From: an uncultured Verrucomicrobiota bacterium
GTDB lineage: Bacteria > Verrucomicrobiota > Kiritimatiellia > RFP12 > UBA3636
NCBI GenBank assembly: GCA_946624575.1
Contig: CAMOSH010000001.1
Span: 7,778-71,777, forward strand
Direction of reading: 5' to 3'
DNA length: 64,000 nt
Positions 1-64,000 of the stretch are shown piece after piece. The translations under genes and the position numbers were made by a program. The first letter of the stretch is position 1, and each line of letters starts with the position of its first letter. The notes beneath the pieces are model-generated. The model worked only from the letters and a program-made list of their open reading frames with translations, was not told the DNA's origin and did no database searches.

Positions 1-57
1 CCGCACGACGGGCCGCCCGGCGGGCGGCCCTTGCCGAATACCGGACTGGAATCGGAA

Positions 58-2301
58 ATGACAACTGTTCGCAAGGTATTCCTGTCGGCCGCGGTGTTCG
101 CCGCAGCGGCGGCCGCCGGTTGTGGCGGGCAAACCGGGGATGCCCCGCCCGCATCGTCGGGCCGCTGGCGGTTGCTGCCGCTGCAGGGCGGCGGCTTCGT
201 CCAGAATATCGTCTTCACGCGGAACCCGGACGTCCTCTACATGACGGTCGATGTCGGCGGCCCCTACCGCTCCGACGACGGCGGCCGTTCGTGGCGGCCG
301 CTCCACGGCGCGATGCCGTGGGAGATGCGGCGCCTCCAGCTCGACTGCGCGCGCAGCGTCAGCCCCGACCCGCGCGACGAGAACCGCATCGTCTGCGCTT
401 CGGGCGACGGCAAGGGCATCGTCGGCGGCATTGTCGTCTCGGACGACGGCGGCCGCTCCTGGAGGCAGACCGGGCGCGGCAACTTCCTCTCCAACGGACG
501 GCGGCGCTGGATGGGGCAGCTTCTCTCGCGAGACCCGAACAACCCGGACGTTCTGGTGGCGGGCGGCGACTGCACCGGCATCGTCGCGAGCCGCGACGGG
601 GGCGAAACGTGGCGCCAGATCGACGGGACGGATGGCTACTGGTTCAGCTGCATCCACCACGACCGCGCCGTTCCCGGCCGCGTCTGGGCCTGCGCCCCCG
701 GATTCGAGGACGTGCCGGAGGAGTCGCGCGACCTCGCCGAGGGGCGCGCCCCCAACCCGTGGCCGCAGCCGACGCGTCGGCGTGGCCTCCTGCGTTCCGA
801 CGACGGCGGCGCGACGTGGGTTGACACGGGCGCGGCGCGCGTCCCCGAAGAACTCGCGCAAATCGACGGCGACCCGCGCGTTGTCGGGCTCTTCGGCGAG
901 CGCGAGTCGCTGGCGACGCATGACGGCGGCGCAACGTGGGAGGACTTTTCAAAAGGGCTCGACCGCCTTTCCGGCAACGTCTGGGACAACTACGGATGCC
1001 TGCGCGGCCGCTACAAGGCCATCGGCGCCGGCGACGGGTTCCTGCTCGTCTGCGACACGCGAGGCAATGTCTTCCGCCGCGACGCGGCCGACGCGTCGTG
1101 GCGCGAAGTGCCGGCGCTTTCGCTGGAACGCTCGGAGCCGGCAAAGGAGCTCAAGCCGCGCGACCACATGCCGATGGCCTGTTCCATCGTCGTCGATCCG
1201 CGAAACCCCGATCGCTGGTTCGTCACCGACTGGTATTGCGCGTGGGAGACGACGGACGCCGGCGCCCACTGGCGGACGCGGATTTCCGGCGTCCAGCCGC
1301 TCGTCCAGTTCACCATCGACGCAAGCCCTTTCGATCCCGCCGTCGTCTTCTACGCCACGGCCGATTCGCCGATGTTCGTTTCGCGCGACGGCGGGCGGTC
1401 GTTCTCCCTCATGGGCGACGGCGGCGGCTCCGTCCTCTCGGAGAGCGTCAACTCCGTCGCCTTCTCGCAGACGACACCTGGACTGGCGCTCGTCGCGGGC
1501 GGCAAATTCCGTCCCTCCGTGCGCGTGACGGAGGACGACGGCGCGACGTGGCGCGTTTGCGGCCAGAAGGGGCTGCCCGAAATGAAGCCCGACTTGAAGT
1601 GGACGAGGGCCGACGGCTTCTACGCGGCCTACAGCGTCGCGGTCCACCCCCGCCGCGACGAGTTTTTCATTGCGATGGGCGGGCGTGTCGGCGAGAACAA
1701 GGGCGGCGTTTACCGCTCGCTCGACGCCGGAGAGACATGGGAGTGGTTCGGGCAGGGCCTGCCCGAAGGCGAAAACCTCTTCAAGTTCATGGAGTGGGGC
1801 AACGGCGAGGCGCTGGCCGTCTCCGAATCGGGCGACATGACGTGCTGGAGCATGGACGGGCGCCAGGTCTTTCGGCGCGGCGAAGGAGACGACCGCTGGA
1901 CGAAGGTCGATTTCTCCATGCGGGTCGTCGATTCGTCCGGCGTGGTCGTGCAGCCGTCGATCAAGGCCGTTCCGGGACGCGACGGCTGGTTCTTCGCGAA
2001 CTGCGGCAATGGCGAAGGGGCACTCTTCCGCTCGACGGACGGAGGCCGCACTTTTGCGAAGGTCGAACGCGGTCCCGCCGGGATGTTCCGCCCGCTCGCC
2101 TTCGACCGGCGCGTCCCCGGACGGTTTGTAGTCCCGGGCCCCGGCGTTGTCTATGTCACGGACGACTTCGGCGAAAGCTTCTCCGAGCTTCCGGGCGGGA
2201 TGGATTTCCCGTCCGGCGTGAAACCGCGCTTCTACGCCGACGGCGGCCGCCTCTGGGCGACCGGCAGCGGCAGCGGCGCATGGGAATACGTGGAACGATG
2301 A
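58..2301 (+). CDS. BNR/Asp-box repeat lipoprotein, sialidase/GH74-like beta-propeller glycosidase-like
   Basis: Signal peptide with lipobox (AAAGC). At least 10 Asp-box motifs (SDDGGRSW, SRDGGETW, THDGGATW, TEDDGATW, STDGGRTF and others). ATG at 58 is in frame with the track ORF 31..2301. Confidence 0.7.
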   Translation: MTTVRKVFLSAAVFAAAAAAGCGGQTGDAPPASSGRWRLLPLQGGGFVQNIVFTRNPDVLYMTVDVGGPYRSDDGGRSWRPLHGAMPWEMRRLQLDCARSVSPDPRDENRIVCASGDGKGIVGGIVVSDDGGRSWRQTGRGNFLSNGRRRWMGQLLSRDPNNPDVLVAGGDCTGIVASRDGGETWRQIDGTDGYWFSCIHHDRAVPGRVWACAPGFEDVPEESRDLAEGRAPNPWPQPTRRRGLLRSDDGGATWVDTGAARVPEELAQIDGDPRVVGLFGERESLATHDGGATWEDFSKGLDRLSGNVWDNYGCLRGRYKAIGAGDGFLLVCDTRGNVFRRDAADASWREVPALSLERSEPAKELKPRDHMPMACSIVVDPRNPDRWFVTDWYCAWETTDAGAHWRTRISGVQPLVQFTIDASPFDPAVVFYATADSPMFVSRDGGRSFSLMGDGGGSVLSESVNSVAFSQTTPGLALVAGGKFRPSVRVTEDDGATWRVCGQKGLPEMKPDLKWTRADGFYAAYSVAVHPRRDEFFIAMGGRVGENKGGVYRSLDAGETWEWFGQGLPEGENLFKFMEWGNGEALAVSESGDMTCWSMDGRQVFRRGEGDDRWTKVDFSMRVVDSSGVVVQPSIKAVPGRDGWFFANCGNGEGALFRSTDGGRTFAKVERGPAGMFRPLAFDRRVPGRFVVPGPGVVYVTDDFGESFSELPGGMDFPSGVKPRFYADGGRLWATGSGSGAWEYVER

Positions 2302-3578
2302 ACACGCAAGGCGGCCAATCAAAGGGCGGAATAGCCCAGTTCAGAAAGGGCGACCGAATCGTCTGCTTCGGCGATTCGAAAACCGAGATGGGTTTTTACC
2401 CGTTTGCGCTGCAACTTCTCTGCCAACTTCGAAAGCCGCAAGCCGGCATTCGCGTGGAGAATTGCGGAAAGAGCGGCGAAACGGCCAAGAGGGGATGCGC
2501 ACGTTGGCCACTTGACGGGCGGCCGCTCGGGTGCAATCGGGCGCTCGTCCTCTATGGAGGCAACGACATCGGACGCGAAGACTGGCGTGAGGAAGTCCCG
2601 TCTGACAATGCCATTGTCAGACGGCGCAATGCCGCCTTGGCGGATTTTGGAATCTGGCTTCCGAAGTGTGTCGATGCGATTCTTGCGGACGGCGTGCGCG
2701 CGGAGATTGTGTCGCCCGCCCCATTCGACGAGTGGGGGAATCAGCCAAACCTGCGCGAGCTCAAACTTGCCAACCGCGCGCTCGGAAGATGTCGTGAAAT
2801 CGCGCGAAAAACGGCGGAAGAAAAGGCGTTGGGGTTTTCGGACATTTTCGAGCCGCTGTCCGAAATCTACAGGCGTCGGCCGGACCTGGGCTTCACGGGC
2901 GACAGAATCCATCCCGACCCTGCGGCCTCGCTGCTGATGGCGTGCCGGATATGGTTGGATTCCGGCGAACCCGGCGAGTTCGCGCGGACGAAGGCGGATG
3001 CGGGCGGAGCGACATCGTTCGCAATGGAGATGGAACCGTCGGCGCTGCCGCTGCCGGTTGAGGACAAGTACCGAAAACTCAACAAGGCATGGCCTGTCAC
3101 GGAACTGGTGAACAGGGACATCCTGGCCGTTTCGAATCTCGCGGCGGGAACATACGCGATCAAGACGGATGGACGGACTCTCGGCGTTTTCCCGGCGGGC
3201 GTTCTGGCGGCCGGCGTGAACATTGCCGTGTTGGAAACGCCATGCCAGGAGTCGGCGAGGAAGGCCTCCGGGATTTGCGCGAAACTTGCCGAACTCGTCA
3301 GGACACGGCTCCTGCGCGGGCAGGTTGTCCGCGAAATCCGCGAATCCGGTTTTTCGCCGGACGATTCCGGAGGGCTTGCCTCGTTCTTCGCACTGGCGCG
3401 CAAGGCGGCTGAAGCGCTTCCGTGGAAGGACTTTCGAAACCACGTCCTGGACACGGCAGAACAGACGATTCCGCTCGGCGAGGAACTCGCGGCGGAGGAA
3501 GAGCGCCTCCGCAAGGAGCTTGGAGAAATCCGCCCGTTCCGTTACCAGATCGAAATCGAACGGATCGGAGGTGCGTGA
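2298..3578 (+). CDS. SGNH/GDSL family hydrolase (esterase/lipase-like)
   Basis: Block I IVCFGDSKTE, block III LYGGNDI, block V DRIHPD. ATG at 2298 overlaps the upstream stop (ATGA). The 5' part of track ORF 936..3578 is antisense/out-of-frame noise. Confidence 0.7.
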   Translation: MNTQGGQSKGGIAQFRKGDRIVCFGDSKTEMGFYPFALQLLCQLRKPQAGIRVENCGKSGETAKRGCARWPLDGRPLGCNRALVLYGGNDIGREDWREEVPSDNAIVRRRNAALADFGIWLPKCVDAILADGVRAEIVSPAPFDEWGNQPNLRELKLANRALGRCREIARKTAEEKALGFSDIFEPLSEIYRRRPDLGFTGDRIHPDPAASLLMACRIWLDSGEPGEFARTKADAGGATSFAMEMEPSALPLPVEDKYRKLNKAWPVTELVNRDILAVSNLAAGTYAIKTDGRTLGVFPAGVLAAGVNIAVLETPCQESARKASGICAKLAELVRTRLLRGQVVREIRESGFSPDDSGGLASFFALARKAAEALPWKDFRNHVLDTAEQTIPLGEELAAEEERLRKELGEIRPFRYQIEIERIGGA

Positions 3579-3580
3579 AC

Positions 3581-4492
3581 ATGGCCCGTGTGCCTCTTGA
3601 GGATTTGTCCCCGTTTTCCCGCAGGGGAGGCTTCGAGCGCCTGTCTCTCGGGATGGCCACCGTGGAAATCGGGCTTGAACGGCCGTTCTCGGTGCTGCAC
3701 GTTTCCGACACCCATCTTTCGGCGGCGGACGACGACGAACCGCCGGAAAAGCAGATACTCTCACTGAAGCGGACTCGCTGTTTCGGCGGAAGACAGGAGG
3801 AAGCGTTGAGAGACTCGGTGCTTTGGGCACGCGAACACGTTGATCTCGTCGTCCATACTGGGGACATCATCGACTGGCAGAGCCGGGCCAACTTCGCCCT
3901 CGTGCGCAAATACGCAGGACTGTGTCCCGGCGGACGCATGGTGGGGTGCTCGGGCAACCACGAGTTTTCGCAGTCGATGTGGCTGGGGACGCCGAAGGAG
4001 ACGCCAACCGAGGCGAACAAAGACATTTCACGCGAAACGCTCCGGGCGGAGCTTCCGTTTGATCCGTTTTTCCAGGCGAGCGTCTTCGGCGGCGTGAATT
4101 TCGTCGCGATGGACAACGCCTACGGTACTTTCAAACCGGATCAAATCGAACGCTTCTGGGCGGAACGCGACAAAGGTCTGCCCATCGTGCTGTGCGTCCA
4201 CGTGCCGATCCACGACGCCGACAGTTGGCGGATGGCGCGACACTTCTGGAACTGGCGCCGCCCGAAATTCGCCGACGCCGCCGTTCCGCCGGCAGACGGC
4301 GTTTTCGGCGCCCAACTCGAAGACCGCGCCACGGCCGCATTTCTCCGTGCGCTCCGCAGGGAACCGCTGCTCAAGGCGGTTCTTTGCGGACATGAACATG
4401 TCGGCATGCAAATTCCCTTTTCGCCGACTGCGACGGAATTCGCCGTCGCCGGAAACTTCCTGTTTGCCGGCGAGGAAATTCTTTTCGTGTGA
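3581..4492 (+). CDS. calcineurin-like metallophosphoesterase
   Basis: VLHVSDTHL, HTGDIID, GNHE, GHEHV metallophosphatase motifs. Starts 2 bp after the upstream stop. Confidence 0.7.
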   Translation: MARVPLEDLSPFSRRGGFERLSLGMATVEIGLERPFSVLHVSDTHLSAADDDEPPEKQILSLKRTRCFGGRQEEALRDSVLWAREHVDLVVHTGDIIDWQSRANFALVRKYAGLCPGGRMVGCSGNHEFSQSMWLGTPKETPTEANKDISRETLRAELPFDPFFQASVFGGVNFVAMDNAYGTFKPDQIERFWAERDKGLPIVLCVHVPIHDADSWRMARHFWNWRRPKFADAAVPPADGVFGAQLEDRATAAFLRALRREPLLKAVLCGHEHVGMQIPFSPTATEFAVAGNFLFAGEEILFV

Positions 4493-4523
4493 ATGAAACC
4501 GTCTTCCGGAAAAGGAAACATCA

Positions 4524-5318
4524 ATGAAACTCGGCATGATCCGCAACGCCTGCGACGACGCGGCGTTCCGATACGTCAAAGGCAAGGGACTCGACTTCAT
4601 CGAGGCGTGCTGCAACTTTCCGGAAGAGGCAGCGGCCTTCAACGCGCGTCGCGAGGAAATCAAGGCGCTTGTCGCGCGTCACGCCCTCCCCGTGCTCGCG
4701 TGCGGAAGATGGAATGGCGACGGCGGACCGCTTGACGCCGATGGCAGAGTCCGGGAAGATTTTCTAGCCGAGGCGAAGGAGACAATCTCGGCTTGCGCCG
4801 CCATTGGCTGTCCGGTTTACAACTGCGGCTGCAACCGCGTGGAGGGAATGAGCCTCTTCCGCAACTGCGCCGCCGCCATCGAATGGTTCGGGACGCTTCT
4901 CGACTTCGCCGGACCGCTCGGCGTGAAAATCGCCGTTTACAACTGCCCGTGGCACAACTTCGTCCGCGACATGGCGACGTGGGAAATCGTTCTCGGCGAA
5001 CTGCCGGACCTCGGCATCAAGTTCGACGCCTCCCACTCCATCGGCGCCGGACGGGACTACATGGAGGAGCTGCGCCTCTGGGGCGGCCGCATCCGCCACG
5101 TCCACGTCAAGGGCGCTCTGCGCGTGAACGGCCAATACGTGGACGACCCGCCGGCCGGACTCGACATGCTCCCCTGGCCGTCGATCCTCGGCATGCTCTA
5201 CAAGGCCGGCTACGACGGCGGCCTCTCCATCGAACCGCATTCCGACACCTGGCGCGGCGACCTCGGCGAACGCGGCATCGACCTGACGATCCGAACCATC
5301 CGCGCGCTCATCGTCTGA
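4524..5318 (+). CDS. sugar phosphate isomerase/epimerase (xylose isomerase-like TIM barrel)
   Basis: AAGGAAA SD precedes the ATG. HVHVKG and IEPH motifs typical of the AP endonuclease 2 / xylose isomerase-like fold. Confidence 0.6.
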   Translation: MKLGMIRNACDDAAFRYVKGKGLDFIEACCNFPEEAAAFNARREEIKALVARHALPVLACGRWNGDGGPLDADGRVREDFLAEAKETISACAAIGCPVYNCGCNRVEGMSLFRNCAAAIEWFGTLLDFAGPLGVKIAVYNCPWHNFVRDMATWEIVLGELPDLGIKFDASHSIGAGRDYMEELRLWGGRIRHVHVKGALRVNGQYVDDPPAGLDMLPWPSILGMLYKAGYDGGLSIEPHSDTWRGDLGERGIDLTIRTIRALIV

Positions 5319-5325
5319 AATCGCC

Positions 5326-7599
5326 ATGAACCGCAACCTAGTCAATTGGATCTTTTCGCGCCCGCGCGTGCACGAGGGGATTCCGTTCGCGAACGGCGTA
5401 TCCGGGGCGCTCGCGTGGGGCGAAGGGCGCATCCTGCGCGTGACGCTCGGGCGCGCCGACCTCTGGGACCACCGCGGCGGGATGCCGTGGACGGCCGCGC
5501 AGAACTTCCGCGACCTCCGCGCCGCGCTGGAAGCCGGCGACGAAGCGCGCGTGAAGGAGATGTTCGCCTATCCGCCGCCCGCGCCCGGAACCCCGCCGCG
5601 GCCGTTCAACGTGCCGGTTGGCACCGTGGCGTTCGACCTCGGAGCGGGACTGTGCCTGGAGTCCGCCGCTCTCGACGTCGAACGCGGCACGGCGACGGTC
5701 CTGGCGCGGCGGACGGACGGGAAGCGCGGGGCGGCGCGCATCCGCCTCGATTTCGACCTGGAGCGCGGCGTCCTGTGCATCGAGTGGCCGCGCGGTCTTG
5801 CGCCGAAGGTCTCCGCGCACCCCGCCTGGGAGAAGATGGGCGACAAGCTGGCGTCGCTCTCCTACGCGCCCCCGGCGCGTTTCCGCTGCAAGTCGGCCGC
5901 AGGCTGGACGCAGGCCCTTCCCGCCGACCCCGCCGTGGCGGCGGGCTGGCGGACCGAAGGAGGCGCGACGTTCGTCGGCGCGGCGCGGGGCGCCGGACCC
6001 GCCGCCGCGCGCAAGGCGCTGTGCGGCGCGTTCGACGGACTGCTGGCGGCTGGCGGCCTCGCCGCCGTCCGGCGGGCCTCCGCCCGTTGGTGGCGGCGCT
6101 ACTGGGCCGACGTGCCGCGAATCGGCATCCCCGACGACACGCTGCGGCGGATGCACGACTTCGGGATGTACAAGTTCGCCTGCCTCACGAGGCCGGAAGG
6201 CGTGGCGGCGACCTTGCAGGGCCCCTGGGTCGAGGACGACCGGATCCCCCCGTGGTCGAACGACTACCATTTCAACGTCAACGTCCAGATGTGCTACGCA
6301 CCGTCCTTCCACGGAAACCGCCTGGGGCATCTGGCCCCGCTCTTCCGGATGATCCGGTCGTGGTGGCCGCGGATGCGCGAAAACGCGCGCCTCTACGCCG
6401 GGGTGGAGGACGGTTTCCTGCTTCCCCATGCCGTGGACGACCGCTGCACTTGCATGGGCAGCTTCTGGACGGGCGCCGTCGATCTTGCCTGCACCGCGTG
6501 GATCGCCGCGCTGATGTTCCGCTACGTGCGCTACACCGGCGACCTGGACTTCCTGCGCTCCGACGCCTTCCCGTTCATGCGCGGCGCGATGCGCGTCCTC
6601 CGCGCCGTCATGGAGGAGAAGGACGGACGCCTCTCGCTTCCCGTCACCGTTTCGCCCGAATGGCACGGCGACGCGATGGACGCCTGGGGCCGCGACGCGA
6701 GCTTCCAGCTTGCCGCCGGGCACCGTCTCGCCGAAGACCTCGTCGAGGCGGCGCGGATGCTGGGCGGGGAACCCGATCCGGCATGGACCGACGTCCTCGC
6801 GCGGCTCCCGAAGGCGACGCTTGTCGATGGCGCGTACGGCCCGGTCGTCGGGCTGTGGGAAGGAACCGCGCTCACCGAGTCGCACCGCCACCATTCGCAC
6901 CTTGCCGCCATCGCGCCGTTCGACACCATCGACCTCGACGCCCCCGAATGGCGCGACGTCGTGCGCGACTCGCTCGACGACTGGATCGTGCACGGGCCGG
7001 GACGCTGGACGGGCTGGTGCATCCCGTGGGCGGCGATCCTCCATGCGCGCGCCGGACACGCCGACGCCGCCGAACTCTGGCTGGAAATCATGGACCGGCT
7101 TTACGTGAACGACGGCCACGGCACCCGCCACAACCCGCTCTTCCCCGGCCTTTCCGTCATGGGACGGTGCTCGTTCGACGCCTTCGGCGACGACTCCCGC
7201 GACGGCGGCGAAATCATGCAACTCGACGCCGGGATGGCCGCCGTCGCGGCGGTGCAGGAAATGCTGGCGCACGAGCGGCGCGGCGTCGTGCGCCTCTTCA
7301 AAGGCGCGCCGCAGCGCTGGCGCGAGGTGGAATTCCATGGCATCCGCGTCGCCGGCGGGTTCCTGGTTTCAGCGCGCCGCACGGCGGCACATGGCGTCGA
7401 ATGGGCGGAAATCCGGGCGACCCGTGCCGGAACGCTTCTTCTCGAATCGCCGTGGGGCGCGGGATCCGCCGTCCAGATCCGGGTCTCCGGCGCCCCTTCG
7501 CGCACCATTCGGCCGGATCTGCGTGGCGTACTCGCGCTCGACTTCGTTCGTCCCGGCGCCCAGACGAGCGTGACGCCGCGCCCGTCGACCTTGCGGTAG
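5326..7599 (+). CDS. glycoside hydrolase family 95-like (alpha-L-fucosidase family)
   Basis: N-terminal IPFANGVSGALAWG resembles GH95 PxGNGxLGAMxxG. WSNDYHFNVNVQMCY matches the GH95 catalytic-region signature (DYHxNINxQMNYW). Confidence 0.55.
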   Translation: MNRNLVNWIFSRPRVHEGIPFANGVSGALAWGEGRILRVTLGRADLWDHRGGMPWTAAQNFRDLRAALEAGDEARVKEMFAYPPPAPGTPPRPFNVPVGTVAFDLGAGLCLESAALDVERGTATVLARRTDGKRGAARIRLDFDLERGVLCIEWPRGLAPKVSAHPAWEKMGDKLASLSYAPPARFRCKSAAGWTQALPADPAVAAGWRTEGGATFVGAARGAGPAAARKALCGAFDGLLAAGGLAAVRRASARWWRRYWADVPRIGIPDDTLRRMHDFGMYKFACLTRPEGVAATLQGPWVEDDRIPPWSNDYHFNVNVQMCYAPSFHGNRLGHLAPLFRMIRSWWPRMRENARLYAGVEDGFLLPHAVDDRCTCMGSFWTGAVDLACTAWIAALMFRYVRYTGDLDFLRSDAFPFMRGAMRVLRAVMEEKDGRLSLPVTVSPEWHGDAMDAWGRDASFQLAAGHRLAEDLVEAARMLGGEPDPAWTDVLARLPKATLVDGAYGPVVGLWEGTALTESHRHHSHLAAIAPFDTIDLDAPEWRDVVRDSLDDWIVHGPGRWTGWCIPWAAILHARAGHADAAELWLEIMDRLYVNDGHGTRHNPLFPGLSVMGRCSFDAFGDDSRDGGEIMQLDAGMAAVAAVQEMLAHERRGVVRLFKGAPQRWREVEFHGIRVAGGFLVSARRTAAHGVEWAEIRATRAGTLLLESPWGAGSAVQIRVSGAPSRTIRPDLRGVLALDFVRPGAQTSVTPRPSTLR

Positions 7600-7835
7600 G
7601 CGAAGCACGGAAACGTCACGCTTGGTCCGCCTTCCAGTCGAATTGGATGGTCGGGAACGGGATAGACGAACGCTTCGGGGCGGCACTGCAGCGCGGCGTG
7701 CTGGCTGTAGCTCATCGCCATGCGGTCGCCGGACTTTACGGACGCCACGCCGCAAATCGACGCTCTCCGACTCTCCCCACGCGGCTCTCGTCCAGCGTGC
7801 GCTGGAAGTGATCGACGCCGAAAAAAATTCGGCAC

Positions 7836-7864
7836 TTGTGCGGAGAAAGGCATTGTGCTAGAAT
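7836..7864 (+). promoter_or_regulatory. putative sigma70-type promoter for fusA (TTGTGC, 17-bp spacer, TAGAAT with TGn extension)
   Basis: TTGTGC at 7836-7841, 17-nt spacer, TAGAAT at 7859-7864 preceded by TG. An A-tract lies upstream. It sits about 120 nt 5' of the fusA ATG. Confidence 0.3.
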
Positions 7865-7986
7865 CCCGCGCGTTTCTTTCCGGCCGCGCCATGCTCGGCC
7901 GCCTCCCCAACCGCTTTCGTCACACAAAGTCACAATACACAATCCGGGCGCCGCCGGCGCCCACAATCCACCACAAGGTTCGGAAA

Positions 7987-10095
7987 ATGGCACGCAAGAT
8001 CCCGCTCGAAAAATACCGCAACATCGGCATCATGGCCCACATCGACGGCGGCAAGACGACGACGACGGAACGCATCCTGTACTACACGGGCGAAAACCAC
8101 AAGCTCGGCGAGGTGCATGACGGCGCCGCGACGATGGACTTCATGGTCCAGGAGCAGGAGCGCGGCATCACGATCGGCTCGGCCGCAACGACATGCTTCT
8201 GGCGCGACCACCAGATCACGATCATCGACACTCCAGGCCACGTGGACTTCACGGCCGAAGTTGAGCGTTCGCTGCGCGTTCTCGACGGCGCGGTCGCGCT
8301 CTTCTGCGCCGTCGCAGGCGTCCAGCCCCAGTCCGAGCAGGTCTGGCGCCAGTCCGAGAAATACAAGGTCCCCAAGATCATCTTCGTCAACAAGATGGAC
8401 CGCGTCGGCGCCGACTTCTTCGGCTGCTACGAGGACGTGAAGACCATCCTGCACGGCAATCCCGTGCCGATCGTGGTCCCGATTGGCAAGGAGGACGCCT
8501 TCGAGGGCGTGGTCGATCTGGTGCGCATGCGCGCGCTCCGCTTCGACGAGGCGTCCAACGGGCTCAAGGTCATCGAGGGCGAAGTCCCGGCCGAGCTCAA
8601 GGACCAGGCCGAGGAGTGGCGCCAGAAGATGATCGAATGCGCCGCCGAGACCGACGACGCGCTTCTGGAGAAGTTCTTCTCCGGCGAGGAACTCACGGTT
8701 GACGAGATCATGGGCGCGCTTCGCAAGGCCACGATCGAGCGCAAGATCCAGCCGATGCTCTGCGGCACCTCGTTCAAGAACAAGGGCGTCCAGCCCCTGC
8801 TCGACGCGATCGTGGACTTCCTGCCGTCCCCGCTCGACCTGCCGCCTGTCGTCGGCGCGCTCCTCAAGAAGGATCAGGAGGCCGGCAAGGAGGCCCCCGT
8901 CCGCAAGCCTTCCGACGACGAGCCGTTCTCCGCGCTCGCGTTCAAGATCGTCTCCGACAAGATGATGGGCAAGCTCGTCTATGCCCGCATCTACTCCGGA
9001 AAGCTCGAAACCGGCGCGACCGTGTGGAACATGTCGCGCGAGCAGGAACAGCGCGTCGCGCGTCTCGTCCGCATGCACGCCAAGAAGCAGGAAGCGCTCT
9101 CGGAGGCATACGCCGGCGACATCGTGGCGCTCGTCGGCCTCGCCCGCACCCGCACGGGCGACACTCTCTGCGACGAGGACCACCCGATCATGCTCGAATC
9201 GATCGAGTTCCCGGCGCCGGTCATTTCGATTTCGATCAAGCCCGTCTCCCATGCCGATTCCGAGAAGCTTTCGCTCGGTCTCCAGGCGCTGGCCGACGAG
9301 GACCCGACGTTCGTGGTCGCCTACGACCAGGAGACGGAGGAGACGATCATCTCCGGCATGGGCGAACTCCACCTCGAAATCATCGTTGACCGCCTCAAGC
9401 GCGAATACGGCGTCGAGGCGCAGGTGAACCCGCCCGAAGTCGCCTACCGCGAGACGATCACGCAGACCGCCGAAGGCCAGTACAAGCACGTCAAGCAGAC
9501 GGGCGGCTCCGGTCAGTACGGCGATGTCTATCTCCGCCTCGAACCCCAGCCCGCCGGCACTCCGTTCGAGTTCGTCAACGCGATCGTCGGCGGCGCGATC
9601 CCCGGCGAGTTCATCCCCGCCGTCGAAAAGGGCGTCAAGGCCGCGATGGAGAAGGGACCCTACGCCGGATACCCGGTGGTCGATACGAAGGTCACGCTCT
9701 ACGACGGATCGTTCCACCCGGTGGACTCCTCGGCGATCGCCTTCGAACTGGCGGCGCGCCAGGGCTTCAAGAAGTACATGCTCGAAGCGAAGCCGCAGCT
9801 GCTCGAACCGGTGATGAACGTCGAGGTGACGATGCCCGAAGATTACTTCGGAGCGGTCTCCGGATCCATCGGCCAGCGTCGCGGCCGCATCGAAAGCATG
9901 GAGGACAAGGGCGGCCAGAAGGTGATCCACGCGCAGGTGCCGCTTTCCGAAATGTTCGGCTACTCCAACACGGTGCGCACCCTCACGCAGGGCCGCGGCG
10001 CGTTCACGATGATCTTCAACCAGTACGAGCCGGTTCCGGCCGGCCTGGCCAAGGAGATCGTCGAAAAGCGCCAGAAGGCTGGCAAGGTCCGGTAA
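7987..10095 (+). CDS. fusA: translation elongation factor G
   Basis: [39 protein letters not shown] and NKMDR GTPase motifs. Full-length EF-G domains (702 aa). Track ORF 7720 is extended upstream in frame. Confidence 0.9.
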
Positions 10096-10118
10096 GCACC
10101 GGCGATCGATGCCATTCG

Positions 10119-10155
10119 GAGGGGCGGCTTGACGGCCGCCCCTCATTTTTTGTTT
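10119..10155 (+). terminator. rho-independent terminator after fusA
   Basis: GAGGGGCGGC, loop ttgacg, GCCGCCCCTC (10-bp GC stem), followed by ATTTTTTGTTT. Lies 24 bp after the fusA stop, between convergent fusA and mutL. Confidence 0.6.
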
Positions 10156-10213
10156 CCGCTTGTTTCGGAATTTTTTTGAAGGACGCGCGGGACAGGCGGG
10201 ACGCGCGGGACGC

Positions 10214-12235
10214 CTACCTGCGGCCCAGGCGGCGTTCGACGTCGCCAAGCGGGTAGTGTACCATTGTGGGTCGTCCTCCCGGCGTGGCGTATGGTTGGCG
10301 GCAGGAGGCCAATTCCAGCAGGAGCGTTTCGATTTCGCGGGGATCGGCCAATTTGAGTGATCGGCCGGCTTCGCGCGCCGCGATTACGGCGATTCTTTCT
10401 TCGCGCCAGCGTTCGCGTCCGCGTTTCGGGCCGGCTTCCGCGAATGCGCGCGCCGTTTCCTCCAGTAGCATTCTGGCGTCGGCTTCGCACGCCGCGTCCG
10501 GCAGGGCGCGCACCACGAATGTGTCGCCGCCGAAATCCTCGATGTCGAAACCCATCGATTCGAAAACCGGCAGCAGCGAACGGACGCGCTGGGCGTCGAG
10601 CGGCGGCAGCTGCACCGTCTGCGGCAGCAGAAGCGCCTGGGATGCGCTTTCGTCCGACGACGTCATGTGCATGAGTCGCTCGTACGCTATGCGCTCGCGT
10701 GCCGCCGCTGGATCCACGACCGCGAATCCGCCGCCGGGGGTTTCCACCAGAATGTATCCGGAGCGCAATTGCCCGATGAGCCTGAATGCCGACGCAAGCC
10801 CTGAATGCCGCCGCTGCGGTGTCGGCGCGGCGGGAGCCGCTGCGGTATCGGCGCCGGCGGGAATTCCGGCGGGGGTGTTGTCGGGGCGGCGCGTTCCGGT
10901 CGGCAGAAACGTTGTGTCGTCGACCGGGGTGAAGAATGTCTGGATGGGCGGCGGCGCGAGCGCAATCGGCGGTGCCGGGGGGCGAAGCGGCGGCGCCGCC
11001 GGGATTTCGGAATTGGCGGGGGTGGAAATCTGGAGCGGATGCTCCCCCCTGGCGACATTGGCGCCGGGTGTCGCCGGCCTCTCGCGCGGCAGCGCCGGCG
11101 GGGGCGGGGCGGGGTGGGGCGGCAAAGGCGATGGCCGGACTGGCGGCGGCGCGGGAACTGCGGCCGCGGCGGCCGCCGAACCGGCCGCGAAGGTGCCGCC
11201 TCGAAAATCGGCCCCGGTGGGCTCCGCGTCCGGCTCGGCGCCGCGCAGCGCGAGCGCCAGCGCGGCGAGGACTGCGTCGCGGACCGCCGCCGCGGCGCGA
11301 AAGCGGACTTCGCGCTTTGCGGGATGCACGTTGACGTCCACCTGCGACCCCGGGACGTCGATGAAAAGAAACACCACGGGGCGGCGCCCCGCCGGAAGGC
11401 GCTGGTAGGATTCGCGGATGGCGGCCTGGACTATCGGCGCAGTGGCGGGGCGCCCGTTTATGAAGACGTACTGCCCGGCAGTGTCGCCGCGCGTGTTGTC
11501 CGGCCTTCCCGCCCAGCCGCTCACACGGATGTCGCCATCGGCGTGTTCGACCGGGAAGAAGCGCGAAAGGAAACCGGTTCCGAAAAGTGCCTCGATGCGT
11601 TCGCCGCGGCTTGACGCAGCCTGAAGGCGGCTCACGGCGTCGCCGTCGCACACAAGTTCCATCGCCACGTGCGGCCAGGCGATCGCATGGACCAGAAACT
11701 GCGCGCGGACATGCGCCTGCTCCGTGGCGTAGGACCTTAAAAACGCGCGTCTGGCCGGGAGATTGTAGAAAAGGTCGCGCACTTCGACGCAGGTGCCGGG
11801 CGGGGCGCCGCAATCGGACACGTCCGCAAGAACCCCGCCGTTGATTTCGACGCGCGTTCCTGCGGAGTCTCCGGCTCGCCGGGTCACGAGCATGAACCGC
11901 GAGACGGACGCGATCGAGGGGAGTGCCTCGCCGCGAAAGCCCATCGTCTCGATGGACTCGAGGTCCTCGGCCCTGCGCAGCTTGCTCGTGGCCTGGCGCT
12001 GGGGCGCCAGCAGCGCGTCGTCGCGGTTCATTCCGCAGCCGTCGTCGGACACCGACACCAGGCGCCGCCCGCCTGCCACGATCGTCACGCGAATGCGCCT
12101 GGCCCCGGCGTCAAGAGCGTTTTCCAGAAGCTCCTTGACGACTGACGCCGGCCGCTCCACCACCTCGCCGGCGGCGATTTTGTTCGCCACGTCCTCCGGC
12201 AGGAGGCGTATCACGGAACCGGCGGCGTCTGGCAT
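10214..12235 (-). CDS. mutL: DNA mismatch repair protein MutL
   Basis: N-terminal IRLLPEDVANKIAAGEVVERPASVVKELLENALDAG GHKL ATPase signature. Pro/Ala-rich linker and C-terminal dimerisation domain. Confidence 0.85.
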   Translation of the reverse strand: MPDAAGSVIRLLPEDVANKIAAGEVVERPASVVKELLENALDAGARRIRVTIVAGGRRLVSVSDDGCGMNRDDALLAPQRQATSKLRRAEDLESIETMGFRGEALPSIASVSRFMLVTRRAGDSAGTRVEINGGVLADVSDCGAPPGTCVEVRDLFYNLPARRAFLRSYATEQAHVRAQFLVHAIAWPHVAMELVCDGDAVSRLQAASSRGERIEALFGTGFLSRFFPVEHADGDIRVSGWAGRPDNTRGDTAGQYVFINGRPATAPIVQAAIRESYQRLPAGRRPVVFLFIDVPGSQVDVNVHPAKREVRFRAAAAVRDAVLAALALALRGAEPDAEPTGADFRGGTFAAGSAAAAAAVPAPPPVRPSPLPPHPAPPPPALPRERPATPGANVARGEHPLQISTPANSEIPAAPPLRPPAPPIALAPPPIQTFFTPVDDTTFLPTGTRRPDNTPAGIPAGADTAAAPAAPTPQRRHSGLASAFRLIGQLRSGYILVETPGGGFAVVDPAAARERIAYERLMHMTSSDESASQALLLPQTVQLPPLDAQRVRSLLPVFESMGFDIEDFGGDTFVVRALPDAACEADARMLLEETARAFAEAGPKRGRERWREERIAVIAAREAGRSLKLADPREIETLLLELASCRQPYATPGGRPTMVHYPLGDVERRLGRR

Positions 12236-12244
12236 CGCGGCGGC

Positions 12245-12787
12245 TCAGAGCCCGAGCAGTCGGGCGACTTCCGGGTCCTTGGCGCGGACTTCGTCCGGCG
12301 TCAGCCCCATCAGTTCGTGAGGGAACACAAGCCAGGCGTCCGTCTCGCGCAGGTAGTATTCCGGCTTGAAGGGCCAGCGGCTGCGCGCGGGCTTGTAGTA
12401 GAGCGTCGCGAACCGCAGATCCTTCACGAACGGGCGAAACGCCTCCTTGACCGCGGCCACGGTGTCGCCGCTGTCGAAGATGTCGTCCACGACAAGCACC
12501 CTTTCGGCCGCGCGAAGATGGTCGATCACGGCGCCGAGATTGTCGATCACCGGATGCTTGTGGGTCCCGATCCCGGTGTACGCCTGCGTCTTGATCGCGG
12601 TGTGCCAGCACTCGACGCCGAGATAGTGGAGAAACTCCTGCACGGCGACTGCGACGGGCGTGCCGCCGCGCCACAGCCCTATCACCACGTCCGGCCTGAA
12701 GCCGTCGTCGTAGATCTTGCGCGCCAGTGCGAAACTGTCGCGCGTCAGCCCGTTGGAGTCCAGGAATATCTTGCCGTCCATTTCCAC
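12245..12787 (-). CDS. purine phosphoribosyltransferase (XPRT/HGPRT-like, type I PRTase)
   Basis: PRPP-binding motif VLVVDDIFDSGDT. 180 aa. Ends 10 bp upstream of the mutL start, so probably co-transcribed. Confidence 0.6.
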   Translation of the reverse strand: MEMDGKIFLDSNGLTRDSFALARKIYDDGFRPDVVIGLWRGGTPVAVAVQEFLHYLGVECWHTAIKTQAYTGIGTHKHPVIDNLGAVIDHLRAAERVLVVDDIFDSGDTVAAVKEAFRPFVKDLRFATLYYKPARSRWPFKPEYYLRETDAWLVFPHELMGLTPDEVRAKDPEVARLLGL

Positions 12788-12796
12788 GATCCGGCT

Positions 12797-13684
12797 TCAG
12801 GCGCGACCGGCCTTGCGCAGCGATTCCGCGAACATGCGTTCCACGCGGCGGCCGTATTCGATGTACGCGGCGCGGCAGCGCACCGGATCTGGCTTGCCCT
12901 GCGGATCGTGGAAAACGTGCACGAGATGCGGTTCGATGGAAATGCCGCCGTCGTATCCGCGCATGGCCAGATCGTCGAAAATCCTCTGGATTTCGAGCGA
13001 CCCCTCGTCCGGATAGGAATAGACCATCTTGCCGTCGACCATCCTGCCGTCCTTGACGTGGACGTAGGCGACATGGTCCGCGACTGCGCGGTAGAACTCC
13101 CAGGGGTCCTGGTAGGGATAGGGCTCGGGCTTCGTCCGGTCGAGCGTGAATACTGGGTTGCCGGTGTCGAACACGAGCTTGATGCCGGGGACGTTGTCGA
13201 TGATTTCGAGCGTGTAGCTCCATCCGAGGCCGCCGTAGTTCATGCAGTTTTCGTGGACCGGCTGGAGTCCGGCCGCGAGGAACTTCCCGACGATGGCGCG
13301 CATGCGCTCGAAGCGCACTTCCTTCATCTGGTCGTCGGGAGCGCGGTCGGGAAGCACGGCGTAGCTCATGATGCGCACGAGCTTGGTGCCCAGGCGCAGC
13401 ATCCTGCGGATGGCGCGTTCGGTCTGTTCGAGATCCTTTTCGAAATCGGCCTCAGAGTCGATTTTCTTTCCCCAGTTGGCTATCGAGGAACCGAAGCAGT
13501 TGATCTTCACTCCGGCGGCTTCAAGTTTTTCCGCGACGCGGTCGAAGGCCTCGTCTGACAGGTCGTGTATGTTCACGCCGTCGATGTTGCGGGATTCAAT
13601 GTTCGACCAGCCAAGTTCCCTGGTGACGGCGATCTGATCGTCGATTCCCTGGGCGGCTTCGTCAGCAAAACCGGTGAAGTACAT
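12797..13684 (-). CDS. sugar phosphate isomerase/epimerase (xylose isomerase-like TIM barrel)
   Basis: Fold-level similarity (VHVKDG, IEPH). First gene of the - strand isomerase-PRTase-mutL string. Confidence 0.55.
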   Translation of the reverse strand: MYFTGFADEAAQGIDDQIAVTRELGWSNIESRNIDGVNIHDLSDEAFDRVAEKLEAAGVKINCFGSSIANWGKKIDSEADFEKDLEQTERAIRRMLRLGTKLVRIMSYAVLPDRAPDDQMKEVRFERMRAIVGKFLAAGLQPVHENCMNYGGLGWSYTLEIIDNVPGIKLVFDTGNPVFTLDRTKPEPYPYQDPWEFYRAVADHVAYVHVKDGRMVDGKMVYSYPDEGSLEIQRIFDDLAMRGYDGGISIEPHLVHVFHDPQGKPDPVRCRAAYIEYGRRVERMFAESLRKAGRA

Positions 13685-13725
13685 GGAAGTCTTCCGTGTG
13701 TTGATGTTGTGATGGAAGCGGAAAA

Positions 13726-13762
13726 AAACGCGACCGGGGCGGGTCCGCCCCGTGTGCCCGAA
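13726..13762 (-). terminator. putative intrinsic terminator hairpin (minus-strand sense)
   Basis: On the - strand: CGGGGCG, loop GACC, CGCCCCG, then gtcgcg and TTTTTTT. Lies in the purL 3' intergenic region, about 40 bp upstream of the isomerase start. Confidence 0.3.
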
Positions 13763-14072
13763 AGTCTAGCAGAACGCCACTGGCAAATCCACCCCCCCCG
13801 CGTCGGCTGGGCGTGACCAAAATCTGTTCGTGCAACGGAACGCAAAGAGCGCAGGGAAATTTGCGGTTGTGGCATCGGACGCCGCCGTTGGCGGCTATGC
13901 CACAAGCCGCCATCTTTAGTCCACTGTTTTTGGCCCCACAAAAAACGCGGGTCGATTGTGTCATAGCCGTGCAGCGGCGTTCAATGACACATCGGCCCGC
14001 GTGATTGCGGCCTTTGCGTTCTGACAAAGTTTGGCCACACCCCCGTCGGCTCTGGAGTTTGGGGAATAATCG

Positions 14073-17000
14073 CTAGCCGCAGAATTCGCGCGCGTTGCGG
14101 AACATGCGCATCCAGGGGCCGTCCTCTCCGTCGCAGAAGCCAGCGGGCCGCCAGGAAAGCTGTACCGAGCGGAAGCAGCGCTCCGGGTGGGGCATCATGA
14201 TCGTGGCGCGGCCGTCGAGCGTCGTGAAGCCGGTCAGTCCGCCTTCGCTGCCGTTGGGGTTGAACGGATAGCGCTCCGTGGGGGCGCCGGTGCCGTCGAC
14301 ATAGCGCAGGCTGGCGCGCTCGGTCGAAAGGACCCGCATTCTGGCCTCCTCGGTCTCGAACCGCGCGAAGCCCTCGCCGTGGGCCACTGCAATCGGCAGG
14401 CGCGAACCCTCCATTCCGCGCAGCAGGACGGACGGTGACTTCATGACTTCGAGCGTTGCGTAGCGCGCTTCGAACTGCATGGAGCGGTTGTGCAGGAAGC
14501 GCGGCCAGTCGCGGGCGCCTGGAATGATGTCGCGCAGCTGCGAAACCATCTGGCAGCCATTGCAGACGCCGAGCGTGAACGTGTCGCTGCGGTTGAAGAA
14601 CGACTCGAACATGTCGCGCAGGCGGTGGTTGAAGAGAATCGTCTTGGCCCAGCCGGATCCCGCGCCGAGCACGTCGCCGTAGCTGAAGCCGCCGCAGGCC
14701 ACAAGGCCGGAGAAGCCTGAAAGCGCGGCGCGGCCGGAAAGCAGGTCCGTGACGTGGACGTCGACCGCCTCGAAGCCCGCGGCGTCGAATGCCGCGGCCA
14801 TTTCGACATGTCCGTTGACGCCCTCCTCGCGCAGGATCGCGACGCGCGGGCGAACGGAGGAATCGGCGACCTTGGGTGCCTGCTCCGGATCGAACGAAAG
14901 GGAAAAGCGCATCGGCGCGGGATTTTCCTCGGCCGCGTTTTCGCGTTCCTGGCGTGCGCATTCAGGATTGTCGCGCAGTTCGCGCATGCGCACGGATCCT
15001 TCGCTCCAGATCGCGCGGATGCGGTTGAGGGGCGCGTCCAGCTTGATCGTGGCGCCGAAGCGGACGCACATGAAGCGGTTGCGCGTTTCGACGGTGCCTA
15101 TTCTGGAGACTGGCAGGCCGGCCTCGGAGAAGGCGGAAAGGACTCCGCCCTCGTCGCTTCCGGCGACCTGAATCACCATGCCGGGCTCTTCGCAGAAGAG
15201 AGTGGCCAGGCATTCCTGCTGCGTTCCGGCCGACGGGAAGCGCAAATCGACGCCGACGCCTCCGGCAATGGCCATTTCGGCCACGGTCGTGGCGAGTCCG
15301 CCGTCGGAGCGGTCGTGCGCCGCGAGCAGCCGCCCTTCGCGAAGCAGCCGCTGGAACACGGGCCAGAATGCGACCAGACGGGCGGGATCGTCGAAGTCCG
15401 GGACGTCGCCGCCTACGATGCCCCAGCACTGCGAAAGAATGGAACCGCCGAGCCGATGCCTGCCGCCGGAGAAATCGACGAGAATCAGACTGGAGCCCGG
15501 AACGGGCTTGAGCTCTGGCGTGATGCCGACGCGCACGTCCGGCACCGCGCCAAACGCGCTCACGACGAGGGAAACCGGGGACAGGCGCTTGTGGGTGACA
15601 TCCGGTCCGGGTGCGCCGTCCGGTCCGGGAGCGCCGGCCTCCGTCCAGACAGTCGACATTGAGCAGGAATCCTTGCCCACCGGGATTGACAGACCGGCGG
15701 CAGGGCAGAATTCCATGCCGACGGCGCGCACGGTGTCGTACAGCGCGGCGTCCTGCCCCGGCTGACCGCAGGCGGCCATCCAGTTCGCGGAAAGCTTGAC
15801 GCCGCCAAGCTCCGGAACGCCGGCGGATGCCAGGTTGAGGACCGCCTCCGCGACCGCCAGGCGCCCTGACGCCGGAGCGTCGGTGACCGCCACGGGCGAA
15901 CGTTCGCCGCAGGACATGGCCGCGCCGTCGTATCCCTTGTAGCCGGTCGTGACCACGGCGTTGTCCGCGACGGGGAGCTGGAACGGGCCGCACATCTGGT
16001 CGCGATGGACCATGCCGGTGACGGTGCGGTCCGCAATCGAAATCAGGAACGTCTTGTCGCCGACGGTGGGATGCGCCAGGACGCGATACAGCGCGTCGAG
16101 GGCTTCGGGCGCGACGGGCGGCGGGTCGGCCGGGGCGTCCGCGACCGCGGGGTCCGCAGTTTCCTCTGTCGGGTCGTCGGCCGTTTTCTCGGCGGGCGAG
16201 TCCGCGACAGCGGGGTCCGCCGTTTCCTCAGCCGGGGCGTCCGCGGACTCGGCGGACTTTGAGGTTTCGTCAGGTTCGGCGGAGACCGTGGCGTCGGCGG
16301 TGGAGTTCGGCGCGTCGGCGACTGGTTCGTCTTGCGTGGCCGGAGCGTCCGGTTCGGCTTCGTCGCGCGAGCCGTCCTGACCGAGGCGGCGTCTTTGCAG
16401 CGCCTCGAATTCTGCGAGAAGAGGATCGACAACCTCCGGAAGCGGCGGACGCCGGCACGTGGCGTCAGTGGCTTCGGTGAGGACCGTCGCGCCGGCGTCG
16501 CCGGCGTCGGCGTCGGCGGTGCCGTCCTCGCTGGCCTCGGCGTCCGCGTTCCCGCTGGCCTGCGGCGGCGGCGTCTCCGACGTGGAATCGCCAATGGCCA
16601 CCGTCGCCTGCGTCGCGTCGTCTTCGGCGTTTTCTGGGGCGGGGGAGGAGTCGGACTCGGCCGCGGCGCCGAATCCGGCAGGCAGCGCCGAGCGAACGGC
16701 CGGAGACGCGAACGCAACGGGGGGCAATTCGACGGGGCAGTGGCGGGCGTCGCGGTGCATTCGCGGAGGCTTGCCGAGAAGCACCCCCACGTCCATGTCA
16801 ATCGGCTTGTCACCGAAAACCGAATCTTCGAGGACGAGCCTGTGGTCGCCCGTGGCCACGCCGATGAAGGCCACCGGGCAGCGTTCGCGCTCGCAGAGCT
16901 TTTCGAATGCGTCCCTCGACTCCGGCCTGATCGCCAGCACGTAGCGCTCCTGCGCCTCGCAGCACCAGATTTCCATGGGGGTCATGGACGGCTCTTCGTT

Positions 17001-18629
17001 GTGGACTGCGCGCAGCTCGAACCGGCCGCCGGTCTTTTCCACGAGTTCGGGGCAGCCGTTGGAGAGGCCGCCCGCGCCCAGGTCGTGGATCGAGAGAATG
17101 GGATTGCGGTCCGGACCCATGGCGACGCATTCTTCGATCACCTCCTGGCAGCGGCGCTGCATTTCGGCGTTGCCGCGCTGCACCGAATCGAAATCCAGTT
17201 CTGCGTCGTTGGAGCCGAGAACGAGGGAGGAGGCGGCGCCGCCGCCAAGGCCGATGCGCATGGCCGGACCGCCGATCTGGACGATGAGCGAGCCTTCCGG
17301 AATCTCCTTCTTCTCGATCATGGAGCGGCGGATGTTCCCCATGCCGCCGGCAAGCATGATCGGCTTGTCGTAGCCCCATTCGCGCCCGCCGGCCTTCGCC
17401 TCGAACGTACGGAAGAACCCGCACAGCTGCGGGCGCCCGAACTCGTTGCCGAACGACGCGCCGCCGATGGGGCCGTCGAGCATGATTTGCAGCGGCGAAG
17501 CGAGACGCGGATTCCTGGCTGCTGGCTTTTCCCAGGGCAGAGTCCAGCCGGGAATGCGCAGATTGGAGACCATGAAGCCGCAAATGCCGCATTTGGTGCG
17601 CGACCCGGTGCCGGTGGCGGCTTCGTCGCGGATTTCGCCGCCGACGCCGGTGGCGGCGCCGGGAAACGGGGATATGGCGGTCGGGTGGTTGTGGGTCTCG
17701 ACCTTCATCAGGATGTCGATCAGATCGGGCTCGTAGCGCCAGACGCGCGTTTCGGGATCGCGTACAAACGCCTGGTTGTCGAAGCCCTCGATCACCGACG
17801 AATTGTCCTTGTACGCAAGAAGCGTCCCGTCCGGATGGCTCTCGTGCGTGTTGCGGATCATGCTGAAGAGCGAACGGTCCTGCTTCTTGCCGTCGATCGT
17901 CCACTCCGCATTGAAGATCTTGTGCCTGCAATGCTCGGAATTCACCTGGCCGAACATGGTGATTTCGGTGTCGGTGGGATTCTTGCCGGCCTTCGCGAAG
18001 CTGTCGGCGAGGTAGTCGATTTCGTCCGGTGCCAGGGCGAGCCCCATTTCGACATTCGCCTTTTCGATTGCGGCGCGGCCTTCGGAAAGCACGTCCCAGG
18101 TGCGTCCCGGGCGCGGCTCGCCGGCGGCGAAGATGTCGGAGAGGTCATCGTACACTCCCTCCGTCATGCGGTCGTGAAGCGCGGGGAGCGCGGGGCGGAT
18201 CTGGTCCAGCGTGAGAGCCTCGCCGGCGCGGACCGCGCGGAACGCGATTGCGCGCTCGACGCGCCGCACCGAGCGCCCGAGCCCGCACGAGCGGAATATG
18301 TCGCTGGCCTTGGAACTCCAGGGTGAAATCGTCCCCTTGCGAGGCGCAACGAAAAAGACGCCATTTTCGCGCGGCGTGGCGCGGCCGACGGCGCCAAGAA
18401 GCTCCGAGGCCTTGACGACCGCGTCGTCAGGCAGCGCGCCGTCGTCGTCCAGCAGATAGATCCAGTCGGCCGACAACTCCACGGGAGCGTCGGTTTTTTC
18501 CTGCCTGCTTGCGGCGGGCCTGTCGTCGGCCGGAGCCTCGCCGCCTCCGCGGATGAGTTCGTTCACCGCGCCAGCGAGCGCGTCAAGCCTGAATTTCGGA
18601 AATGCCTGCGTTCCCAGAAGAGTTGTCAT
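14073..18629 (-). CDS. purL: phosphoribosylformylglycinamidine synthase, large single-chain type
   Basis: FGAM synthetase N-domain, AIR-synthase-like repeats and C-terminal glutaminase domain (GVCNGCQM). ATG at 18629 ([10 protein letters not shown]). Carries a roughly 190-aa acidic low-complexity insertion. Confidence 0.9.
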
Positions 18630-18760
18630 GGCGAGAAATCGTCGGTTTTCGTGACGTCCGCGGGGGCGGCGCCGATTTTTTTTCGCCCCGGCCCGCGTGA
18701 TTCGCGCCAACTCTACCACAATCGCCTCTTCAGTGCATTCGCAAATTTCTATCGGCGGTC

Positions 18761-18861
18761 AGGAGCCCGGCGCACCCTTTGCCGCCAATATTCCGACCAT
18801 GGTTTCAATTTGCGGCGCTTTTGGCTTGTCGGCGGTCAGGAGCCAGGCGCACCCTTTGCGG
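18761..18861 (+). promoter_or_regulatory. pair of 34-bp direct repeats in the purL/EPS-cluster divergent promoter region
   Basis: aTCGGCGGTCAGGAGCCcGGCGCACCCTTTGCcG at 18761-18794 and gTCGGCGGTCAGGAGCCaGGCGCACCCTTTGCgG at 18828-18861 (32/34 identical), 67 bp apart. They are 55 bp upstream of the 18917 start. Confidence 0.4.
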
Positions 18862-18916
18862 GCGAGACTCCCGGCACCCGGATTCCGCGTGGTTTGCTTG
18901 ACTTTTTGAGGGATTT

Positions 18917-20911
18917 ATGACTGAATTCCCCGCGCAATACATGGAATACGTGATGTCAGAAAGCGAACGGGAGCAGCTTCAGCGGCTCTCGCTCCTCCAG
19001 AAGGTTTCAGGTCTCATTCTCAAAAAATGGGCCTGGTTGCTGGTGGGAACATTCGTTTTTCTGGCGCTTTCCTTCACGGCGTTTCTCGTGCGGCACACCG
19101 CCACCAGCGGCCACAGGTACACCGCGGTCACGAGCCTCATGTACGCGCCGCGGCAGGTGGCGCGCATCGAGAACATGAGCGACAAGCAGCTCATGAGCGT
19201 CCTGAGCCGGCGGTCCGTGAAGCGCAGGGTTGCCGGGGCGCTGCCCATGACGCGCGACGAGCTGGAATGCCTCACGATCGACCTGGAGATCCGGCAGGAG
19301 CGCCATCCGTCGAACATATTCTCGCTCACGGCCCGCGCGCCGTCCCGCGCCAACGCCGTCGCCAAGGTCAACGCATACGCGGCGCTTCTCATAAAGGAAT
19401 ATGTTTCGTACCGGACGATCGACCTGGAGAACTGGCGCGAATCGATCGTGGTGCGCAAGCAGTCGCTGCAGCGCCAGATTGCCGACCTGGAGAGCGAAGA
19501 GGCGACGGTCAAGGCGAGCGCCGGCGTCGTGGCGCCAGTCGAGACGCTGACGATGATCAACTCCATGCTCTCCGACCAGCGCCGCAACCAGTCCGACCTC
19601 AATGTCCAGATCGCCAACGAGGAGGCCAAGCGCAGAAGGTTGGAGGCTTCCGTCGGCAAGATCGGACCTCTCGTGGCGGAAAACGCCAACGCGATACGCC
19701 GCAAGACGGAGGAAATCTCCGCGCTCGACGCCGAAATCGCGCGGATGCGCGAAATCTACACTGACGCCAATCCCAAGGTCATCGGCAAGCTCGAAGACCG
19801 CCAGCGCCTCATGCAGGACTATTCCCGGTATCTGGAGTCACGCGGCATGACGGGCGTCGATCCGGCGTCGATCGACAGACTGACGGAATCGGCCGACGAG
19901 CTGGCCGAAGTGACGATGCGCGTGGCGGCGCTCAAGGAAAACCTCGCGGCGGTGAACCGCGCGATCGAGGACAACGAGAAGCGGGCCGGGGAACTGACGG
20001 CTGTCATTCCGGCCTTCGAGCGCCTGCGGGTGCGGCGCGCGGATCTTGAGACCATAATGCGCGGGCTGGACGACCAGCTGGAGAACATTTCCTACCTCGA
20101 AATGTCGATCGCCAACGACCTGCGGCAGATCGAGCGCACGGAGGGCGCGGACGGCACCGACCCGCTGCGCAGCCGCAACTTCGTCATCGCCTTCGCGGCG
20201 GCGGCGTTCTGCACCGCGGTTCTGGCGTTCTGGATCCTGGCGCTGGAGCTGGCCTTCGGCAGGGTGTCCGGCGGTCGCGAAATCGCGGTCTACGACGACA
20301 TGCGCTACCTTGGCGCCATGCCGGTGAAGGGCTCCATGTCGGAAGGCGCGGAGAAGGACGTGCTCGGCGTGATCTCGCTCAAGGTGGCCGAGGCCGACGT
20401 CCCGAACGGCATCGTCCTCGTGAGCCGTCTGCCCGGGGCGCAGTGGCATCCCGGCTTCTGGGAGTCGCTGGACTGGACGCTTTCGATGGCCGGGCGGCCG
20501 TCGTTCACGCTGGAAATAGTCTCGACGGCGGAATTCACGCCGCCGGAAGGCGCGGAAACGCTCGTGAATGCCGTGTGCAAGGGGCAGAAGGGCTGGTTCC
20601 CGGTGGACAACCGCTACACTCTGGCCCCCACGGAGCTGCAGCTCCTGCAGGCCGACTTGCAGCAGCTGCGCGAGAAATACGACATGATTCTTCTGGCGAT
20701 GCCGAGCGACATCCGCCGCGGCGGCAGTTTCTACGACCAGCTCCTTGGCGTGTGCGACACGGTGCTGCTCGGCATCGGCGTCGGGAAGACCCCGCGCACC
20801 TGGTTCTCGTATGCGAGGACGCACGTCGAGACGGCGAAGAAGCAGGCCATGGCCGTGGCCACCGGGGAAAGCGCGCGCAAGGTGCGCAGGGAAATGGAGG
20901 CAAGGCATTGA
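18917..20911 (+). CDS. polysaccharide co-polymerase (Wzc/GumC/chain-length-determinant family) with degenerate C-terminal kinase-like domain
   Basis: TM helix near the N-terminus (WAWLLVGTFVFLALSFTAFLV), long periplasmic coiled coil, second TM (FVIAFAAAAFCTAVLAFWILAL). The C-terminal domain lacks a clear Walker A GKS/T motif. Confidence 0.55.
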   Translation: MTEFPAQYMEYVMSESEREQLQRLSLLQKVSGLILKKWAWLLVGTFVFLALSFTAFLVRHTATSGHRYTAVTSLMYAPRQVARIENMSDKQLMSVLSRRSVKRRVAGALPMTRDELECLTIDLEIRQERHPSNIFSLTARAPSRANAVAKVNAYAALLIKEYVSYRTIDLENWRESIVVRKQSLQRQIADLESEEATVKASAGVVAPVETLTMINSMLSDQRRNQSDLNVQIANEEAKRRRLEASVGKIGPLVAENANAIRRKTEEISALDAEIARMREIYTDANPKVIGKLEDRQRLMQDYSRYLESRGMTGVDPASIDRLTESADELAEVTMRVAALKENLAAVNRAIEDNEKRAGELTAVIPAFERLRVRRADLETIMRGLDDQLENISYLEMSIANDLRQIERTEGADGTDPLRSRNFVIAFAAAAFCTAVLAFWILALELAFGRVSGGREIAVYDDMRYLGAMPVKGSMSEGAEKDVLGVISLKVAEADVPNGIVLVSRLPGAQWHPGFWESLDWTLSMAGRPSFTLEIVSTAEFTPPEGAETLVNAVCKGQKGWFPVDNRYTLAPTELQLLQADLQQLREKYDMILLAMPSDIRRGGSFYDQLLGVCDTVLLGIGVGKTPRTWFSYARTHVETAKKQAMAVATGESARKVRREMEARH

Positions 20912-22002
20912 AATCAGCGGTTTTCCGTTTTTCCGGCGTCCGGGCGGGCGCATTCGCGCTCGCCGCCGCAGCGGCCGCTTTCGCGGCGGGCTGCTATCCG
21001 GGACGCCTCACGCACAACTTCCGTTCGTTCGAGGCGCCGCCGGACGTTCTTGAGGACCCTGTTCTCGCCGTGTCCGGGCACGACGCGGTCAGCGCCGAGC
21101 GCCAGAAGGAGCGCCTGGAGCAGATAGCGCGCGAGGACGAGGCCGTGTATCGCATGAACTCCGGCGACCAGGTCGAAATCCGCGTTTACGGCCACGACGA
21201 CCTGGGCATGGTCACGCGGATCGGCCCCGACGGCACGGTGGGCTTCGCGTTCATGGGCCAGGTCAAGCTCAGCGACCTCACGATCGCGGAGGGATCCGAG
21301 GAAATACGCAAGGGGCTCGAAAAATACATCAAGAACCCCGTGGTGAGCATAACGATACGCGAAGTCGCCAGCGAAACCGCGACGATCTCCGGCGCGTGCT
21401 CCCACCCGGGAGTTTACCAGATCTCCAACCAGACCCGCCTCGCCGACCTCTACGCGCTGGCGGGCGCCAGCGGAGTCCGCCTCTTCAACGGAGTGGACGT
21501 CGACGTGGCCGACCTCGAGCACTCGATCATATTCCGCGAGGGCGAGATACTGCCGGTCGATTTCATGAAGGCTATAAACGCCGGCGACCCGCTCCACAAC
21601 ATCAAGATACGCAAGGGCGACTACGTCCACATCGCGCAGCGCCTGGAGGCGTCGGTCACGATCTGCGGCGATGTCAAGACCCCGCACAAGCGCCTCTACG
21701 AGGCGGGGATGGGGCTCGTGGAGACGCTCGCCACCGCCGGATGGATGCGCGACACTCACTGGGGGCACGTGATCCTCATCCGCGACAGCCTGGCCGACCC
21801 GAAGATGTACAAGGTCGATGTCGATGGCATATTGGCCGGGCGCTGCCGCAATGTCCCGCTGGCGCCGAACGACATCATCTACGTGCCAAAGGACGACCTG
21901 GCGGAGTTCAACGTGTTCGTGAACAAGCTGCTGCCCACGGCCGAGATAGCGAGTCTTGTGCGCAGCAGCGTGACCGGCACCTGGTCCATGAGCGCGGAAT
22001 GA
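20908..22002 (+). CDS. polysaccharide export outer-membrane lipoprotein (Wza/OPX family)
   Basis: Probable TTG start at 20908 (MKSAVF...) with lipobox AAGC. Poly_export/SLBB-like segments (YRMNSGDQVEIRVYGHDDL, DGTVGFAFMGQVKLSDLT). The upstream part of track ORF 20443 is another frame of the previous gene. Confidence 0.6.
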   Translation: MKSAVFRFSGVRAGAFALAAAAAAFAAGCYPGRLTHNFRSFEAPPDVLEDPVLAVSGHDAVSAERQKERLEQIAREDEAVYRMNSGDQVEIRVYGHDDLGMVTRIGPDGTVGFAFMGQVKLSDLTIAEGSEEIRKGLEKYIKNPVVSITIREVASETATISGACSHPGVYQISNQTRLADLYALAGASGVRLFNGVDVDVADLEHSIIFREGEILPVDFMKAINAGDPLHNIKIRKGDYVHIAQRLEASVTICGDVKTPHKRLYEAGMGLVETLATAGWMRDTHWGHVILIRDSLADPKMYKVDVDGILAGRCRNVPLAPNDIIYVPKDDLAEFNVFVNKLLPTAEIASLVRSSVTGTWSMSAE

Positions 22003-22053
22003 CGGAGAGTTGGGGTTCGAACGGCTGACGGCGGTTGAGACAGGAGAATTTCG

Positions 22054-23430
22054 ATGAAGTATCTCGTTTTCGCTATTGCCGCGCTTGGCGTCCCGCCCCT
22101 TGCATGGCTGCTTTCCCTCAACGCGCGCTGGATGCGGCACGCGTTCTGGGGCGTCGCGCTGGCGCTGTGCCTCTACCAGAACACCGCTATCAACTTCTTC
22201 TCCAACGAGTTCTACCGCGGCACCTCGCGCGGCATGGAGACGAGCCTGGCCCACCTGATGTGCGCCGCGATCGTGCTCGCGCTTGCGATGCGCCGCAGGA
22301 TCCGCTCGTGGCTTCCCGGCCCCGGCTTCAAGCTCTACGTGCTCTACTTCCTGCTCTGCCTGCCGAGCTTCTACACTGTCGAAAGCGCGCTCATCGGCTG
22401 GTTCGAAGTCTGGAAGATGCTCCTGCTGCCGATAATCGGGCTGGCCGTTTTCGGATATCTCGACACGACGGACGACATCGAGACTCCGATCCGGGCGCTC
22501 GCATTTCTCGTTATCGCCAACGCCGTCTGGGTCCTCCGCGCGCACTTCCTGCACATCTACCAGCCGGCCGGTCTCTTCCCGCACCGCAACAGCATGGCCA
22601 TGGCCATGCAGCTGGTGGGTCCGGTGTTCCTTGCGGCGTGGATCGAGTTCGGCCTGAGGCCGCGTTTCGGGCGGCTGTGCGCGCTCGCGTTCCTGTGCGC
22701 GGCGTTCGCCACCGTGCGGTCCTATTCGCGCGGCGCGATCGCGCTGGCGCCGATCGGCTACGGCATCACGGTCCTGTGCTGCGTCTCCGAGCGCATCGGC
22801 TTCGGGCGCAAGTTCCGGCGCATGCTCCCGATTGCCGTCATCGCCATGATCGGCGCCGCGATCATCGCGCCGCGAATCGTCGAGCGCTTCGAGACCGCGC
22901 CCGCTTCGTCGAAGGAGACGCGCGTGCAGCTCGCCGCCTGCGCGCGGGAGATGATTCTGGACGAGCCGTGGCGCGGCGTCGGCATCAACAACTGGGGCAT
23001 CAAGATCAATCCGCCGTATGACTACGCGGCGCGCGCCGGGCGTGACACCGGGCGCGGCGAGGGGTATGCGGACGGCATCGTCGAAACCGTTTACCTGCTC
23101 GTCGCCGCGGAGTGCGGAATTCCGGCCCTCTGCGCGATGCTGCTCTGGTTCTGGTGGTATTTCTTCAAGTGCATCGGGCTCATGCGGCGGACGAAGGGCA
23201 CCATGTGGCACTTCCTTCCGGCGGGCCTCGCGGGTGGCCTATTTGCGAACTATCTGCAGAGCGTCCTGGAATGGGTCCTGCGCCAGCCTATCAACATGAT
23301 GCTGCTCATGTTCCTCTTCGGAATGCTCTCGTGGCTTGACGTGCGCACCCGCAAGCGCCCCGATCTCGACGGAAGCGGCGGTTCCGACAGGGCGCCGGAC
23401 GCATTGGAAGCGGGGGTAGTCGTGCCGTGA
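22054..23430 (+). CDS. O-antigen ligase/polymerase family membrane protein (Wzy_C-like)
   Basis: AGGAGAA SD. About 10-12 TM helices with a large periplasmic loop, typical of the WaaL/Wzy family. Confidence 0.5.
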   Translation: MKYLVFAIAALGVPPLAWLLSLNARWMRHAFWGVALALCLYQNTAINFFSNEFYRGTSRGMETSLAHLMCAAIVLALAMRRRIRSWLPGPGFKLYVLYFLLCLPSFYTVESALIGWFEVWKMLLLPIIGLAVFGYLDTTDDIETPIRALAFLVIANAVWVLRAHFLHIYQPAGLFPHRNSMAMAMQLVGPVFLAAWIEFGLRPRFGRLCALAFLCAAFATVRSYSRGAIALAPIGYGITVLCCVSERIGFGRKFRRMLPIAVIAMIGAAIIAPRIVERFETAPASSKETRVQLAACAREMILDEPWRGVGINNWGIKINPPYDYAARAGRDTGRGEGYADGIVETVYLLVAAECGIPALCAMLLWFWWYFFKCIGLMRRTKGTMWHFLPAGLAGGLFANYLQSVLEWVLRQPINMMLLMFLFGMLSWLDVRTRKRPDLDGSGGSDRAPDALEAGVVVP

Positions 23431-24407
23431 ATGTGCGTGAATCCGGCACAGGCGCCGCCACCGCCGCGAATTCGACCGTGGTCACCGCGGGCGACGCCGC
23501 GTTCGCCTGGGGCGCGCTTACGCTTGTGGCGAGCATGCGCCGCAACGGCATGGCGCAGCGCGCGGTCGTGGGCGCCGTGCAGTGGCCGCAGCGGATGAGG
23601 GACCGCGTTTCCGCGCTTGGCGGCGTGACGCTGCTCGACCTGCCCGCCGACCGCCGCTGCGTGACGTGCCAGAAACCCATGCTCATGGCGCACGACGCCG
23701 TCGAGACCGACTGGGTCTGCTGGGCCGATTCCGACGGCGTGTTCGTGGGCGACTGCTCGGAATGGCTCTCCAACGAAAGCGACGGCGAAATCGCGGTCCG
23801 CAAATACGACCCCCCGCCGGAGGACTTCACTCCAGCGACGCTCGCGACGTGGCGGCGGGACGTGGAGCGGTTCTGCGGCCGCGCGAACCCCGAACCGCGC
23901 TACGCGACGCGCGTAAACGCGCCTTTCATAGTCGTCCACCGCAAGTGGAGGCCGTTCCTGGAGAGGTGGCGCCGTCAGATCGAATGCGTGCTCCCATCGG
24001 ACGTCGCGATCGTCATGGGGCGCGGCACTCCGTATTTCCAGACCGACGAAAGCGTTCTTGGCAGCCTGCTGCTTTTCGATCCGGACGCGCCGAAGGTGGC
24101 GGACGACTACCGCGCGAACGGCAGCGCTGACCGAACCCGCTACTTTGCGCATTTCGCGTATAATCCCAAGCCGTGGCAGATGTGGAACGGCTGGGCGGCG
24201 CGGTGGCGCGGGGAAGTCTTCGCGAATGCCGACTGGCTTGTGGAAAACGGTATCGTGCGCCGCGCCGAGCTCCCGCTCACGTATCGGCGCGACCTCTGGC
24301 CTCTCTGGCGCGCCGCCGCCCCGGCCGCGCCGTGGGTATGGCGCGCCGTCAAGGCGAGGCGCCGGCTTGCGGCGGCTGTCCGCCGGCGCGTCTCAGGAAA
24401 ACGATGA
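23427..24407 (+). CDS. putative nucleotide-diphospho-sugar glycosyltransferase (GT8-like)
   Basis: GTG start overlapping the upstream stop (GTGA). N-terminal TAGDAAFAWGALTLVASMRRNG resembles the GT8 NDP-sugar-binding beta-strand. DSDG is a candidate DxD motif. Confidence 0.35.
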   Translation: MNVRESGTGAATAANSTVVTAGDAAFAWGALTLVASMRRNGMAQRAVVGAVQWPQRMRDRVSALGGVTLLDLPADRRCVTCQKPMLMAHDAVETDWVCWADSDGVFVGDCSEWLSNESDGEIAVRKYDPPPEDFTPATLATWRRDVERFCGRANPEPRYATRVNAPFIVVHRKWRPFLERWRRQIECVLPSDVAIVMGRGTPYFQTDESVLGSLLLFDPDAPKVADDYRANGSADRTRYFAHFAYNPKPWQMWNGWAARWRGEVFANADWLVENGIVRRAELPLTYRRDLWPLWRAAAPAAPWVWRAVKARRRLAAAVRRRVSGKR

Positions 24408-25426
24408 AACTCGCGGCGATGGCACCGATGCGAATGAAGGATTTTCTCCGCGGAATCAAGCGGGCGATCGACGCGCGGGCGACGCGCCGCCGCGCCCTGC
24501 GCGACGCGCGGCGCGCGTTTCGCTACGACAGGGAGCGCTTCGAGCGCAACGCCGGAGCGCTCCATCTCGAGCGCGCCGCCGCCGCCGCGGCGGAGATTGC
24601 CATGGGCGCGCACGTCCTCGAAAAGGGGCTTACCATGCCGCGCCGCAGGATTCCCTTCGGCGAAAGGGCCGCGCTTCACCTCGCGAATCTCGTGGAAGCC
24701 TTCGAGCGCCGCTTCGGGCGCGACGACCCCAGTCCGCGGCACGCGACGGGCGTCCTGCGCGAGTGGCGCGCCGTTCACGCGGCCGCGGGCGTCGCAACGC
24801 CACGCGTCGACGCCTTCCTGGCCGCCCGTCCGGGCGTCCCCGCCGAGCCGCAGCCCCACGTGCGGCGCGAGGATTTCTTCGCGTGCCGGGACGCGCCGTT
24901 CGCGGCCTTCGCCGCGTCGCGCCACGTCGTGCGGCACTTCGCCGGCCCCGCGCCGCGCGACCGCCTCGACGCCGCGCTGCGCCTCGCTCCTCTAGCCCCC
25001 AGCGCCTGCAACCGCCAGCACTCCCGCGTCCGGGTCGTGGAGGACGCGGAGACGATCCGCGCAATTCTAGCCGTGCAGGGCGGGACGCGCGGGTTCGGCG
25101 ACGATGTCGGAACGCTTCTCGTGGTGACCGCAGACCTTTCCTGCGTGCGCTGGGGATGGGAGCGGCACGACGTCTGGACGAACGGCGGCCTGTTCGCGAT
25201 GAATCTTTGCTACGCGCTGCACCACAACGCGCTGGCGCACTGCATCCTTCACTGGTCGGTGCCGCCTTCCGCTGACCGCGCGGCGCGCGCCCTGCTGGCG
25301 CTTCCCGAATCCGAGGAGATAGTCCTCCTGATCGCCTGCGGCGAACCGCCGGCGGAGTTCGATGTCGCCTCCTCTCCGCGCCTGCCGGCCGAAATGGTAG
25401 TCCTGCGCCATGGCGGTGGAGGCTGA
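24404..25426 (+). CDS. nitroreductase-family protein with about 170-aa N-terminal extension
   Basis: ATG at 24404 overlaps the upstream stop. C-terminal RHVVRHFAG...PSACNRQHSRVRVV fits the nitroreductase RxxRxF / PSxxNxQ signature. Confidence 0.4.
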   Translation: MKLAAMAPMRMKDFLRGIKRAIDARATRRRALRDARRAFRYDRERFERNAGALHLERAAAAAAEIAMGAHVLEKGLTMPRRRIPFGERAALHLANLVEAFERRFGRDDPSPRHATGVLREWRAVHAAAGVATPRVDAFLAARPGVPAEPQPHVRREDFFACRDAPFAAFAASRHVVRHFAGPAPRDRLDAALRLAPLAPSACNRQHSRVRVVEDAETIRAILAVQGGTRGFGDDVGTLLVVTADLSCVRWGWERHDVWTNGGLFAMNLCYALHHNALAHCILHWSVPPSADRAARALLALPESEEIVLLIACGEPPAEFDVASSPRLPAEMVVLRHGGGG

Positions 25427-25460
25427 CCAAGGCATTTTGCCCCCATTGGAGAAAACTAAC

Positions 25461-26330
25461 ATGAACGCAACACGCAACGCCGCCTGTCTGATGGCGGCCC
25501 TGGCATGCGCCGCCGCTGTGGCGCTCGCCGTCCAGAACCGCGCGCTGCGCGCCTCGCTCGCGCGGGCGGAGACCGAAGTCGCCGACTTGAAGGCCGCCGC
25601 CGCCGAAAAGTCCTCGCGACCCGGAACGCCTGCCGTAGCGACGGCGGCCGCGCCGCAGTCCGCCCCGACAGCCTCTCCCGCCGCCGCGCCCGACGCCGAC
25701 ACGGCGGAACGCGACCGGGCTTCGTTCGAAAAGGCCGTGGAGGAGCGCGCCGCCGCGCGCGCCGACGAAATCGTCCGAGAACGCCACGAGGAGCGCGAGG
25801 CGCGCCGCCGCGAATGGGAAAACGCTACCGACGAGGAGCGCGAGGCGCGCCGCAGGGAGTTCCAGAAGCGCATGCAGGAACACGCCACGGCGCAGCTGGC
25901 GAAATTCGAGGCTGACGCCGCGCTCGACGACACGCAGTGCGCCGCGTTCGAAATGGAGCTGGAGGCGTTCGATTCGCGCGTGAAGGACATCGCCGAGCGC
26001 TACGCGGTGATGATCGACGGCGGCGTGCCGCTCGATTTCGAAATGCAGCTTCGCATGATGAACGAAATGAGTTCCGTGGCGCTTGACGCGTACACCGGAC
26101 TTGACGAGGTCCTTCCCGAAGGCTGGCGCAAGGCCGGGGACGGCTCCTTCAACGTCATGTTCGGGATTTCGCCATCGTCGCTGGAGCCGATTTTCGACGC
26201 CATCCAGCGCTCCTCCGGCACCAGTGGCTTACATGGCCCTGGAGGTCCTTTCGGGGGCTTTCCCGGAGGCGGGCGGCGCCGTCGTGGCGGCAATCGCGTC
26301 GGCAACGGCGGCGGCAACGGCGGCCAATGA
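25461..26330 (+). CDS. secreted hypothetical protein (signal peptide, Ala/Pro-rich linker, ER-rich helix, Gly/Arg tail)
   Basis: GGAGAAAA SD then MNATRNAACLMAALACAAAVALA signal-like N-terminus. Charged coiled segment RERHEEREARRREWENATDEEREARRREF. C-terminal GGGRRRRGGNRVGNGGGNGGQ. Confidence 0.4.
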   Translation: MNATRNAACLMAALACAAAVALAVQNRALRASLARAETEVADLKAAAAEKSSRPGTPAVATAAAPQSAPTASPAAAPDADTAERDRASFEKAVEERAAARADEIVRERHEEREARRREWENATDEEREARRREFQKRMQEHATAQLAKFEADAALDDTQCAAFEMELEAFDSRVKDIAERYAVMIDGGVPLDFEMQLRMMNEMSSVALDAYTGLDEVLPEGWRKAGDGSFNVMFGISPSSLEPIFDAIQRSSGTSGLHGPGGPFGGFPGGGRRRRGGNRVGNGGGNGGQ

Positions 26331-26336
26331 CGGCGG

Positions 26337-27782
26337 TCAGCCGCGTTCGCCGTTTCCGGCCATGCGGATCCGGGGATCGAGCCAGGCGTTGAGAAGGTCG
26401 GCCGCCAAATTGGAAAGCTGGTACAGGAGCGCCGAAATCAGGACGACCGCGCGTACCGTGGCGTAGTCGGCCGCGTACACGGCATCCAGTCCGATTCCGC
26501 CGAGCCCCGGCAGCCCGAAGAAGCTTTCCAGGAGGATGCTGCCAGTGAAAAGAAAAGGCACGGAAAGGCTGGCGTTCGTCACCACCGGCACCATCGAGCC
26601 GCGAAGCACGTGGACGAACAGCACACGCGCCGGCGAAAGTCCCTTCGCAATTGCGGTGCGCACATATGGCTTGCGGATTTCGTCCAGCACCACGGTGCGG
26701 TAGAAGCGGACGTCGCTGCCGAGCCCGCTGACGATTCCTATGATCGCCGGAAGAAGCAGGTACGTCCAGTTCTCGAATCCCCATATTGGAAACAGCCTCC
26801 AGCGGAAGGCCAGAAGGTACTGCCCGGCGGAAACCCAGATCACGTAGTTGACGCTCATGAGCGCTGTGGTGAAGGCCAGCGCCGCGCGGTCGAGCCAGCG
26901 CCCCGCCGCTGCCGCGGCCACGAGTCCCACGAGCAGCGCCAGCGTCGTGCCGAGCACGAGTATCGGCACCGTGAGGCAGAGCGAGACCCCGACGCCCTGT
27001 CGGAGCACCTCCCACACGGGCTGGCGCCACTGGAGCGATTCGCCGAAATCCCCGTGTGCCAGGTCGCGCAGATAGGCGAGGTACTGCACCGCGAGCGGCC
27101 TGTCCCAGCCATGCGCGTGGTCGTACTCTGCAAGCTGCTCGGCCGTGGCGTTCTTGCCTAGCACCTGCGCCGCGGGGGAGCCGCCGATGACGTTGAACAG
27201 CACGAAAGTCAGCAGTGTGACGCCTAAAAGCGTCGGTATCATCTGCAGTAGCCTGCGGACGACGTGGCGCCATGTGGAGGCGCGGCGCGGCGCCGCGCCG
27301 CGACTGCCGCCGGCCGTCGAAAGCCCGGCAATCCCGGTCTCGTCGACGAAGACGGCGTCTGGAAACGCGGCGGCGGCCGCCGCCGCCCAGGCTCCCGGGG
27401 CCCTGCGGCCGGTTTCGCCGCCGTCCTCGCGGTGCAGCGGCGCGGCCAGTCCGCAGCTCGGCGATCCGCTTTTCAGCAGAAATGCGTCGGGTGCTCCCTC
27501 CTGGCGGAATTTAGCAATCCTGGCGTCGCACGCGGCGCGGAGCGCGTCCGTGACATCCGCCGAGCGGTCAACGCGCTTGACGAGCGGCGCGGCATCGACG
27601 TCCCGCCCCTCCGCTTCCACGAGTTCGATGGGCGGGCGCGGGACTCCGAATCCTGCCGCGCATTCGGGGCAGAACTCCACGATTTCGGCGTCGGCGGGCA
27701 GCGCGTCCAGATTGGCCGGCCTGGAATCGCCCTTCCAGCGGCAGGCCCGGCCCGCCAGGCAGGCGCTCACGCAGATTTTCAC
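26337..27782 (-). CDS. DUF523-domain fused in frame to a DppB/OppB-type ABC permease
   Basis: GTG start at 27782 (MKICVSACLAGRACRWKGD, the DUF523 signature) with a GGAGAAGGAAGG SD. After about 150 aa there is no stop and the frame continues into a 6-TM binding-protein-dependent permease (LLQMIPTLLGVTLLTF..., EAA-loop IAKGLSPARVLFVHVLRGSMVPVVT). Confidence 0.55.
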   Translation of the reverse strand: MKICVSACLAGRACRWKGDSRPANLDALPADAEIVEFCPECAAGFGVPRPPIELVEAEGRDVDAAPLVKRVDRSADVTDALRAACDARIAKFRQEGAPDAFLLKSGSPSCGLAAPLHREDGGETGRRAPGAWAAAAAAAFPDAVFVDETGIAGLSTAGGSRGAAPRRASTWRHVVRRLLQMIPTLLGVTLLTFVLFNVIGGSPAAQVLGKNATAEQLAEYDHAHGWDRPLAVQYLAYLRDLAHGDFGESLQWRQPVWEVLRQGVGVSLCLTVPILVLGTTLALLVGLVAAAAAGRWLDRAALAFTTALMSVNYVIWVSAGQYLLAFRWRLFPIWGFENWTYLLLPAIIGIVSGLGSDVRFYRTVVLDEIRKPYVRTAIAKGLSPARVLFVHVLRGSMVPVVTNASLSVPFLFTGSILLESFFGLPGLGGIGLDAVYAADYATVRAVVLISALLYQLSNLAADLLNAWLDPRIRMAGNGERG

Positions 27783-29470
27783 GTTTGGCCCCCTTCCTTC
27801 TCCGCCGCGAGGCAACCGCGCTCGGCGTCCGGGACCGGTGCGTTGGAGGCGTACAGTTTTCGCGAAATCGCGTATTGCGCCACCGGTGCCTCCAGAAGCT
27901 CCGGGGCTTCGTCGCCGGCGGCGAGTCTGGCGCGTGCCTCCGTGGAGGAAACGTCAACCGCCAGTTCCGGGGAGAAGGCGCATGCAAGCCGCGCGTTTAC
28001 GACAGGGTCGAATCCGAGCGAGTCGCGGTCGATCGTCGTGCCGGGCCTGCCAAAGGAGACGACGCGGCACATGCGCACAAGTCTTGCGGCTTCGCGCCAT
28101 TTGTGGAAATCGCGCAGCGAATCTGCGCCAAGCAGGAAAAACCATTGCGCATCCCGGGGACCGTTGCGGCGCAACGCCTCCAGCAGCTCCACGGTGTACG
28201 ATATCCCGCCGCGCAGGATGTCGGTTTTGTCGATCGCGAAACGCGGCTCGGACGCGATGGCGCGCCGGAGCATGGCGACGCGGTCGGCGGCCGGCGTCGC
28301 CGCGCCGCGTCCGGTCTTGAAGGGGGAAATCGCGGTCGGCACGAAAAGGACGCGGTCGAGGCCCCAGCGTTCAAGCGCGGCGCGCGCCAGCGCCAGGTGC
28401 CCGCGGTGCACGGGGTCGAACGAGCCGCCGAAGACGCCGATGCGCGGCTGCGGCGGCAACGGCGGCGTGCTCCGCGCCGCCGGGTTCCCGGCCGCGCCTT
28501 CGGCCGCGCTGGCGGCGATTGCCGCGTCTATTGCCGTAAGCGTCACTTTCTCTGGATCCGCGCCAGATGCGTAAAGCGCCGCTGCGGCGCGCCGGCGCGC
28601 GAGCGCGGGGGCGCCGGGATCAGGAACCTCGGGCCGTCCGGACGATGCCATGAGGTCGAGCGCGTCTGCATCGTCGCGCAGGACGTCGAGCGTACGCCCC
28701 AGCGTTTCCGGGAACGACTTTCCGCAGGCGCGGATGGCTGCGGGCATGAGCCAGTGGCGAATTCTGTTTCTGTCCGCGGCGCCGGGGTCGGCGTTGGTGG
28801 CGTCTTCGCGCCAGACTATGCCCTGCGCTCGAAGCCACTCGCAAAGCGTCTCGTGGCGAAGCCGCAGAAACGGCTTGAGGAAGACCGGCGCGGTGGCGTC
28901 CGATGCGTCTGGGAGCGAAACCGGGCGCATCCCCGCGAGTCCGCGCAGCGAGGCGCCGCGAGAGAGGCGCAGGAAAAAGAGTTCGGCCTGGTCGTCGAGC
29001 GTGTGCGCAGTTGCGATCGCGGCCGCGCCGCAGGCCGCGGCGGTTTCGACGAGAAACGTGCGCCGCAGCCGCCGCGCCGCCATCTCCAGGGATTCTCCGG
29101 TTTTTTCAGCTTCCGCCGCGGGCGAGCCGCGCCCCGCGACGAAACGGATTCCAAGTTCCGCGCATTTGTCGCGGACGAGCGCTTCGTCCAGATCCGCGTC
29201 CACGGGGCGCAAGCCGTGGTTGTAATGCGCGGCGACCACGGGCGGCGCCCCTGGTTTGCCTCGCCAAAGCCAGCGCCGGATCAGATCGATCGAGCAGAGC
29301 AGGGCCATCGAGTCCGCCCCGCCGGAAACCGCCACCACGAGCGGGTCGCAACGCAACGCGGCCCCTAGCGCTGTCGACCCCCATGGTGCGGGGGCCAGCA
29401 GCTGCGTGGACGGAAGAAGTGGAGTTGGACGGGACATTTTCGGTTGGTCGCGACGGCGGCATTTTTCCAT
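27779..29470 (-). CDS. tRNA(Ile)-lysidine synthetase fused to nicotinate-nucleotide adenylyltransferase (TilS-NadD)
   Basis: N-terminal PP-loop LVVAVSGGADSMALL (TilS). After about 340 aa comes RIGVFGGSFDPVHRGH, and near the C-terminus VSSTEARARL (the NadD HxGH and ISSTxIR motifs). No stop or Met between domains, only a possible TTG. The stop abuts the downstream GTG start. Confidence 0.6.
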   Translation of the reverse strand: MEKCRRRDQPKMSRPTPLLPSTQLLAPAPWGSTALGAALRCDPLVVAVSGGADSMALLCSIDLIRRWLWRGKPGAPPVVAAHYNHGLRPVDADLDEALVRDKCAELGIRFVAGRGSPAAEAEKTGESLEMAARRLRRTFLVETAAACGAAAIATAHTLDDQAELFFLRLSRGASLRGLAGMRPVSLPDASDATAPVFLKPFLRLRHETLCEWLRAQGIVWREDATNADPGAADRNRIRHWLMPAAIRACGKSFPETLGRTLDVLRDDADALDLMASSGRPEVPDPGAPALARRRAAAALYASGADPEKVTLTAIDAAIAASAAEGAAGNPAARSTPPLPPQPRIGVFGGSFDPVHRGHLALARAALERWGLDRVLFVPTAISPFKTGRGAATPAADRVAMLRRAIASEPRFAIDKTDILRGGISYTVELLEALRRNGPRDAQWFFLLGADSLRDFHKWREAARLVRMCRVVSFGRPGTTIDRDSLGFDPVVNARLACAFSPELAVDVSSTEARARLAAGDEAPELLEAPVAQYAISRKLYASNAPVPDAERGCLAAEKEGGQT

Positions 29471-29476
29471 CGGGTG

Positions 29477-32400
29477 CTACCTTGCGCGTCTGCGGCGGAT
29501 TTTCTCCGCGAGCGCTGCCGCGGTCAAGACCATTGCCGCAAGCAGTGAGATCCCGCGCCCGACGCGCTCTGATTTCAGCGGCTTGCGGCGAAGTACTATT
29601 TCGCTGGCGCCGGGAGCGGGGCGAACTGCCATTTGGCCCCAGGGCAGGACGCCGATCGCGGCCGCGCCATCGGCCTCCCATCCGGGATCCGCCGTCACGG
29701 CCAGCGCGATCCAACGGCCGGAATCCGCGTCTGCCGGCAAATGCACCTCGACTGTGCCTGATGCTGAGTCGAGCGTTGCGTCCTGAATCCAGCCGTCGCG
29801 CGGCGCGGGTGGCGCTTTGCCCCGATTCCACCAGTCCGCGACGATGCGCTGCGGATTGCGCAGGGAGCTGGGCGATGGCAGCTCGTCCGGAACCGCGCCG
29901 CGCGGCAGCACCCGTGCGAGTCCGGGATCTTCCAGTCCAGATTCGTACACGCGCCAGGGGCCGGTGGAGGCGATCAGCCGCCACTGGCCGTCCGCTTCAA
30001 TGGCGTCCTGGACGCGCGCCGAGCGTGCCACGAATGAGCGAACCCCGAGCGCTTCGAGTCTGCGCAGTCCAAGCGCGGGGTCTTTGGGCAGCGGGCGCAC
30101 GAGAAGCGGCCAGCCCGTGGTGTCGTCGGACATCTGGCTTTGAGTGGAGTGCGCGGCTATAGCGCCAAGCGCTCCGTTTACCAGCCCTCCGGCCAGTGTT
30201 CTGGTTCCTGGCGCGAGGTAAGGCAGCGCCTCGAATGCGCGCGCCGAACCCAGGGCCTCGTTTCCTTCATGATGATCCCATGCGATCGCGCCCGGACGGC
30301 CGGCGACCGTCGCGGCGATGAGGCGCAGCGCGTCGGCGTCGGGCATCGCCTCGAATCCGCGAAATGCGCTTTGCGCCCAGGGACCCACCAGGCATTCGCG
30401 CGCCCAGCGTGGTTGTGCCGCGCCTCCGTTCCCTGTCGCGTCTTCGGGGATTTCGCGCCAGGCGAACGACGCCGCCAGCGCGGCGAGCGCGAGCGCCGTG
30501 GGCGTTTCGATCCGGAAAACGGCCGCCGCGCGGCCGGCGCCTATCGCGCACAGCGCCAATGCGGAGAAAACAGCGAACGGCCAAAGCCGGCAATTCACGA
30601 AGACGTCCGACAGGGCGCGCCCCCAGGCGAAAAGCGCCGCGGACGCGATCAGCATCGCGGTCGCGACGAACGCCGCCGCCGCCAGTGCTCCGCCGCCGCA
30701 AGCGCCACCCTTGGCCCGCTTTCGCGATGCGACGAGCGACAGCGCGAACACAAGCGCGGTCGCGCAGACGAATGTCGGATTCAATGCCGGCGGGAGCTGC
30801 TTCAGGACTTCGACGTTCCATTGTTCGCCATAGTCGACCGACCAGCCGCGCGTTGCGGCTAGCGGCAGCGTCCAGAATGCGCACAGTGCTCCGGCCGTCG
30901 CGCCTTCTGCGCACAGCGTCGCGGCCGCCGTGCGCCTGCGCAGCGCGGCAAGCGCCGCCGCGTACGCCAGTAGCGCCGTCGCGACGATCAGCGCCGCGAA
31001 GAAATGGCAAAGCGCCAATGCTGCGAACACCAGCGCGGACACGGCGGAGAAGCGTCCGCGCGATGCGTCGCGCAGGGCCAGGCCCAGGGCGATCGGCATC
31101 AGCGCGAACGACCAGGCGTTGGCGATCATGCCAGACAGCGCGCTGTAGGCGTTGCCACCCCACATCGTGTGCGAGTTGTCGAGCGCCACCGGAAGCGCGG
31201 CCGCGGCCAGAAGCGCGGGAACCGGGCGCGGCAGGCGCGCCAGACGGCCTCCGAGCCACGCGCAAAGAGGCAGCGCCGCAACTGGCAGCGCGATCGCCAG
31301 CGCAAGCGCGGTGTTGTGTCCGATCGCCCTGGAGGCCACGGCCGTCACGGCGTACGGAAGCGGGAAGTAATACCGAAACGCGGGAAATCCGCACCACCAC
31401 GCGCTTTCCCAGCCGAAGATGCGCCCGGTTTCGGCGATTCGCGCGACGAGGACGTTGTGCGCGGCAAGATCGCCTGCGACCGGGGTGCCGGCGCCAAGCG
31501 CAAGCCACATGTTCAGCATTTGCGCCAACCACAGCGAAAGCACTGCGGCCACTGCGAACCCGGTCCAGTCGCGTCCGGGTGCGGCGCCGTCGCGGCGGCG
31601 CCGCCGGAACGGAACCGTCGCCGCAAGTGCCAGCGCGAAAATCACGGCGGCGGCAAATGGCGGCGGCCTCCGCGCCGGCGCCGGAAATCCGGAAGCGTCC
31701 CGCGCGAACGCGACGGGCACCGCCGCATATTCGCACCAGCGCAATTCGGGCGCGGTCCCTTCGGCGGTTTCGACTGCGATTCGCACGGAGCCGCGCATGC
31801 CGAACGCCGAGCTCCTGCGCAGCGCGATCGTCTTTTCTGCGCGTCCGCGAGCCGGCGCTTTGATGACAAAGCGATCGGCGCCTGGATCCCGGACTCCGCA
31901 GCCGCTGGGCGTCAGCATCCGGCAGTCCAGCGCCAGTTCGGCGTCAGCTAGCGACTGGATCGCGACGACTATCGACGCGTCGGCGCGCGCTTCGTCCCGC
32001 GCGTCGCCCGTGGCGTCGCCAGGTACGAGCGACGCCTGCATGGAAAAGGCCTGAACGGCGGCGGCCGATCCGGAGGTTTGCGGCCACAGCCTAGTGCACG
32101 ACCAGGCGCGCGCGTCGTAGCCGTCCAGATCGACGCCCGTCGCGCGCAGCGCGTGCAGTTGCGGTCCGCGGCCTTCGGGGGCCTCCGCCTGGAACACGCC
32201 GCCCGTTTCCGCGCCGGGCGGAAGCCAGGTGCACTCGAATACGCGGCGCGCCGCACCGGATCCGGTGGCGACGCCGCTAAAGGCGTCCAGGGCCACGCGC
32301 TCCACTGGCGTCGCGCCGCGATTTGCCACGCGCCATGGAATGCTGGACGAGCCGCGCCGCACGGGGCCGACGGCCACGGCAAGCGGCGCGGTGGCTTCTG

Positions 32401-32512
32401 CCCCCGCCGCCTTCGGCACCGACAGCGCGGAGCAGAGAAGAGTCGTCGCCCAGGCCGCGACGGCAAGCGCGCGTTTCACGGCGCGCCGGCCGAAACGGCC
32501 CATTTCAGGCAT
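29477..32512 (-). CDS. large polytopic membrane protein of unknown function
   Basis: 1011-aa ORF with N-terminal signal/TM, soluble N-domain, central block of about 12 TM helices (FGWESAWWCGFPAFRYYFPLPY region), and soluble C-domain. No confident family call. Confidence 0.35.
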   Translation of the reverse strand: MPEMGRFGRRAVKRALAVAAWATTLLCSALSVPKAAGAEATAPLAVAVGPVRRGSSSIPWRVANRGATPVERVALDAFSGVATGSGAARRVFECTWLPPGAETGGVFQAEAPEGRGPQLHALRATGVDLDGYDARAWSCTRLWPQTSGSAAAVQAFSMQASLVPGDATGDARDEARADASIVVAIQSLADAELALDCRMLTPSGCGVRDPGADRFVIKAPARGRAEKTIALRRSSAFGMRGSVRIAVETAEGTAPELRWCEYAAVPVAFARDASGFPAPARRPPPFAAAVIFALALAATVPFRRRRRDGAAPGRDWTGFAVAAVLSLWLAQMLNMWLALGAGTPVAGDLAAHNVLVARIAETGRIFGWESAWWCGFPAFRYYFPLPYAVTAVASRAIGHNTALALAIALPVAALPLCAWLGGRLARLPRPVPALLAAAALPVALDNSHTMWGGNAYSALSGMIANAWSFALMPIALGLALRDASRGRFSAVSALVFAALALCHFFAALIVATALLAYAAALAALRRRTAAATLCAEGATAGALCAFWTLPLAATRGWSVDYGEQWNVEVLKQLPPALNPTFVCATALVFALSLVASRKRAKGGACGGGALAAAAFVATAMLIASAALFAWGRALSDVFVNCRLWPFAVFSALALCAIGAGRAAAVFRIETPTALALAALAASFAWREIPEDATGNGGAAQPRWARECLVGPWAQSAFRGFEAMPDADALRLIAATVAGRPGAIAWDHHEGNEALGSARAFEALPYLAPGTRTLAGGLVNGALGAIAAHSTQSQMSDDTTGWPLLVRPLPKDPALGLRRLEALGVRSFVARSARVQDAIEADGQWRLIASTGPWRVYESGLEDPGLARVLPRGAVPDELPSPSSLRNPQRIVADWWNRGKAPPAPRDGWIQDATLDSASGTVEVHLPADADSGRWIALAVTADPGWEADGAAAIGVLPWGQMAVRPAPGASEIVLRRKPLKSERVGRGISLLAAMVLTAAALAEKIRRRRAR

Positions 32513-33008
32513 CGCGCTGCCTGCGCAGCGCCGCCGACATCTTTTGCAGCCTGTCGTAGGACGCGGTTTTCACGCGAATGGGGCCGGTCGCGGTCTCCCA
32601 TTCGCATACGGTGCGCGCGTTGACGCCGAGAATACCGGCCAGTTGCGGCTGGGTCAGGTGCCGCGCCGTGCGCACCAGACGCACGAAGTTCGGTTCCACG
32701 AGCGCAAGCCCGCGCACGACCTGGTGCGCGCGCGGTCTTGCGTCGCCTTGAGCGGCCGCGCCGGACGCATCCGCGTCGGCGGCCGCTGCGGCATCGGCGG
32801 TGGCGGATGCGGCCCTGCGCCCGGAGCTTACGGTTTCCTCCGGACGCGGCTGCGGTGGCGAAAGCAGCGCCTCCAGTTCGGCGGCGGACAGTCCCACGAG
32901 AGAGGCCAATTCGTCGTCGGGCAGGGATCCGCGGAGCTTCAGCGCGATCGAACGCGCCATCGAACGGCGTCCTTCGGCAAAACCTTCGAGATATGGATCG
33001 GCAGTCAC
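32505..33008 (-). CDS. XRE-family helix-turn-helix transcriptional regulator
   Basis: C-terminal HTH LTQPQLAGILGVNARTVCEWE. Ala-rich N-terminal region. 8-bp overlap with the downstream membrane-protein gene. Confidence 0.5.
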   Translation of the reverse strand: MTADPYLEGFAEGRRSMARSIALKLRGSLPDDELASLVGLSAAELEALLSPPQPRPEETVSSGRRAASATADAAAAADADASGAAAQGDARPRAHQVVRGLALVEPNFVRLVRTARHLTQPQLAGILGVNARTVCEWETATGPIRVKTASYDRLQKMSAALRRQRDA

Positions 33009-33083
33009 TGTTCGCTCCTCGCGCGCTTCGCGTTTCCTCCGTGGCGGCGGCCCGGAAATTCGCGCCGCCGCAGGTGGCGGAAA

Positions 33084-33632
33084 TCAGTTCTTTCGCTCGG
33101 AAATCATGCCGACCTTGCGGGCGTAGGCGAACATTCCGCCGGCCTCCACCACGGGCGCCACTGCTCCCAGGTCCTTCAGGCGGAACGTCTTGCCGTCGGA
33201 AACGCGCACCAGGGTCTGGGCCTCGGTGTCCAGCTCCGCCTCGTCGCCCGTCTTGAATTCGGACACGAGGGGCACTGCGGTCTCGAACGGATAGACTTCG
33301 CCGGTAGCCACGCTGTTGCGGAAGAAAATCCTGGCGTAGTACTCGGCCACCACGGCCTTGCAGCCTGCCGCGCCGAGCGCGACGGGAGCGTGCTCGCGCG
33401 ACGAGCCGCAGCCGAAGTTCTTGCCGGCTATCATGATCCCGTACGGGGTCTTGCCGGTCTTCTTGTCGACGAAAGGCGTGGTGCCGTCAGGCATCCCGGC
33501 CATCGCGTACGATCCGAGCTTTTCGTATTCGGCCGGAATCGTCGGGACCAGATTGAGGTACTGTGCGGGGATGATGTTGTCGGTGTCGATGTTGTCGCCG
33601 ACGACATAGACTTTTGCGCGAATCTTGCTCAT
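33084..33632 (-). CDS. leuD: 3-isopropylmalate dehydratase small subunit-like (LeuD/aconitase swivel domain)
   Basis: MSKIRAKVYVVGDNIDTDNIIPAQYL and GKNFGCGSSREHAP motifs. 183 aa from the ATG at 33632. The upstream in-frame part of the track ORF is noise. No leuC adjacent. Confidence 0.65.
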   Translation of the reverse strand: MSKIRAKVYVVGDNIDTDNIIPAQYLNLVPTIPAEYEKLGSYAMAGMPDGTTPFVDKKTGKTPYGIMIAGKNFGCGSSREHAPVALGAAGCKAVVAEYYARIFFRNSVATGEVYPFETAVPLVSEFKTGDEAELDTEAQTLVRVSDGKTFRLKDLGAVAPVVEAGGMFAYARKVGMISERKN

Positions 33633-33795
33633 TTTGACCTTGCTTGTCGAAAGTGGTTGGCTTGCGGGACGATTCTTGCCAAAAACCGTCTCGAAGTCAA
33701 CAGCGCGCGCATAATCCGTGCAATATCCATATTTGATGCGTCGGCCATGCGTTCCGGTATTGAAGAGCGGCGGGAAATGCGATAGTATCGGGCGC

Positions 33796-34044
33796 ATGAA
33801 AAACCCGCAAACGTTCGAGCAGGCCGTCGCTCGCCTCGAAGAGCTCGTCGCTTCCATGGAATCCGGCTCCGGCGATCTGGACAGGACTGTCGCGTCGTTC
33901 GAGGAGGGCAGCAGGCTCGTGGCGTTCTGCAACGAGAAGCTTTCCGCCGTGGAGCGCAAGGTCGAAATGCTCGTCAAGGGCCAAAACGGCGAGTTGGGAG
34001 CCGTGCCGTTCGACGAGTCGCTTCCCGGCGGGGACGATCGGTGA
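33796..34044 (+). CDS. xseB: exodeoxyribonuclease VII small subunit
   Basis: 82 aa, FEQAVARLEELVASMESGSGDLDRTVASFEEGSRLVAFCNEKLSAVERKVEML, a typical XseB helical hairpin. Confidence 0.7.
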   Translation: MKNPQTFEQAVARLEELVASMESGSGDLDRTVASFEEGSRLVAFCNEKLSAVERKVEMLVKGQNGELGAVPFDESLPGGDDR

Positions 34045-34093
34045 GGTCCGCAGTCCGCCAGAACCGAAGAGACCCTTCACGGAATCCGATTCC

Positions 34094-35395
34094 ATGACGT
34101 ACACCGCGGATTGGATAGTCACGCAGGACGACGACCGCACCGTGGTCCGCGACGGGGCGCTGCTTGTGCGCGACGGCCTGGTGGCCGACGTGGGGCCGGC
34201 GTCGGAAGTGCTGCGGCGCAATCCCGGCGAAGGAACCGTTTCCCTCGGGGCGGCGGCGGTTTTCCCGGGGCTGGTGGACGCGCATTGCCACTTGCCGATG
34301 AGTCCACTGCGCGGGCTTGGCGACGACAAGCCGCTCCAGGCGTGGCTTCAGGAGGACATATTTCCGCGCGAGGCGCGCCTTACTCCGGAAATCGTGCGGC
34401 TGGGAGCTCTGCTTTCGTGCTGCGAGCTTCTCCGCACCGGCACGACCTCGTTCTTCGACATGTACATGCTAGAGGAGAACGTGTTTGCGGCGGCGGATCA
34501 GGTCGGTCTTCGCGGGGTGCTCGGCGAGAATGCCGTGCGCTTCTTCCCGCAGCTCGGCGGCGCCACGAAGGAGAAGCTTTTCGGGCGTGTCGCGGCCAAC
34601 GCCGAGGCCTGGCGCGGCCATCCGCGGCTGAAGGCGGCGATCTGCCCGCATGCGCCGTACACGACTGATCCGGCGCTCCTGCGGGAATGCCTGGAGCTGT
34701 CCCGCTCGCTCGGCATCCCGCTCGGAATGCATCTGGCGGAAACCGAACACGAAACGGAGACCTGTCTGCGCGAACACGGAATGCGCCCCGTGGAGTACTG
34801 CCAAAAACTCGGGTTGCTCGGCCCGGATTCCACGTTCTTCCACTGCGTTCACGTCACGCCGGGCGAAATCGAGGCGCTGCGGGATTCCGGGTGCGGCGTT
34901 GTCCACAACCCGGCGTCCAACATGAAGCTGGCTTCCGGCGCGTGTCCCGCCGCCGCGATGCTGGCCGCCGGCCTCGAACTGGCGCTCGGAACGGACGGCG
35001 CGGCGTCCAACAACCAGCAGAACATGGTGCGGGAGACGTGGCTCGCGGCGCTTCTCGGAAAGTCCGCCTCCGGGGATCCGGCGGCGATGACCGCGCAGAA
35101 GGCACTGGACATGGCGACCCGCAACGGCGCCCGCGCCCTGCACATCGACGGCATCGGCTCGCTGCGGCCGGGATGCCACGCTGACTTTTTCGCTCTCGAC
35201 CTTCGCTCTGCCCCCAACCTGCAGCCGTGCCACGAGCCGGTGTCCTCCCTGGTGTATTCCGCCACGGGGCACGAGATTCGGCTCGTCGCCGTCGCCGGCC
35301 GGGAACTCTATCGCGACGGCGAATTCCTGACGGTCGACTATCCCGCCCTTCTGGAGGAGGTCTCGAAGCTCAAACGCTGGGCCGAATCCCGCTAG
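34094..35395 (+). CDS. amidohydrolase, MTA/SAH deaminase (MtaD)/TRZ-ATZ family
   Basis: GLVDAHCHLPM metal-binding HxH, HCVHV, and LGTDGAASNNQQNM motifs. Confidence 0.65.
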   Translation: MTYTADWIVTQDDDRTVVRDGALLVRDGLVADVGPASEVLRRNPGEGTVSLGAAAVFPGLVDAHCHLPMSPLRGLGDDKPLQAWLQEDIFPREARLTPEIVRLGALLSCCELLRTGTTSFFDMYMLEENVFAAADQVGLRGVLGENAVRFFPQLGGATKEKLFGRVAANAEAWRGHPRLKAAICPHAPYTTDPALLRECLELSRSLGIPLGMHLAETEHETETCLREHGMRPVEYCQKLGLLGPDSTFFHCVHVTPGEIEALRDSGCGVVHNPASNMKLASGACPAAAMLAAGLELALGTDGAASNNQQNMVRETWLAALLGKSASGDPAAMTAQKALDMATRNGARALHIDGIGSLRPGCHADFFALDLRSAPNLQPCHEPVSSLVYSATGHEIRLVAVAGRELYRDGEFLTVDYPALLEEVSKLKRWAESR

Positions 35396-35429
35396 CGCCT
35401 TTTTCCAGACAAAACAAACGAAACAGACA

Positions 35430-37691
35430 ATGAAATTCGACAAATTCGGCAAGGCATACCATCTTTCCATCGAAACTCCGGACGATCTGGAAGGCGTTCT
35501 GGCGCTCGACGATTCGTTCTGGGCCGCAGTCTCCGCTCCGACGTCCGCGTTCCGCGAGGACGCCGCTTTCCTGAAGTATCTGGACAGCGACGGCAACGGC
35601 CGGATGCGTTCCGACGAAATCCGCTCCGCTTTGCGCTGGCTTCTGGACACGCTTGCCGACCGCTCGAAGATCGGCGCGCCGGAAGACGGCATCGCCCTCG
35701 CGTCCGTGCGCAAGGACTCGGCCGCAGGCCCCGGGCTGCTTGTCACGGCCGCCTACGTTAACGAGCAGGCCGGCCGCGCCGACGCCCCCGACGTGCGTCT
35801 CTCCGACGTGCGCTCCGCCATGCTCGAACTGCGCGGCAAGCCGCTCAACGGCGACGGCGTCCTCGTGTCCGCTGCCGCCGGCGACGACGCCGACCTGAAG
35901 GCGTACATCGACGCCGCGATCGCGGCCACCGGCGGCTCGGACGACATTTCCGGCGCCCGCGGCGTGTCTTCGGCCCAGCTTGACGCCTTCGCCGCCGACG
36001 TGGGCGACTACCTCGCCTGGCGCGCAAAGGGGCGCGACGACAATCCGGAAACCATGCCCTTCGGGGCGGACACCCCGGCCGTTGAAAACCTGCTTGCTCG
36101 CCATCGCGACGCAATCGACCGCTTCTTCTTCCTGGCTGACTTCCAGCGCTACGACCCGTCCGGCGCGGCTAAGTTCCTCGTTGCCGACGCCGCGTCCGAC
36201 AGCGCTTCGGCCGCGCTTGAGAATGCGCCGCTCGCGCGCCCGCTGCCGGATGGCTCCATGCCTCTGGACGGGCCGGCGGTCAATCCCCTGCGCCGCGACG
36301 TTGTCGCCGCGCTGCGCGACGGCCTTTTTGGAAAGGTTCTCGGACGCAGCGCCCCGGAGAGCGTGACGGAGGGGGACTGGCTTGCCGTCAAGAAGGCGCT
36401 TGCCGGGCACGAGTCGTGGCTCGCCTCCAAGAAAGGCGCGTCCGTCGAGGCGTTTGACGAGGCTCTTCTTCGCAAATGGGCCGACGGCCCGTTCGCCGCG
36501 CAGGCCGCGGAACTCCAGGAAAAGGACAAGGAGGTCGCGGTTCGCGTTTCGGCGTTCTCGGATCTGGAAAAGCTTCTGCTCTTCCATCGCCGGATTCCGC
36601 GCTTCCTCAACAACTACGTCGCGCTTGCGGAATTCTACCGCCCCGACCAGACTTCGCTCTTCGAGCGTGGGCGCCTGCTCGTCGACGGGCGCTGGTTCAA
36701 CCTCGCCATCGAGGTGGCTGACCCCGCCGCGCATTCGGCGGTCGCCAAAAACGGCGGGCTCTTCACGATGTACGTGAAAGTCGAACCCGTCGGCGGACCA
36801 CCGCCGTTCACCGTGGTTGTGCCCGCGACGAACGGGACTCGCGGCAATCTCGAAGTCGGCAAGCGCGGCGTCTTCTTCGACCTGGACGGACATGAGTTCG
36901 ACGCCACCATCACGTCGATAATCGAAGCGCCGATCAGCCTCAAGGAGGCGATTCTCTCCCCGTTCCAGAACATCGCCAAGGCGGTGATGGGCAAGATCGA
37001 GAATCTCTCCGCCGCAGCCCAGTCCAAGATCGAAAAGGCCGGCATCGATTCGGTGGACGCCGTCGAGAATGGCAAGACGCCGATTCCCGCCGCCGCTCCA
37101 GCTCCCGCGCCTGCCGCGGCGCCTGGCGGCGCCGGCGCCGCCGGAATGTTCATGGGCGTCTCCGTGGCCATCGCCGCTTTGGGCTCCGCGTTCGCCTTCA
37201 TCGCCAAATCGGTTGCGTCGATGTCCTGGACTTCGCGTCTGCTTTCGCTGCTGGCGATACTGGTCGTGGTATTTGGTCCAATCGTTCTCGCCGGAGTGCT
37301 CAAGCTGATGCGGCAGGACATGGGCCCGATCATCGAGGGTTGCGGCTGGGCTGTCAACAAGTCGATGCGCCTGACGCACCGCCTGCGGCGCCAGTTCACG
37401 CTCGTCAAGGCGTATCCGGAAGGCGCGGAAGGAACTCCGGCCAAGCGCCGCGGACTCCTTCTCTGCGTCCTGGCCGCGGTTTTCGCGATAGCGCTGGCCA
37501 TCACTGCAATCTGCCGCAACTGCCGCTCTTCAGCCGCCCAGTCGGAATGCGCCGCGCCCGTTGCTGATGCTGCTGCCGTCGCCGCTGATTCCGCAGCAGC
37601 TCCCGCCGCAGCCGTTGACGTTGCTGCGCCCGCCGCCGCGCCCGCCGCTGATGCCGCTGCTCCTGCCGCTCCTGCCGTTCCCGCCGCGTAA
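35430..37691 (+). CDS. hypothetical protein with canonical EF-hand loop, TM segments and Ala/Pro-rich C-terminal tail
   Basis: DSDGNGRMRSDE fits the 12-residue EF-hand consensus (D1, D3, N5, G6, E12). Two or three predicted TM helices around aa 560-660. C-terminal APAAAPAADAAAPAAPAVPAA. Confidence 0.4.
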   Translation: MKFDKFGKAYHLSIETPDDLEGVLALDDSFWAAVSAPTSAFREDAAFLKYLDSDGNGRMRSDEIRSALRWLLDTLADRSKIGAPEDGIALASVRKDSAAGPGLLVTAAYVNEQAGRADAPDVRLSDVRSAMLELRGKPLNGDGVLVSAAAGDDADLKAYIDAAIAATGGSDDISGARGVSSAQLDAFAADVGDYLAWRAKGRDDNPETMPFGADTPAVENLLARHRDAIDRFFFLADFQRYDPSGAAKFLVADAASDSASAALENAPLARPLPDGSMPLDGPAVNPLRRDVVAALRDGLFGKVLGRSAPESVTEGDWLAVKKALAGHESWLASKKGASVEAFDEALLRKWADGPFAAQAAELQEKDKEVAVRVSAFSDLEKLLLFHRRIPRFLNNYVALAEFYRPDQTSLFERGRLLVDGRWFNLAIEVADPAAHSAVAKNGGLFTMYVKVEPVGGPPPFTVVVPATNGTRGNLEVGKRGVFFDLDGHEFDATITSIIEAPISLKEAILSPFQNIAKAVMGKIENLSAAAQSKIEKAGIDSVDAVENGKTPIPAAAPAPAPAAAPGGAGAAGMFMGVSVAIAALGSAFAFIAKSVASMSWTSRLLSLLAILVVVFGPIVLAGVLKLMRQDMGPIIEGCGWAVNKSMRLTHRLRRQFTLVKAYPEGAEGTPAKRRGLLLCVLAAVFAIALAITAICRNCRSSAAQSECAAPVADAAAVAADSAAAPAAAVDVAAPAAAPAADAAAPAAPAVPAA

Positions 37692-38257
37692 TGCAGGCCT
37701 CAGTTCCGTTGCCGGCTTCGCATGTTCAACTTGAGGGCGCGGCCCTTCAGGCCGCGCCCGGCGCGTCCGATTTGCGCGCCAGCGCTGCGCTTCTTCTGCG
37801 GGAGTGCCGCGACCGCGGAATCTCGTTCGGCACGGCGGAGTCCTGCACCGGCGGCCTTGCGGCGCAAGCCGTCACGGCCTTGCCTGGCGCTTCCGAAGCG
37901 TTCTGCGGGGCCGTGGTTTCCTACTCCAACGACGTGAAGCGCAGATTGCTCGGCGTCCCGGAGGAGACGCTTTCGTCCCATGGCGCCGTCAGCGCCGAAA
38001 CCGCGATCGCCATGGCCGATGGTTGCCGCAGGGCGCTGCGGTGCGACGCCGCGCTCTCCATCACCGGCATAGCCGGCCCCGGCGGAGCGGTGCCGGGTAA
38101 GCCGGTGGGCACGGTCTTCGCGGCGACGAGCGTTCGCGGCAAAGTCACCGCCGCCTTCGAAATGCGCTGGCCGGAGTCGCTCGGACGCGACGGAATCCGT
38201 GTGGCGTCCGCCGCCACGGCGCTTGACGCGCTTGCGCGCGCTGTGGCAGCGCCGTGA
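37691..38257 (+). CDS. CinA C-terminal domain / NMN amidohydrolase PncC family
   Basis: GTAESCTGGLAA, VSYSNDVKRRLLGV and GIAGPGG motifs. ATG overlaps the upstream TAA (TAATG). Confidence 0.65.
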   Translation: MQASVPLPASHVQLEGAALQAAPGASDLRASAALLLRECRDRGISFGTAESCTGGLAAQAVTALPGASEAFCGAVVSYSNDVKRRLLGVPEETLSSHGAVSAETAIAMADGCRRALRCDAALSITGIAGPGGAVPGKPVGTVFAATSVRGKVTAAFEMRWPESLGRDGIRVASAATALDALARAVAAP

Positions 38258-40452
38258 CTACGCTCGACCTTTCGCAGGGCTGGAGCCTTGCCCGGGCGGA
38301 GAGGCCGCGCGAACGCTCGCGCCACTGTTCCGCGCCGTGCAGCGTCCTTTCCGTTCTGCGCGAACACGGCGAAATCCCGGATCCGCTTGTCGGATCCTCG
38401 ATCCCCGACGGCGTCCGCGACGCGCTCGCGGAAGACTGGGTTTTCGTGCGGCAATTCGACTCTCCGCCGGATTTTTCCGACGCGGCCGACGTGCGGCTTG
38501 AAATCGACTCGCTGGACACGCGGGCGGAAGTGACGCTTGGAAACGCGACGCTCGCGCGCTCGCGCGATCCCTGGCGTCCGCTTTCGCTACCGGTGCGCGA
38601 CGTGCTGAAGCCCGGTCGCAACGTCCTGCGCATTCGCTTTCCGCGGGAAACGCGCGAGACTGCGCCGGACAAGCCGGCGCTAGCGTTCGGGTCCTCGTGG
38701 AGTCCGGCTCTGCCCGACAGGGGCATCGCCGGCGGGGTTCGCCTTCGCGCCTGGAGCGGTGCCCGCCTGGCCTCGGTCGGCTGCGGGCAAAGACACGCGG
38801 CGGCCGGTCCGGCGGAACTGCTTGTCGGCGGATGGGTCGAGAGCCAGCTCGGTCCGGGCGCCCCTGACGCCGCTTCTCTCGTGGTGCGCGTGAAAGTGCG
38901 CGACTCCGCAGGCGCCCCGATTTTCGACGGACGTGCCACGATGTCGCCCGGCGGTGGCGGCGCGTACCAGGCCGTCGTCCGCATTGCCGAGCCGCGGCTC
39001 TGGTGGCCGGCCGGTCTCGGAGAACAGCCGCTCTACGAAGTCGAAGTCTCGCTTTTCCGCTTTGTTCGGCGCGGGACCCCGGCGCTGCTGCTCGATTCCA
39101 GAAGCCTGCGAATCGGACTGCGTACGCTGCGAACCGAAGAGCGGCCGGACGGCACGGTCGCGATGCTGTGCAACGGGCGGAATGCGTTTCTGCGCGGGGC
39201 GGTGTGGGCGGCGCCGCCTCAATGCGTTGGCGCCCCCGCGGCCGCCGCCGCGATGGAAGTGGCGCTCACGTCGCTGCGCGATGCCAACGCGAACGCGGTG
39301 ACGCTCGCGCCGGGCGCGCCTCCCCCTCCCGAAGAATTCTGGGATTTGTGCGACGCGCTCGGCCTCGTGGTTCTTGGCGCGGCCGATCCCGCCGCGCGCG
39401 CCGCGGAGGCGGATTCCATTTCCGCGCCGGCCTTTCTCGCTCATCCGTGCATTCCCGACAATCCGGCCGCCGAACCCACGGAGGAGACCGGTCTGCGCTT
39501 CGGGCGTTCTGCGGTCGCCTGGCCCGACGCGGAAACGCTCCGCGCCGCGCTGCCCGACGGAGGGCGCAATCCCAATTGCCCTGCGCTTGACGCGCGTTGC
39601 GCGTTGAGGGGTGGGGGATCCGCCCTTGTGGCGGCCATTGCCGCGGAGTGGCCGGTTCCGGCGCGGGCGGACCTCTGGTTCAGGTTGTCGCAGCTCGCCG
39701 CCGCCGCGCGGTTTCGCGCGTTCGCCGCGTCTGTCCGTTCGGATCCCCGCGCGACTGGCCTTTTCATCGAGCCGCTGCAGTCGCTTTGGGCCGCCGCCGA
39801 CGCGTCGGCGATCGATTCCGACGGTCGTCCCAAGGCCCTGCTCCACGAGGCGGCGCGTTCGTTTGCGCCGGAATCCCTTTTCGCGCGCATCGACTCCGAG
39901 GGCCGACCGGAGGCGCTTTTCGTGAATTCCACAGCGCTGACGCGACGCGCTCTGTCGCTTCACTGGCGTCTCGCGACGCTGGACGGTCGCTCGATTGCGC
40001 AGGGCCGGCTTCCCATTCTGGTTCCCGCGTTCGAGACGCGCCGCATCGCGCTGCCGCCTGCCGCGGCGCCGGGGCGCGGGGACGACCCAGCGTCCGTCGC
40101 GCTCTGGCTCGCCGTCCGCGACTCCGAGGGATTCACGATCGCGCGGGACTTTCTCCTGTTCGCGCCGCCGCGCGCCCTTGCTCTGCAGGATCCCGCGCTT
40201 TCGCTTTCCGTCACGCAGCTCCCCGACCAGGACGGCGAACAGGTTTTCCGCGTCGCGGTTTCGGCAGGCGCCGCCGCGTTCGGTGTGCGGCTTGAAAGCG
40301 ACGCCGTGCCGGCGCTTTTCGGAGACAACGACTTCGCGCTCGACCCGGACGAGACGCTGGAAGTCCCGGCCACGCCGCTGACGCGCACTGACGCGGTGCG
40401 GTTCAGGGCCGCGCTACGTGTTTCGTCGCTTTACGATATCGCAGCCCGCTGA
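38254..40452 (+). CDS. glycoside hydrolase family 2-like (beta-mannosidase-like) protein
   Basis: N-terminal sugar-binding-domain pattern (GWSLARAER...VLSVLREHGEIPDP, compare beta-mannosidase VHTDLLAAGLIPDPF) and LEIDSLDTRAEVTLGNATL (compare FEGVDTYADVYLNG). The catalytic residues were not confirmed. Confidence 0.45.
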   Translation: MTTLDLSQGWSLARAERPRERSRHCSAPCSVLSVLREHGEIPDPLVGSSIPDGVRDALAEDWVFVRQFDSPPDFSDAADVRLEIDSLDTRAEVTLGNATLARSRDPWRPLSLPVRDVLKPGRNVLRIRFPRETRETAPDKPALAFGSSWSPALPDRGIAGGVRLRAWSGARLASVGCGQRHAAAGPAELLVGGWVESQLGPGAPDAASLVVRVKVRDSAGAPIFDGRATMSPGGGGAYQAVVRIAEPRLWWPAGLGEQPLYEVEVSLFRFVRRGTPALLLDSRSLRIGLRTLRTEERPDGTVAMLCNGRNAFLRGAVWAAPPQCVGAPAAAAAMEVALTSLRDANANAVTLAPGAPPPPEEFWDLCDALGLVVLGAADPAARAAEADSISAPAFLAHPCIPDNPAAEPTEETGLRFGRSAVAWPDAETLRAALPDGGRNPNCPALDARCALRGGGSALVAAIAAEWPVPARADLWFRLSQLAAAARFRAFAASVRSDPRATGLFIEPLQSLWAAADASAIDSDGRPKALLHEAARSFAPESLFARIDSEGRPEALFVNSTALTRRALSLHWRLATLDGRSIAQGRLPILVPAFETRRIALPPAAAPGRGDDPASVALWLAVRDSEGFTIARDFLLFAPPRALALQDPALSLSVTQLPDQDGEQVFRVAVSAGAAAFGVRLESDAVPALFGDNDFALDPDETLEVPATPLTRTDAVRFRAALRVSSLYDIAAR

Positions 40453-40484
40453 CTTGCGCCCGCGCGGAGCTCGAAAGGCGGAAG

Positions 40485-41156
40485 TCATGCGAAGGTGTAG
40501 ACGCCTTCCACCGAAACCTTGGCGAAGTGCGCCGCGATCGCCGCATCGTATGCCGCTGTGTGCGCGAACGCCTTCTGCATGAGGCGGAAGCGGGTCGCGA
40601 GCGAAAGCTTGCCGCCCGAGGCGCGCAGTTCGGAAAGCAGCGCGGGATAGTCGGCCGTGTCGGTCACGGAGGCCACGCGGATGAAATTCTTGGCGGAGGC
40701 GCGGATCATGCACGGTCCGCCGATGTCGATGTTGGAACGGCAGTCCTCAGGCGACACCCCGGGCTGCGAGGCCACTTTTTGGAAGGGGTAGAGATTGCCG
40801 ACGACCATGTCGATTTCCACGGCGCCCGTGCGCTTGAGATCGGCCTGGTGCGCCTCGTTGTAGTGCTCTCCGAGAAGTCCAAGGTAGATCTTGAAGTCGA
40901 GCGTCTTGACGAGCCCGCCCTGCATTTCCGGCTGCCCCGTGTAGTCGGATACCTGCACGAGCTGGGACGCCGCAGCGTCGCCAAGCGCCGCCGCAAGTGC
41001 CTTGTAGGTGCCGCCCGTGCTGTAGAAGCGGATGCCCGGGCACGTTTCGAGCAGCCCTTTTGCGAACGCTTCGATGCCGGTTTTGTCGAAGAGGCTCACG
41101 AGAACGTTCCGCACGGAAACGAGATCGTCGATTTTGGTGACGTGATTGAAGGCCAT
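40485..41156 (-). CDS. standalone IMP cyclohydrolase domain (PurH N-terminal MGS-like domain), no AICAR transformylase domain
   Basis: 223 aa: MAFNHVTKIDDLVSVRNVLVSLFDKTGIEAFAKGL...STGGTYKAL...VSDYTGQPEMQGGLVKTLDFKIYLGLLG...MVVGNLYPF...IDIGGPCMIRASAKN...LATRFRLMQKAFAHTAAYDAAIA is collinear with PurH residues 1-200. The long track ORF 40485..43844 is otherwise antisense noise. Confidence 0.7.
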   Translation of the reverse strand: MAFNHVTKIDDLVSVRNVLVSLFDKTGIEAFAKGLLETCPGIRFYSTGGTYKALAAALGDAAASQLVQVSDYTGQPEMQGGLVKTLDFKIYLGLLGEHYNEAHQADLKRTGAVEIDMVVGNLYPFQKVASQPGVSPEDCRSNIDIGGPCMIRASAKNFIRVASVTDTADYPALLSELRASGGKLSLATRFRLMQKAFAHTAAYDAAIAAHFAKVSVEGVYTFA

Positions 41157-41224
41157 GGCAATGTGTCGTTGGTATGTTGAACGAAAGAATTTTGAAAGTT
41201 TTTTTAGTTGCAAAGCACGCAGAG

Positions 41225-41340
41225 TTCGCAGTGAAGTCTTTGAGTCCCTTTGAGTCCTTTGAGTCTCTTGAGTCCTTTGAGTTCTTTGAGTTCTTTGAGT
41301 CTCTTTGAGTCCTTTGAGTCCCTTTGAGTCCCTTGTGTCC
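41225..41340. repeat. tandem 9-10 bp repeat (about 12 copies of CTTTGAGTC(C)) upstream of the IMP-cyclohydrolase gene
   Basis: tctttgagtccctttgagtcctttgagtctcttgagtcctttgagttctttgagttctttgagtctctttgagtcctttgagtccctttgagtcccttgtgtcc. Intergenic between the symporter stop (41411) and the IMPCH start (41156). Confidence 0.7.
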
Positions 41341-41410
41341 CTTAGCGGCTGAAAAAAAATCAGCGGCCATGTGCTTGAACCATCATGGGAGGCCAGCGGA
41401 CTTTCGACTT

Positions 41411-43978
41411 TTACTTGTGCCATGTCATTCCGTTGTCGGAATCGTCGGCAACGCGCTTGTCCAGGTCCTTGAAGAGCTGGATGCCGTCGCGGATGCCGCC
41501 CCAGAGGAACCACACGGTCGAGACGCACCCGACGAGAATCGGGATGATGAGGCTCGTGATGAAGTAGTACTTTCCCCACCAGGCCTTGGGCCAGGGCGAA
41601 ACCGTGTTCCAGAAGAACACGAGCAAAAATGCGATCCCGAGACGGTAGCAAATCGAATAGACGAACACCGACCAGGCGATGATCTTGTCGCCGCGCGTGT
41701 ACTCGCTGTCGATTCCCACGATGCGCTGCAGAATCGATACCTTGACTTTGCCGCGCGCCGCGATGCGGGCCTTTTCGGCTTCGTCGGCGTATTCGCCGCG
41801 GTGCAGCATCTTGTCGAGGTTGAACGGCTTGCACCAGCCGGCCTTGAGCGCGATCCACGAGCCCAGGCAGTACGCGATCAGGGAAAGTACCATCGACAGT
41901 CCGTAGATTTCCGTGGAGTTCATGAAGAACTTCTCGCGGAAGAGCTGCAGAGCCTGTTCGAGAGAGCTCTCGCCGGAGTTGTACCCGAACGACCAGTCCA
42001 CCCACGGGTTGAGCGGCTTGGCGAGTTTGGCGAAGAAATGGAACACGCCCTCGGTCCAGCCGTGGCTGGCGAGCATCGGAATCACGTGCGCCGACCACGT
42101 GCGCTGCATGACGAGCCCGAAGAGCGAGAATCCGCTGCCGAATATGATCGAGCCCCACGCGCCCACGATGTTTCCGAAGCGGCTGTAGAGTCCGAACACC
42201 ATGATCGTGCCGCCGCCGCCAAGCCAGACGGCGCACATGATCTGCGTGAACATGGCGATGTAGTCGAGCTGGCTGAAGAACACCGCCACCACGAAGAAGA
42301 AGAGCGCCACAGCCACTGCCGACCAGCGCAGGTACGCGATGTGCTGCCTGCTCGTGAGCGGTTTCTTGCGGAAGGGCAGGATCACGTCCTGCACCCAGGT
42401 CGAGGACGCGTTGAAGATGCGCGAGTCGTCGGTCGAGACGAGCAGCATCAGCATGAGAAGCGCGAAGAGTCCGATGACGCCCGTTGGCAGAATCTGGCGC
42501 AGCGTGACCGGGAGCATCATCTGCCCGTAGAGCGTGCGGACCTTCTGCGCCTGCTTGGCGTTTTCGCCCTGCACCGCCGCCAGTTCCGGCGACGGCGTTG
42601 GCACTTCGACGCCGGGGTCCGTCCTGTGACGCTCGGTCGCCACGCGGATCGACTCGGCCTCGGCCTTGAGCGAGTCCGGGATGTTGGCGTTGATGGCGGC
42701 GCGCGCCGTGTCGATGTATGGAGTGTCGTTGTTCTTCAGTTGCGACAGCGGCATGTTGACTTCGAGGTACGCCGCCAGTTCCGGGCTCGGCTCCGGAAGC
42801 GCCGGGCCGCGCGGGTTCGTCGTGAGCGCCTGCATCGTCGCGAAGTATTGGTCGTGCTCGGCGCGGATCGCCTCCGGCACCGGATCCTTCACGACCTTGT
42901 GGACGGGCGGCGGGAGCGCTTCGAGGTCGGCGGCGATTTTTTCGCGCACCGCTTCGTCCGGCACGGCCTCGGACGCGACCTTGTTCAGCAGCGCGATGCG
43001 GGTGCGGTGAGAGGAAAACTTGCCGTGGGCGCCTGGGAAAATGAACGCCTCGTGGTTCATCACGGTGATGACGAGAAGCGTCACAAGTCCGATCATCGTG
43101 TAGGCGAAGCCGTTGCGCCACGTGCCGAGGACGCCGGCCATCTTCTGCTCGTGCGGGGTGCGGCCGGAGTTCGTCGTATCGTTGCCGAACCACGAGGCGC
43201 GCTGCAGGATTGCCGCCGCAAGCGTGACGCCGAGCGCGAACATGTTGAAGTCGCGCAGCTTCGCGACGTCGAACGGGTTGAGGAAGCTTTCGCCGGGAAC
43301 GCGGTCCATCATGACCGGCTCCATGGTCGTGCCCCAGTTGTAGTTGAAGAAGATGTAGCCGGCGATGATGACGAAAATCGGGTAGGAGAGCAGCGCCTGC
43401 ACTGTGTCGGTGATCAGCAGCGAGATGCGGCCGGCCGGCCAGATCGCGATCGTCGCGAGCGTGAGCGAGATGGCGACGAGGATCGCGAAGCACGGGAGGT
43501 TCACTCCGAAGACGTGGATGCGGTGCGGCAGTCCCAGGAAGTAGATGAAGAAGTTGGCGGCGATCGCCGGGCCGATCGCGTTGGTGATCATTTCGGAGAA
43601 GTTGCGCAGCGTCGCGCAGAAGATGCGGAACGTGCGGTTGTAGCGCATCTCGATGAACTGGCCGAACGAGAGCGCGCGCGTCGCGCGCCAGCGGTAGACG
43701 CAGTATCCGGAAAGCCCCAGGAACATTCCCAGCGGCATCGTGAGAATGCCCCAGAAGCCCATGGCCGAACCGGCGCGGTACGTCTGCTCGCAGTTGGCGA
43801 CGAGCGTGATCACGGACAGCGCCGCCGCCACGTCCCCGACGCACATCACGTAGCGCCCCGCAACGCGCCCGGCGGCTAGGAAGTCCACTACGTCGCGCGC
43901 GTACTTTTTCGCGTAGATCGCCAGGCCGAGAACGGCGGCGAGCGGGATGAGCATGATGAACCAGTCTATGATGTGCAT
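41411..43978 (-). CDS. sodium:solute symporter family (SSS) transporter with large hydrophilic insertion
   Basis: Multi-TM SSS-like N-terminal half (MHIIDWFIMLIPLAAVLGLAIYAKKY...), an insert of roughly 200 aa (hydrophilic, Pro/Ala/Glu-rich), then further TM helices. 855 aa. Confidence 0.65.
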   Translation of the reverse strand: MHIIDWFIMLIPLAAVLGLAIYAKKYARDVVDFLAAGRVAGRYVMCVGDVAAALSVITLVANCEQTYRAGSAMGFWGILTMPLGMFLGLSGYCVYRWRATRALSFGQFIEMRYNRTFRIFCATLRNFSEMITNAIGPAIAANFFIYFLGLPHRIHVFGVNLPCFAILVAISLTLATIAIWPAGRISLLITDTVQALLSYPIFVIIAGYIFFNYNWGTTMEPVMMDRVPGESFLNPFDVAKLRDFNMFALGVTLAAAILQRASWFGNDTTNSGRTPHEQKMAGVLGTWRNGFAYTMIGLVTLLVITVMNHEAFIFPGAHGKFSSHRTRIALLNKVASEAVPDEAVREKIAADLEALPPPVHKVVKDPVPEAIRAEHDQYFATMQALTTNPRGPALPEPSPELAAYLEVNMPLSQLKNNDTPYIDTARAAINANIPDSLKAEAESIRVATERHRTDPGVEVPTPSPELAAVQGENAKQAQKVRTLYGQMMLPVTLRQILPTGVIGLFALLMLMLLVSTDDSRIFNASSTWVQDVILPFRKKPLTSRQHIAYLRWSAVAVALFFFVVAVFFSQLDYIAMFTQIMCAVWLGGGGTIMVFGLYSRFGNIVGAWGSIIFGSGFSLFGLVMQRTWSAHVIPMLASHGWTEGVFHFFAKLAKPLNPWVDWSFGYNSGESSLEQALQLFREKFFMNSTEIYGLSMVLSLIAYCLGSWIALKAGWCKPFNLDKMLHRGEYADEAEKARIAARGKVKVSILQRIVGIDSEYTRGDKIIAWSVFVYSICYRLGIAFLLVFFWNTVSPWPKAWWGKYYFITSLIIPILVGCVSTVWFLWGGIRDGIQLFKDLDKRVADDSDNGMTWHK

Positions 43979-44133
43979 CTCTTATGGAAAGTTGTTTGCG
44001 GGTGGTTGGTGGAAAATGTGGCGGAGACTATCTGCGGGAGAGTAGGTTCCGCCGACTGCGGACAAGAACAAAAAGGGCTTTTGCGCGCTGTGCGCCGGGA
44101 AGGGCGGGGTAGGGGCTCCGCGCGCCGGCGCGA

Positions 44134-44679
44134 CTAGCGCGCCCAGGCGAGGACTTCGGCCGATAGCGGCGAAACCGCCTCGATCGAAATCTCCTCTTCG
44201 GTGAATTCGCCGTCGAAATCGGGATCGGGCAGCTGCACCACGCAGACCTGCCCGGCGCGGGCGCCCTCGACGGCGCGTGCAAGCGGCGCCCGCCGGGAGA
44301 CTATTCCAAGAGCCTCGTCGCCGTCCCAGTCGCCCAGAATCGAGATTGTGCGCGTGGTGCCGTCCGAGTAGCGTATCGACACGGACGACCCCGGTCCCGC
44401 GACGCCCTCCGGCGGCGTGTAGGCCGAGAAATCGAACACCGTCATCGACTGGAGCTCCTCGCGGAGCCGCGTCTGGCGCTCGATCAGCTGGCGTTCGCGG
44501 TTGCGGGCGCTTTCATATTCGAAGTTTTCCGACAGGTCGCCGAATTCCTTGGCTTCCTGGATGTCGCGCCTGTTGCGCGGCATCTCCTCGTTGACTATTT
44601 TGTCCAGCTGCGCCTTCCGCGCCCGGTATCCGCGCGCGGATGTCGCCCGTTCGGGCAGCGTGGTCAGCTGCGCGTCCAT
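44134..44679 (-). CDS. greA: transcript cleavage factor GreA/GreB family
   Basis: Coiled-coil tip FGDLSENFEYESAR (compare GreA HGDLKENAEYHAAR) and C-terminal FKBP-like domain. 181 aa. Confidence 0.65.
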   Translation of the reverse strand: MDAQLTTLPERATSARGYRARKAQLDKIVNEEMPRNRRDIQEAKEFGDLSENFEYESARNRERQLIERQTRLREELQSMTVFDFSAYTPPEGVAGPGSSVSIRYSDGTTRTISILGDWDGDEALGIVSRRAPLARAVEGARAGQVCVVQLPDPDFDGEFTEEEISIEAVSPLSAEVLAWAR

Positions 44680-47303
44680 TCCACGATCTCCTGGGGCAGG
44701 GGCTCAATGGAAACGACCGTGGCGGCAAGCGCCTCGTCGCCGTCGGACGGGATTTCGACCTTGTCGCCGACGCGATGGTCCATGACGGCACGCGCGACCG
44801 GGGTCTTGAACGAGACTATGCCCAGCTCCGGCGCGCTGTCCCATTCGCCGAGAAGCGCGTACGACTTGCGGGCGCCGTCCGCGAATTCCAGCGTCACGTA
44901 GGATCCCAGGCCGGCGAGTTCGATCTCGGCGTCGCCCTCCTGGGCGAAATCGAATGCCGAAACGCGCTTGAGATCCGCTTCCAGCTGCTGCTGGCGCGCG
45001 ACGAGTTCGCGCTCCTTGGCGCGGGCGCTTTCGTACTCGAAGTTTTCGGAAAGGTCGCCGAAGCCCTTGGCAAATTCGATGTCCTTGCGGTTCTGCGGCA
45101 TCTCCACGTCCATCAGATGGCGGTATTGCGCCTGGCGCTCGCGGATCGAGCGGATCGACGAGACGTTTTCAGCGGTTTCGCCGCGCGCCGGGGCGGGACG
45201 TTCCGCCGGAACCGAATCCTGAAGATCGGGGAACTTTGCGAGGAGGTTGGCAATGAGGTGCCGCTTCTTCAGCGGTTCCCAGATGCCTTCCATTCCCTGA
45301 AGCCGGATAAACACGGACGCGCGGCTTTCGTGGTCCATCTTCTCCATGAGCGGGAAGAGCCACTTGCACCCTTCGTCGATTTCGGCGGCAATCTTCGACG
45401 CGGCCGAAGTGTCGCGCCGGCCGGACACGAACAGCTTGCGTATGTCGTTCTTCATGCGGAGATTCTCCTTCTCCGCCTGGAAGCCGAGGGCGATGCTGGC
45501 CGTGGTGACGATCGCGTACGGGGAGACAACCTCGAAGAGCGCCTCGGAAAGCTTCGCGGATGCGGCCGCGTGGCATATCCAGCGCAGCAGCGGCATCGAA
45601 AGGCCGGGGGTGCCGCGCCTTGCGGCCGGGTACCGCCCGTCGTCCGCCGCGCCGTCCGCCTCGACGTATTCGGCGTCGTCTTCGACCGGGGCCTCCGGAT
45701 TGTGGATGCGGCCCTGCGCGAACTGTTCGCGAATCTTGGCCGCGAACGCATCCTTCGCGGGTCCGGAGAGAAGCTTCGGCGCGATGTGCTCGACGAGATT
45801 GGCGGTCATGTACGGAACCGCCTCGACGAAGCGCGACGCGACTTCAGTATCCTTGTCCAGCGGAATCGCCGCCAGAAGCGCCTCCATCTGGCCGGCCGGC
45901 AGCGTCTTCGATGCGTCCAGCACGACGAGCGGCTTGCAGAGTGTGCCCGCGGGATCGACGGCGGAGCACGTGTCGTCCGTGAACGCGAACGATTCGAGCA
46001 GGTCGTAGCGTGTGGACTCGTTCACGAGCAGCGGCACCGGGAGAGACGAGAGCCCGGCCTTGAGCGCCAGCAGGAGCGCCTGGACTTTGGCGCGGTTGCC
46101 GAGTTTGCGGTCTGCCACGGACGCCTTGACCACGAACGCGAGCCTGTCGCGAATCGCGGCGGCGGTCTCCGCCGGAAGCTTGTCGGCCGGCGTCGCCTGA
46201 AGCCAGGCCGCGGTCTGGTCGAGGATGAACTTGGCGTCGCGGCTCGCCACGAAGTCGCGCAGCGTCTTGTCCGCCTGCGCGGCGGCGTGGGTTTCGGCGC
46301 TGCCTGACCGCACCAGTTCCACCGGTGCGGTCTTCTTAACGGCCGGGGGCAGCACTACCATCGGATCCTTCGAGAGCTGGGCGCGCGCCTTGGTCCAGAA
46401 CGCCTTCCACTCCGTTCCGGCCGGCAGAAGCTTGAGTTCGGTGAAGATCGTCTCGATGCGGCCGGGCGTCATGTCGCCCCACGACTTGAGCGCGAGCTTC
46501 ACGACTTCGCCGGGATTTTCCGCGATCTGCTTGTCGAACGCGGCCGGGTCCGCGTGCCTCACGGAAAGCAGGTGTTCGGGGCCGATGAACGAAAGCGAGT
46601 CCACCGCGAACGCGAAGCCGAGGTCGCGGACCTTGTCCGGCTCCGAGTCGAATTTGACGCCGACAGTGCGGTAGAAGTCGTCTTCCCGCTCCACGATTCC
46701 GTAGCCGCGGACCTTGTCGGCCACCACCGTTCCGGGTTTGAGCGCCAGCAGAAACGCCAGTCGGTCGAGCGCGGCCACCGGCGGCTTGCGCCCAAGCCCC
46801 GACGACTCTATCTTGGCCGCGACGAGACGGTCCTTCGTGGCCGATGCGAGCAGGGCGGCGCATTCGTTGCCGTACGCGATGCGATTGCCCGTCCAGCGCG
46901 CCTTGAGGCGCAGCAGTCGCGCCAGCGAGACGATGTCGTGCATGTCGACGAAGCGCTGCTCGGCCACGAGGAACGCCTGGTCGCGGTATTGCTGCTCCTG
47001 CTGGTTCTTCGAATCGTTGAGGAGAAGCGCCAGATCGTGCATCCAGCCGAGGATTTTTGCCGCGTCTGGCACGGGGCGTTCTGCCTCGGTGACCACGAGA
47101 GCGCAGAGATCTGTTGTCGAAAGTGCGGAATTTGCTGGAGTTTCGTCGGACATGGCGCGGGCTTTCCTGGACTGATTCCGCGGCGCGTCGGGATTTGCGC
47201 CGGGAAAAAAAGGGATTTCGGGTTGTTCACCCGATGCGACGCGCGGAGGATACCACAATCCCCGCCGGAATGAAACGGAAAATTTCCGGCTCGCGTTTTT
47301 CAA
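44664..47303 (-). CDS. large GreA-domain protein: roughly 640-aa N-terminal domain of unknown function fused to a complete GreA module
   Basis: C-terminal 170 aa: IRERQAQYRHLMDVEMPQNRKDIEFAKGFGDLSENFEYESARAKERE... plus an FKBP-like domain. The N-terminal region has no recognisable family. Probable start at MSDETPAN (47153). 16-bp overlap with the downstream greA paralog. Confidence 0.5.
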   Translation of the reverse strand: MKNASRKFSVSFRRGLWYPPRVASGEQPEIPFFPGANPDAPRNQSRKARAMSDETPANSALSTTDLCALVVTEAERPVPDAAKILGWMHDLALLLNDSKNQQEQQYRDQAFLVAEQRFVDMHDIVSLARLLRLKARWTGNRIAYGNECAALLASATKDRLVAAKIESSGLGRKPPVAALDRLAFLLALKPGTVVADKVRGYGIVEREDDFYRTVGVKFDSEPDKVRDLGFAFAVDSLSFIGPEHLLSVRHADPAAFDKQIAENPGEVVKLALKSWGDMTPGRIETIFTELKLLPAGTEWKAFWTKARAQLSKDPMVVLPPAVKKTAPVELVRSGSAETHAAAQADKTLRDFVASRDAKFILDQTAAWLQATPADKLPAETAAAIRDRLAFVVKASVADRKLGNRAKVQALLLALKAGLSSLPVPLLVNESTRYDLLESFAFTDDTCSAVDPAGTLCKPLVVLDASKTLPAGQMEALLAAIPLDKDTEVASRFVEAVPYMTANLVEHIAPKLLSGPAKDAFAAKIREQFAQGRIHNPEAPVEDDAEYVEADGAADDGRYPAARRGTPGLSMPLLRWICHAAASAKLSEALFEVVSPYAIVTTASIALGFQAEKENLRMKNDIRKLFVSGRRDTSAASKIAAEIDEGCKWLFPLMEKMDHESRASVFIRLQGMEGIWEPLKKRHLIANLLAKFPDLQDSVPAERPAPARGETAENVSSIRSIRERQAQYRHLMDVEMPQNRKDIEFAKGFGDLSENFEYESARAKERELVARQQQLEADLKRVSAFDFAQEGDAEIELAGLGSYVTLEFADGARKSYALLGEWDSAPELGIVSFKTPVARAVMDHRVGDKVEIPSDGDEALAATVVSIEPLPQEIVEWTRS

Positions 47304-47357
47304 GGCGATTTCGGGGCGAAGCCCCCTTCGCCGCTGCGGCGGTCGCGCCCCGGTTCT

Positions 47358-47594
47358 TCACCTTAGGCCCCAGAACTTCTGCAGCGCGGCGGCGATCGCG
47401 AGCGCGATTTCCTGTTTGCGTCCCGCTGGCGCCGGCCGCGGTTTCGCGGGATCAGGGTCCGGGAGCATCCAGGAAAGCTTTGGCACGATGCGGGCCAGCA
47501 GCTGCATAAGGAACACCAGGACCACGAGGAATGAAAAGACCAAGGTCATGCCCATTGTCATGAGAATGATCGAGGAAAGCAGTTTTTCGTTCAT
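47358..47594 (-). CDS. OadG-like small membrane protein (Na+-decarboxylase gamma-subunit family), orphan
   Basis: 78 aa: MNEKLLSSIILMTMGMTLVFSFLVVLVFLM (single TM), Pro/Ala linker PDPDPAKPRPAPAG, then EIALAIAAAL, the OadG-like architecture. No alpha/beta subunit genes nearby. Confidence 0.4.
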   Translation of the reverse strand: MNEKLLSSIILMTMGMTLVFSFLVVLVFLMQLLARIVPKLSWMLPDPDPAKPRPAPAGRKQEIALAIAAALQKFWGLR

Positions 47595-47638
47595 TTCGGT
47601 TTGCGTTGTTTCAGGATGGGTTCATGGATCGCGCGGAA

Positions 47639-47845
47639 TCACTTTCCGTCGCGCGTGCCGCGTTCCGGGGCTTCCGGGACTGTTCCGGGCGGATTTCCGG
47701 CGCCGGTGGCGGATTTTCCGGGTTTTGGCGTGTCGTCGTCCGTTTTTCCGTTCTTCGAACCCGGTGCCAGTTTCCCTATAAGGAACATTCCGGCGTAGAA
47801 GACCGCGAAACCGACGAAGAATGCGGCGATTTTGATTGTGTTCAT
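47639..47845 (-). CDS. small single-TM membrane protein
   Basis: MNTIKIAAFFVGFAVFYAGMFLIGKLAP then a Gly/Pro/Lys-rich tail. The ATG overlaps the anti-sigma stop by 4 bp. Coding status is uncertain. Confidence 0.3.
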   Translation of the reverse strand: MNTIKIAAFFVGFAVFYAGMFLIGKLAPGSKNGKTDDDTPKPGKSATGAGNPPGTVPEAPERGTRDGK

Positions 47846-48249
47846 TGGTTGTCGTTCGATTGGTCCGGCGTGATGTCGGCGATGTCGTTTTCCTCGTTGC
47901 GCCGGCGGCGGCGCAACGTCCTGCAAAGTCCGGCGAGAGTCCAGCTTCCGGCAAGTTCCGTCACGGGGCCGTCGCCGGGATTCTCCGCCAGAATGCCCGA
48001 AACGCGGCCGGTGGGGCCGGACGGGCCGTGCAGGGAGAACGCGAGTGCGGCGATTGTCGCCGCGAAAGCCGCGACAAGAGCCGCCGCGGCGAATTTCCGG
48101 CGACGGCAGACGCGGCGCCGCGCCGCGAACGCCGGGGCGAGGCGCGCGGAAAATCCCGGAGGCAGGCGCAGGTCGTCGACGCTTTCCCGAAGCCGTGCGG
48201 ACAAGGTCCGCTCCAAATCCGTCCAAGTCAAATCGATGTTGTCGTTCAT
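47842..48249 (-). CDS. putative anti-sigma factor (single-pass membrane protein)
   Basis: Translationally coupled (ATGA) to the upstream ECF sigma gene. One TM helix FAAAALVAAFAATIAALAF. Confidence 0.4.
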   Translation of the reverse strand: MNDNIDLTWTDLERTLSARLRESVDDLRLPPGFSARLAPAFAARRRVCRRRKFAAAALVAAFAATIAALAFSLHGPSGPTGRVSGILAENPGDGPVTELAGSWTLAGLCRTLRRRRRNEENDIADITPDQSNDNQ

Positions 48250-48797
48250 GGCATGGAATCCCTTTCAGGCTGGTTGTCAAGCAATTCTGCGCGGAGCACG
48301 TCCGTAGCGCGGGAAAGACGGCTTTTGACGGTTCCGGGCCGGACGCCCTGCGCGTCGGCGATTTCCTTCTCGGAAAGCCCGGCGAAATAGCGCAGCACGA
48401 CGGCTTCCCGGGCATCCGGCGGAAGGCGCCTCACCGCTTCCCGCACCACGGCGCGGTCCGCGGCTTCCGGCGGACTGGTCGGCGCTCCCGGCCGGCCCGG
48501 GTCGGACGCGATGGCTTCAATGGAAGTGCCCGGATTCTCTTCGGGGCGCTTCCGCCTGGCGTCCATGCGCCGGAAATTGAGCATGATGGAGTAGAGCCAG
48601 GCGAAAAACGAACCGGTCGGGCGATACGAGGATATCTTGCGCACGGCACGGTCGAGCGTCCGGAAGACTAGATCCTCGGCGTCGCTGCCGTCGGGGCAAA
48701 GCAGGACCGCAGCCGCGAAAAGCCTGTCCCCGTATTCGGAGACGAGCCTTTCGGCGCCGGCTTCGCCGTCGATTTTCAATTGCCGCCAGATTTCCAT
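48246..48797 (-). CDS. RNA polymerase ECF-type sigma factor (sigma-70 region 2 and 4)
   Basis: Region 2 (FFAWLYSIMLNFRRMDARR) and region 4 HTH (REAVVLRYFAGLSEKEIADAQGVRPGTVKSRLSRA). Confidence 0.75.
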   Translation of the reverse strand: MEIWRQLKIDGEAGAERLVSEYGDRLFAAAVLLCPDGSDAEDLVFRTLDRAVRKISSYRPTGSFFAWLYSIMLNFRRMDARRKRPEENPGTSIEAIASDPGRPGAPTSPPEAADRAVVREAVRRLPPDAREAVVLRYFAGLSEKEIADAQGVRPGTVKSRLSRATDVLRAELLDNQPERDSMP

Positions 48798-48973
48798 CGC
48801 TTTTCAATGTAAATGCGGCATGGCGTGAAAAGGTTCCCGCCACGGCAAAAAAACGACCATGCGGAAAAACGGCGCCTTGAGGCTGCCGGCGAGCGTCACG
48901 GCGGCGGCGCGCGCCGTGACGGTGAAAAGTCGAAAGGCGGAAAGGCCGAAAAGACGAAAGGCGGAAAGAATGC

Positions 48974-49009
48974 CCGGTGATTGCCAATCCTGCAATTGGC
49001 AATCACCGG
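48974..49009. repeat. perfect 15-bp inverted repeat with 6-bp spacer
   Basis: CCGGTGATTGCCAAT cctgca ATTGGCAATCACCGG. It lies between the infC stop (49145) and the ECF sigma start (48797). On the - strand it is followed by a T-rich tract (GCATTCTTTCCGCCTTTCGTCTTTTCGG). Confidence 0.5.
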
Positions 49010-49144
49010 ACTATCCAATTTCGCCGATTCCCGGGGTCGCGATTCACATTTCGCGATCGCCACTGGCGTTTTCGGCGTTTCGGTCGAATTGTGTTTTTGG
49101 TGGCGTGGGCGGTCGGACCGCGCCCGGCGCAGCCGCCGCAGCCG

Positions 49145-49648
49145 TCAGCGGCCCTTCTGGGACTTCGGCGAAAGCATGCCCGTGCAGCTTCTGCCCATGA
49201 CCTTGGGGGCCTGCTCGACATTGGCCACGTCGGCCAAATCGGTACACACGCGCTGGAGGACCTCTTCGCCAAGTTCCTTGTGGGCGTTTTCGCGGCCGCG
49301 GAACATGAGCGTGAGCTTGACCTTGTTGTCGTCGGCCAGAAATGCGCGGATGTTGCGGATCTTGAGCGCGTAGTCGCCCACGTCTGTGTTGGCGTGGAAC
49401 TTGACTTCCTTCACCTGTGTGCGACTCTGGTTCTTGCGCGCTTCCTTGCGTTTGCGCTCCTCCTCGTACTTCCATTTGCCGTAGTCCATTATGCGGCAAA
49501 CCGGAGGCACGGCGTTGGCGCTGACTTCGACCAGGTCCAAGTCCATCTGGCGGGCGCGTTCAAGCGCGTCCCTTGTCGGGACCACGCCCAGCTGCGAGCC
49601 GTCTGGGAGGAGCAGGCGCACCTGCGGCGCGCGGATCTGCTGGTTCAC
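49145..49648 (-). CDS. infC: translation initiation factor IF-3
   Basis: INQQIRAPQVRLLLPDGSQLGVV...PPVCRIMDYGKWKYE...VKEVKFHANTDVGDYALKIRN...LMFRGRENAHKELGEEVL is collinear with E. coli IF3. The track ORF extends to the ATG at 49870 with a Q/G-rich low-complexity 74 aa. A GTG at 49648 (MNQQIRA...) gives a canonical 168-aa IF3, and IF3 genes typically use non-AUG starts. Confidence 0.7.
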   Translation of the reverse strand: MNQQIRAPQVRLLLPDGSQLGVVPTRDALERARQMDLDLVEVSANAVPPVCRIMDYGKWKYEEERKRKEARKNQSRTQVKEVKFHANTDVGDYALKIRNIRAFLADDNKVKLTLMFRGRENAHKELGEEVLQRVCTDLADVANVEQAPKVMGRSCTGMLSPKSQKGR

Positions 49649-50023
49649 ACGTGTTGTATCGTCGCCTGGACGGCGGCCCTTTGCGTCGCGCGGGCCGCGC
49701 TGCTGCTGGCCCTGGCCGGAGGCTCCGCCGCCACCGGCGGCGCCACCGAAGCGCTGGCCGTAGGCAGATGCCTGCGATGTCTGGTTTCTGAACGGGGCCG
49801 GGGACTGCTGGTTGAACCCGGTTGCCTGTTGGCTGCGGAACGGCGCCTGGCCGGAAGCGGCGGGGCGCATTTGTGGAAGCGGGCTGATATTAGGCCTCTT
49901 TCTCTGTTGGTGTGTCTGTTTTCCGGCGGCCCACCCGGGACGCCAAATCCAAGAAACGCGAATCCGGCAAAACGGAATGTCCTCTCATCGAAAATTGACG
50001 GAACGGCGGCGATTGTAGCACAT

Positions 50024-50893
50024 TCACCGAATAATGGAAGGGGGTGCGGGGATTTTTCTGCGAAAACGCGCTTCGGCGCGCCGCACGCCGGGGCGCAGGT
50101 GTCGCGCGGCGGCGCATGCGCCCGCGAACGCGGCCGCCGCGAACGCAATCGGCGCCGAGGGGGGAAAGTCCATTTTCCAGCTCGCCGCCAGCCCGATGCA
50201 CATGGACGCGAATGCGATGATGCCGGAGGCGACCATCATGCCGGGCAGGGTGCGCGAAAACGACTTCGCCGCAAGCGAAGGAAGCACTAGCAGGGCAACC
50301 ACGAGCACTACTCCGGTGACGCGCACGAGCACCACGACGGCAAGCGCCGCGGAAACGGAAAATACAGTTTCGTAGAGGCGTTCCGGCGCCCCGCGCAGAC
50401 GCGCGGTCTCCGGCGAGAAGGACACGGCGAGAAGCCCGCGCCAGAAAAGCGGCACCGCGATCGCCAGCGCTGCGTCCAGCGCCGCCATCCGCGCCAGGTC
50501 CCCGGGCGTCGCGAAAAGAAGCGATCCGAAAAGATACGACGCCAGGTCGCCCTTGAATCCCGGCGTTGCGGCCAGAAACGCCAGCCCCGTCGCCATCCCC
50601 AGCGCCCAGATCGCGGACAGTTCGGCGTCCGATCCCCGGGTGCGGTCTCCGGTGCGCAGCGCGAGCGCGAGGGCCGCGACCAGCGCCGCCGCGAGCGCGC
50701 CGAGGTCCGGCGTGGCCCAGGCGCATCCGCGCGACCACGACAGCCACTGCGCCGCGCCAAGCCCCGCAAAGCAAGCGTGCGCCACCGACCCGGCCACGTA
50801 CGAACTGCGCCGCGCGACGCAGAGCGGTCCCACGAACGCGCACGCGACCGCGGCTAGCGCCGAGGCGCAGACCGGTAGGAGCATGAAGTTCAT
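50024..50893 (-). CDS. metal (Zn/Mn-type) ABC transporter permease, ABC-3 family
   Basis: MNFMLLPVCASALAAVACAFVGPL... has 8-9 TM helices typical of ZnuB/MntB. The ATG overlaps the ATPase stop (ATGA). The N-terminal part of the track ORF is noise. Confidence 0.6.
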   Translation of the reverse strand: MNFMLLPVCASALAAVACAFVGPLCVARRSSYVAGSVAHACFAGLGAAQWLSWSRGCAWATPDLGALAAALVAALALALRTGDRTRGSDAELSAIWALGMATGLAFLAATPGFKGDLASYLFGSLLFATPGDLARMAALDAALAIAVPLFWRGLLAVSFSPETARLRGAPERLYETVFSVSAALAVVVLVRVTGVVLVVALLVLPSLAAKSFSRTLPGMMVASGIIAFASMCIGLAASWKMDFPPSAPIAFAAAAFAGACAAARHLRPGVRRAEARFRRKIPAPPSIIR

Positions 50894-51546
50894 GTGACGG
50901 CGGAATCCGAAACTACCGTGCCGCGATCTAGCCGCACGACGCGCGTCGCAACCGCGCGCACGAAGCCTTCGTCGTGCGTGGAAAACACGATCACGCGACC
51001 GTCGGACGCGTCGGCGCTCGCGAGCATCGCGGAAAGCTGGGCCATTCCCTCGGCGTCCAACCCGGCTGCGGGGTCGTCGAGTAGCAGCACCTGAGGTTCG
51101 TCGAGCAGGGCCTCCGCCAGGCATGCGGTCTTGCGCTGGCCTCCGGAAAGCGCCGAAACCGGAGTCCCCAGCAGGGCCGAGATCCTGCAGAACGCGGCGA
51201 CTTCTCGCACGCGGCGCCGAAGCCTCCGCGCCGGCATCCGCCTGAGTTTCCCGCGGAAGCGCAGCCATTCGCGTATTGTCAGGTCCGGGTCCGCAGGGGC
51301 GCCTTCGGGCACGTAGCCCGTGATCGCGCGCACCAGCTCCGGACTCGAAAATGCGTCGATCCCGTCCACCGCAATGCTTCCCGAATCCGGCGGCAGGACC
51401 GTCGCGAGTATCCGTAGCAGCGTGGTCTTGCCTGCCCCGTTGCGGCCCACGAGCGCGATGCGTTCGCCCGCCACGGCGCGCAGCGTCACGCGTTGCAGCG
51501 CCCGCGTCTTGCCGAAATGGCGGCAGATGTCAACGGCTTCGATCAT
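50890..51546 (-). CDS. ABC transporter ATP-binding protein (ZnuC-like)
   Basis: Walker A GRNGAGKTTLL, signature LSGGQRK, Walker B LLLDDPAAGLD, H-loop STHD. Probable start MIEAVDICRHFG at 51546. Confidence 0.7.
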   Translation of the reverse strand: MIEAVDICRHFGKTRALQRVTLRAVAGERIALVGRNGAGKTTLLRILATVLPPDSGSIAVDGIDAFSSPELVRAITGYVPEGAPADPDLTIREWLRFRGKLRRMPARRLRRRVREVAAFCRISALLGTPVSALSGGQRKTACLAEALLDEPQVLLLDDPAAGLDAEGMAQLSAMLASADASDGRVIVFSTHDEGFVRAVATRVVRLDRGTVVSDSAVT

Positions 51547-51550
51547 CGCT

Positions 51551-53020
51551 TCAGGCTCCGGGTTCCGGATGCGTCGCCGTGAGCTGTTCGGCATTTGCAG
51601 GAGTCTGATTGGCGCCGGCGGCCAGCCGCGCGAGGGAGCGACGTTCGCGCAGGACCGGCGGCATGGAGGCCACGAACGCGATGAAGTCCGACACCGGCAG
51701 CGCCAGCCAGGTTCCCAGCAGCGGATGGGACGGCATCAGCAGCGGCAGTACCCATACGCACGGCAGCAGGACGACCACCTGACGCAGCAGCGAAAGCAGG
51801 ATCGCGGTGCGCGGGCGCCCGACGGACTGGAAGTATGTGGATGCCGATACGTTGAGCGCGATGCACCATGTCATGCAGCAGCCGACGCGCAATGCGAAGC
51901 TTCCGGCGCGCAGGACGTCCGGGTCGTTCGCGAAGCCGCGGGCGATCGCCGGCGCGAAAATCTCCGGCACGACCGTGGAGAAAATCACGGTGACGCTGGT
52001 GAGAAGAAACGCCAGATCCCAGGCACGGCGGACGCGCATGTAGTTCTTCGCTCCCCAGTTGTATCCGAGTATCGGGCCTATGCCGTGCTGGACGCCCATC
52101 GATGGCATGAAAAAGAGCATCATCGCGGTCTGGTAGATACCGAAGGCGGCCACCTGCGCGGTGCCGACTTGCGGCGACGGGCTCCAGCGGGCGAAGGCGT
52201 GGTTGAGCGAAAAGTTGATGGACGATCCGGCCAGCTGCATCAGGAACGGCGCGAGCCCGATCGAGAGTACCCGCGCGGCGAGCGCGCCGCGCACCCGCAC
52301 CTGCCTCAGGCAAAGCTTGACTACCGAGCGCCCGCGCACGTAGTGCGAAAGCGCCATGGCGCACGAGGCCGTCATGGCGATGTTCGTGGCCCACGCCGCT
52401 CCGGCGACGCCCCAGCCGAATCCGAAGATGAACAGAGGGTCGAGCACTATGTTGACGAGCGCCCCCACGACCATGCAGCGCATCGCCGAGACGGGCGACC
52501 CCTCCGCGCGCATGCAGGCGGAGAGTCCGAAGGCGAGATGCGCCAGAAAATTGAACGGCAGCACTATGCGCAGGTACTGGACGCCGGCTGCGAGCGTTTC
52601 CTCCGTCAGGCGCCCTCCACCGATGGACCGCAGTATCGGGGCCAGAAACGCGAAAAGCGCCGGCGCCACGGTGATTCCCAGCAGCAGCTTGAGGGCCACG
52701 CACTGCCCAAGTGCTCGCTCGGCCGTTTCATGGTCCTTCTCGCCCAGGGAAATCGAAATCACGGTGCTTGAACCGACTCCGATGAGCGGCCCGAACGCGC
52801 CCAGCACCATCATCACGGGAAACGTGAGAGCGAGTCCCGCTATCGCGTCCGCCCCGCAGCCGTGGCCGATGTATATCCGGTCCACGACATTGTAGAGCAT
52901 GTTCAGCGTCATCGTGACGAGCGACGGCCAGGCAAAACGCCACAGGAGCGGCAGCAGCCGCCCGGACCCCATGTCCCCGAGCCGTGCGTCCTGCGATTTT
53001 TCGCTCATCGCCGATGGCAT
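51551..53020 (-). CDS. MATE family efflux transporter
   Basis: 12 predicted TM helices. N-terminal LLWRFAWPSLVTMTLNMLYNVVDRIYIGHG matches the MATE/NorM signature region. Confidence 0.75.
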   Translation of the reverse strand: MPSAMSEKSQDARLGDMGSGRLLPLLWRFAWPSLVTMTLNMLYNVVDRIYIGHGCGADAIAGLALTFPVMMVLGAFGPLIGVGSSTVISISLGEKDHETAERALGQCVALKLLLGITVAPALFAFLAPILRSIGGGRLTEETLAAGVQYLRIVLPFNFLAHLAFGLSACMRAEGSPVSAMRCMVVGALVNIVLDPLFIFGFGWGVAGAAWATNIAMTASCAMALSHYVRGRSVVKLCLRQVRVRGALAARVLSIGLAPFLMQLAGSSINFSLNHAFARWSPSPQVGTAQVAAFGIYQTAMMLFFMPSMGVQHGIGPILGYNWGAKNYMRVRRAWDLAFLLTSVTVIFSTVVPEIFAPAIARGFANDPDVLRAGSFALRVGCCMTWCIALNVSASTYFQSVGRPRTAILLSLLRQVVVLLPCVWVLPLLMPSHPLLGTWLALPVSDFIAFVASMPPVLRERRSLARLAAGANQTPANAEQLTATHPEPGA

Positions 53021-53039
53021 GGTGCTTGCGGACCGCGCC

Positions 53040-54053
53040 CTACAGGAACTGGCGCAGATATCGCAGGTCGCCGCCGTAGAGCATGCGCAGGTCGGTGACC
53101 CCGTGCTTGATCATCGCGATGCGCTCGACTCCCATGCCGAAGGCGTAGCCGTAACATTCCGGATCGTAGCCGACTTTCTCGAACACGCGCGTGTCGACGA
53201 TCCCGGCTCCCATCACTTCGATCCAGCCGCTCTGCTTGCAGACGGCGCACCCGCGCCCCTTGCAGACATGGCAGGTGAAATCGACTTCTACGGACGGCTC
53301 CGTGAACGGAAAGAAGTGCGGGCGGAACCGCACCTGCACCGACTGCCCCATCATTTCGCGCGCGAAGTGCGCCAGCGTCGATTTGAGGTCGGCCAGCGAA
53401 ACCGGCTTGACGTCGACGTAGAGCCCTTCGATCTGGTGGAAATTGGCCGCGTGTGTCGCGTCGGTTGTGTCGCGCCGGTAGCAACGGCCCGGGTTGATTA
53501 TGCGCACCGGGGGCTTTTTCGCGAGCATGGCGCGGATCTGCACCGGGGAGGTCTGGGTGCGCAGCAGGAGTTCGGGTCCCAGCCAGAACGTGTCGCGAGC
53601 GTCGCGGGAGGGATGGTGCTTCGCCGTGTTGAGCGCGTCGAAGTTGTTGAATTCCGTCTCGATGTCCGGCCCGTCGGCGACGGTGAATCCAAGGCGGGCG
53701 AAGATGCGCGTCGTCTCCTCGATGACTTCCGACACGGGATGGATCGCGCCGGTACCGCGCCAGGATCCGGGCATCGAGAAATCGAACGAGACCTTGGGCG
53801 CCGCAGATGTCTCCGCCGCCGCGCGGCGCTCCTCAAGCGCCGCCGAGAGCGCGCCGCGGAGTGCGTTGAGCGCCTGGCCGAACGCGGGCTTTTCGGCGGG
53901 GGGAACGTCGCGCAGCCCCTTCATCAGTGCCGGCAGAAGCCCGTTGCGGCCAAGGTATTTGACTCGCGCCGCTTCGATCGCGACCGAATCGGCCGCAGCC
54001 GAAATTTCGGAGAGCGCTTCCGCCTGCTTGGCGGCAATTTCGGAAAGTGTCAT
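53040..54053 (-). CDS. pheS: phenylalanine--tRNA ligase alpha subunit
   Basis: 337 aa from the ATG at 54053. Class II motifs (FRPHFFPFTEPSVEVD, GAGIVDTRVFEKVGYDPECYGYAFGMGVERIAMIKHGV). No pheT adjacent. Confidence 0.85.
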   Translation of the reverse strand: MTLSEIAAKQAEALSEISAAADSVAIEAARVKYLGRNGLLPALMKGLRDVPPAEKPAFGQALNALRGALSAALEERRAAAETSAAPKVSFDFSMPGSWRGTGAIHPVSEVIEETTRIFARLGFTVADGPDIETEFNNFDALNTAKHHPSRDARDTFWLGPELLLRTQTSPVQIRAMLAKKPPVRIINPGRCYRRDTTDATHAANFHQIEGLYVDVKPVSLADLKSTLAHFAREMMGQSVQVRFRPHFFPFTEPSVEVDFTCHVCKGRGCAVCKQSGWIEVMGAGIVDTRVFEKVGYDPECYGYAFGMGVERIAMIKHGVTDLRMLYGGDLRYLRQFL

Positions 54054-54171
54054 GGTGTCGTCGTGGAAAAAAACCGGCGCCCGCCTCTTGCGGGCGCGCG
54101 GGAGCGAATGATAGCGCAATGCGCCGCCGTTGCCAAATGAAAAAAAGTGCCGTTCCGGCGCCACGCCGCCG

Positions 54172-54921
54172 TCAAGACCCTTTCGCGCCGAAGGAGAACC
54201 CCGCGCCCGGCAGGCTGCAGAACAGGAATTCGATGGGATACAGGACGAGTCGCGCGGCCAGTTCCGCGGCCATTGTCTGGAACTTGTCATACCACGCCAC
54301 GCTGTAGGGGTCGCCGGTCTCCTTGAAGACGAGCCGGTGCCACGCCACCTCTTCCCAGAGGCCATTGGCGATGACTCTGTTCGTTCCGACCCTGCGGTAT
54401 TCCCTGACGGCCAGCTCCGTCGTTTCGTCGTCCATCGGACAATGGCAGTCCTTGAAGCGGAGGCGCGGGCTGTCGGGCGCAAGAAACCAGGCTTCGAGCC
54501 TCCCTTCGTCGATTTCGGCGGCGCGGCCTCCGAGGAAGTCCCAGAAACGGTCGACGTAGGCATGCGCCTGCGTCCGGTTGATCACGGACTGGATTTTCCC
54601 GAACGTGATGTCGCGGTCGAATCCGAAATCGTTCCCCATGTCGGTGCCGACGGCCGCGGCGATGCGCTCGGCGCATATCCGGAAACTGTCTTCCGGGTCG
54701 GCGCCGCGAGCCAGGGCCGCCTCGTAGTCGCGGAGCGCCGCCCGCCCGCCGATGTCGAAATCGATCTCCGGCTCGTCCTTGGCCAGGAGCGCATCGCCCC
54801 GCGACCGACGCCGCGGCCAGATCGGCTCCGCGAGAACTTCCCTCACGGCCCGCCCGAACGGATCGCTGAAAAGAGCGATGGCATTCCCCATCCTGTGAAT
54901 CGTGTCGCTTGTCATTGTCAT
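54172..54921 (-). CDS. hypothetical protein
   Basis: 249-aa ORF with normal amino-acid composition and no recognisable motifs. GC-rich like the backbone. Confidence 0.35.
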   Translation of the reverse strand: MTMTSDTIHRMGNAIALFSDPFGRAVREVLAEPIWPRRRSRGDALLAKDEPEIDFDIGGRAALRDYEAALARGADPEDSFRICAERIAAAVGTDMGNDFGFDRDITFGKIQSVINRTQAHAYVDRFWDFLGGRAAEIDEGRLEAWFLAPDSPRLRFKDCHCPMDDETTELAVREYRRVGTNRVIANGLWEEVAWHRLVFKETGDPYSVAWYDKFQTMAAELAARLVLYPIEFLFCSLPGAGFSFGAKGS

Positions 54922-55052
54922 GGCATTCCTATGTCTCCCGGGACAGTGTCGGCTCGTTTACAAGACTCGATCCGTTCCTTAATGAACGATTCCTGAAAAT
55001 GGCCGTCAAAACAACTCCGATGAGTCCTATGGCCCCGCCAACGCTATGCCGA

Positions 55053-56801
55053 TTATCCCAGGATTTGTCGCAGACTTGCCTTCAAATTGCGCTGTCTGGC
55101 CTCAATGAATGACCGGAAATCCTCAATTGCAAGGCTCGTGTCATCATCCACGAACAAGTCGCCGGTCGAGACATGTTTTTGACTGGCCCACTCCTGCAAG
55201 GGGGCGTCGCCTTTGCCACCTGAACCGTTTTCCTGCGTGCCGAGGAGCTGCAGATTGAGGACGGTGTTGTAGTTTTCCAGGAAGAACTTGCGGTCATCGT
55301 CGGAAAGGTTCAACTGTGCCAATTTGGCCTTGTCCTCAAAGATGGTCTTCGGATGCATGTGATCCTGGGCAACGGCCTTTCCGAACTGAATCGCCTTGTC
55401 CGGATACAGCAACTGAAGGACGAGCGTGCATTCTGGACTTTGATATTGGGACGAAAGCAGTCCCTCAAGGAAATCGTCCTCAAAAGAATAGTTTTTAACG
55501 GCATCTCCAGTGCAAGAGGCGACAATTTCATCGAACGGGAAGCTGCCCGAGGAATCGTTGCGAATGACCTCGCGGAATCTCCGCAGGATCGTGTCTGACT
55601 GTCCACTGAAAATCCGCTTCAGCAAAGACAGGTTCAGCCATTTGAGGATTGACTTCCTGTCCTTTTCCGGGAAGGACGGCTTCGACACCTTGTCGGCAAG
55701 ACGGTTCTTGTACAGCCAATAGGCGATCGGGATCGCCGCGTTCTTTGCGGTGAGCAGCGAATCGGAATATCCAATCGACTCCAGAAGCTCGAACGTGGAC
55801 ACCAACGCCTTTTTGATGTCATCCCACGCCGCTTCGAACCGGCGCACCTGCTCCAAATTGAAATTGGCCAACTTGAATCGGATGTCCTCCGATTCGCAAA
55901 CGAGCATTGCCTTCGAGATGAAATCCTGGGAAACGTTGAAGTTGGGATTGCCAAAGCCGAAAATGAGCTTCCTGACGTTGGCGATCTCCTTTCTCGCGTC
56001 ATGACGCTCCCAGTTTGCGGACGAGATGGACATCAGAAGGTCGGAAAACGACAATGGCGTTCCGCCGCTGTTCGTCCGGAGGAAGATGTCCAGAACCTTG
56101 TCCTGGTCCTGCGATGCGATTGTCGTGTAGTTCATCACCTCTTCCGTATGGTATTTGCGGAAGAGCTTCATAAGAGTCGCCCGGGCGAATTCGTTGCCAT
56201 GCAATTTGTTTTCAAACAGGAAGGACACGAGTTTCCCGTCATCGAAACCTGCGATCTCACCGACTTTGAACCAGAAGTACCCTTCATTGCAGTTGCATGA
56301 GCGGACTTCGTCATCGGTCAGAAACTTGAACTCGTACTCCTTCTGATTGTCGATTTGCGATGGCAATCGGCGCCCCAGATTCAGATACAGGCGCCTCGTG
56401 GGGAACGCGTCCTCGGTGTCCCTGTACCACTTGCCGGCCTTCTTGTACCTGTAGGTTCCGAAAAGGCCGATGTAGAGGCTCGTAAGGCGCTGTTGCCCGT
56501 CGATCACGGCGAAAAAGTCCGGCACTGCACCGGAGGCAAAGTCCGGGTTGTTCTCGTGGAAATGTTCGCAGTAATTCAGCAGAAAGCCATAGAACTGCTG
56601 GGTATTCCGTATGGCTGCGTCCTCCACGTGCCACAACATGAACGAATTGATGGGGTAGCCGCGCATGATGCTGTCGAAAAGCATTTCGATCTGCTCCGGG
56701 GACCAGACAAACTTCCGCTGAATGGCAGGGAGGACAAAATGGTGGGATTCGATATTCTCCATCGCCGTCTTGATGGTCTTGTCGATTGTAATCGCTGACA
56801 T
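55053..56801 (-). CDS. GmrSD-like type IV (modification-dependent) restriction endonuclease, DUF262 + DUF1524
   Basis: N-terminal DUF262 signatures HFVLPAIQRKFVWSPEQIEMLFDSIMRGYPINSFMLW and FFAVIDGQQRLTSLYIGL (the DGQQR motif). C-terminal DUF1524 His-Me-finger-like VAQDHMHPKTIF. Region is AT-richer than the flanks. Confidence 0.7.
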   Translation of the reverse strand: MSAITIDKTIKTAMENIESHHFVLPAIQRKFVWSPEQIEMLFDSIMRGYPINSFMLWHVEDAAIRNTQQFYGFLLNYCEHFHENNPDFASGAVPDFFAVIDGQQRLTSLYIGLFGTYRYKKAGKWYRDTEDAFPTRRLYLNLGRRLPSQIDNQKEYEFKFLTDDEVRSCNCNEGYFWFKVGEIAGFDDGKLVSFLFENKLHGNEFARATLMKLFRKYHTEEVMNYTTIASQDQDKVLDIFLRTNSGGTPLSFSDLLMSISSANWERHDARKEIANVRKLIFGFGNPNFNVSQDFISKAMLVCESEDIRFKLANFNLEQVRRFEAAWDDIKKALVSTFELLESIGYSDSLLTAKNAAIPIAYWLYKNRLADKVSKPSFPEKDRKSILKWLNLSLLKRIFSGQSDTILRRFREVIRNDSSGSFPFDEIVASCTGDAVKNYSFEDDFLEGLLSSQYQSPECTLVLQLLYPDKAIQFGKAVAQDHMHPKTIFEDKAKLAQLNLSDDDRKFFLENYNTVLNLQLLGTQENGSGGKGDAPLQEWASQKHVSTGDLFVDDDTSLAIEDFRSFIEARQRNLKASLRQILG

Positions 56802-56898
56802 AAAAACACTCCTGTGTTGGTTGGTTGTTGGTGAAAGTAGTGGTTGGTTGTTCGCCCCGCCCGGCGGGCGCCGGACGGGGCGAATTGAGTTCCAACCG

Positions 56899-57261
56899 CT
56901 ACTTCGCCGGCCTGTATTTCGCCAGCTGCGGCTGGGCCTCCAGAAGCCACGCCCAGTCGCGATCGTCGAGGGCTTTCCACATTCCGGCCTTCCAGTATTC
57001 GTCCGTGCGGAGATCGACGAATTCGGGGCGCTCGCGCAGGAGTTCCACCCAGTCGTAGGTCGTGACTTCGGACCAGTCGCACTTGTCGGCGAGCTGGGGG
57101 AGTTTTGTCAGAATCCGCACCCAGTCCTCGCCGTTGATGCGCTTCCAGCTCAAGTCGTAGTTCCGTTCGGCCTCTTCGTAGTTCTCCAGAATCAGGTCGG
57201 CGATGTCGGCCGATGCGAGATGCGACGTGTCGAGTTTGCTGTTGCAGTTTTCCGTGTTCAT
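56899..57261 (-). CDS. hypothetical protein with three W-x-x-LL repeats
   Basis: MNTENCNS...EDWVRILTKLPQLADKCDW / YDWVELLRERPEFVDLRTDEYW / DRDWAWLLEAQPQLAKY. AAGGAAAA SD upstream of the ATG at 57261. The longer track ORF (to 57456) is an upstream in-frame extension. Confidence 0.35.
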   Translation of the reverse strand: MNTENCNSKLDTSHLASADIADLILENYEEAERNYDLSWKRINGEDWVRILTKLPQLADKCDWSEVTTYDWVELLRERPEFVDLRTDEYWKAGMWKALDDRDWAWLLEAQPQLAKYRPAK

Positions 57262-57464
57262 GTGGCGTTGTTTTCCTTGGGGTGTGGTTGGCAAATGCCC
57301 AGAAGGGACCGGGACGATCCCGTGGAACGTGATTTCCATTATCGCCAACTCCCGTTGAAAGATCAAGGTTAAAACGGGAAAAACTCGGTGAACCGGAAAA
57401 TTTTTTTTGTGCTGCCGCGCTTTTCCGGGACCGCGCCGTCGCACTTCGCCCCGCATGGGATGGC

Positions 57465-58075
57465 CAAGTCAAGGTCATCACGGGTTTGAGGCGATGCGGG
57501 AAATCGTATCTGCTCCGCAAACTCTTTTTCGACCACCTCCTTGCGTCCGGCGCAACACCAGAAGACATTCTTGTCATCGATCTCGATCGCGACGACATGG
57601 CGGACTTGCGCCATCCGCTTCGCCTTGGATCCCATGTCCGTGAATGGATTGGAAAAACGACTGCGCGGCGGCATCTGTTCGTTGACGAAATCCAGCGGTG
57701 CGAATCCGTGCCGAACCCGGCCATTCCCGAAGGAGCGCCGATAACGTTATCTGCAACGAGTAGCTTGCGAGAGGACAATCCGTGGACGTCGGCGTTGTTC
57801 CCGGGCGCGAGACCGACGTCAAGGGCAATTCCATCCACGTCAACCGAGAAATCGATTTTGTTGTGAACAAACCCGGAACACGCGTGTACATCCAGTCCGC
57901 ATGGGCGATGCCCGATGATGACAAGCGGGAGCGCGAACTCGCTCCGTTTTCCAAGACCGGCGACTCCTTCCGCAAGATTGTCGTTCGGGGCGATGTCGGA
58001 CGTGGCTGGCAGGATGACCGAGGAAGCCTTCATGTAGGCCTGGCGGAGTTTCTGCTCGACGAAACGCTTGTCTGA
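57465..58075 (+). pseudogene. frameshifted and internally deleted AAA-family ATPase (AAA_14 + DUF4143 type) remnant
   Basis: Frame 0: KVITGLRRCGKSYLLRKLF...DILVIDLD...RHLFVDEIQRCE (P-loop and Walker B). Frame +2 from about 57782: NSIHVNREIDFVVNKPGTRVYIQSAW...FRKIVVRGD (DUF4143 C-terminus). Only about 200 of the expected 400 codons remain. Confidence 0.5.
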
Positions 58076-58227
58076 TTCGTGGACATCACGCTCTGCAGCG
58101 GAAACGACAAGCACTTCCGCGGCATCGAAGGAATCCGCGCGCAAGTGTTCCGGCCGGAGTAGCGTTGCCATTGTCAACGCCTCCCGCTTCCGTTCGCGGC
58201 CTCCACAGTGGCGTCTGCCGCCAGAGG

Positions 58228-58465
58228 CCGGACGGGGTGCGACCTGTTGTCGTTTCATCCTTTCGCCCTGTTGCCGAGCGGGCCGGACCTCGGGGGCAAG
58301 CCACCCCCGGTCGCGGTCGGTCGACGAAAGGACAACAGGACATCAGGACGAAAGGTCGTGCCCCGTTCGCCGAAGGTTCCGGGGGCGCGACCGATCAAGT
58401 CTCCCCGTTTGCCAAAGGCATCAGGGGCGCGACCTGTTGTCCTTTCGTCCTTTCGTCCTGTTGTC
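58228..58465. repeat. iteron-like array of 8-bp motifs (CTGTTGTC / CTTTCGTC) in direct and inverted blocks
   Basis: Block 1 (58233-58273) gcgacc TGTTGTC gTTTCaTC CTTTCGcC CTGTTGcC gagc. Inverted block (58316-58350) GACGAAAG GACAACAG GACATCAG GACGAAAG. Block 3 (58421-58462) gcgacc TGTTGTC CTTTCGTC CTTTCGTC CTGTTGTC gagc. GGGGCGCGACC repeated at 58377 and 58416. Block 3 overlaps the last about 20 codons of the McrC-like ORF. Confidence 0.45.
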
Positions 58466-60050
58466 GAGCACACTCCAAAATTGGATCAAGCCGGGTGGAT
58501 TTGGATGGATCCAGCGGACGCCCTTCGGCATAGGCCCTGAACAAGGCCATTCCATCGACTTGTACTGCGAGGATGTTTTCCGACAGGCAATTCGTGTATT
58601 CCTGCGAAATATTTTCGCGAATCCAGCTGAACAAGGGAACGGTGATCGTGGCGAAATTGCTGACGGGCTTCCCCTCGGCAACCTGTTCGTCACCCTTGTT
58701 GGGAAAGACGAAGGCGTTGCAGACCTTAAGATTGTTATCCTTGCAAAGGTCCGCGAATGCCAGCTGATAGAGAAACTGCTTGTCGATGTCGCCGACGCCC
58801 GGGCAGTTGCTGATCGTCTTTCCGCCGGTTCCAAACTCCGGAAGATAATACTTCGCGTCGAGGATTACGAGCCTAGTTTTGGCGGTGTCAACGGCAATAA
58901 AGTCAGGCCGAAGCCGTGAACCCGAAGCGCCGTCTTCCCCTTCACTTTGTTCGGCATCGGCTTGTTGGCCGTGTTTCGTCCATTTGGGCGGCTCGATGAA
59001 ATCTTTGAGCGCTTTGCCATTCCCCTCGTTACAGCGCAGGCCTAGATCGCCCGGCTTCTTGTCCATTTGGTCCCCGAACACGTCCTTGACGGCACGTTCC
59101 CACAGCTGCGCGACACCGTTCATTCCGAAGGAGAGGGACTGGTTGTCGGCGGCCTTGTTCTCGGCGGTCTCCCGGATCAGGTCCTTCATCAGCGAAAGGG
59201 TGTGGCGCGATTTCGTGACGAACTGGACCTTCAGTTCCTTGTCGATCTGGGCGATCTGGTAGTCGGGCTCGCCGAACCAGTCGAGTTCCTCCTCGCTCAG
59301 GAGCGGCACGTTCACCCGCAGGACGGACGAAAGTCCCAGTTCCTCCAGCTTGCGTCCCCACATGGTGACGAGGCACTGGTGGAGACGCGTGATGTAGTGG
59401 TCCTCGTCCGACCAGGCGAGCTCGGTGGCGTAGTCCATGTAGACGGGACGTGCCTTTCCGTCCTTCTTCAGGAACACGGGCTGGTATTGGTCGATGGTCG
59501 TCTCCCAGTCGATCTCGCCCTGGCCGTTGTGCTCCAGCTCCCGCCGTTGGACTGTGTAGACGCCGTTCTCGAGGTAGTCGCGCAGGAGGCGCACGGCGAG
59601 TTCAAGCAGACTTTCCTTTTGCTCTTCCGTTTCCTCGGTCTGGTCATCGATCTGGCTCCGGTTTCCGGGGTAGCGGTCGATGGCCTGGAGAACGACATCC
59701 CGGACGGACGGATCTTGCAGCTGGCTCCTGGAAACGAACTTCGGCATGAAGAAGAAGGTCAGGTTTCTTCCCGTTCCCTCCTCGCCGTTGTCGACATAAT
59801 CGTAGAGCCCGACGAACCGGAACGAATACCCGTCGTTCGTCTTTTTGACGACGGTCGTCTCGTCCTTGTCGGCAAGACCGTTGTCCATCGACTTCTTCAG
59901 GCGGGCAAGGAAATCATCGTCTAGCCAGTCAAGATTCGTTTCGCCGGACTCCGCCTCCGACGACTCCCCCATCGAAGCCGAAACGTCCTTCCGGAACGTC
60001 TCGACGCCATAGGATGTTTCTTCGCGGAGGTAGACGAGACGAATGCTCAT
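58395..60050 (-). CDS. McrC-like / LlaJI-type restriction endonuclease subunit (PD-(D/E)xK)
   Basis: PDFIAVD...RLVILDAKYY resembles the McrC PD...D-x-K nuclease motif ((I/V)xDxKYK). 4-bp overlap with the upstream McrB-like gene. Confidence 0.6.
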   Translation of the reverse strand: MSIRLVYLREETSYGVETFRKDVSASMGESSEAESGETNLDWLDDDFLARLKKSMDNGLADKDETTVVKKTNDGYSFRFVGLYDYVDNGEEGTGRNLTFFFMPKFVSRSQLQDPSVRDVVLQAIDRYPGNRSQIDDQTEETEEQKESLLELAVRLLRDYLENGVYTVQRRELEHNGQGEIDWETTIDQYQPVFLKKDGKARPVYMDYATELAWSDEDHYITRLHQCLVTMWGRKLEELGLSSVLRVNVPLLSEEELDWFGEPDYQIAQIDKELKVQFVTKSRHTLSLMKDLIRETAENKAADNQSLSFGMNGVAQLWERAVKDVFGDQMDKKPGDLGLRCNEGNGKALKDFIEPPKWTKHGQQADAEQSEGEDGASGSRLRPDFIAVDTAKTRLVILDAKYYLPEFGTGGKTISNCPGVGDIDKQFLYQLAFADLCKDNNLKVCNAFVFPNKGDEQVAEGKPVSNFATITVPLFSWIRENISQEYTNCLSENILAVQVDGMALFRAYAEGRPLDPSKSTRLDPILECARQQDERTKGQQVAPLMPLANGET

Positions 60051-61750
60051 GCGTGTTCGCCGGTTTTGTTCCAGGGGGCCTTCCAGTTTTCATCGTCCTT
60101 ATCGGTAACATTTTTGAAGACATCTTTGGCCCCAGGCCACGTGTCCACAATATCCGAGTAGGTTTTGATTTTGTCTCCGAAAAGCTTTTTGCGGCACATT
60201 CGGCCGGCGTCTTCCCAAAGGTACATAAGAACCTTCGACTTGAACTGGTCCGCGGATACGGATTTGTTGTTCTCCGGCTTTACGAACCACGGCCCCATCA
60301 ACTTATCCTCGTTGACTCCATTGTCTGAAAGTTGCTTATTGACAAATCTACGAATCTGGTCCCAATAGTAGCCCGAATCGCCAACAACCCACTCGCTGGG
60401 AGCACCTTTGTCACCTTGTTTGTTATACCCCTCGTCAATTCCGACATACTTGAACTCCCACCGGCGCTTGAAGGCGGTGTCCATCGGGAAAACGCCCTGG
60501 TCGGCGCTGTTCATCGTCGCCCAGATGTACATGTTGGAGGGAATGCGAAGGCGGCATTCCTTCCAGATGTTATTCCCGTTTTCGTCTTTGCCCGGAACAA
60601 CCTTCAGAAACTTGCGTGCCGACTCGCATTTCGCAAGTTCTTCCTTGAGATATCGTTTGATGTCTTCAGAAGCCGCCACATCGTACTCGCTAGCGGCACC
60701 GTCTCCAAAGAACGGCTTGATTGATTCGTCGTCACCGTCACTCCACTTGCCTCCGCGATCCAGCAGCTGGAACACGTCGCCGAAGACCGCTGCCGCGTTG
60801 GCGCGGTTGATCTCCTCGATGACGAGACAGTGGTTGTGGGCGTGATCTTTTAGCGCATCCACCAGCACACGGAGGAACGGACCGGGGACGAATTGGTAGG
60901 CAATTTCTTCCGATTTCTTGCCGTCCGTATCCGTTGTTTCTTTCATCACCGGCTTGTAGCAACCGACGAACTGGGCGTAGGAATACGTAGGATAGAACGT
61001 CACGCGCTCGTAGCGGCGTTTGACAACTTTTTCATTGTCGATGTCGACAAAATATCCGAATATCTCATTGCCGTCAACATCCTTTTTGGATGCCTTCCCC
61101 GCATTGTCCACTTTTCCTTCGACAGCTTCTTTGAGCTTATGGCTCTTCCCCGTCCCTGGTGCGCCAAAGTAGATGAGGTTGCGGGAGAGCGGCTTGTCGT
61201 TTTGGTCAGCTGGGTGGCTGGCTGGAACTAGTGGAGAACCAGCCTGTGCGTCATGGCTGCTGTCAGAGTCAAAGACTTGTCCATGATACTTGGCGGTTGC
61301 ATCTACAACTGTGCTGACTTTGGTAACAAGTTCTTTGAAAAAGCTACGCCATGCAGTTGCATCTTTAGGCGAAGCGACAATTTGCTCATATGCTTTTTGA
61401 GGGGCCTCACATCCATCCCGATAAAACCATAGTGTTCTTGGTTTCGCGTTTTTCTTTTCAGCAGTTTTAATGTTTTTTCCAAGTTGGTCTTCATTGAGCA
61501 TAAATCCGGGAGACTCAATTTGTAGTTCCTTTAATCTGTTCAAAATGTCTTCTGGATCATTCCCCTGCACACTAAGACCAAACCCAGGTTTGCTAGGCTT
61601 AGTGTAACCGTATACAAAGATGATTGTCACATTACCAATATCACACAATGCGCAGTCGTAAACATTCCCGTTTGGTTGTGACCATGACTTGGGTTCCGTG
61701 ACAAATTGCCGTGCAATTTCTGCTTTCTGTTCGTTACTCAGGGGGTTCAT
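60047..61750 (-). CDS. McrB-like GTPase (AAA+ AAA_5) restriction-system subunit with N-terminal DNA-binding domain
   Basis: Walker A NLIYFGAPGTGKSH. McrB signature CLVIEEINRANAAAVFGDVFQLLDR. The 5' third is strongly AT-rich. Confidence 0.75.
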   Translation of the reverse strand: MNPLSNEQKAEIARQFVTEPKSWSQPNGNVYDCALCDIGNVTIIFVYGYTKPSKPGFGLSVQGNDPEDILNRLKELQIESPGFMLNEDQLGKNIKTAEKKNAKPRTLWFYRDGCEAPQKAYEQIVASPKDATAWRSFFKELVTKVSTVVDATAKYHGQVFDSDSSHDAQAGSPLVPASHPADQNDKPLSRNLIYFGAPGTGKSHKLKEAVEGKVDNAGKASKKDVDGNEIFGYFVDIDNEKVVKRRYERVTFYPTYSYAQFVGCYKPVMKETTDTDGKKSEEIAYQFVPGPFLRVLVDALKDHAHNHCLVIEEINRANAAAVFGDVFQLLDRGGKWSDGDDESIKPFFGDGAASEYDVAASEDIKRYLKEELAKCESARKFLKVVPGKDENGNNIWKECRLRIPSNMYIWATMNSADQGVFPMDTAFKRRWEFKYVGIDEGYNKQGDKGAPSEWVVGDSGYYWDQIRRFVNKQLSDNGVNEDKLMGPWFVKPENNKSVSADQFKSKVLMYLWEDAGRMCRKKLFGDKIKTYSDIVDTWPGAKDVFKNVTDKDDENWKAPWNKTGEHA

Positions 61751-61834
61751 AGCATTAGTTCCTTACTGTTTTTCTCTCCGCTCCTTAGCGGCTGGAGGGG
61801 TTGGTTGTTGAAAATGAAGTGGGCTGGATTCGTT

Positions 61835-62092
61835 CTACCGCTCGTGCCGTCGGGTTGGCGAGTACTGGCACCCGGCGCCGGTGGAGGTGGAGCCGCACCA
61901 GATGCACTTGCCGCCGCCGTGCCCGTGGCGGTGGAGGCGGTTCGGCCCGTACTGGCAGCCGTGGCCGTAGGACGAGCTGCCGCACCATTCGCAGTGCTTC
62001 TCGTCGTCGATGTGCTCGTGGAGGTGGTCGGGTCCGTACTGGCAGCCGTGGCCGTAGGACGTGCTGTTGCAGTGCCTGCATTTCGTGCTCAT
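61835..62092 (-). CDS. small Cys/His-rich protein with three tandem CxxC-(8)-GxGC-QYGP-x-x-(L/R)H repeats
   Basis: 85 aa: CRHCNSTSYGHGCQYGPDHLHEH / CEWCGSSSYGHGCQYGPNRLHRH / CIWCGSTSTGAGCQYSPTRRHE. GGAGAA SD 7 nt upstream of the ATG. GC-rich like recD. The DNA repeats are near-identical. Confidence 0.45.
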   Translation of the reverse strand: MSTKCRHCNSTSYGHGCQYGPDHLHEHIDDEKHCEWCGSSSYGHGCQYGPNRLHRHGHGGGKCIWCGSTSTGAGCQYSPTRRHER

Positions 62093-62149
62093 AGTCGGTT
62101 CTCCGCGTGTCCTTCGTGAATTCAGTATGCAAGAATATCCCGGTGGCAG

Positions 62150-63796
62150 TCAAGAATCGTTTCGTGCCGCCAGTCCCGAAACGCGCTCGATGGCGTGTTG
62201 CGCGCAGTGGCGGATCGCATCTTCGGATCCCCAGATGGCGACGGTCTTCTTCGTCCGCGTGATCGCGGTGTAGAGGATCTCGCGTGTGAGGAGCTTGAAG
62301 GAATCGGACTCCTCCTTGCGTTCCTCCGGCTTGCCGGTGTTGGGCGGAAGCACAATCGCCACGTCGTCGAATTCCGACCCCTGCGCCTTGTGAACGGTCG
62401 ATGCAAACGCGAGTTCCGTATCCGGCAGCAGCTCCAGCCTGATCTTTCTGCCCCCAGGGAGATGCAGCGTCTTCGGGTCGTCCGGCATGACCACGCCGAC
62501 GTCGCCGTTGTCAACCCCCAGCGTCCGGTCGTTCTTCGTGATCATCAACGGAACCGGACACTTCTTATCCAGCAGCTTCTTGATCCATCTGGCGAGTTGC
62601 TCCGAACCAAAGGGGCCGTGGCGCAGGGCGCAAAGCACACGGAAGTCGTTCAGGTGCGCGAGGGCGAACTCGACGGAATCCTTTGGCTCGCCCTCCTTGC
62701 CTTCCGGCTTATAAGCGGGACTTCCGGCGAAAGCCGCGAAGCCGGCCCGAACCTTGTCCGCGAAGCCTGGCCACTTCGCAGGATCAAAGACCGCGTCCCT
62801 GGACAGGCCGGCAAGGTCGACGTAGGAGACGAGATCGGACTTGCCTTTCAGGATGGCCATCGCCTCGTCGGCCTTCTCGTCGGTGCCGGCGTTGACGGCG
62901 GCGGCTAGCTTTGCGATGTCGCCGTCTGGCGGGAATCGGCGACTCTCCACGAGGCGCGAGACCGCGACGCCCGGGAAGCGGCAGAGATCATGGAAGACGC
63001 ACCCACGCTCAACGGAGGCGAGCTGGTCGGCATCGCCGGCGAGGGTGAGACGGCAGGAGGCCGGAATGGCGTCGACAAGCTTCGCCATGAGCGGCAGGTC
63101 GATCATGCTCGCCTCGTCGATGACGAGCCAGTCGAAGGCGAGCGGATTGTCGCGGTTGTGCTTGAAGGTCACTAAATCGTAGTTCGATTCCAGCAGCTTG
63201 TGGATGGTCGTGGCCTTCGGAATGGCGAAACCCATGTCCTTTGGCATGGACTCCATCATGCGGGCGGCGGCCTTGGCGGTGGGTGCGGCAAGTCCCAGCC
63301 GGAAGTCCGGCCGGCCGTCGTGGATGAACTTGACGGCGCGGGATATCGTAAACGTCTTGCCGGTGCCGGGGCCGCCGGTGAGAATGGAGAAACGCGAGTT
63401 GCACATCGCGATCACGGCATCCCTTTGTTCGGAGCGGAGGCCGGCGTAGAACAGGTCGTTTGGAAGTTCCGTGACGGAATCGTCCATTTTCGTCTGAATG
63501 CTGCGCACTATCCAATCCCGGACCCGCCGTTCATAGACCCAGTTGCGCCGCGTGTAGAGGTGGCCGTCGGCAACGACGAACGGCGTACGGACTGTGTCGG
63601 GGGATGTGCCTTCCACCACGAAGGAAACGACATCGGGAAAGCCCTTGAGCAGCTCTCGCTGCTCTTCGTCGATTTCGCGGCAGACGTCGCCCTCCTCGAG
63701 GGCGCCAACCGTCGCGGCGCACAGCTCCGCCACGTTCACGGCCTTGTCGCCGCCGCCGATCATGCGGAAAACGAAATCGAAAACAGTGTCTTTCAT
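62150..63796 (-). CDS. recD: RecD-like helicase (exodeoxyribonuclease V alpha subunit family)
   Basis: Walker A LTGGPGTGKTFT, motif II WLVIDEASMIDLPLMAKL, LAGDADQL, and C-terminal SF1B motifs (STVHKAQGSEFDDVAIVLP). Confidence 0.75.
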   Translation of the reverse strand: MKDTVFDFVFRMIGGGDKAVNVAELCAATVGALEEGDVCREIDEEQRELLKGFPDVVSFVVEGTSPDTVRTPFVVADGHLYTRRNWVYERRVRDWIVRSIQTKMDDSVTELPNDLFYAGLRSEQRDAVIAMCNSRFSILTGGPGTGKTFTISRAVKFIHDGRPDFRLGLAAPTAKAAARMMESMPKDMGFAIPKATTIHKLLESNYDLVTFKHNRDNPLAFDWLVIDEASMIDLPLMAKLVDAIPASCRLTLAGDADQLASVERGCVFHDLCRFPGVAVSRLVESRRFPPDGDIAKLAAAVNAGTDEKADEAMAILKGKSDLVSYVDLAGLSRDAVFDPAKWPGFADKVRAGFAAFAGSPAYKPEGKEGEPKDSVEFALAHLNDFRVLCALRHGPFGSEQLARWIKKLLDKKCPVPLMITKNDRTLGVDNGDVGVVMPDDPKTLHLPGGRKIRLELLPDTELAFASTVHKAQGSEFDDVAIVLPPNTGKPEERKEESDSFKLLTREILYTAITRTKKTVAIWGSEDAIRHCAQHAIERVSGLAARNDS

Positions 63797-63800
63797 GTCC

Positions 63801-63998
63801 TCAGTCCTTCAGTCCAAGTGCGTCGCAAAGGCGGTTGAGCAGATTCTCCACGGGGCGGTCCTCAAAGACGGGGGCCACCCCTTTCGCAGCGATTCCGCGT
63901 AGGAAGTAGTACCGGATGCCGCCGAAGTTTCTTTCCCAGGAGTAGGCCGGCCCAAGCGTTTCCTTGAGGAATCGGTGGAGAACGGCCGAGTAGAGCAA
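63801..63998 (-). CDS. 3' end of upstream ORF (continues beyond window), possibly recB by synteny
   Basis: ORF ending ...LCDALGLKD* 4 bp before the recD ATG (AAGGACTGAGGACATG). No domain can be called from 65 aa. Confidence 0.25.
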   Translation of the reverse strand: MLYSAVLHRFLKETLGPAYSWERNFGGIRYYFLRGIAAKGVAPVFEDRPVENLLNRLCDALGLKD

Positions 63999-64000
63999 GT

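Follow-up and report, generated by a model that had tools for sequence, protein, structure and literature searches.

The short open reading frame (ORF) between recD and an McrB-like gene in the window (the whole 64-kb stretch of DNA analyzed) is a real and conserved gene, hereafter the mini gene. Its product, the mini-protein, represents a family absent from all family and structure libraries searched. The best explanation, held here with evenly balanced confidence, is that a separately promoted gene encodes a module structured by metal at three Cys3His sites, which would bind a polyanion, probably nucleic acid. The gene would border a defence insertion site on its core side, and its product would not be an obligatory nuclease subunit.

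The features of the locus are collected in Table 1. An 85-residue ORF with a good Shine-Dalgarno sequence between recD and an McrB-like gene had been described in the original prediction, and this arrangement was borne out by the GGAG site, the TIGR01447 assignment and the McrB-like/LlaJI-like pair. A promoter consensus scan returned 2 sites against 0.4 expected, including the predicted sigma-70-like site listed; most relatives of the mini gene carry an extended −10 element, TGnTATAAT, ~25 nt 5′ of the Shine-Dalgarno sequence. The mini-protein of the window (MSTKCRHCNSTSYGHGCQYGPDHLHEHIDDEKHCEWCGSSSYGHGCQYGPNRLHRHGHGGGKCIWCGSTSTGAGCQYSPTRRHER) has no leader or signal peptide. Its coding region is GC-rich, with long ORFs present in other frames too. 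No RNA family was found by Rfam anywhere within the 64-kb window.

Table 1. Coordinates of the mini gene, its parts and its neighbours in the window.
Feature	Position	Strand	Remarks
pheS	53040-54563		After the GmrSD_N gene
GmrSD_N gene	55053-56801		Downstream, past the LlaJI-type nuclease gene
LlaJI-type nuclease subunit, McrC position	58395..60050	minus	PF09563, E = 2.4e-41; 4-nt overlap with the McrB-like gene
McrB-like AAA+ (AAA_5) subunit	60047..61750	minus	Starts 84 nt downstream of the mini gene
C/A-rich, G-poor 3′ tract, 36 nt	61788..61823	minus	CCCACTTCATTTTCAACAACCAACCCCTCCAGCCGC; from alignments
Mini-protein CDS	61835..62092	minus	85 aa; stop codon 61835-61837; ORF and translation, homologs, dN/dS, AlphaFold
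Repeat 3	61838..61909	minus	aa 62-85, KCIWCGSTSTGAGCQYSPTRRHER; invariant C63, C66, C75, H83
Repeat 2	61910..61996	minus	aa 33-61, HCEWCGSSSYGHGCQYGPNRLHRH plus linker GHGGG; invariant C34, C37, G43, C46, H54, H56
Repeat 1	61997..62083	minus	aa 4-32, KCRHCNSTSYGHGCQYGPDHLHEH plus linker IDDEK; invariant C5, C8, G14, C17, H25
Shine-Dalgarno GGAG	62101..62104	minus	8 nt 5′ of the mini-gene ATG; read from sequence
Promoter-like site TTGACT-18-CATACT, sigma-70-like	62124..62153	minus	Overlaps the recD stop codon; consensus scan; predicted
recD (exodeoxyribonuclease V alpha subunit)	62150..63796	minus	Upstream neighbour; TIGR01447, 342 bits against a cutoff of 310

Homologs of the mini-protein are numerous and widespread. 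A single-sequence search gave 34 relatives, a profile search 248 homologs, and an exhaustive HMMER search 417 representatives at 50% identity (274 with E below 1e-10), with best E values down to 1e-50 across the homolog searches. By tblastn against species-representative genomes, 166 stretches were confirmed in many phyla, including Kiritimatiellia, Lentisphaerae and Verrucomicrobia from ruminant guts and also Chlorobiaceae, Desulfovibrio, Treponema, Planctomycetota, Acidobacteria, Fibrobacter, Rhodoferax and an Acinetobacter isolate; metagenomes contributed at least 185 further confirmed stretches. Family members of different phyla share ~60% identity. The median dN/dS is 0.12 (689 gene pairs; 61 distinct 85-codon genes), and one contig (L003) encodes an identical mini-protein with synonymous changes only (pN 0, pS 0.075). 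All names given to family members by their sources are “hypothetical” or “uncharacterized”. The mini-protein has no match in Pfam (E ≤ 1), NCBIfam, PHROGs or PADLOC, and a PDB sequence search gave none either, the best hit being HycB3 (E = 5.8). A literature search for printed sequence motifs of the family found nothing. The statement that this is not a described family thus holds for every library searched.

The mini-protein contains 9 Cys, as originally counted, and 11 His, one more than the approximate figure of 10. These residues are arranged in three repeats, also as proposed, with a period of exactly 29 aa in place of about 23 aa (CxxC at residues 5, 34 and 63). The per-repeat motif, C-x2-C-x8-C-x7-H, is invariant in all three repeats. 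When 42 diverse members are compared, the only columns without variation are C, C, G, C and H in each repeat, plus H56, and exactly 9 Cys are found in 162 of 189 three-repeat domains. Three units are present in 189 of 250 proteins, two units in 60 and four units in one; the two-repeat and four-repeat forms hold complete units, so that the ligands scale at four per repeat. Both kinds of natural one-unit deletion likewise restore complete units. A close two-repeat relative, which is also recBCD-linked, lacks exactly one 87-nt unit, corresponding to Repeat 2.

The underlying DNA repeats had been taken as nearly identical and recently duplicated, a view that does not stand. The units are 75%, 61% and 64% identical in pairwise comparison, the longest exact repeat, which is the sole long one, is 28 nt between units 1 and 2 (62034-62061/61947-61974), and neither Tandem Repeats Finder nor a separate repeat search supported a DNA tandem repeat in the mini gene. 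In the first half of each unit, residues are position-specific: orthologous repeats agree at 0.7–0.9, whereas different repeats within one protein agree at 0.01–0.36. The two linkers (HEHxDDEKH-like and HRHGxGxNK-like) and the non-ligand residues S10, Y13/Y42, G14, W65 and S78-P79 are also kept across phyla. Since position-specific residues and linkers are conserved so widely, the triplication is old and came before the family spread.

The two positions that follow the third Cys behave in the opposite way, differing between species but matching across the three repeats within a protein (agreement of 0.64 and 0.93 within a protein versus 0.26 and 0.48 between orthologous repeats). Recent gene conversion was set aside as the main cause of this agreement, because identical-codon use is barely raised (0.52 within genes vs 0.46 between genes); the pattern looks more like a symmetric structural or functional constraint. 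The 28-nt identity between units 1 and 2 of the window’s gene, by contrast, is probably gene conversion. In five contigs, mini genes encode proteins 96–99% identical to that of the window and their coding sequences align almost without mismatch, yet the flanks are unrelated from ~5 nt before the ATG and directly after the stop codon. This alignment pattern suggests either that a gene-sized unit moves or recombines, or that dispersed copies are kept alike. An integron-cassette origin was considered and dropped, as visual inspection revealed no attC-like core site.

The structure predicted by AlphaFold2 is compact. With 14 sequences, the pLDDT was 87.6 and the pTM 0.72; with 42 sequences, these values were 91.1 and 0.74, and all five models reached at least 88.8. 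The secondary structure of the model consists of isolated bridges and 3-residue helices only, with no helix of 4 or more residues. No structural neighbour was found for the predicted fold, which as modelled is compact, confident and without a known structural relative. Since the three repeats are packed in one globule with almost no regular secondary structure, the fold would depend on metal. If the model is accepted, the combination of a confident, compact fold lacking secondary structure with four invariant ligands per unit is what would be expected of a metal-organised mini-domain.

We infer that a single metal ion, probably Zn2+, is most likely enclosed by each 29-aa repeat, giving three Cys3His sites: the C-x2-C knuckle would supply two ligands, the Cys eight residues on the third and the His seven residues further the fourth. 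One site per repeat is suggested by the scaling of ligand number with repeat number and by the one-unit deletions that regenerate complete units. Four ligands per repeat, as read from the motif, would also favour separate sites over a multinuclear metal-thiolate cluster. Sec-type signal peptides are present in about a fifth of members, and canonical twin-arginine motifs (RRDFLK, RRNFLTK) in a few. The cofactor of Sec-exported members must be acquirable outside the cytoplasm, which favours a simple ion over an Fe-S cluster, with zinc as the obvious candidate. A ferredoxin-type Fe-S protein was likewise rejected, as the CxxCxxCxxxCP motif is absent, the best PDB hit (HycB3) has an E value of only 5.8, and many members carry Sec-type signal peptides, whereas ferredoxin-type cofactors are inserted in the cytoplasm only. 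As an N-terminal domain the module is also found in multi-pass membrane proteins, and as a C-terminal one in single-pass membrane proteins, secreted proteins, a lipoprotein and a papain-like protease; its fusion to such varied proteins indicates an autonomous domain.

The family is basic, with a median net charge of +5 and a positive charge in 93% of domains (+2 for the window’s protein), and it is rich in aromatic residues, with a median of 7 per domain among 189 members; Cys makes up 11% of the window’s protein (9 in 85 aa). In composition the family resembles nucleic-acid-binding zinc knuckles more than metallothioneins. Because the family is basic and rich in conserved aromatics, we infer not a metal store but a metal-structured module for binding a polyanion, which is most likely nucleic acid. 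The apparent export of about a fifth of members is awkward for nucleic-acid binding as a general role. 

The retroviral-type CCHC zinc knuckles of the nucleocapsid (PF00098) offer the best analogy for how the mini-protein may work. Both have tandem short knuckles that open with C-x2-C-G, three Cys and one His per site, a basic protein, a conserved aromatic residue in or beside the knuckle and almost no secondary structure. The retroviral CCHC knuckle is C-x2-C-x4-H-x4-C in a unit of 14–18 aa, whereas the mini-protein has C-x2-C-x8-C-x7-H in a unit of 29 aa, holds three units in one globule and has no Pfam match. The DnaJ cysteine-rich domain (PF00684) resembles it in its repeated CxxC-Gly-rich motifs and in its zinc-held loops with little secondary structure. 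Its four CxxCxGxG motifs form two C4 sites; in contrast, the mini-protein motif is CxxC[GN]S..G.GC...H, with a single CxxC per repeat followed by [GN]S and with one CxxC, a Cys and a His per site in place of two CxxC pairs. Together with the missing Pfam match, this led to rejection of a DnaJ-type domain. Zinc ribbons and rubredoxin-type knuckle pairs were rejected on similar grounds, since two CxxC (or CPxCG) motifs per metal site are not found. The haloarchaeal small CPxCG-related zinc fingers, e.g., Brz (PMC2253796), are also stand-alone prokaryotic mini-proteins built on CxxCG knuckles, often basic and with a possible regulatory role; they differ in that two CPxCG pairs form one C4 site, there is neither a triple repeat nor a Cys3His site, and they are archaeal and sequence-unrelated.

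The mini gene is assigned to the core-genome side of the locus, since its G+C content (0.68) is like that of recD (0.63) and pheS (0.65) and unlike that of the McrB-like gene (0.50), and since homology to a relative ends before a different McrBC. Among the other restriction-type genes, the G+C content is 0.58 for the LlaJI-type gene and 0.53 for the GmrSD_N gene, and in the first 400 nt of the McrB-like gene it is 0.40–0.45. The junction of a GC-rich recD with an AT-rich McrBC island that had been proposed is therefore recovered as a sharp change in G+C. In a relative whose RecD is 65% identical, the recBCD-mini order is kept and homology ends ~45 nt past the mini stop codon; past this point, that relative has a different McrBC, with an McrB only 26% identical and an unrelated McrC. 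The mini gene thus lies on the core side of a slot that has received different restriction systems. Its stop codon is followed by the C/A-rich tract, common to four loci with differing downstream genes, which, as judged from the alignments, marks the core-side edge of the restriction island because homology to relatives stops just past it. A weak hairpin beyond the tract was not significant (z = 0.54), and no covariation was seen in the four sequences. In contigs with an identical mini gene (L001/L002), recB and recC lie further upstream of recD. The mini gene does not belong to RecBCD and is probably the first gene of a transcript able to read through into the restriction genes.

Across the family, 175 loci were reduced to 116 non-redundant contexts, mostly from related rumen lineages, so that independent events may be fewer than the counts below; many of the contigs are short. 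McrB-like and GmrSD-like genes were located with locally built HMMs, which, like the local gene calls, are crude. Such a gene is found directly downstream (+1) of the mini gene in 7 of 96 non-redundant contexts, as against 0 of 107 directly upstream (−1) and 10 of 799 for the remaining slots together (Fisher p = 0.001 and 0.005, on crude calls and mostly related rumen lineages). Six of these seven are co-oriented with the mini gene, at gaps of 8–98 nt. The habit of preceding modification-dependent restriction genes is statistically real. The +1 enzymes are mutually divergent (GmrSD-like 22–31% identical, McrB-like 25–45%) and belong to two unrelated families, which indicates independent juxtapositions. 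The peak may reflect either a working partnership or a shared insertion hotspot. McrB-like genes occur in ~8 of 116 contexts, and no consistent co-occurrence of the mini gene with McrB and McrC genes was found. Other arrangements are McrB-McrC-mini with a 4-nt overlap with the McrC gene (locus L092), GmrSD-258 aa-mini and SRA-mini-GmrSD. RecC lies within three genes of the mini gene in 6 contexts, as recCBD-mini or mini-recC-recB. One member with a signal peptide comes after a DUF6361/helicase cluster.

No universal partner emerged from a wider survey. Among 75 downstream and 71 upstream neighbours, mostly from species-representative genomes, no Pfam family occurred more than 3 times, and many neighbours are housekeeping genes (ArgJ, IMPDH, SecDF, GidA, topoisomerase). 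Among 105 neighbours sampled independently from metagenomes, almost every recurrent family is of defence or toxin-antitoxin type (DUF4143/AAA_14, AbiEii, GmrSD_N, PDDEXK_4, AAA_5 and Macro). No neighbour family exceeded 4 of the 75, 71 or 105 neighbours scanned. When neighbours were clustered all against all, every cluster was limited to 10 of 89 loci at most; the largest one, an AAA_14/DUF4143 ATPase, may be abundant in these genomes anyway. The restriction link that had been suggested therefore lacks a fixed partner and persists as a type IV gene directly downstream far more often than in other slots.

This positional signal supports the foremost rival, an unlikely reading in which the mini-protein works together with defence enzymes that degrade DNA (type IV restriction, perhaps RecBCD), encoded by the co-transcribed first gene and regulating or restraining the nuclease or aiding its DNA binding. 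The +1 counts, the shared strand of six of seven pairs, the divergence of the enzymes over two unrelated families and the occurrence of RecC on either side of the operon all speak for it. A bolder version, likewise doubtful, is that a new triple Cys3His zinc module acts, in its cytoplasmic members, with DNA-degrading defence, and that unrelated type IV enzymes recruited it repeatedly as a first operon gene, besides its place next to recBCD; it could then be a DNA-binding adaptor, safety catch or regulator for nucleases that attack modified or broken DNA. Yet more than 85% of contexts lack a nearby restriction gene, housekeeping genes are numerous among the neighbours, Sec/Tat members and secreted fusions cannot act on cytoplasmic nucleases, and the G+C content of the mini gene in the window matches the core genome and not the island. 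The sampling of related rumen lineages also weakens the counts. McrBC and GmrSD are known to work without such a partner. The McrB/LlaJI-like enzyme probably does not require the mini-protein as a subunit. The +1 peak, together with the 4-nt McrC overlap in L092, suggests more than co-location and counts against the explanation preferred here. In the McrBC census (PMC11090510), the passages on zinc, small proteins and cysteine contain no such small partner.

The position recalls the restriction controller (C) proteins, which are also encoded by a small gene that immediately precedes, in the same orientation, a nuclease gene; this likeness is limited to a minority of mini-gene loci, being seen in the window and in the 7 of 96 contexts, 6 of them co-oriented, and absent from most of the family. 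C proteins have a helix-turn-helix fold and belong to type II systems, whereas the mini family is a Cys/His module mostly away from restriction genes, and a helix-turn-helix C protein was rejected on the AlphaFold model, which has no helices of 4 or more residues. An antirestriction role, mentioned in the original prediction, is disfavoured. A DNA mimic of ArdA/Ocr type, which is strongly acidic and carried by phages or plasmids, does not fit a basic protein, and no relative of the mini-protein was found in viral contigs, phage records or plasmid records.

Less probable than the working partnership is a role as a metal buffer, store or chaperone in the cytoplasm (for zinc, nickel, copper or cadmium), analogous to a metallothionein, with exported paralogs doing the same in the periplasm. 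This reading draws on the 9 Cys and 11 His, the His-rich linkers HEHIDDEKH and HRHGHGGG, the stand-alone gene with a strong predicted promoter and no fixed partner, and the existence of both cytoplasmic and exported forms. One relative adjoins a ZraP/CpxP-type “Metal_resist” gene and an ECF sigma cluster, which hints at a metal or envelope-stress role. Like the SmtA/BmtA metallothioneins (PF02069), the mini-protein is a small stand-alone bacterial protein with Cys and His and with predicted zinc binding; unlike them, it has discrete four-ligand repeats, which would favour separate sites over a shared thiolate cluster, is aromatic-rich with less Cys, and strongly conserves non-ligand residues. 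The metallothionein candidate was rejected because PF02069 gave no profile match, Cys reaches only 11% and each domain has about 7 conserved aromatics. Furthermore, the conservation of many non-ligand residues across phyla fits a specific fold or surface, the additional His of the window’s protein are not conserved across the family, and no metal transporter or metal regulator recurs among ~250 neighbours. Of the two affinities first suggested, zinc knuckle or metallothionein, the Cys/His metal-knuckle type is thus retained, whereas the metallothionein is disfavoured, also by the basic charge.

Two further readings are effectively excluded. That the mini-protein is a RiPP precursor or a secreted, cationic, Cys-rich antimicrobial peptide is highly improbable: its repeated Cys-containing motifs resemble cores, some members are secreted and cationic, and two radical SAM/SPASM genes are found 4.7 kb away from one truncated relative, but no maturase recurs beside the gene in 116 contexts (radical SAM is within 5 kb in only one), neither the ~60% identity across phyla nor the confident globular fold is typical of precursor peptides, the module is fused to the ends of large proteins, and the window’s member lacks a leader or signal peptide. 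Least probable of all is the chance ORF without conservation in related genomes, an untranslated product of a repetitive GC-rich stretch, for which the GC-richness and the long ORFs in other frames might speak, as it fails against homologs and an invariant Cys/His pattern across phyla, the low dN/dS, an identical protein kept through synonymous-only changes and the lack of a tandem repeat.

The mini-protein stands for a family that comprises several hundred sequence clusters from many bacterial phyla, without annotation or structural relative. Small proteins are routinely ignored, and the metal-dependent fold predicted here is unusual and confident. Small Cys/His zinc modules are already known; the motif, the repeat architecture and the predicted fold of this one are absent from the libraries searched, and if metal binding is true, it would be a new Cys3His repeat architecture among known zinc modules. 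If the position before McrBC-like and GmrSD-like genes and beside recBCD is functional, the mini-protein would be a small accessory factor common to unrelated modification-dependent restriction enzymes, the first of its kind. If instead the position is a hotspot, the mini gene would mark the insertion sites of defence islands in rumen and gut Kiritimatiellia-like bacteria.

In the window, the mini gene, which encodes an 85-aa protein of three Cys- and His-containing repeats, lies downstream of recD, whereas in other lineages it is found directly upstream of recC-recB, in loci L179, L063, L060, and L161; in L179, the gap is 22 nt. The association of the mini gene with recBCD is therefore recurrent and occurs at either end of the operon. 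On its other side, the mini gene of the window adjoins a defence island (54700–61800), the opposite flank of which is formed by pheS. All three island genes have a G+C content of 0.50–0.58, in comparison to 0.63–0.68 for the flanking core genes, and no gene was confidently identified at 56800–58390. In addition, direct and inverted repeats are clustered at 58234–58469, spanning the 3′ end of the LlaJI-type gene. An Rfam search gave no match for this cluster, which may represent a repeat element or mark the border of the island.

Coordinates of the mini genes, their relatives, and neighboring features
Feature	Locus	Position	Remark
pheS	window	53040-54563	island flank opposite the mini gene
GmrSD_N/DUF262 gene	window	55053-56801	in defence island
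LlaJI-type nuclease gene	window	58395-60050	in defence island
McrB-like gene	window	60047-61750	in defence island
46-nt direct repeat	window	58234 and 58424	89% identical
32-nt direct repeat	window	58361 and 58403	
28-nt inverted arms	window	58323-58350 and 58430-58457	
Mini gene	window	61835-62092	minus strand
Near-identical mini gene	L097	3571-3828	
Near-identical mini gene	L098	3938-4195	
Near-identical mini gene	L099	836-1093	
Near-identical mini gene	L100	8001-8258	
Two-repeat mini gene	L004	6001-6171	lacks one unit
Two-repeat mini gene	L005	88-258	lacks one unit
Mini gene 5′ of recC-recB	L179	361-531	
Mini gene 5′ of recC-recB	L063	7992-8258	
Chimeric ORF (P0033)	L094	6474-6695	73 aa
Two-repeat relative and stress-type cluster	L177	1-6168	

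In L177, a two-repeat relative is transcribed divergently from a stress-type gene cluster coding for LemA, a 576-aa protein, a Metal_resist/LTXXQ (ZraP/CpxP-like) protein, an ECF sigma factor, and a histidine kinase. No other metal- or envelope-stress-type neighborhood was found among the mini gene contexts. In L094, downstream of genes for a type III R-M pair and RadC, an ORF encodes P0033. The N-terminal part of P0033, which includes the Walker A motif GAPGLGK, resembles the beginning of an AAA+ ATPase and continues in the same frame into the mini-protein's last repeat. This chimera is probably a recombination remnant.

The mini genes of L097, L098, L099, and L100 encode proteins 96–99% identical to that of the window. 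Their coding sequences align almost without mismatches, and the homology extends from a common CCCC, roughly 5 nt ahead of the ATG, to the stop codon, the flanks being unrelated to those of the window. One downstream flank is common to L097, L098, and L100, and a second is common to the window, L004, L093, and L101. Near-identical genes in unrelated flanks suggest mobility or recombination at a gene-sized scale.

The repeat number is itself polymorphic. The close relatives in L004 and L005, which share the recBCD-mini-McrBC context of the window, lack exactly one 87-nt unit (corresponding to 61910–61996), further two-repeat forms show a deletion in an alternative register, and one family member has four units. 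In the window gene, the three repeats span 61997–62083, 61910–61996, and 61838–61909. In alignments A1 and A5, the two residues following the third Cys of each repeat vary across species, being QY in the window protein and IH, YH, PY, or PH in others, but are uniform over the three repeats of a single protein. Codon identity is scarcely higher within genes than between them (0.52 vs. 0.46). The uniformity may reflect a symmetric constraint on structure or function.

Upstream of the mini gene in L012–L045, an extended −10 box (TTTGnTATAAT) is strongly conserved in most Kiritimatiellia-type loci and is followed after about 10 nt by CGAAAGGAAAACTGAC-ATG. This short, fixed leader suggests high constitutive expression of the Kiritimatiellia-type genes.

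Some family members carry signal peptides, either Tat-like (P0036, P0037, and P0038) or Sec-like (P0042, P0051, and P0053). Others (P0191, P0212, P0234, P0210, P0153, P0198, P0192, P0231, and P0174) are fusions in which the module is terminal and the partners are membrane proteins, a lipoprotein, a papain-like protease, and a fascin-like secreted protein. Judging from these predicted architectures, the mini-protein module appears to be functional on both sides of the membrane.
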